Shown here piece after piece: positions 1 to 27,922 of a DNA stretch of 27,922 nt. Source of the DNA: a virus. Taxonomy: Duplodnaviria; Caudoviricetes. The position numbers and the translations under genes were made by a program. Location: the IMG/VR virus record IMGVR_UViG_3300034357_000152, positions 1-27,922 of that record. One strand, written 5' to 3'. The first letter of the stretch is position 1, and the number at the start of each line of letters is the position of its first letter. The notes under the pieces are model-generated. The model ran no database searches and was not told the DNA's origin. It saw only the letters and a list, made by a program, of their open reading frames with translations.

Positions 1-402
1 ATGATTTTTAAAAGGTATAAAAGGTTTGTCGATTTTATCGGCGACGTTATAACCTGGGTGACATACGAAAACCCCATTGTTTTAGTGGAAGATTCAAGCC
101 TCCAGAATGTGACCTTTAATAATTCAATCAACCGCGCGATCCTTTCTCGAATGTCCCGCAACGTTGGCATGAATCAAGCCTCTTCCAGGATTGCTTATGA
201 ATGGATAAAGGAACATGACATTGAAGCCTATAATATTAGCCCTGAAGCAAAGGGTAAAAAGTTTAATAAAGACGTCTTTATGCGAGTTGTCGCAAGTGAG
301 CGATTGAAATTTGAACCAGATTTTAAACCCGCCAAAATAAGTCAAGATGAAATCGACGCTTTCTTTCTTGCGCTTATGGCAAAAAATTATATCAAAAGAT
401 GA
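1..402 (+). CDS. Putative RuvC/RNase H-fold nuclease (Holliday junction resolvase-like), probably 5'-truncated
   Basis: VLVED strand, a helix SRNVGMNQASSRI and C-terminal QDEIDAFFLA resemble the RuvC-like acidic motifs. The N-terminal (I/V)GID motif is absent and probably lies upstream of the window. Confidence 0.5.
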   Translation: MIFKRYKRFVDFIGDVITWVTYENPIVLVEDSSLQNVTFNNSINRAILSRMSRNVGMNQASSRIAYEWIKEHDIEAYNISPEAKGKKFNKDVFMRVVASERLKFEPDFKPAKISQDEIDAFFLALMAKNYIKR

Positions 403-641
403 AAAATCTTGAAACAAAAGCAAACGATCCAATACACAACGTTATTAATTCAAAAAAGGATTATTCGGACGATAATATTTATAAAAGTAATGGTCTAACC
501 AAACGCGAATACTTTGCATCAATGGCAATGCAAGGAATAATAAGTAACAAAGATGGACTTGATATTAAAATTGAACGCATTGTTGAAAGTGCGGTCGACA
601 CGGCAGACGCCTTAATTGAGGAACTAAACAAAACAAAGTAA
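399..641 (+). CDS. Conserved small phage protein (GLTKREYFA..AMQG..ADAL family)
   Basis: GLTKREYFASMAMQG...AVDTADALIEEL is a motif common in phage hypothetical proteins; ATGA overlap with the upstream ORF. Confidence 0.75.
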   Translation: MKNLETKANDPIHNVINSKKDYSDDNIYKSNGLTKREYFASMAMQGIISNKDGLDIKIERIVESAVDTADALIEELNKTK

Positions 642-642
642 G

Positions 643-927
643 ATGAAAAATAACGAAATAACAGACGGATTAACCAATGAACAATGGAAGGAAGCGCAAA
701 GATGTTTCAACGCTCGCCCAGCTCCGATAAGATTTGCCGACACGGTAAATAGCAAACAATCGGTAATAAATTTTTACCTTAATCCTTTGATTCCTGAGAC
801 CATGCCCACCTATCAATCAATGAATAAAGAAAGAATGGTTAGCATTTGTTACCAACTTTATCACTCAAAGGAAACCGATACTTTAAAAGAATCAGCCGCA
901 AAGCTTATAAAACTTATAATTGATTGA
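643..927 (+). CDS. Hypothetical protein
   Basis: 94-aa ORF starting 1 nt after the previous stop and followed by a terminator. Confidence 0.65.
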   Translation: MKNNEITDGLTNEQWKEAQRCFNARPAPIRFADTVNSKQSVINFYLNPLIPETMPTYQSMNKERMVSICYQLYHSKETDTLKESAAKLIKLIID

Positions 928-960
928 TTACTAATTTGTTGAATTGTTGATGTGTATATC

Positions 961-989
961 GGGGCTGGCATTTGAACCAGCCCTTTTTT
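961..989 (+). terminator. Intrinsic terminator at the convergent junction
   Basis: GGGCTGG-catttgaa-CCAGCCC (962-983) followed by TTTTTT (984-989). Confidence 0.8.
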
Positions 990-991
990 AT

Positions 992-1654
992 TTAAAAGAT
1001 TACCCCTTGCGTCTTCGCGTAATCCACGACTGCCCGTGCATGAGACAAAGCCAACGTATTTTGAAACACAGGGTCAAACATCATTAAGGCATCATGGTAA
1101 TTTGTAAAGAAGCCGTTTTCGCTTAAGACCGCTGGCATATTGGTTTGGGTAATGACAAAGAAACTTTCCTCCTTGTCCTTATCGCCATCCGTGGTATCCA
1201 TGCGATAAACCCATTTTGGAAAAGCCTCCTGAACCTCTTTAAAAAGAAACTCCGCGTAAATATCCGAACGCGTTTTGCCCTTGCTGGTGAACACCTCGAA
1301 GCCCCTTGCATTGGGCGACGTTGCCGCGTTGCCGTGGATGCTGAGGTATAACGAAGCCTCATAATTCTGGGCGTTTATATTTGCCTTCGCCACGCGCTTT
1401 GTCAATGATACGTCCAAGACAGGATCGTACACGCGAACCACGGAAAACCCCCAGTCAATCAAATACTGCTCAATCTTTGCCGCAACGTCACGGTTAAACA
1501 CGCCTTCAAAGAACCATCCGTAACCGTGGAACTTTGCGTTGTTATGCTGAGCGCACTTTGAAGGATACGTGGTATAATTGTAAGGTAATTTTTTCTTTGC
1601 GTCAATGCCTCCGTGACCCGCGTCGAGGAAAACACAAAATTTAGATGCTTTCAT
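992..1654 (-). CDS. Endolysin, N-acetylmuramoyl-L-alanine amidase (Amidase_3 type)
   Basis: FLDAGHGG, FEGVFN, SLTKRV..AN, YLSIHGNA, RGFEVF and MPAVLSENGFFTN give the Zn-amidase H/E/H/E pattern. Confidence 0.92.
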   Translation of the reverse strand: MKASKFCVFLDAGHGGIDAKKKLPYNYTTYPSKCAQHNNAKFHGYGWFFEGVFNRDVAAKIEQYLIDWGFSVVRVYDPVLDVSLTKRVAKANINAQNYEASLYLSIHGNAATSPNARGFEVFTSKGKTRSDIYAEFLFKEVQEAFPKWVYRMDTTDGDKDKEESFFVITQTNMPAVLSENGFFTNYHDALMMFDPVFQNTLALSHARAVVDYAKTQGVIF

Positions 1655-1669
1655 ATTTTGATATTTTTA

Positions 1670-1697
1670 AGGGCGATGCAAGTCAATGCACCGCCCT
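1670..1697 (-). promoter_or_regulatory. 11-bp RNA hairpin upstream of the endolysin start (no U-tract)
   Basis: - strand AGGGCGGTGCA-ttgact-TGCATCGCCCT; fully paired only on the - strand (one G-U pair). Confidence 0.45.
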
Positions 1698-1737
1698 GTA
1701 AAACGCATAAGGTAGCGAATCCTGCTGCGCCTATTTC

Positions 1738-2031
1738 TTACAAACGAAATCCAATGAGTGAAAAAGCTGCAGAAACCAAAGAAAACTTAGGAGGTAAATT
1801 TACAGAAATTTCCTTCCCAGCGCACTCCCTTGATGTCTCCTTAATCTTATCCCAAATTATTTGAGCAAGTTGGATATATTCGCGCCAGGTGAACTTCACT
1901 TTATTGCCTTCAAGATGAACGTTTATCTCCGAAGCCAGCTCCGCAAAGTTCATTGAGTAACAAGCCACGTCACCCATTGGTGACTTTATCCCATCTGCAT
2001 TTTTCAATGCCTCTTTTAAATTAGTCTGCAT
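1738..2031 (-). CDS. Hypothetical protein in the lysis cassette
   Basis: 97 aa between holin and amidase; A-rich start; short hydrophobic C-terminus. Confidence 0.7.
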   Translation of the reverse strand: MQTNLKEALKNADGIKSPMGDVACYSMNFAELASEINVHLEGNKVKFTWREYIQLAQIIWDKIKETSRECAGKEISVNLPPKFSLVSAAFSLIGFRL

Positions 2032-2041
2032 ATTATTTATT

Positions 2042-2446
2042 TTAACGATTAAAAAAACGTGTGATTAAAACGCCAAGGTTTACACCTGTTATGCGTTTAA
2101 TATTTTCCGAAATAGAATAAAGCTCCACCGTTGCAATTAAGAACGCCGCCATGTACGTTATGTTGAACGGAAGGCTAAAAGTATTTCTTGCACCCTCGAA
2201 TATCAGGATGCCACAAAAATATACAACTATCTTTTCCATTGTCCGATATAACCCTTTGCTATTTATCTTTTGTTGCTCCTTCTTTGCCGCGAGGATTCCC
2301 GTTGCCATGTCAGCAAAAACAACAAATACCGTAAAAATCAAAAATCCCTTTATTGGTATGAAAAAAGATGCCACCCAGCCAAAACAAATAGCGTATGTTA
2401 TCTTCTCCCATCCGAGGTGCAAAAAGTTTATTAAGGTTGTTTTCAT
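2042..2446 (-). CDS. Holin (Phage_holin_4_1-like)
   Basis: Several hydrophobic segments; ADMATGILAA, INSKGLYRT..KI..Y and ELYSISEN match holin family 4 patterns; lies next to the endolysin. Confidence 0.85.
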   Translation of the reverse strand: MKTTLINFLHLGWEKITYAICFGWVASFFIPIKGFLIFTVFVVFADMATGILAAKKEQQKINSKGLYRTMEKIVVYFCGILIFEGARNTFSLPFNITYMAAFLIATVELYSISENIKRITGVNLGVLITRFFNR

Positions 2447-3057
2447 CGAGTTACTTTTAACTGCCTCAAAATTATTTTACCATCCTGTGAAATATACCTA
2501 TTTTTTGCCTCCTCCCAATATAAATCAATAAATTGCCCTAACACTGGATAACTAATTAATCTTATGGCAAACTTTGAAAATACAATAGCATTTTTTGGCG
2601 TTGAACCTTCGACAATGTACCTGAATGCACTTGTATTTTTATTGTAATTAAAGTCAACGGCTAAGGTTGTTGTAAGTGCGTTTATCTGCCATTTGTTATC
2701 TGTGTAAAATGCCTCATTGTTTTTTAAAATGGTATCCAATGGATTTTTGCCTGTTAATTCTTGAATGTTATTATTCTCTCTTATGGCTGCTGTTGTTTTC
2801 CTTCCGAAGTCATAATAAGCAATTACCTTGTCAGCAAAGTTATTTGCATTGTTTTCAAAACTTGCCATAGCACCATTATATAGTTGACTTGTATCACCAA
2901 TAATAGAAGCCTTTTCATAATATCCACCTTCGGTATAATCTGCACGGTAAATAAGGTAATAAGCATTGTCAATAATTTTAACATACGATGTATCAAAAGT
3001 GATAGATTGTGCACTTAATTGAGATACAAATAATAAAAAGAAAATGATTTGTTTCAT
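2443..3057 (-). CDS. Putative secreted protein (signal peptide MKQIIFFLLFVSQLSA/Q), 204 aa
   Basis: Start reassigned to ATG 3057 (A-rich leader, removes overlap with the fibre gene). Clear n/h/c regions with Gln at +1. ATGA overlap with the holin. Confidence 0.75.
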   Translation of the reverse strand: MKQIIFFLLFVSQLSAQSITFDTSYVKIIDNAYYLIYRADYTEGGYYEKASIIGDTSQLYNGAMASFENNANNFADKVIAYYDFGRKTTAAIRENNNIQELTGKNPLDTILKNNEAFYTDNKWQINALTTTLAVDFNYNKNTSAFRYIVEGSTPKNAIVFSKFAIRLISYPVLGQFIDLYWEEAKNRYISQDGKIILRQLKVTR

Positions 3058-3076
3058 GTTTATTTTTTTAAGTTTA

Positions 3077-5443
3077 TTAATACATTGGAGCATAGGATAA
3101 AATATACCATTTAGTGCCATCGCTTTGTATAGTAGTACAATAACCACCAACAATGTCAACACTTGAATTTTCACCATCAGTTCTTACAAATAAATTTGAC
3201 GATGGAGTAACTAATGTTAACGCCTCATTACCTTCAGGTATATCAAAAATTGAGATTATAAATTTAACACCAACTGCATCAGACGCATTAGGAATAGTCA
3301 ATGTTTTATCCGATGTTAATGTTGTATAAATAATTGTATGATTATAAGTTGTAGCTGTATAATCTGCATTACTTATTTTTACAATAGGTAATCCCATATT
3401 TTTTTTAAACAAAATATTTCCTTCAAATCTTGCAGAATCATTTAAAATAGTTTTGCCGTCAACTGTTAAAGTATTAGATAAATTTGTTGCACCAAATACA
3501 CCTAATGTTCCATTCACATCAAGTGTCTTTGTAGGTGACGCGTAACCAATGCCTACCTTGCTTGTTGACGCATCCACGAAAAGCATGTGTGCGTTTGCTT
3601 CACTTTCCACACGGAAGTCGGAATCAGTTGCGGCTTCATTGAACACGGCGGAGGAATTGACGGTAAGCGGTGCGGATAATGTGGCGTTTCCTGCGATTGT
3701 TGTCGAGTGTGGACCGTATAATCCGTCGCTTGCGCCAATAACAAATCCATTTGCAGCGGAAAATCTTATATTAGCTATTGTGTTTCCTGCGTCGTGAAAT
3801 CCAATACTTGAAACATCATTTGATTCAAGCCTTATATTGTGATTTCCCCCTGAGGTTGGAGTATTGTCGGTAAAATTTCCAACAAACGTTTTATTTAGCA
3901 ATGTGGTTTCGCCTGTTACGCCAAGCGTTCCATTTACATCTAATTTATAAGCTGGGTTTAATTTACTTATTCCAACCCTGCCTCCATCTTGATTTGCCAC
4001 AACGGATAAGGTTGTGTCAAGATATTGCCCTAATTGACCACTACTAAAATTTTTAGCAGTCATTAAATATATATCAGATGTTCTTACATTATTTGGAAAC
4101 GTAGATGTTCCAGGTCTATCCGTAAATGTTATTTGAGCCGTTTGATTTCCTTTGTTATTATCTCTTTTTGCAAAGTAATTTAATAAATTATAATAAAATG
4201 TATTTGCGCTTCCATCGTGTGAGCCTTCTTGTCTATTTATTGTTCCCGTCATTGTTCCACCCGTCAAAGGCAAATAAGTTGATGCCGCCGTGCCCGTGCG
4301 CAAGTAATTTGTAAGCATGGAAGCCGTGTCAGATAAATTTAATTTAGCTGCAAATCTTGAAGTAAGGTTTAATAAAGATGTATCTGCATCCCTGAAATAC
4401 GGCGTAAGCATGGAAGCCGTGTCACTAACCAAAAGAACCGCGGTTGTATCTCTCCATAATCCTTCACTACTTTTGAAATAAAGTGAAGCGTTATTTGTAG
4501 GATTAGAAATTTGAACATCGTGAAGCTCGTCTAATTCTTGCCCATTTCTTATTTTTACAAATACTTCTCCGCTTCCTGCATTTGTTTTAACGCATACTCC
4601 AATATACACGCCATGGATAGGTGCCTGTGGCTTAGTAGATGTAAGTGCGCCTGATGTGGTTCCTGATAAATAAACCGCACTATCTTGCGTTAATGCAGAT
4701 GTGTTTATATTTGTTATTAATCCTTCTGTGATAATGTAACCGCTTGCATTGTTTAATATTTGCTCCGCAACAATGCCAAAAGTATTAGCTGATGTCGGAT
4801 CACTTGTTGCAATGGCTTTCGCGACGGTTATTCTGTTTCCCTGACTTCCTGACAAATAAACAACATCGCCTTTATTAAGAGTTGCGCCTGTTCTGTTATT
4901 TACCCGTTGGTGTAATTGTTGACCGATGACATTAGTAACTAAACCACCTTTTAAGCCTTGTATTAAAGAGCCTTGTGTATCATTATACTCCACTTCACCA
5001 ACTCCTACCGTGCCATCTTTTGCCGTATTAAATGTGATAGAATCAAAGGGCATGGTTAATCCAGGCGCACCGCCGACCAAGTTCCAAACGTTTGAAGTAA
5101 AATCAAATGAATAAAATTTTAAATTAACGGTATCAAGAATAACCCATGCGTTTTGGTTGTTTATCGGTTGAATGGATGCTGTGTCGGACAATGAACCACG
5201 CCAAACAAGCCCGTCGCCAGTCGTCTGGAAACCAAGGCGTTGTTTATTTCCCGTGTTTGGGTATTGCGCGAAAAGGGTAAACGAAAGGAATATAAAAAGA
5301 ATTGAAGGCAAAGTTTTTTTGCCTCCAATCTTCTTAATTAAATTACTCCCCAGTTTAAGCAATACTTGTTCCACCAATATTTCACCCACGCGCCCCAATG
5401 TTTTTAAAAAACGTCTTTCTTTCTTTGGTTTTATTTCACTCAT
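3077..5443 (-). CDS. Fibre/adhesin-like protein with apparent extended signal peptide
   Basis: Capsid-cement/fibre-like segment (NRTGATLNKGDVVYLSG...VYLS..TSGALT..KP), LDELHDV, two DTASML repeats, YLPLTGGTMTG and two VGI....P...LDVNGTLGV repeats; KKTLPSILFIFLSFTLFA/Q at residues 42-60. Confidence 0.8.
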   Translation of the reverse strand: MSEIKPKKERRFLKTLGRVGEILVEQVLLKLGSNLIKKIGGKKTLPSILFIFLSFTLFAQYPNTGNKQRLGFQTTGDGLVWRGSLSDTASIQPINNQNAWVILDTVNLKFYSFDFTSNVWNLVGGAPGLTMPFDSITFNTAKDGTVGVGEVEYNDTQGSLIQGLKGGLVTNVIGQQLHQRVNNRTGATLNKGDVVYLSGSQGNRITVAKAIATSDPTSANTFGIVAEQILNNASGYIITEGLITNINTSALTQDSAVYLSGTTSGALTSTKPQAPIHGVYIGVCVKTNAGSGEVFVKIRNGQELDELHDVQISNPTNNASLYFKSSEGLWRDTTAVLLVSDTASMLTPYFRDADTSLLNLTSRFAAKLNLSDTASMLTNYLRTGTAASTYLPLTGGTMTGTINRQEGSHDGSANTFYYNLLNYFAKRDNNKGNQTAQITFTDRPGTSTFPNNVRTSDIYLMTAKNFSSGQLGQYLDTTLSVVANQDGGRVGISKLNPAYKLDVNGTLGVTGETTLLNKTFVGNFTDNTPTSGGNHNIRLESNDVSSIGFHDAGNTIANIRFSAANGFVIGASDGLYGPHSTTIAGNATLSAPLTVNSSAVFNEAATDSDFRVESEANAHMLFVDASTSKVGIGYASPTKTLDVNGTLGVFGATNLSNTLTVDGKTILNDSARFEGNILFKKNMGLPIVKISNADYTATTYNHTIIYTTLTSDKTLTIPNASDAVGVKFIISIFDIPEGNEALTLVTPSSNLFVRTDGENSSVDIVGGYCTTIQSDGTKWYILSYAPMY
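4311..4424. repeat. 21-bp exact direct repeat within the fibre gene (encodes DTASML)
   Basis: GTAAGCATGGAAGCCGTGTCA at 4311-4331 and 4404-4424, 93 bp (31 codons) apart. Confidence 0.9.
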
Positions 5444-5979
5444 AATACTATTCCCATCGTGTTATAAATATCAAATATTTCTTCATCCTCGTCGCAAGTT
5501 GCCTCAGGACAACCAACGGCGCTGGGAATGAATCCAAGTAAATTGGTTGCGCAAGTGCATAAATAATCCTTAATCCTTTTCTTTTTTACCTCCAACCTTT
5601 GAAGCAAAGTATCTTGATAAAATTTTAAGCCTTCAACGCCCACGTTTTGCCCGTATTCGTTATCGAGGGTATAAAGTCCATTTGTTCCAAGCTGCATCAT
5701 CATATAAGGCGCTGCCTCGTAAAGAACGGCGTTGGCGCAAAAGGATTTTAATTGGTCATTCCATAACGCTTGATAAGAAGTCGATGTAAACGCCGTTGAA
5801 CTTCCTTTGTCTGCAACAAGGGCATCGTAAAACGTTAAGCCAACGGCTGGAATAATCCAACGGTATTCCGCGTCTTGAATATGTGGGCTTATCAATGACT
5901 TATCAAGGCGTATATCTGCAGGCGTTGGTCTTGCAACACCGCCGCTTATGACCTCAGACGGTTGTATTAATTGGCTCAT
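5440..5979 (-). CDS. Putative head-tail adaptor
   Basis: Directly after the portal. The D..LI.PHIQDAE..WIIPAVG..FYDAL pattern and size are typical of portal-adjacent adaptors in such phages. Confidence 0.65.
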   Translation of the reverse strand: MSQLIQPSEVISGGVARPTPADIRLDKSLISPHIQDAEYRWIIPAVGLTFYDALVADKGSSTAFTSTSYQALWNDQLKSFCANAVLYEAAPYMMMQLGTNGLYTLDNEYGQNVGVEGLKFYQDTLLQRLEVKKKRIKDYLCTCATNLLGFIPSAVGCPEATCDEDEEIFDIYNTMGIVL

Positions 5980-7363
5980 TTGTTTCTATTGGTGAATAAC
6001 CTAATATTTCCCTCTTTTCATCTTGCGTCAAATTATCCTCAACCGCAATGTCACCCATGAAAGACACGGGTAAAGTGTTTGATATTGAGAATTGAACGTC
6101 TTTTAAGGCTGGGTTATAAAGCCCAATTTCGGCTAAATAAGGATTTATAATTTTAGATAACATCAAGTTTTGGCGCGGTTTAATAACCGTACTTTGTAAG
6201 TATTCCATTTCCTGACGTATCTGTTGATTGCTTCCAAGTTGCCCCGCCGTGGCGAAGCCTGCAAGTGACTTGCTCCACCTGTTCGCCACGACAATCGCCG
6301 AGGCTGCCAAGTTTTGCAAGTTTAAAAATTCGCCCTCGTTTTCTTTTGACGTGGGAATCCAATTTGCTTTTAATTTTTCGTCCCTTAGGACTTGAACAAA
6401 TAACTTATGATTATTTGCCATGCCCGTGAACTTGCTTTCTATTCCTTCAACCAATTTCTTTGCCTCAGCTGGCGTAATTGAGCCGAAAAATTGCATGATA
6501 CCCGAAGGCATGAAGCCGTTCTCAAATTTGCTTGTATTAAATCGTTGAATGCGGTATTCCATTTCAGCCCACATCTTTGCGCCAATCCACTCAGGTAAGC
6601 CAAAGTAAAAATAGCCTGCCGCGTATTGCTTAACATGGATAACGCTTCTTTGTGTTCCGTCCTCAAATTTCTTAAAGTCAGGGTACATTGGCACCTCCCT
6701 GAATCCTTCGCTTTCGTAAAATACGCCGTCGGTGGTGAGCGGCACCTCCTCCCAGTTATCGTAAATGCCAACCGATTTTATAAGCTGATCCGCTTCTGCT
6801 TTTCTAATACCAATGTTATACACGGGTACATGATAAATATAAGTAAATGGCTCGCTGCCTACTTTGCCTTTAACAATTTCGCAAAAGCTATTTCCAAAAG
6901 CATCATAGTCAAAAGCAAGTTGAGCCAAAACCTCCTGAAGATTTTGACCATGTAAATTAACCTGAGATATAACATCCTCAATTTCGTTTAAAGAATCGTC
7001 GGTGATAACCTCACCCTTCATTGACGTGGTAAGCAAAGTGTTTGACTTACCTTTCATGGGAATGAAGCCATCACCGACAACCATGTTTGTTTTATCTTCT
7101 ATTATTCTTCGTAACGTCGGCGAATTATTTACAATGGCGATAAGGCTCTTTAAAAAGTCGTCTTTTTGTGTAAAGAACCGCACCCATTTTGCCCCCGTGA
7201 AATCAAGCCTCTCCCGTGACGGCTCATTAAAAATATCCTCCCTTACAAGCATTGTATTGGAGGTGTCTAAGGTAACCGAGGCAAGTAAAGGGCTTTGACT
7301 CCTTTTACTTACCCTGTTATTCCTGTTTGGGACTGCCTGTATTTTCTTTAATTGTTGGCTCAT
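5954..7363 (-). CDS. Portal protein (about 469 aa)
   Basis: NNSPTLRRIIEDK..MVVGDG, DYDAFGNSFCEI, YFGLPEW, KFENGFMPS, KFTG..N and VIKPRQ are portal motifs. Start reassigned to ATG 7363 (MSQQLKK). Confidence 0.88.
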   Translation of the reverse strand: MSQQLKKIQAVPNRNNRVSKRSQSPLLASVTLDTSNTMLVREDIFNEPSRERLDFTGAKWVRFFTQKDDFLKSLIAIVNNSPTLRRIIEDKTNMVVGDGFIPMKGKSNTLLTTSMKGEVITDDSLNEIEDVISQVNLHGQNLQEVLAQLAFDYDAFGNSFCEIVKGKVGSEPFTYIYHVPVYNIGIRKAEADQLIKSVGIYDNWEEVPLTTDGVFYESEGFREVPMYPDFKKFEDGTQRSVIHVKQYAAGYFYFGLPEWIGAKMWAEMEYRIQRFNTSKFENGFMPSGIMQFFGSITPAEAKKLVEGIESKFTGMANNHKLFVQVLRDEKLKANWIPTSKENEGEFLNLQNLAASAIVVANRWSKSLAGFATAGQLGSNQQIRQEMEYLQSTVIKPRQNLMLSKIINPYLAEIGLYNPALKDVQFSISNTLPVSFMGDIAVEDNLTQDEKREILGYSPIETNEPINTTV

Positions 7364-7547
7364 AGCTTTTTTTCTCGGGGGTATAAATGACGTGTTGCCC
7401 AACGTCCTGAGGGCTTGATTTGTACCAAGCCCTCAATTCGTTTTGTGAAAGTTCGCCGATAGTTTTTCGAATGATTCCAGCTTTGCCCGAAAGGTCTGCA
7501 CCCACGTAAAGCATTTGTTTGCTTTTATCTCTAACTATCATATTCAA
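7317..7547 (-). CDS. Hypothetical protein
   Basis: 76-aa ORF filling the gap between the tail tube and portal genes. Confidence 0.65.
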   Translation of the reverse strand: MNMIVRDKSKQMLYVGADLSGKAGIIRKTIGELSQNELRAWYKSSPQDVGQHVIYTPEKKSYEPTIKENTGSPKQE

Positions 7548-7548
7548 A

Positions 7549-8097
7549 TTAATCTAAGGCGTTCATCACTGTTTCGCCGTTAACGATAAACCTCGCTTTG
7601 TTCGTGGTTCTGCAAGTAATGGTAAGCGTTTCTTGGTTTGAATCGGTAAACAATGCACCCGATAAACCTTCGGCACTTGTCAACCTTGCAACCCTTTTCT
7701 TACCGCCAACAAGTTCAACGCCCCAAATCCAATAATTGCCCGTGTTTTCCACGTGAACACAAACCAAGCCACACGCCTGATTTGCCATGTCTTGAATAAG
7801 GTTTCTTAATTCCTGGTCGCGGCAATTAATGATTCCAACCAAACTTTGCTCAATGGCTACCGACAAAGTATCTGGATCTTGCGTCACCGTTTCCGTGAAT
7901 GCTCCTGAATTGTCCCTAAATTCAACCTCGTAAAACACGGCAGCCGTGGAAGCCATTGTTATTGCCGTGGTTGCTCCCGATGCGTTATTGGTAATGCTTG
8001 TTACCTGATTAGCATTGGCAATGTAAAACTTGCCAATACCACCAGCGCACGTTCCATCTGTACATTGATTAAGCCAACCGCTTGTTATTGCGCTCAT
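7549..8097 (-). CDS. Major tail (tube) protein
   Basis: N-terminal C...C.GGI..FYI, FYEVE, VHVENTGNYWIWG and G..F.DSN..TLT; follows the capsid gene; no sheath gene present. Confidence 0.65.
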   Translation of the reverse strand: MSAITSGWLNQCTDGTCAGGIGKFYIANANQVTSITNNASGATTAITMASTAAVFYEVEFRDNSGAFTETVTQDPDTLSVAIEQSLVGIINCRDQELRNLIQDMANQACGLVCVHVENTGNYWIWGVELVGGKKRVARLTSAEGLSGALFTDSNQETLTITCRTTNKARFIVNGETVMNALD

Positions 8098-8107
8098 TCA
8101 TTATTGA

Positions 8108-9091
8108 TTAGTAGCCTAAGCTGATTAATGATGGGTGAATATAATTTACGCCCATTTTGAAGCGTGCCTTGATATACACCTTTTCGTCCTTCTGGTCATA
8201 CCAAAGTTCCAAAGCCGTTTCAGGACTTAACACGTCCGTTGCAAGTACCTTGTTTTGAGGCGTGGTATATTCAACATAATGCGGCTTAGTTGTTCCTAAA
8301 CTTGTTGCAATGTCATCCCAACGGAATTGAGGAATCACGGTTACGCCACGGAAAGTAAATTGTTCAACGCCGTTAATCAACTGAAGTAAACCGTAGTCGC
8401 CGCCACCGCCGTTTTCAATGTCCTCACGAAGCTGAGAATAAACACTTTGCGTCACATTGAACACCTTTTGGTTAGCAGGTAAACCTTTCAACTGCAATGG
8501 TGCCTGGTCATACACCGCGCGAAGGATCGCGAAGCCGTCACCAGCGCCAAGGTCTGAACCTGATCCCGTGTTGCAACGTGGAACTAAGTCACTTGCAACT
8601 AACTGAGGGTAATACACCGTCCAAAATCCGTCTAATGAATCAAAGTTTGGGTTATTGCTTGACTGGTCACCGAAGTAAGAAAGACGGGTAATGTCGTTTC
8701 TTATCGCCTGTTGTGTACGGGTCAAAAGAATGTTTTCAATTAATGTTCCCGAAACATCTGGCAGCCTTGTACCTGTTTTCAATAACTCCTCAAAAACTGT
8801 GTCTTCAAATTCGTCCCAACACATTTCAAGATCCACTTTCATTTTTTCAACGTCGATGGTACGCTGATAAATGTCAACCGAACCCACGGGGTTAAATCCG
8901 CAGCCTGAGTATTTGCGTACAATGTTTTCCAACTGTTGTACGAAAACCATTTTCTTTTTATTGGCGACGTTACCAAGAACGCGAAATTGTCCGCGAAGGT
9001 CATCGTCAAAAAAGACTGGTTCTAAAAAAATGTTATTTGCCTCCGTACCTCTAAAGGATACGTCAAGTTGGCTTATTTCAACTAATGCCAT
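8108..9091 (-). CDS. Major capsid protein
   Basis: 327 aa downstream of the prohead protease; N-terminal GC.F.P.G motif, FGD...FD..DGF and C-terminal VYIKARFKMGVNY. Confidence 0.82.
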   Translation of the reverse strand: MALVEISQLDVSFRGTEANNIFLEPVFFDDDLRGQFRVLGNVANKKKMVFVQQLENIVRKYSGCGFNPVGSVDIYQRTIDVEKMKVDLEMCWDEFEDTVFEELLKTGTRLPDVSGTLIENILLTRTQQAIRNDITRLSYFGDQSSNNPNFDSLDGFWTVYYPQLVASDLVPRCNTGSGSDLGAGDGFAILRAVYDQAPLQLKGLPANQKVFNVTQSVYSQLREDIENGGGGDYGLLQLINGVEQFTFRGVTVIPQFRWDDIATSLGTTKPHYVEYTTPQNKVLATDVLSPETALELWYDQKDEKVYIKARFKMGVNYIHPSLISLGY

Positions 9092-9103
9092 TTTGTTTTA
9101 ATT

Positions 9104-9568
9104 TTAAAGATTTGGGTAAGAAATGGTTGCAGACGTATTTGTTAAAACAAAAGCATCCTCAATACCAAATGAAAACTCTGTTTTTGCACCTGCGGTTGTT
9201 GCCACTGCAAACAAAACCTTCCAATCATTACTTGCGTTTAACGCCGAGGTATTGATTTGTAAAATTGCCGTTGGTGCTGAGGACTGCCAATTTGCATAAG
9301 CCTCGTTACCTGATTCATCCATTACGGTAACCTTATAAAAATCACTTGCACTTGTTACACCTGTCAACGGTGCAAAGTTCAAACGCTTTCCAGCCGAGGA
9401 AGTACCATAGGTGAAGGAAACGGGAATTCGATCCGTAAAGGTATCAATACCGTATAATTGCTCCGCGTTTATCCCTTGCTCGTTGGCATACGGGTTGGTG
9501 CGGTTTAAATTGTTTTGCCCGACGTATGTATTTGAATCGAGAAAACCATTAACGTTTGCTGTTGCCAT
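9104..9568 (-). CDS. Putative capsid decoration/cement protein
   Basis: 154-aa beta-rich, A/S/T/N-rich ORF between the protease and capsid genes (the lambda gpD position). Confidence 0.5.
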   Translation of the reverse strand: MATANVNGFLDSNTYVGQNNLNRTNPYANEQGINAEQLYGIDTFTDRIPVSFTYGTSSAGKRLNFAPLTGVTSASDFYKVTVMDESGNEAYANWQSSAPTAILQINTSALNASNDWKVLFAVATTAGAKTEFSFGIEDAFVLTNTSATISYPNL

Positions 9569-10584
9569 TATCTTTGTGAGATTTTAGATTGAACTAATGA
9601 AGCGAAAGAATCAAAGTAACTCGATTTCGTTATTGTTTCCTGAACCTTTTCGTGGGCTGAGCCGCCGGAAGGAAGTCCAACGCCTTTTTTTACTTGCGCC
9701 CTGAGTGCAACCAATTCGTTGCCCAATGTTTCAAGAACCGTTTCAATTTCGGTTATTGACGTACTTTGCTCGTTTGATTTTTCAGATAAAGCGGTCATTT
9801 CTTCGGCATTTAAAACCGTGTAACCTTTTGCCTTTAAAACCTCAATAGCCATTTCATCTGTTATAACTACCTCGTCCGCTTTTGAATCAACTGCCGCTGG
9901 TGCGTCAATAACCTCATTGGTTTCGGTTTGGTTTAACAAAGATTTGATTTTTTCTAAAATGGAATTACCCATGTCATCGTTATTTTTGTTTTTTATTAAT
10001 AATGCGGCTGGAACATTTACGAACTTGCTTAAACTGTTTTGCAACGGTAATAAATCTATATTTTTTTCGTCCGTTTTAACAATTTCATCAATGAAACCGA
10101 ATTCTAAAGCTTCCTGTGATGTCATCCATGTTTCGGCTGCCATCATTTTTTTAATCTTTTTTCTAAGGTCTTTTTCTTCCCCTTTGCGTTTGTAAACAGC
10201 TGACAAATAAATGTCAAGTAACTTTTCTTCCATCTTGTCTAACAAATCAGCCGTTGCCTCAAGTTCGTCGGAATTACCGAAAGCTTGTGACCAAGGTCGA
10301 TGAATCATTAAAAATGAATTTTCGGTCATTTTCACTTTGTCAGCCGCCAACAGTACAACCGTTGCAATGCTTGCTACCAAGCCGATTCCTGTTGCCGTGG
10401 TTTCGTTTGAATAAGTAGAAATTAAATCAGCCATTCCCATTCCTTCGGTAACTGAGCCGCCACCTGATGAAATAGTAAAATCTATTGACGCTCCATTTGC
10501 CTCATCTATTTTGTATTTTAGATAAGGCATTGAATTGTACCACTCTGAAATTTCCCCTATAATATCAACTTTAACATTTGCCAT
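9568..10584 (-). CDS. ClpP-type prohead protease with C-terminal scaffold-like region
   Basis: ISSGGGSV, GLVASIAT (catalytic Ser), FLMIHRPW (His) and ETWMTSQEALEFGFIDEI; acidic, helical C-terminal extension. Confidence 0.92.
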   Translation of the reverse strand: MANVKVDIIGEISEWYNSMPYLKYKIDEANGASIDFTISSGGGSVTEGMGMADLISTYSNETTATGIGLVASIATVVLLAADKVKMTENSFLMIHRPWSQAFGNSDELEATADLLDKMEEKLLDIYLSAVYKRKGEEKDLRKKIKKMMAAETWMTSQEALEFGFIDEIVKTDEKNIDLLPLQNSLSKFVNVPAALLIKNKNNDDMGNSILEKIKSLLNQTETNEVIDAPAAVDSKADEVVITDEMAIEVLKAKGYTVLNAEEMTALSEKSNEQSTSITEIETVLETLGNELVALRAQVKKGVGLPSGGSAHEKVQETITKSSYFDSFASLVQSKISQR

Positions 10585-10613
10585 TTTTGTAGATTAATGT
10601 GTAAATTTATTTA

Positions 10614-10958
10614 TTATAATTTTTTATCTTTTCTTTTTTGCTTGATTTGATAACCAAACCTTTCAGGGTGCTGAACCATGTTATAAACGTGCTTCTTTGA
10701 AATACCCGTGCGTATGCTTATTTCCATCATGGCATCCATCTTTGAATCATTTGAATAAAGGCTATTTGGATAAAGGTGCATGACCATGTATTTCGCCACC
10801 GTCTTTTCCTTTACCACGTCGGTTTTTACGAGGAAGGAAATCAAGTGAAAAAAACTGGGTGTAATACCTTCCTTATGACAAAAAGCACTGTATTTATTCA
10901 AGATTTCATGGGTAAAATCCTGCAATAAATCCTCATTAATCATTTCAAATTCATCCAT
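10614..10958 (-). CDS. Putative HTH DNA-binding protein
   Basis: C-terminal AMMEISIRTGISKKHVYNMV resembles a helix-turn-helix; basic tail. Confidence 0.55.
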   Translation of the reverse strand: MDEFEMINEDLLQDFTHEILNKYSAFCHKEGITPSFFHLISFLVKTDVVKEKTVAKYMVMHLYPNSLYSNDSKMDAMMEISIRTGISKKHVYNMVQHPERFGYQIKQKRKDKKL

Positions 10959-11214
10959 TTTCGTTCCAATATTGTACTATCTGCCTCATTTTACCGACTA
11001 CTTTTGTCCGACACGCGGGACAATTTCGCCGCTCAGGCTCATAATGATTAACAAAGTTGTTATAAATATTGAACAAATAATCCATATCGTTCGGGTCAAT
11101 GCTTAAAACCCTGTAAGTCCTATTAACCGTGGCGGTAACTTGCGCCTTGTATTCCTCGGGGATGCGAGAACCAAGTTCTCCCCAAATGCTATCTGTCTTC
11201 ATACAATTACACAT
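10951..11214 (-). CDS. Small Cys-rich, putative Zn-binding protein
   Basis: MCNC at the N-terminus and CPAC near the C-terminus. Confidence 0.65.
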   Translation of the reverse strand: MCNCMKTDSIWGELGSRIPEEYKAQVTATVNRTYRVLSIDPNDMDYLFNIYNNFVNHYEPERRNCPACRTKVVGKMRQIVQYWNENG

Positions 11215-14200
11215 TTATAAAGTGGCGTTTATTTTTAACTTGTTTCCCTCAGCAAGATCGCGCGCAATATCCTCACTCACAACGTACGCCTGCAACCTGT
11301 CTATCCTGTTGTTTATCGCGTCGGTCTTTGCCTCCATGACTTGTAAGAATTCATTCATGTTCCCCTGTAAACCCAAGCCTTGTATTGGTGGGTTAATAGG
11401 TGGAACCATACCACCCTCTGCGAAACCTTTGATACCAAGTTTCCTGAATGTGGGAGAACCGCCTAATAAACTTTGTTGGCGTTGGTTCAATACAACCTCA
11501 CCGCGTTTAACGTATGCAAGTACATTGTCACCGTTTGACCGTGTTGGTATGTTTTGCTTTTGATTTACCCGTTGCCCTGTGACAACGCCGCCCTCGGCAA
11601 GTGGCTGGGCTGCAATGGTTGCAATCTGAGCGCCAGATGCAATGCCAACGGCGGCGGCGTTTATAAAATTAATCGGAGGGGCTGAACTTGCTAAAGCTCT
11701 TTGAATAGCTAAAGCACCTTGAATGATTGCTTGAATAATGGCAATGCGTTTTTCTTCTTTTGCGGCTTTGATTCTTATTGCTTCGGCTTCGGCTTGTTGT
11801 TGTTTTAATAATTCCTTTTGGGAGGCAATATCCCTTTCAATCCTTTTCTTTCTTATTCCCGATGCCTTTTCCGCTTTTGCCTCAAGTTCTTCAATATTAT
11901 TTTCAGTTGTTTCAATTTGATTATTAATAGCATCGACTGCCTTTTGGTTTGCAATACTTTGTATAGTTCCAATAAAATTTATTAATTCATTGACACCATT
12001 TGCAATAGAATCTGTTAATTTTTCTCTATCCTCTTTTTCTTTATCCTCTTTATCTTTTTTATATTTATCCTGAATATCTTTAATCTCCTGTTCTGTCTTG
12101 TCGGTCAAAAGTTTTCTTAACCTTGCTTTTTCAGTTTCAGAAGCAAAAATTAAATCTAATTCTTTATTTAAATTATCAAGGTCATCTTGTGCTTTTTGCT
12201 TTGCAGCTGCAATTTCTCTTTCTTCATCATTTTTAATTCCCTCAATTTGTAACTTATTAATTTTATCGTAAAATGTTTTTTCAGCCGAAACCCTTTTATC
12301 ATTAATATCTTTTTCCTGCTTTTCAATACCCTCTTTGCTTTTTATATAATTTGCCTCAGCCGCACGGCGTTCAACCAGTAAGTTTTCCATTTGCTTTGAC
12401 CCTGCTTCTTCAAGTGCAATCAACGCATCAATCCTTTGTATTTCGCTGTTGTAATCATTGTCTAAGACGGTGCGCCGTCTGTTAATGTTTTCTATTTCAT
12501 CTTCCGTGGTATCTTGTTTTGAGCGTGCAAGATTGACGATGGATTGAGCGACTTTAAAGTTTTGGTTTATTTCCTCAATGGCATCTTGCTTTTTCTTTTC
12601 CGCATTTAGCCCAAGTATTTCATTTTGTGTTTCAACCGCCGTTTTTATCTGCGCGTTGACCTCATTTAATTTAATGGCTATTTTCTTTTGAGCATCTGAG
12701 CCAACCACGGCGTTTGAAAACGCGCTTTGTAATTTGCTTCTTTCGTCCTCAAGGGCTGCAAGGGAACCTTCGGTAAATGATTTAGCTACATCCTTGCCTC
12801 CTTTGTTTGCGGCTTCACTTAACTCTTTGTTTTGGGCTTTTAATCTTTTCTTTTGTTCTTCGGCGTTTTGCTTTTCAAGTGCAATCCGATCCTTTTCAGC
12901 TTTCTCAATAGCTAACTTATCCTCCTTATCTATCTTTTGTTTTTCGGCTCTAAATACATCTCGATTTGCTTTTAATGCACCGCTGATGCTTCCTGTTGTA
13001 AAAAAGGTTGTTAAACCTGCCCCCATGGCTTTTAAGGTTGCAGGAAACTCATTTGCAAAATCAAGTAAACCGCCTAATAAGTTATTAAAAAATATCTTTG
13101 CTTTGGAGGATATAATTGTAAATTCCCCGCCAAACTTTGTGAATGATTCATTTAATTCCGATTGACTTGCTTCTAAATCTAAGTTTGTTTGATAAAGAAT
13201 TTCCTGTTGTGTTTGATATTGGTTTGTTGACTTTGTTACATCGTCGGTATTTTTTAAAATCTTTTCCAACGAAAGAATATACGCCAACCCAGCATCTTCA
13301 CCAGCCGAACCGAAAACGTCTGCAATAACCGTTTGTAATTTGTCGCCCGCAACCTCGGTATCACCCATTTTACCGCTAACCAATGATAAGGCTTCGGCGG
13401 TTGTAATTGAGCCGTTGTTTAAATTCTCAAATAATTCACCTGTAAATTCTTCGCCAAATGCACCCACTAAAGCATCTTTTGAAGTCTTTGTTTGCTCCCT
13501 AATTCTTAATCCAAATTCCTTTACAACATCCAAGCCTTTATCTGAATAAATACCCTGATTTGCCGCCTCGATTGAAATGGCTAAATAATCTTTAATACTT
13601 AATCCAGCCGCCGCAAATTGCGCTGGATATTCTTTTAGGTTATCTAAGAACTCCCCATTACTATCCGCTCCCTTTCTAAATCCTGCCTCAATCGCGTCTA
13701 ATGCCTCATTAAAACCAATGCCTAATGATTTACTTGCCGCGTTGGCTGCAACGGTTATGTCGTTTACATCTTTTTTATATGTTGTTGATATTGCTTTTGA
13801 CTTGCTTACAAAGTCGGTTAAAACGTTTCCCGTCGCACCCGTAAACGCTGCCACCTGATTAGAAAGTTCTTTTGTTTCGGCAACCGATTCATTTATACTT
13901 TGAAATATTTCAGATATGCCACTAAATAGGGTTAATGCTATTCCAATGGCGCCAAGCGATTTATTAAATGCTCCTGTGGTTTGAGTTAATCCATTTATTC
14001 CCTGAGATAAACCGCCTATTGTACCCGTCACTTGTCCCAATGTTCCCCCAAGTTTTGGAAAGAATTGCCCCAATGCCTCAGTATAACCGCCGACGTTTCT
14101 TTGGAATTGCCCAACCGTGGCATCAATGCCTTTTAGCTTTTTATCAAGGTTATTGATACTTACCAATAAATCTTTTGCCTCCTGACTTGATTCCTGCTCA

Positions 14201-14517
14201 GCCGCCGCCAAGTCCTTGTATCGGTTGCGCTGATCATTCAACTCCTTGCTTAACTTGCGATAAGCTCCATTGGCTTTGTCGGTTGCGGTTATTTCTTCGT
14301 TGCGGCTTTTGATTTGCTCCTTAACAACTTTGTTGACTTCCATTTGCGCTGCCTTCAAGTCAACCAACTTTGTTTCAAGTTTCTTGATTTCTTGAACGTC
14401 CGTTGTTTTCTTTAGCTCCGCGTTAACGTCGGCAATGGCTCTTTTCAACTCCGTTGCCGTTTCAACCGTTTTTCCAAGCCCGTCTATTTGTATTTGAAAA
14501 CCTATTACTTGTGCCAT
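11215..14517 (-). CDS. Tape measure protein
   Basis: 1100 aa of coiled coil; GQFQRNVGGY; PhageMin_Tail-like core (LDNLKEY...SDKGLDVVKEFGLRIRE...DVFGSAGEDAG); C-terminal IATIAAQPLAEGG...GEVVLN. Confidence 0.92.
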   Translation of the reverse strand: MAQVIGFQIQIDGLGKTVETATELKRAIADVNAELKKTTDVQEIKKLETKLVDLKAAQMEVNKVVKEQIKSRNEEITATDKANGAYRKLSKELNDQRNRYKDLAAAEQESSQEAKDLLVSINNLDKKLKGIDATVGQFQRNVGGYTEALGQFFPKLGGTLGQVTGTIGGLSQGINGLTQTTGAFNKSLGAIGIALTLFSGISEIFQSINESVAETKELSNQVAAFTGATGNVLTDFVSKSKAISTTYKKDVNDITVAANAASKSLGIGFNEALDAIEAGFRKGADSNGEFLDNLKEYPAQFAAAGLSIKDYLAISIEAANQGIYSDKGLDVVKEFGLRIREQTKTSKDALVGAFGEEFTGELFENLNNGSITTAEALSLVSGKMGDTEVAGDKLQTVIADVFGSAGEDAGLAYILSLEKILKNTDDVTKSTNQYQTQQEILYQTNLDLEASQSELNESFTKFGGEFTIISSKAKIFFNNLLGGLLDFANEFPATLKAMGAGLTTFFTTGSISGALKANRDVFRAEKQKIDKEDKLAIEKAEKDRIALEKQNAEEQKKRLKAQNKELSEAANKGGKDVAKSFTEGSLAALEDERSKLQSAFSNAVVGSDAQKKIAIKLNEVNAQIKTAVETQNEILGLNAEKKKQDAIEEINQNFKVAQSIVNLARSKQDTTEDEIENINRRRTVLDNDYNSEIQRIDALIALEEAGSKQMENLLVERRAAEANYIKSKEGIEKQEKDINDKRVSAEKTFYDKINKLQIEGIKNDEEREIAAAKQKAQDDLDNLNKELDLIFASETEKARLRKLLTDKTEQEIKDIQDKYKKDKEDKEKEDREKLTDSIANGVNELINFIGTIQSIANQKAVDAINNQIETTENNIEELEAKAEKASGIRKKRIERDIASQKELLKQQQAEAEAIRIKAAKEEKRIAIIQAIIQGALAIQRALASSAPPINFINAAAVGIASGAQIATIAAQPLAEGGVVTGQRVNQKQNIPTRSNGDNVLAYVKRGEVVLNQRQQSLLGGSPTFRKLGIKGFAEGGMVPPINPPIQGLGLQGNMNEFLQVMEAKTDAINNRIDRLQAYVVSEDIARDLAEGNKLKINATL

Positions 14518-16952
14518 TATCCTTTTGTTACTCCGTTTACAATAACTTCATAATTTGCCCCATCGTAATGGGTATCAATGTTTATTCCAATGGTTGAACC
14601 ACCAATAATATATTGAATCGTTGGTATCAACTTTTGCCCGTTCTGGAATACAAGTACATTTGCATTCGTGTTACTTACCTGCGTTATGCCTGAGTTAACC
14701 GGTAATACAAGTACGTTTGTCATCGAGTTAAGGAACGGCGTATAAGATAACTGAATGTTTACCGTTGCCCCATTTGCTCCAACCAAGCCGCTTCCCGATC
14801 CTGTCACCGTGCCACCCTGAGGCGGTGCGCCTGCCAAAGTAATCGTATTTGAAACCTTGTTAAGGTCATTTACATTTGGCTTTTCGTCGTATAAGATAAC
14901 CGTTCTTGCTGGACTATTGGATTTGGGATTGTATTCAAGTTCTTGAATGATGAAATTAGAACTTCCAATCATTCCCTTTCGTCTGAATGACAGTTGCGTT
15001 ATGTCCTTGTTTTCCCATTTGACAAAGGTCGTATATTGCTTTCCAAGTTCAATGCGTTTATATGTTTGAAGATGGAAGGTTTTAAAAACGCCTTGCATCA
15101 CATTTGTATAATTTGTGACTTCGTCGGAAAAAGAAAGGTTAAAATCACCGCCGCTCGGGTCATTGTAATTTACCATGAAAGCCGCAGGAAAATCAAAAGC
15201 CGAAGCCGCTGAACTTGCTTCATCGTACAAACGAACATATCCGTCTAAGCCGCTTCGCCTGCCTGCGTAATAAAGCAAACGAGGTGCCAAGTTATAATTG
15301 GGCTCAGCATCGGGAACGGTATTGTAATCGTCACCGAAAACAAGTGGCATCTGAGCCCCGTATGTTCCACCCGTGGTAATTGTAACGTCGTTTATATGAA
15401 TGGCTTTTGCAAAGAAATTTGTATATAAAAATTCAATGCCATTTGGGAATCTATCCTGGGGGAAATTATAACCCCCTGAATAAATGTTAACTCCGCGCCT
15501 TGCTTCCTCTTTGTTCGTCGTGTCATCGTCCGTGGCATACGCCAGTACCTGACTTGATTTGTAATTATCTAAAATTGTCAATTCGCTTCCATCAATGTCA
15601 CGGGTATTTAAGTCATACTTATTCGTATCCTTAAAAAAGCCGTCAAAAGTTGTAAGGGTAATCGCTCCGCTTGCGTTTGCCCTGTATCTTACCGTATAAT
15701 TGTCCTTTGGGTATGCATACACTTGTTTACTTAGTACGTCGGTCTCCCATGCAAGATTGAAAATGGTTGTAAGGTCCACAATTATATCTTTGACATACCA
15801 TGAATTAGGAATGATGTATTCCAAATTTACCGTCTCTCCTTGCTCTAATCCTTCCTTTTGTGCCACCACGGACAAAGAACCATCAATAGTAAGACTAAAG
15901 GTTACGTTCTCATACCTCAGCCGCATTTTAACCAAGTCACCTGCCACCAAGTCTCCCAGAAATTCAAGGGCAATAGAATCATTTAAAGATGTTTCATTGG
16001 TTAAATCATACGTTGAAACGTTGTTTCCGTTGACCTCAAAGAAAAGAATCAGTTCTGCGAATTGGTTTAAGTCACCAATGGAAGCCGTTAAGGTAACATT
16101 TAACTCAGCTATCAACTCGTATAAAGCATTAATCGGGACCGTGTAAACGCCACCTGAGTAATTGCCTCCTGTGTCAAAGTTGGGTGACGTTGTTTCATTT
16201 GTGAATGCAATGTCAACCGTCCCGTAATCACCTGAGGAATAAACAAAGGATGAAGGCGAAGGATTGGAAGCTCGAAGATTTACGAAGTCTGCAATGTAAT
16301 CAGCATCAAGATTAAGTCCCATAGGAATAATCAAGCGGCTGAAAGGATCGGTTTTAAAAATACTGTTTAATTGGTATCCCTTATTTTGAAAAGCCTTTTC
16401 CAAGATTTGCCAAATGAAAATTGCGGGCGTCAACTCATTGTCAACAATGTACGTTTCGTTTTCCCACGCTTTCCATTTCATCAAGATGAAACAATGTTCC
16501 GAAGTCAATGGATTATAATTGGTTTTTACCGTCGCCGTGGATACGGTTATGTCTTGCCAACCCAATGACCTGACTAAGATATTACCCACGTCGGCGAACC
16601 AATCCGCATTGTTTCCAATCAATGCGACTTTGTAATTATTCGCCTTGAATCCGTGGTTCATGGCGTTTAATTCCCCTGAATCCAACCGTGCTTTTCCCGT
16701 GAGTATTGGAACGCCATTTGCCTCAAGCCGTGCAGGAAGTAACTTGTAAGCATTGGTGACAATGACATTTGGCGTCTCAATGTTTTCAAAGATTTCAATG
16801 TTTGTCTTTGTTCCGGGTAATGTTACATTCCTTTTAGAATGCGCGCCCGATATGTTTCCAAGTTCAATATTTTCAATAGAGTAATCAATGGTTACATTGA
16901 CATCCTTTTGGTTTAAATCGACTTCTTGATTATTTATAAATAGTTTTATCAT
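14517..16952 (-). CDS. Tail tip/baseplate hub-like protein
   Basis: N-terminal L.IN..EVDL...IDYSI......SK..TLPGT..N..IF pattern of siphovirus tail-tip proteins; adjacent to the tape measure gene. Confidence 0.65.
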   Translation of the reverse strand: MIKLFINNQEVDLNQKDVNVTIDYSIENIELGNISGAHSKRNVTLPGTKTNIEIFENIETPNVIVTNAYKLLPARLEANGVPILTGKARLDSGELNAMNHGFKANNYKVALIGNNADWFADVGNILVRSLGWQDITVSTATVKTNYNPLTSEHCFILMKWKAWENETYIVDNELTPAIFIWQILEKAFQNKGYQLNSIFKTDPFSRLIIPMGLNLDADYIADFVNLRASNPSPSSFVYSSGDYGTVDIAFTNETTSPNFDTGGNYSGGVYTVPINALYELIAELNVTLTASIGDLNQFAELILFFEVNGNNVSTYDLTNETSLNDSIALEFLGDLVAGDLVKMRLRYENVTFSLTIDGSLSVVAQKEGLEQGETVNLEYIIPNSWYVKDIIVDLTTIFNLAWETDVLSKQVYAYPKDNYTVRYRANASGAITLTTFDGFFKDTNKYDLNTRDIDGSELTILDNYKSSQVLAYATDDDTTNKEEARRGVNIYSGGYNFPQDRFPNGIEFLYTNFFAKAIHINDVTITTGGTYGAQMPLVFGDDYNTVPDAEPNYNLAPRLLYYAGRRSGLDGYVRLYDEASSAASAFDFPAAFMVNYNDPSGGDFNLSFSDEVTNYTNVMQGVFKTFHLQTYKRIELGKQYTTFVKWENKDITQLSFRRKGMIGSSNFIIQELEYNPKSNSPARTVILYDEKPNVNDLNKVSNTITLAGAPPQGGTVTGSGSGLVGANGATVNIQLSYTPFLNSMTNVLVLPVNSGITQVSNTNANVLVFQNGQKLIPTIQYIIGGSTIGINIDTHYDGANYEVIVNGVTKG

Positions 16953-18151
16953 AGCTGAGCGACTGGCGTATTTTGGTAAATGATTTCAAAGGAAACACCA
17001 ATATCCGTCGCCCTGTTGTTATCCTTGTTTATCTCACCGTTGGCAATGGTAACGTTAACATATTTGCCATTCTCAATGATGTACACCTCAGGGGAGTTAA
17101 ACATTGTGGCAATGTACAAAGCATCCTCATGACTTACCGCCACCGTGACCGTCTTACTTTTGTTTGACCTTTGATTAACCTTGATAACATTTTTATCAAA
17201 CGTGTTAGCCTTTGGACTTGCGGCAATGTTCCACCGTTGCGCAAGGTTAATCGTATCTGCGTTGCTCGTTTGCTTATCAATCATTAAGCCTGTAAACTGG
17301 TAACTTTCCGCGCCACCATGTTTTCCGAACCAATGAAGCTCAATGTTATCGTTGCAATTTGGGTAAATGTAAATGCGTTGCCTTTCGCTTAGGCGCGTGT
17401 ATGCCCCGTCATAAGAGCCAACGGACACGTCGTAATAATCGTATAAATCTGGATTGGTTGGAAAATTGCCAGCGTGAAATATGGCAGTGTTTCCAAATAT
17501 ATTTGATACACCAACGGACAATGAATATAAATCATTGTTTGCCGTGGAGTTTAAATTGTCAACAATGGTGACGGCTGAAGAACCAGACTTTAAATAAAAC
17601 TCAAATTGAGCTGCGTTTGTTCCACGTCCGAGGTAACTTAAAAATATGTTACCTGAGGAATTGCATTTAATAAAATCATTCCTTTGTGTTAAGAATAAGA
17701 AAGGATTTGCTGAGGGTTGGTAAAAATCCCCCATGTCATATTCCCCATCGACAAACAAGGAAGGTAAAACGTATGCCGTGGTGCTGCTTTGCGAAGCCGT
17801 GGAGGTAACGACAAAACCCGATGAATTAACCGTTTGATTAAACGCCGTGCAATACAAAGATGAAATAACGTCGGTATTATTTGTAAGGCTGAACCCATAA
17901 AGGTTTCCGAAGAAACTTGTTTTGGCGTTTGTCTTTGGTGCAAGCTGAGTAATCAAGAACGATTGGACATTTGTGTCAAACACTGCCGACGTTCCACTTG
18001 TCCCCGTTTGCGCTGCCAAGAAAGAACCTTCCAATGTTTCATCAAGGTAAACATTGATTTGTTGCTGAATAACTCCCGACGGTTCAATGGAGCGAAACGC
18101 CACGGGGTAAAGGCTGCTTGAAATTGTATCGGGGTTTATCGTGTAACTCAT
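16949..18151 (-). CDS. Minor tail/distal tail-like structural protein
   Basis: C-terminal LHWFGKHGGAESYQF and MFNSPEVYII motifs are typical of this tail-tip gene pair; ATGA overlap with the hub gene. Confidence 0.6.
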   Translation of the reverse strand: MSYTINPDTISSSLYPVAFRSIEPSGVIQQQINVYLDETLEGSFLAAQTGTSGTSAVFDTNVQSFLITQLAPKTNAKTSFFGNLYGFSLTNNTDVISSLYCTAFNQTVNSSGFVVTSTASQSSTTAYVLPSLFVDGEYDMGDFYQPSANPFLFLTQRNDFIKCNSSGNIFLSYLGRGTNAAQFEFYLKSGSSAVTIVDNLNSTANNDLYSLSVGVSNIFGNTAIFHAGNFPTNPDLYDYYDVSVGSYDGAYTRLSERQRIYIYPNCNDNIELHWFGKHGGAESYQFTGLMIDKQTSNADTINLAQRWNIAASPKANTFDKNVIKVNQRSNKSKTVTVAVSHEDALYIATMFNSPEVYIIENGKYVNVTIANGEINKDNNRATDIGVSFEIIYQNTPVAQL

Positions 18152-18675
18152 CTGTTTAAAATTGATTTGTAAAATGTTTCAACCGTGGTTTCAATGCTAT
18201 ATGTAATCGCCCTGTTTATCAACTCAGCCATTTCAGCCTCTTTCTTTTCCAACGCCTGTTCAATAAAGCCCGTGCGCTTTCCTGTTTGTGAATGCTTTTG
18301 ACTTTTAATCGTTGGCATTCCTTCTTTTTTATGTTTACTTGCAATGGCGAAGGCTATTGATTTAGCTTCTTTATCGGAAGCGCCAAACCTTTGTTTAGCA
18401 TATTTCATTAAGCCTTTAATGTATTCGCTTTCCTTCCGTCCGCTTCCTGGGTAATACGGAATCTTTGTTGCAAGTACCCCTTTGTTATTTATTGCCATGT
18501 AATCAGGAACAAAGCCCTCAATGATTAATTCATTTGTTTGGAATCGTATTACCGTTTCCATATTCTTTATGGCTGCCCCTGTCAAGTTATGCCCTTGCGA
18601 TTTCCATTCATTCGCCACGGCGTCAATCGCCATTTGCGCAATGTTATCCGCCAACTTTTGCAATTCTTTCTCCAT
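18148..18675 (-). CDS. Putative neck/tail-completion protein
   Basis: Basic 175-aa ORF with GHNLTG, YM..IN.G, AFAIA.K...EG and TGFIEQAL; structural gene context. Confidence 0.55.
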   Translation of the reverse strand: MEKELQKLADNIAQMAIDAVANEWKSQGHNLTGAAIKNMETVIRFQTNELIIEGFVPDYMAINNKGVLATKIPYYPGSGRKESEYIKGLMKYAKQRFGASDKEAKSIAFAIASKHKKEGMPTIKSQKHSQTGKRTGFIEQALEKKEAEMAELINRAITYSIETTVETFYKSILNR

Positions 18676-18679
18676 AATG

Positions 18680-18704
18680 AAAAAGGTAACCCCGAAGGGC
18701 TACC
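18680..18704 (-). terminator. Intra-operonic intrinsic terminator with cUUCGg tetraloop
   Basis: - strand GGTAGCCC-TTCG-GGGTTACC-TTTTT. Confidence 0.75.
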
Positions 18705-18710
18705 GTGTTT

Positions 18711-19100
18711 TTATGCCACTGTCAAAGCCAATGCACTCGCGTTAAATTTCACCTCATCCCCCGTTGCAATGGTCTTACTTGCCGTCAACGCGCCTGCAAA
18801 TAACATATTTCCACCCGTGATGGTATCAAACACTGCCACGTGCGTAGCCGTTGCGCCCGATGCTGCACTTGATGTAATCGTAATCGCTGCCGTGTTCGTC
18901 AATGTCCCTGCGCCACCTGTTCCCCGTGTCCATCCACCTGCTGCAACGGCTATGCGTGTGTACAAAGCACCTGTGGCAGAGCCTGCATCAGTTGGGTCTT
19001 GTGAATACAATTGGACAAAGGTAGACGTGGGAGCGGAAGCGAAGGTTGAGCCGTTTATCCACCCTGTGATTTGGTCTTCTAAATAATTTGAAAATGCCAT
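18711..19100 (-). CDS. Small phage fibre/appendage-associated structural protein (Gp80-like)
   Basis: FSNYLE..I, LY..DPTDAG, Y.R.AV, TNTAAI, THVAVFD..TGGNMLF.GAL..SKTI.TGD...F; a widespread virion protein family. Confidence 0.7.
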   Translation of the reverse strand: MAFSNYLEDQITGWINGSTFASAPTSTFVQLYSQDPTDAGSATGALYTRIAVAAGGWTRGTGGAGTLTNTAAITITSSAASGATATHVAVFDTITGGNMLFAGALTASKTIATGDEVKFNASALALTVA

Positions 19101-19119
19101 GATATTTATTTTTTGTTTA

Positions 19120-19359
19120 TTAATTTAATTCTGGGTAAATCACTGTAAATTCAATTGGTTCGCCCAAAACAGGAAGCAAGGTTTCATCGTAAATAATGTA
19201 CCAAAATTGAGGGTCGTTTAATTCTGCAAATTGGTAATCTACCCAATTTTGAGTTACATCATTTGGATTCAAAGGAATGCCATAGTATTCATTGCATTGC
19301 AACTTTGCCTCAATGGCTTGGTTCTCCGTTGTATATTTGTAGCCTTTAATAGATTGCAT
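19120..19359 (-). CDS. Small acidic hypothetical protein (possible chaperone or partner of the LamG domain)
   Basis: 79 aa; overlaps the end of the 596-aa gene. Confidence 0.65.
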   Translation of the reverse strand: MQSIKGYKYTTENQAIEAKLQCNEYYGIPLNPNDVTQNWVDYQFAELNDPQFWYIIYDETLLPVLGEPIEFTVIYPELN

Positions 19360-21136
19360 AATATGTGTTTATATTTGTTTCTATTCCTGTTCGATTTGTG
19401 GATTGGTAGCTATCCCATATAATTGCTTCGTTGGTTCTTATATCACTACCGCTTGCATTATTAAGCATAATTGAGTTAACTTGTGAATTAGTAGTTGGTG
19501 ATATGGTTAATGATGTGTTTTGAGCATTTAAAGCACCGTTACGATAGTGCTGTTGTTGTACAGAACCTTGAATGTATGCTCCTAAGAGAAAATAAGCATT
19601 ATTGGCGGTAGCGTTTACTCCAATTGAATTACTTGATGCTCCACTACCAACATTACTTTTTATTATATTGCTATTATTAAATTGTCCAATTAAACCATTT
19701 ACTAAAGTATCTGCACCACCAGCCAGAGCTCCTAAGTATACTTTATAACTTGCTATGGCATTTGTCACATTATATAAAGTAATTAAATAAGTCCTATTTG
19801 CAGATAAAGAGAATGATGGAGTATTTAAAACCTGAGCGCTTGATGTGAATCTCATAATCGGTCTACCGCCTTGGGTTAGTAATGTTCCGCTTACTACTAT
19901 TTGCGGCTGATTTGCCGCGGTTGATTGTGTTGCGTTATTTGCATTCCCACTTTGGTCATACCACGTTGTTACAAAGCCATTACCAACTCCACAAAAGGTT
20001 GTTAATGCTGATTCATCCAAATTACCACTTACAAAACCAATATCTTGTTCTGTGTTATCACTTGACCTCCTAACCCTTATTGCACTTCCTGCATAAGCCG
20101 TGCGCAATTTACGCAAAGAATAAGCCGCTCCTGCATTTGGATATAAATCAAGTAAAAATGAAGCAGATGAAGTCACCGTCAAATTCGCTGCCGTTGTCCC
20201 TGCCCCTGTCAAAGATGCACTTGCTAACTTTGATACTAAGGCACTTGCAGCAAGGGAGTTAGATGAAGTGAGTGAGGATGCTAAGTTCTTTGCAATGGTT
20301 GCATTGGATACCAATGTGCCATTTGCATTTAAAGATGATTCAAAAGTCTTTGCAATTTTCAAGTCACTTACCAATGTTCCATTTGCGTTTAATAAAGATT
20401 CAAAAGTCTTTGCTATTTTTAAATCACTATTCAATAAACTTGATGCCATTATACTTGATTCCATTGTCTTTGCAAGTTGCAAATTGGAAATCAAGGAAGA
20501 GGAAGTGTCTAAACTTGATGCAACTTTTTGAACGAAGGAAATGTCAGCCGTCACCGTTGCCCTGCCTTCCAAGCTTGCGGCAAATTTCAACACCGTGGTC
20601 AATGATGCGGTTAAGTTGCTCGATGTTACAATGTTGGCAATGCACTGAACCAATGCGATAACGCCTGGCTCACAGTTGGTCGGTACAACCAAGTTGAAGC
20701 TAAGTTGCACGGTAATCATTCTTTGAAGCCCCGTAAAGGAATCAAAGGTAATCGACGGCGCTTCGGGAATAAAAAGGTAATTGGGTAAAATGCTTTGTTT
20801 TATCTTGTTCAACCTTTGTACAAAGTAATTTGCATATTGTTGAAGATTTGCCCATTTGTCAATTTGTAACGTCGGGTCTTCGTCGCCTTCATTATCATAT
20901 CCAAGTAAATCGTCAAAGAACAAGGTCACTTGATACGTGTCTTGTTTCCTTGTTTGGTCTGAGCCTGTTATCGTTGGCACGGCAAAGAAGACGCGCGGGA
21001 ACTCGTTCAACTCCTGAAAGTCCTCAGTGTTTCCTTGTCGAACACGGTCGGAAGCCCAACCGAAATTGTAGCTTTTTATCGCCGTTATATTATCCGCGGT
21101 ATCCTTGAAAATGTCGCTTATTTCCCTAATATTCAT
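19346..21136 (-). CDS. Tail terminator-like domain fused via 20-aa repeats to an arabinofuranosidase-B-catalytic/LamG-like domain
   Basis: Residues about 1-155 are terminator-like (FPRVFF, YQVTLFFDDL, VQLSFNLVVP..C). Residues 168-327 are repeats. From about 328: AAYSLRKLR.AY.G.AIRVRRSSDNTEQDIGF...FVTTWYDQSGN. Confidence 0.7.
   Translation of the reverse strand: MNIREISDIFKDTADNITAIKSYNFGWASDRVRQGNTEDFQELNEFPRVFFAVPTITGSDQTRKQDTYQVTLFFDDLLGYDNEGDEDPTLQIDKWANLQQYANYFVQRLNKIKQSILPNYLFIPEAPSITFDSFTGLQRMITVQLSFNLVVPTNCEPGVIALVQCIANIVTSSNLTASLTTVLKFAASLEGRATVTADISFVQKVASSLDTSSSLISNLQLAKTMESSIMASSLLNSDLKIAKTFESLLNANGTLVSDLKIAKTFESSLNANGTLVSNATIAKNLASSLTSSNSLAASALVSKLASASLTGAGTTAANLTVTSSASFLLDLYPNAGAAYSLRKLRTAYAGSAIRVRRSSDNTEQDIGFVSGNLDESALTTFCGVGNGFVTTWYDQSGNANNATQSTAANQPQIVVSGTLLTQGGRPIMRFTSSAQVLNTPSFSLSANRTYLITLYNVTNAIASYKVYLGALAGGADTLVNGLIGQFNNSNIIKSNVGSGASSNSIGVNATANNAYFLLGAYIQGSVQQQHYRNGALNAQNTSLTISPTTNSQVNSIMLNNASGSDIRTNEAIIWDSYQSTNRTGIETNINTYYAIY
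20156..20635 (-). repeat. About 8 degenerate 60-bp (20-aa) tandem repeats
   Basis: e.g. LLNANGTLVSDLKIAKTFES / SLNANGTLVSNATIAKNLAS; the 60-nt rows at 20281, 20341 and 20401 align in register. Confidence 0.9.
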
Positions 21137-21411
21137 TTTTTACTTTGCTTTTGTATTTCATGATACAAGTTATCCTCAGCCGCTTTGGACGCAAGGTATT
21201 GAAATACCTCGTACAAATTTGCCCTTTCGCTTGATTGTAAGGGCGTCAACCCTGCCAAGTTAAACAAGCCGCACTCAGCTATTTTTTTAATCGTCAAGTA
21301 CCAACCGTATTTGTCATTCAATTGTCTTGAAGCGCTGGCATACTTTCCATCGCCTTTTTGAGCATAGAGGTCTGCAAATCTACTTGATAACTCTCGCTTA
21401 ACTTCGTCAAA
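21133..21411 (-). CDS. -1 frameshift extension ('T' part) of the tail assembly chaperone-like gene
   Basis: The -1 frame is open from the T9 run (FDEVKRELSSRFADLY...LNDKYGWY...) to the stop at 21133. The stand-alone 62-aa ORF has only a TTG start. Confidence 0.75.
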   Translation of the reverse strand, partial: FDEVKRELSSRFADLYAQKGDGKYASASRQLNDKYGWYLTIKKIAECGLFNLAGLTPLQSSERANLYEVFQYLASKAAEDNLYHEIQKQSKK

Positions 21412-22211
21412 AAAAAACCAATTTCAAAGCCAACTTGTAAAGGCAATTTTAAAAAGTCAAGACAATTCCTTTGAAAAACCTCGTCGCTATATGCCTCGTC
21501 CTTCTTCCTGAGCAACACGGCTATAACATGAAGCAAGCCCTGTGCGTCATTGTTTTCAATCGCCTTGCGCCCCTTGTCAAATTGGGCTGCTTCCGCGAAT
21601 TCAAGTAACGTGGACTTTGCCATTAGCTTATCAGGAAGATAATACAAAGTGCCATTGAAGTCGTAAATCTGTTTATACTTAAGTTCTTCGGGAACGCTAA
21701 TCGCATTGAGTATCTTTGAAAACATGAAGGTTAAATATTTCAGCTCCAGACTTTCCGCAACTTTGCCATAACAAGCATCTAAAGGAATGCCCGTGAAATA
21801 GTTTACCACCTTTGCCATGTACGGGTATTTTACCTGAGCCTCCCAGACTTCGTCCATGATTTCAAAACACTTGTCTAATGCCTTTTGATTTACGTTGAAT
21901 TGGTCAATCAATGCTGGAAGGAAACGGCGCACATTGTCTTTGACATTATCTGTCAAAAGGATTATTTCACATTCTTGAACCACGTCCGCCCACAACTTAT
22001 TCAAGTCAATGCCAATTTTCTTTGCATACGGTTTAATTTTTTCATACGCCGCGTTCATTTGCTTTTGTGCAACAAGGGCATCAAGTTCAACCTCGGGGTA
22101 TTGAGGTAGGATAAATTTATGGAAGTAAACGTATTGTTCCAATGTTATATCAGCTGCGGTCTCAGGATAAAAATACTTTGTATCGGAGTGGCTTAAATGA
22201 AATTGTACCAT
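21318..22211 (-). CDS. Tail assembly chaperone-like protein ('G' part)
   Basis: DITLEQY near the N-terminus, TLLEFAEA, LLHVIAVLLR and LPL......GFF; slippery GGT TTT TTT TTG near the 3' end. Confidence 0.65.
   Translation of the reverse strand: MVQFHLSHSDTKYFYPETAADITLEQYVYFHKFILPQYPEVELDALVAQKQMNAAYEKIKPYAKKIGIDLNKLWADVVQECEIILLTDNVKDNVRRFLPALIDQFNVNQKALDKCFEIMDEVWEAQVKYPYMAKVVNYFTGIPLDACYGKVAESLELKYLTFMFSKILNAISVPEELKYKQIYDFNGTLYYLPDKLMAKSTLLEFAEAAQFDKGRKAIENNDAQGLLHVIAVLLRKKDEAYSDEVFQRNCLDFLKLPLQVGFEIGFFLTKLSESYQVDLQTSMLKKAMESMPALQDN
21409..21417 (-). other. Candidate -1 frameshift site (T9; T TTT TTT)
   Basis: An X XXY YYZ heptamer in the correct phase; the -1 frame has a TGA two codons upstream and is open downstream. 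Confidence 0.75.
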
Positions 22212-22510
22212 TATTTTCGCTTGCTTTTTCTTATTGGTTCTGGAATATTATCTGCGATGCTTGCGCTCGGCTCAATGTTCTTTTGATTTTCATTAACCTT
22301 TGGGGTTAATACTTTTTCATGGCTCACCAATGGCAATGATTCAGGTCTTTTTAATTCCCTGTACCTTCCTGTGCCAGTCAAACGAACCGCCTTTTCCAAG
22401 TGAGAACGAAGCAAAAGAAGTTGTTTCCTTTTCATTGGGTGTTCCTGTATCTCTTTGGTTATTTCCTCAATCAAGTGAATGATGTAAACCGCCTTTTCGT
22501 TGTTTGTCAT
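22211..22510 (-). CDS. Hypothetical protein (MTNNEKA..., 99 aa)
   Basis: Start reassigned to ATG 22510 (ATGA overlap with the upstream stop). Confidence 0.7.
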   Translation of the reverse strand: MTNNEKAVYIIHLIEEITKEIQEHPMKRKQLLLLRSHLEKAVRLTGTGRYRELKRPESLPLVSHEKVLTPKVNENQKNIEPSASIADNIPEPIRKSKRK

Positions 22511-22749
22511 TTCGTTATGATATTTTTTAAATGCAATTCCACTTCGCACCAGTACGCCGTGTTTTCGTCCACGTCTGAGCCAAGTTGTCCGCAAATCGTT
22601 TGATTGTTACTTATGATTATGTCGGTCAAAAGCAAAGCTATTTTCTTTGCCTCAAGCCAACTGTCGTATTCACCCGTTACCACGTGTCGATAAGGCAATG
22701 TGTCGTAAATTATCAAATGCAATTCCCTTGCTTTTTCCTGAGCCGTCAT
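22507..22749 (-). CDS. MTxxEKA-family small protein, copy 3
   Basis: MTAQEKAREL...AKKIAL...YWCEV. Confidence 0.8.
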   Translation of the reverse strand: MTAQEKARELHLIIYDTLPYRHVVTGEYDSWLEAKKIALLLTDIIISNNQTICGQLGSDVDENTAYWCEVELHLKNIITK

Positions 22750-22973
22750 ATATTTTCTATTTCGTGTTCAACTTCTTCCCACCAATAATATTCAGCTTCG
22801 CTGCCAGGTACCATAATTCTCCACTTTTGTTTCAAGACCTCCCGTACCGCATACAAGGCGCTTTGCTTTGCAAGGATGGAGACAAGGATCTCTTGCCCAA
22901 GTTCGCCTCCGATGCTTTGAATAAGGTTGTGATAATGGGTAAATAATTCGTCTGCTTTTTCTTTCGGGGTCAT
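22746..22973 (-). CDS. MTxxEKA-family small protein, copy 2
   Basis: MTPKEKADEL...AKQSAL.AV.E...WWEEVEHEIENI. Confidence 0.8.
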   Translation of the reverse strand: MTPKEKADELFTHYHNLIQSIGGELGQEILVSILAKQSALYAVREVLKQKWRIMVPGSEAEYYWWEEVEHEIENI

Positions 22974-23188
22974 AATTTTTCAAGTTCTTGTTTAACTTCT
23001 TTCCAATAATTAATGGAAGGGGATGTGTCATGTGTAGCCGTTAAAAGATAATGGATTTTTATTAACTCATCCACGGCAACCAAGGCGCATTTTTTAGCAT
23101 TATTTTTTTTCATGTTATCGCCTAAAAATGAGGTTATTTCATTCCTGAACTTATCAATTAACTCCTCTGCTTTTTCTTTTGGTGTCAT
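22970..23188 (-). CDS. MTxxEKA-family small protein, copy 1 (72 aa)
   Basis: MTPKEKAEEL...AKKCALVAVDE...YWKEVKQELEKL; start reassigned to ATG 23188. Confidence 0.8.
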   Translation of the reverse strand: MTPKEKAEELIDKFRNEITSFLGDNMKKNNAKKCALVAVDELIKIHYLLTATHDTSPSINYWKEVKQELEKL

Positions 23189-23195
23189 AGTTTTT

Positions 23196-24425
23196 TTAGT
23201 TGTGCGCAAGTGAATCCGAGCCTTGCATTAAACGAAGCGAGGCATAGCGAACTCCGTCAAGCCCGTGCTGATGCATATCCATTGGCGTTGAAGATTTCTT
23301 GTCATTCCAAATATAATTCCTTAATTCAAACTTTAAATTATACGATTCCTCAGTAACCACAATGGTAAAATCAAGCATTCGTTTTATTCCGTCAACCACG
23401 CTGCCAGCGTACTTTTCCGTCTTATGTACATTGATACCATTTGAGATAAGCGCGTCAATCAAACGTGGTTCGCTCGTGTCCGCAACAATCATGGCATCGG
23501 TTTCAACCTCATTCCTAATCTTTGTTACAACCATGTCATACGAAAGGCTTTGTTCGTAAATGATTTCCTTCACATAAATCTTATTTGCCGTGTTATCAAC
23601 CGCAACTTTGACAAGTGCCAAGGGGTCTGGATAAAATCCGAAGTCAAGCCCGTAGGCAAAAGGTAGGCTTGTATCAAATTCGCCCTCCACCCAGTTTGGA
23701 AATATTACGCCCTGTTTCTTATCCAGCCACTTCCCTAAAAACCTGTGCGCGTATGCCTCAGGTGACTTGCTTTTAATTGCCTCAATCTTTGCAATGTAAT
23801 CCTTGCTTATGTTATGGTAATTATCAAGGTACGTGGTATGAATGTGGGTTATATCTGGGTGCGTACTTATCGGGATCGAATGCCCATCAATCGTCTCCAT
23901 GCGATGCGACTTTTCAAACCACCTCTTCCAAATCCAATGCTCCACGTCTTGCGGGTTCATGACAAGGATAACAAGGTTAGGAGTATCAGGCATACGAATG
24001 GATTCGTCAATGGTATCGAAGTCCTTTTCGCTTACAAATTCCTCAGCCTCATCGACAATGAAAACATTTAACCCGGGTATCGACTTTAACTTTGCCGTTT
24101 GATTTCCTGAACTTGTTTTAATACCGGAAAAGATTATTTCACTCTTTGTCACCTTGTGACCAATTTGCGTGTTGGTCATATTGAACTCGTCACCAACGCC
24201 AAGCAAATCAATCTTTTCACGGAACTCAGGAATCACGGAAATATTTGCACTTGATAACGTGTAACGGGTAAACAACACCTTCCAATTCTTGTAAGCAAGT
24301 AACATATTGCAAGCCCAAAGCCCCACGGTGAATGACTTTGCCGAACCACGCCCACCAGTGATGAGGAAGTAACGCGTCTGCGGTTGCCAAAGGGCTTGAT
24401 ATTTGTTACTAACTTTTATCTCCAT
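23196..24425 (-). CDS. terL: Terminase large subunit (PBSX/SPP1-like)
   Basis: Walker A GGRGSAKS, Walker B FIVDEAEE, MNP, HTTYLDN, and nuclease motifs GLDFGF..DP and HGLDGVRY. Confidence 0.95.
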   Translation of the reverse strand: MEIKVSNKYQALWQPQTRYFLITGGRGSAKSFTVGLWACNMLLAYKNWKVLFTRYTLSSANISVIPEFREKIDLLGVGDEFNMTNTQIGHKVTKSEIIFSGIKTSSGNQTAKLKSIPGLNVFIVDEAEEFVSEKDFDTIDESIRMPDTPNLVILVMNPQDVEHWIWKRWFEKSHRMETIDGHSIPISTHPDITHIHTTYLDNYHNISKDYIAKIEAIKSKSPEAYAHRFLGKWLDKKQGVIFPNWVEGEFDTSLPFAYGLDFGFYPDPLALVKVAVDNTANKIYVKEIIYEQSLSYDMVVTKIRNEVETDAMIVADTSEPRLIDALISNGINVHKTEKYAGSVVDGIKRMLDFTIVVTEESYNLKFELRNYIWNDKKSSTPMDMHQHGLDGVRYASLRLMQGSDSLAHN

Positions 24426-24649
24426 TTAAAAGCATCCTTAATTTCTGTTTCTTCAAAAACGCCTTTTGCACCGTAAAGGACAAAGCCAACAATGAACAAA
24501 AGAAAGAGGCAAACATAACTTAATGGATTAAAAGGATTCCAACGTCTTTTTTCAACCATATACATTTTATGATTTGGCAATTCTTTTGTAAATTGAATTA
24601 CACTTAAAAACATTAAAATTTTTCTAATATTAAACATTATACTATACAT
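24416..24649 (-). CDS. Small membrane protein between terS and terL
   Basis: RRWNPFNPLSY followed by hydrophobic VCLFLLFIVGFVLYGA; AT-rich; overlaps both terminase genes. Confidence 0.65.
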   Translation of the reverse strand: MYSIMFNIRKILMFLSVIQFTKELPNHKMYMVEKRRWNPFNPLSYVCLFLLFIVGFVLYGAKGVFEETEIKDAFKWR

Positions 24650-24953
24650 TATTTTCCTTTGTAAATATAATCGTTGGCACGGTCACCTTTTCCCCCTGTG
24701 TCGTGATGTCAATGTTTTGCTTGCTTTTCCCGTATGCACGGTCAAGGAGCAACTGAGCCGCCTTGATGTCACCCTTTGCCGCCTGTTCACGAAGCTTCAT
24801 GATAATAGCTTCGGCTGCCGTGATACCGTCCTTTTCCTGTCCCATGACATTTGCCATAATCAAGTCAAGGGCTGGGAGTTTCTTAGGGCGTCCGTTGGGG
24901 TTGCCTGTTTCTCCTTTTTTCCAACGTGGTTCAATCTTTCCTCTTCCTCCCAT
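24642..24953 (-). CDS. terS: Terminase small subunit (DUF5681-like, 103 aa)
   Basis: WKKGETGNPNGRPK, A.KGDIKAAQLLLDRAYGK and DITTQGE; upstream of terL; start reassigned to ATG 24953. Confidence 0.82.
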   Translation of the reverse strand: MGGRGKIEPRWKKGETGNPNGRPKKLPALDLIMANVMGQEKDGITAAEAIIMKLREQAAKGDIKAAQLLLDRAYGKSKQNIDITTQGEKVTVPTIIFTKENNV

Positions 24954-24973
24954 TTCGTTGTTATTTCGTTGTT
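24952..24973. repeat. Exact 11-bp tandem repeat at the terS start
   Basis: - strand AACAACGAAAT AACAACGAAAT G. Confidence 0.85.
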
Positions 24974-25434
24974 TTGTATTCAAAAGATACTGTAATCCTA
25001 TTTTCTGAACCAGATGAAATATTGCCAACATTTCTTTTTAAATCTCCTTTATTAGGTTTGCTTCTTCCAAAAGTTTTACAAATCCATTCTTTTTGTTTTT
25101 TCAAAGAATAAATTAAATTAGGTTGAGATGTTGAAATACTAAATCTATGTTTTTCTTTATTGTAAACTTTTGCAATCTGATTTAAAATTGTACTTCCAAT
25201 TCCTAAACCTTGATAATCAGGAAGAACAACAAGTCTATGAACCTTTTTCATATTTTTTAAAAAAGGATGCGGAAAATGTAAAACGCTAATAAATCCAGCT
25301 ATTTCATTATTTACCATGCAGATAAAAACATTTGCTGCATTATTATGACTTGAACTTAAATAGTGATACTTACTAAACATTTTCCATATTGATTTATCTG
25401 TTGCTTGAAATAATTCAAATTTAATGTCAGGTCT
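24961..25434 (-). CDS. GNAT acyltransferase (Mom-like), reached by a -1 shift from the ABC ATPase or from ATG 25380
   Basis: FSKYHYL and acyl-CoA-binding HRLVVLPDYQGLGIG; the frame extends upstream (RPDIKFELFQATDKSIWK) exactly to the A9 run. Confidence 0.82.
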   Translation of the reverse strand, partial: RPDIKFELFQATDKSIWKMFSKYHYLSSSHNNAANVFICMVNNEIAGFISVLHFPHPFLKNMKKVHRLVVLPDYQGLGIGSTILNQIAKVYNKEKHRFSISTSQPNLIYSLKKQKEWICKTFGRSKPNKGDLKRNVGNISSGSENRITVSFEYKTTK

Positions 25435-26045
25435 TTTTTTTTATCAGAATGCTTTATAAAAGTCATTGTGTCGGTGTTAAAAACCCAATCAGGCATCAAC
25501 CATTCCTCTATATCAAAATGACATGATACCGCTATAAACTTTTTATCTGTTTTCCTGATTGCTTTCTGAGTGGCAAATGACCCAATCTTTGCAATCTGTC
25601 TATCTACAACGCTCGTAAATTCATCGAATACAAATAAATCATTCTTTTGCAATATCGCGTTGGCTAAATCCACCCTCATTTTTTCTCCATTACTCAAAAC
25701 ATGATAAGGTTTTAACCAACTTGGGGGCGTACTAAATCCAACGCTACTAAAAGTGTTTGTGATTTCTTCGATGGAACAATCTTTAGGCATATCGTCTAAT
25801 ATGCTTTCGCTTTTATAATTAAAATTAGTAATATAACTTTCTGGAAACAACTGTTTTGCAATCGTTGTTTTTCCTGTTCCACTTTTACCAACTATTAAAC
25901 CAATTTGCCAATCATCATCAATATCAATACTACCTTTAAACCTTTCGGTTATATGGTTACTTTGTAAATCAAATCTTCCGATTACACTTGCAATGCGAAA
26001 AGATTCTTTTGGCTTGATTTCTTTTATAATGTCAAAAGTCGGCAT
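25356..26045 (-). CDS. Soluble ABC-family ATPase
   Basis: Walker A GKSGTGKT, signature LSNGE, Walker B VFDEF, H-loop VSCH; no permease nearby. Confidence 0.9.
   Translation of the reverse strand: MPTFDIIKEIKPKESFRIASVIGRFDLQSNHITERFKGSIDIDDDWQIGLIVGKSGTGKTTIAKQLFPESYITNFNYKSESILDDMPKDCSIEEITNTFSSVGFSTPPSWLKPYHVLSNGEKMRVDLANAILQKNDLFVFDEFTSVVDRQIAKIGSFATQKAIRKTDKKFIAVSCHFDIEEWLMPDWVFNTDTMTFIKHSDKKKDLTLNLNYFKQQINQYGKCLVSITI
25434..25442 (-). other. Candidate -1 frameshift/slippage site (A9; A AAA AAA)
   Basis: GAT AAA AAA AAA GAC; the -1 frame reads TGA TAA AAA AAA AGA CCT..., so it opens exactly at the run. Confidence 0.7.
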
Positions 26046-26536
26046 TCGTAGTTCTGTTCAATTAGTTTATTATAAGTTCTTTCTTGCTCTTGTTCATCTT
26101 TGCAAATAACTTCAATCTTAAACATTGATTTTATTTTATCAGATAAATCTTCCATTTCTTGCTTCTCCACCGTGTCAAACTGCGGTATATCCAAGCCCCA
26201 TGCCTCCAAGTCCACAACCTCCCAATCGTTCGCAAGTGTGTCCCAATCCCATTCGCCAAAGGCGACGTTATCCGCAATAATAAACCGCTTCTTTTCCTCC
26301 TCGGTTAAATCGCTGCTTCGTTTTACCCATGCCTCGTCTATGTCATTAAATCCAAGTTCTTGTAAAACCCTGAGCCTCATGTTTCCACCAAGAACCACGT
26401 TGTTTTCATCAATGACCATAGGGCGAAGCGAAAGCATTTTTGGAAACTCCTTGATACTTTGCTTTAGCTTTTGAAACTTGTCATCCCTGAGAACCCGTGG
26501 GTTGTTTGGGTTTGGTTTTATGTCTTTTAGCTTCAT
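26024..26536 (-). CDS. ParB/Srx N-terminal domain protein
   Basis: IKPNPNNPR, LKQSIKEF, RPMVIDENNVVLGGNMRL, IADN..GEWD; C-terminal IEVICKDEQEQ module overlapping the ATPase start by 22 nt. Confidence 0.88.
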   Translation of the reverse strand: MKLKDIKPNPNNPRVLRDDKFQKLKQSIKEFPKMLSLRPMVIDENNVVLGGNMRLRVLQELGFNDIDEAWVKRSSDLTEEEKKRFIIADNVAFGEWDWDTLANDWEVVDLEAWGLDIPQFDTVEKQEMEDLSDKIKSMFKIEVICKDEQEQERTYNKLIEQNYECRLLTL

Positions 26537-26916
26537 ATTTTCTTCAGCAACTCTTTAATTAATCGCTTGTAAACCTTTGTTTCAATTTTCTTTTCCAACC
26601 GTCTTTGTGCGTTGATTGCAGCCGCCCTTTCTTTCCAACGTCTTTCGGCTTCTGGATCCCAATAAGCGCCTGAGGATTGTTCCTGATTAGCGTTAAACTC
26701 GGCGTTTGATTTATACAAATCTTTTGACGTGTTTTCTTTTTCGTTTGGGTCAAACGATAAATTATTATTTTCTTCTGCTGTTACCATAATGTTATTTGGA
26801 TTATACGCCGTTACTTCAATGGTTTTAAATGTTAAGTCCACAACCTGAGCCGTCGGAGCAATTCCAGGAATTAATTTAAATTCATATAATGATTTTTCGT
26901 TTACATTTCCCATCAT
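26533..26916 (-). CDS. Hypothetical protein
   Basis: 127 aa with ATGA overlaps on both sides; basic helical C-terminus. Confidence 0.65.
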   Translation of the reverse strand: MMGNVNEKSLYEFKLIPGIAPTAQVVDLTFKTIEVTAYNPNNIMVTAEENNNLSFDPNEKENTSKDLYKSNAEFNANQEQSSGAYWDPEAERRWKERAAAINAQRRLEKKIETKVYKRLIKELLKKI

Positions 26917-27917
26917 ATTCCTTTTAACACTTGTTTACGTTTGTTGTTGACGGTGAGCAAATTTCGCTCAGTCAAAAGCCATTTCCTGCCTGCCTGCAAA
27001 TGATTAAAATAATTCCCATCCTTTTCCAAAGCCTTTTCAAATTGATAATACAAATCGTCTGAACCCTCGTACAACCGAACGCCTGGAACATTGAACTCCG
27101 TTATTTCCTTCGGTGCATAAGGCACGCAACCTGTGACAAGCATTTCCATAGCAAAGTTATTCGACTTACTTTGATTGAAATTGTCATTTGTCAACGGAAA
27201 CACGGCGTAATGAGCCGCACTGTTTTTGATTAACTCGAAATATTGAAATAAGGAATTGTTCCACGGTATGACCTTGACATTCGGATACAATGTTTTTCCC
27301 AACCACTCAGGGATTCCAATGAATGCCACCTCGGTGTCCTTGCGGCTGCTGACATAATGCCAAAACGTATCCACAGTTTTCAAGTCCTCAATGTGCGTCA
27401 TGCTTCCACGCCACAACACGCGTTTTACTTTTGCCTCCAGCTTATCAGGTGACACGGGACAAAGGGGCGTTACTTGGAAGTCAATGGCATTGGGAATAAC
27501 CATTATTTTACTTTCGTCAAAGAATTGCTTGTAAAACTCTTTGAGGTATGGCGTTGAAACGATGATATAATCAGCGTACTTGAAAGCCTTTTCAACCGAT
27601 TCTTTTACCTGAGGTTTCCCGAAGTGTGCCGACGCTGGATTCGCGGCGTTAACCTCATGCAAAAGATCGTCATGGTCAAGGATGATTTTCTTACCCATCT
27701 TCTTCGCCTCAGCAATCATTGATAACATGCCGTCACCGTTTGGGCGTTGAAATAAGATAACATCAACGTCGTAAAAATCGTACCACTTTACCGTCTCAGG
27801 ATTGAGGTAAGTAATATGAAGATTTACCATTTGAGAACGAAGCCGCATAAATGGATTGACCGACCGATAATAATCAGTCGTTGGGCTGGTTAAATTGGTT
27901 ACAATGCCTAGCCTCAT
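26913..27917 (-). CDS. GT-B fold glycosyltransferase
   Basis: YYRS..PF, LFQRP, DHDDLL, ADYIIVSTPYLK, VIPNAID, WRGS.TH.EDL and PL..DNFNQSKSN...E are typical of phage GT-B enzymes. Confidence 0.82.
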   Translation of the reverse strand: MRLGIVTNLTSPTTDYYRSVNPFMRLRSQMVNLHITYLNPETVKWYDFYDVDVILFQRPNGDGMLSMIAEAKKMGKKIILDHDDLLHEVNAANPASAHFGKPQVKESVEKAFKYADYIIVSTPYLKEFYKQFFDESKIMVIPNAIDFQVTPLCPVSPDKLEAKVKRVLWRGSMTHIEDLKTVDTFWHYVSSRKDTEVAFIGIPEWLGKTLYPNVKVIPWNNSLFQYFELIKNSAAHYAVFPLTNDNFNQSKSNNFAMEMLVTGCVPYAPKEITEFNVPGVRLYEGSDDLYYQFEKALEKDGNYFNHLQAGRKWLLTERNLLTVNNKRKQVLKGI

Positions 27918-27922
27918 TTATT

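Follow-up and report, generated by a model that had tools for sequence, protein, structure and literature searches.

Introduction

A phage GNAT coupled with an ABC ATPase has been predicted to acylate a DNA base, and was treated apart from Mom (Iyer et al. 2013, restated in PMC7824862). Mom modifies adenine in dsDNA with the help of Gly-tRNA (PMC13219725); by word look-up, the terms ABC, ATPase, ParB, and frameshift do not occur in that paper. Some phage T-dioxygenases require a ParB-like partner (10.1101/2025.08.14.668559). For dnaX, tau and gamma arise by a -1 ribosomal shift in E. coli and by slippage at a 9-base run in Thermus, with a reversed layout in some bacteria (PMC5009743). The +1 site of prfB consists of an SD-like element, 3 nt, CTT, and then TGA (PMC12421855), CTT AGG C is the +1 site of yeast Ty1, and in Roseiflexus IS630 the deletion of one base depends on a hairpin immediately 5' of the slip run (both PMC5009743).

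Here, we analyzed a window of 27,922 bases, the whole of a virus record from lake-water metagenomes (completeness 72%), in which an ABC ATPase frame and a GNAT frame are split at a run of nine A's (A9). Comparison with homologues suggests that this gene probably gives two proteins, a 229-aa ATPase and a 361-aa ATPase-acyltransferase, for which DNA acylation is predicted together with a ParB-like partner.

Organization of the locus

The window carries a tailed phage gene set on the minus strand, with terminase, portal, protease, tape measure, holin, and amidase recognized by Pfam/PHROG profile search. Because an SD-like motif is present at only 1 of its 23 long minus-strand ORF starts, and Bacteroidota ribosomes do not recognize SD sequences (PMC10798248), we infer a Bacteroidota host. 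The split gene lies within a GC dip (0.30 vs 0.34–0.45), and the gene order is glycosyltransferase, ORF, ParB-like gene, ATPase/GNAT, DUF5681, and terminase large subunit. The glycosyltransferase occupies 26913–27917, and methyltransferase-like genes stand upstream of ParB in relatives (L010:72-2513), possibly a second modification cluster. The ParB-like protein (26024..26536, minus strand, 170 aa) consists of a ParB_N domain and a conserved C-terminal domain of ~40 aa (26027–26152); it matches the PHROG ParB-like profile at E 3.7e-25 and PF02195 at E 3e-4, below the cut-off. Its gene overlaps the ATPase start by 22 nt, as do 141 of 240 upstream ORFs, and the ParB-like cluster adjoins the ATPase gene in 226 of 264 representatives. 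On the other side, the DUF5681 protein (24642..24953, minus strand; PF18932, E 6.3e-15), which from its position is likely the terminase small subunit (TerS), forms the downstream edge of a variable slot, and is followed by the terminase large subunit (23196..24425, minus strand; PF04466, E 7.4e-29).

The short product is encoded by the zero-frame ORF (25356..26045, minus strand), whose translation and Pfam and PHROG matches identify an ABC ATPase with a 25-aa tail, 229 aa in total. The ATPase domain matches PF00005 (E 1.2e-9) and an ABC fold (Z 14.9), and the motifs that we take to be Walker A (residues 53–60), the LSNGE signature (117–121), Walker B (138–142), and the H-loop histidine (H176) are invariant or nearly so among relatives. 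The ATPase frame reads TCT GAT and then nine A's (25434..25442, minus strand; S-D-K-K-K), and stops 25 codons on at TAA (25358–25356). Directly before the run, the -1 frame is shut by TGA (25446–25444) and TAA (25443–25441, using the first two A's), so that a productive shift is confined to the run; this closing pair spans 25441..25446 on the minus strand, and beyond it the frame has no stop for 159 codons, as far as 24964. It encodes the GNAT acyltransferase domain (24961..25434, minus strand, 157 codons), the C-terminal half of the long product, as assigned by Pfam (PF00583, E 8.5e-10), PHROG, and the fold of the fused relative L010. A single PHROG family, phrog_11143 (357 positions), matches both halves, at 9–215 (E 1.5e-63) and 198–349 (E 1.6e-31). 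An earlier note on this DNA had described a 361-aa fusion against a 229-aa ATPase and had called A AAA AAA a canonical -1 slippery heptamer. All coordinates of that note were confirmed, we obtained the same lengths (204 + 157 codons for the fusion), and A_AAA_AAA is in the zero frame of the ATPase ORF. The junction peptide predicted for the long product in the -1 frame is RPDIKFELFQATDK. Tail-frame conservation and the L010 fold indicate that 25356..25433 (minus strand) is dual-coding, the tail of the short product overlying the GNAT's first strand and its first helix.

A run at the junction is more than expected by chance: A/T runs of at least 8 number only four in the window, with no second A9 on the coding strand, and all 80 loci of the first relative set (the best 80 matches, read by eye) have an A-run at the junction. 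The other runs of 8–9 lie at 21409–21417, 3399–3406, and 23103–23110; read on the coding strand, the first of these is T9, within a 297-aa ORF (22211–21318) whose relatives adjoin terminase genes.

A conserved off-frame reading frame and stop

The homologue set comprises 539 loci plus the window, drawn from viral contigs, species genomes, metagenomes, and 16 cultured-phage records; each scan contributed its best matches (at most 80), some contigs are present twice, and the species-genome scan favored fused genes. Profile search places both domains in one frame in 414 of the 540 loci and finds the window's type of split in 112; of the remainder, 3 have the opposite split, 1 was mis-scored, and 10 are without a scorable GNAT. 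The 520 loci with a usable ATPase were reduced at 85% identity to 265 representatives (204 fused, 57 split, and 4 other), which are mutually related, and counts over them are not independent trials. In Pseudoalteromonas phage SL25 (L084, MF370965.1), the ParB-like and ATPase-GNAT genes are intact yet missing from the annotation.

In each of the 240 representatives whose site could be located, the reading frame that runs one base ahead of the GNAT frame stays open from the junction until it meets a stop lying 10 nt into the (H/Y)HYL codons; chance would leave ~140 open and 64 ending at that stop. This stop is fixed in 528 of 529 anchored loci and in 263 of 264 representatives (119.5 expected), with TAA, TGA, and TAG all used, and is the one that ends the short protein of the window (TAA, 25356..25358, minus strand). 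The sole exception, L193, also has a weakened SD. The serine after HHYL is encoded by AGY in 145/145 cases, compared with 1,182/3,120 over the ATPase portion of the fused genes. Among 100 of the 169 full-length fused representatives, the +1 frame contains 0 stops in 2,214 junction codons, while stops in the same frame reach 754/15,032 (5.0%) in the ATPase and 595/10,695 (5.6%) in the GNAT, and the other off-frame of the junction has 180/2,214 (8.1%). The stop column is filled in 99% of these 100 genes, and the next best of 336 columns in 69%.

A fused gene would have no reason to keep an off-frame ORF and its stop unless they are translated, and this conservation, together with the signals found at the junction, suggests that both proteins are likely selected family-wide. 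We consider it very probable that both products are made and selected, the support being comparative throughout, from sequence conservation. In the structural model, the short product has a pLDDT of 88.9, and its tail (~60) is moderately ordered.

Slip sites of the split relatives

The split register of the window is shared by Lactococcus P335 and Streptococcus phages, among others; among split genes the register is constant while the slip site varies. Poly-A sites occur in the window's lineage, in Gilliamella, in Alistipes, and elsewhere, with a run length of 9–10 in 52 of 53 loci. T_TTT or C_CCC sites are found in P335, in Streptococcus phages, and at other loci. A 3' stem is present in 22 of 36 T/C split representatives (one of which, L509, is a mis-binned poly-A site) versus 0 of 18 poly-A split sites, and 3 split representatives have no called site. 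Firmicutes relatives thereby have -1 sites of the classical kind, with a 3' stem. In L082, L083, L230, and related loci, the 5' arm of the stem is GCCCAC or CCCCAC, 3' of T_TTT; its downstream pairing partner stands at one of two positions, depending on the phage, and the loop between them is long. An unrooted tree of 197 ATPases, built by a quick method with 26 of 194 branches starred, requires 19 changes between fused and split forms, with weak support and no order.

Mirror-image signals in the fused relatives

Comparison of fused and split genes indicated that the former mirror the latter, in that a +1 shift would release the short form. A prfB-like signal lies at the junction in 149 of the 204 fused representatives. 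In 114 of them, an SD-like GGAGG or GGGGG is followed, after 3 nt, by an in-frame CTT (0.9 expected under synonymous resampling; 0 of 1,829 control windows), and in 35 more the same SD precedes GTT, CAT, or GAA/CAA-A (1.4 expected). The SD 5-mers share one phase in 156 of 162 cases. The codon after the slip codon in the 149 sites is a sense codon (CGG in 52, CAA in 33, AGG in 20, TGG in 19, and others), so that a stop codon after CTT, as in prfB, was not encountered; most sites have C or A after CTT. In L109 and L115, the SD and 3 nt are followed by ATG GTT/GTC in place of CTT, and the off-frame stop is retained. The window's own junction carries no prfB-like signal.

The remaining fused representatives have A9 or longer (29), A8 (1), T8 or longer (4), or none of these (21). 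Distinct junctions of the A10 class number 60; a hairpin terminates 1 nt 5' of the run in 56 of them and is stronger than in synonymous recodings in 57 (p ≤ 0.05). Over 55 of 58 distinct junctions (excluding L010, L150, and L529, with no hairpin or a longer one), 95.9% of the cells are paired, with 71 compensatory cells in 6 of 8 pairs, versus 34–65% in slid controls; the structure was read from the same sequences that were tested for covariation, which favors it. Given the junction peptide, poly-A is modestly enriched in both classes (fused, 29 vs 17.4 expected; split, 21 vs 13.8). Two other readings of the run were given up: that an A10 slip is aimed at an immediate stop of the other frame (the +1 frame is open in 30 of 30 vs 16.4 expected), and that hairpin and A-run form a terminator (the hairpin-then-T order occurs on neither strand).

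Among low-GC loci, SDs at nearby starts are found in 18% for hairpin-A10 genes, 38% for SD-type genes, and 37% for split poly-A genes; as a loose trend, signal type may be tied to the SD use of the host. Of the archaeal copies L152, L153 (Methanoregulaceae), and L173 (Bathyarchaeota), two are fused and keep the off-frame stop without any of the five signals, and one seems split at A7.

The earlier note had held that in-frame homologues lacking poly-A would speak against recoding. Since the fused homologues instead carry slip signals of their own and keep the short frame and stop, the evidence for recoding is stronger than that note guessed.

Polymerase or ribosome at the A9 run

An added A in the transcript and a one-base slip back of the ribosome give an identical 361-aa protein. 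With nine A's, the window's run has the length of a transcriptional slippage site (9 or more A or T); a run of 9 is efficient for slippage (PMC5009743), which amounts to ~20–25% in tssM (PMC4256274). Because the run has this length, no stimulator was found, and A_AAA_AAG is absent, we favor, with moderate confidence, RNA polymerase slippage as the route in this phage.

A ribosomal -1 shift at A_AAA_AAA, giving both products, is a possible route and the less probable of the two. The heptamer is in the correct frame for it, the protein is the same by either route, and the Firmicutes relatives with a classical -1 site and a 3' stem (22/36) make such a shift plausible within the family. However, no usual stimulator was found at the run. 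A 3' stem at the run does not exceed synonymous recodings (p 0.95, stems only; z 0.15), in line with its absence from the 18 split poly-A sites, and no SD lies 10–14 nt upstream of the heptamer. A_AAA_AAG, the best E. coli shift site (PMC5009743), occurs in none of 57 heptamer instances of the split class, and the near-constant length of 9–10 in split poly-A loci likewise argues for slippage by the polymerase. A 5' hairpin is likewise lacking (present in 2 of 28; window z -0.31 and 0.15), and one seen by eye upstream of the window's run was not above chance.

Identity and probable substrate of the acyltransferase

The GNAT fold spans residues 206–352 in the model of L010 (pLDDT 94.0) and resembles RimI/NAT-type GNATs (Z 14.5, rmsd 3.7, 138 residues aligned). 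The domain had been called Mom-like, a label that does not hold as family membership: PF25680 has no match in the window at E ≤ 0.01 nor in L010 at E ≤ 0.001, while the slot neighbor L554 matches at 6.8e-46, and comparison with Mu Mom gave an hhalign probability of 0.2% (E 0.37) and a BLAST E of 10. Mom is not among the best 50 structural matches listed for the L010 fold, an absence that excludes nothing. Foldseek with the long model returned only ABC domains, the best PDB match in a search with the GNAT sequence had E 0.011, and no NCBIfam match above the cut-off was among the matches listed.

To characterize the slot between ParB_N and TerS, we surveyed 62 loci (L542–L603) whose ParB_N is 85–100% identical, naming modules by Pfam on 1–2 representatives per cluster. 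The ATPase-GNAT module occupies the slot in 9 of 62, another module in 46, and an unclassified one in 7. The other modules are ParB-fused methylase (N6/N4 MTase, 12), QueC/QueD (8), Mom (7), TAGT (7), C5 methylase (5), Tet/JBP (4), and PAPS reductase (3). The slot is hypervariable among close relatives, with at least eight alternative modules, most of them with a different ParB C-terminal tail. Slot proteins L592:2046-2939 and L571:1941-2732 and the genes of L593 have no Pfam match, and L547:3691-4954 holds DUF4417 and an ORF matching an ADP-ribosyltransferase family (PF03496), behind the ParB-methylase, in 4 of 62 loci. In Mu-like phages, the ATPase-GNAT module comes after com.

Since this slot holds DNA-modifying enzymes in near-identical phages and the module follows com, phage DNA is fairly probably the substrate of the acyltransferase. 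On another reading, recoding does occur, but acylation is directed at a protein (for example, a host protein or one of the packaging machinery) or at tRNA. This appears doubtful, although it deserves weight: the nearest solved folds are RimI and NAT-type protein N-acetyltransferases, there is no similarity to Mom, and ASCH genes lie nearby in some loci. A common GNAT fold, however, does not give the substrate, and the contents of the slot and the position after com argue against this reading.

Because the ~40-aa C-terminal domain of the ParB-like protein is conserved and stands alone in Mu-like phages, it is likely an adaptor. As a stand-alone protein of ~45–55 aa, it is found just upstream of the ATPase in the Mu-like L087, L090, L091, and L095, after com and before a formyltransferase; one copy is annotated "acr candidate".

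Other explanations of the split

The earlier note offered recoding, or else a run that acts as an on/off switch for modification. In such a switch, run length in the DNA would turn modification on (A10) or off (A9), the window being in the off state. Its recoding of the gene into free ATPase and ATPase-GNAT is supported by the comparisons above; the switch is not, and we regard it as very unlikely. In its favor, L010 is an in-frame A10 copy of the window's junction with 97% ATPase identity, and the hairpin lineage contains the length variants L480 and L513 (A9) and L013 (A11). Run length is nevertheless close to fixed within lineages. A9 is identical in 8 of 11 distinct relatives with ATPase identity of at least 90%; the other three are in frame, L010 as described and L011 and L465 with a different, hairpin-type junction. 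Thus, 8 of the 9 distinct sequences with the window's junction have A9 and one has A10. Contigs of 7 of 8 sequencing runs bridge the run with 0 gaps (4/4 in a first set and 3/4 in a second, the fourth having no record with 31 letters on both sides), and all seven read A9, although contigs drop rare variants and the second set's three are possibly this DNA's own source. A switch would also leave unexplained the conserved off-frame ORF and stop of fused genes and the SD-CTT and T_TTT-stem signals, which are not repeats and are the kind most relatives use.

More improbable still is that two separate genes are present and no shift takes place, with ATG 25380 serving as a GNAT start that is coupled to the stop of the ATPase. 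An in-frame ATG does lie 22 nt 5' of the ATPase stop, and P335 and other records are annotated as two genes. Such a start, raised before as evidence against a fusion, is not general: of the 57 split representatives, 11 have Met at this position and 19 have an ATG anywhere in the interval, and initiation there would remove strand 210–215 and part of helix 218–227 of the GNAT fold. An assembly error or a recently broken gene, suggested by error-prone homopolymers and by the 414 in-frame loci, has next to no probability and is largely refuted, since the bridging contigs do not bear out an A10 misread and the same register of split recurs in 112 loci of many lineages with the GNAT intact.

Discussion

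We propose that default translation of the A9 mRNA would give the 229-aa ATPase, and that RNA polymerase, slipping at A9 and adding one A, would give the 361-aa ATPase-acyltransferase; with the ParB-like partner, the short and long forms are predicted to acylate phage DNA. Since ABC domains act in pairs, the simplest use of two forms would be a short-long pair carrying one GNAT, and we slightly favor a complex in which the forms pair via their ABC domains, with two ATPase heads and fewer GNATs. Across the family, the same outcome would be reached through at least five signals. Split genes would use (a) a bare A9–10 or (b) N_TTT or C_CCC with a 3' stem, and fused genes would shift +1 and release the short form at (c) an SD, 3 nt, and CTT, (d) A10 preceded, at a distance of 1 nt, by a hairpin, or (e) T8–9. 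It is moderately probable that this very widespread phage DNA-modification enzyme needs two forms, and that at least five recoding signals, some shifting in one direction and some in the other, can stand in for each other at one junction; the fused ORFs would hide a second product, and signal choice may follow the host ribosome. If this reading is true, SD-driven +1 shifting on a sense codon would make it a second large family with prfB geometry.

The family would then provide a ready-made series of natural recoding signals that all serve a single product pair. Among them would be SD-dependent +1 sites that lack a stop codon and a hairpin-slippage site that covaries strongly. If true, the annotation of a large phage family changes, with split and fused entries each encoding two proteins. 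The result also bears on testing the long-predicted ABC-GNAT DNA modification: codon-optimized synthetic genes, as in the screens of 10.1101/2025.08.14.668559, would be expected to erase the signals and yield one form only, so the native junction and the ParB partner are worth keeping in such screens.

In comparison with the published ABC-ATPase-coupled GNAT, the window has the same two domains, PHROG family (phrog_11143), and ParB and terminase neighborhood; the accessible text of PMC7824862 gives one coupled enzyme and mentions neither recoding nor a short form. Our literature search, with word look-ups in the accessible parts of PMC3711429, PMC5009743, PMC9227772, and 10.1101/2025.10.02.679949, and with Iyer 2013 and the PMC3711429 supplements (146 candidate clusters) outside its scope, gave no report of recoding in this family. 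Mu Mom (PF25680) shares with the window's GNAT the superfamily and the genomic slot, but has no detectable sequence similarity to it; the GNAT here is fused to an ATPase, and its DNA modification is predicted. With the ParB-dependent T-dioxygenases, the window has a ParB-like partner gene in common.

Among recoding systems, prfB shares its SD-like AGGGGG/GGAGG, 3 nt, and CTT with 114 of 204 fused relatives, but has TGA where these have a sense codon (CGG, CAA, AGG, TGG, or others), and its shift completes a protein whereas theirs would truncate one. The CTT AGG C of Ty1 occurs in several fused relatives. Roseiflexus IS630 has a nascent hairpin directly 5' of the slip run and a one-base deletion, as the fused poly-A relatives need; its run is T5C5, however, while theirs is A10 with a deletion that would lead to the short form, and the window's lineage has no such hairpin. 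Like the window's gene as proposed here, chlD has a poly-A -1 site that links an ATPase with a second domain, has homologues in which the two are fused, and yields two subunits from one gene, but it is a chromosomal AAA+ chelatase, and a +1 signal in its fused genes is not described in the accessible parts of the sources (PMC3711429, PMC9227772). As proposed for the window's family, dnaX gives a long and a short ATPase form with a shared N-terminus from one gene, by routes and layouts that differ by lineage. Unlike dnaX, the window's family combines an ABC ATPase with a GNAT, appears to use both shift directions and at least five signals, and has a short form with a conserved tail of ~25 aa and a fixed stop. 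The enzyme family is already in print as a prediction, and its recoding, as read from the sequences, resembles that of dnaX and chlD but stands out for its breadth and for how many signals it has and the directions in which they would act.
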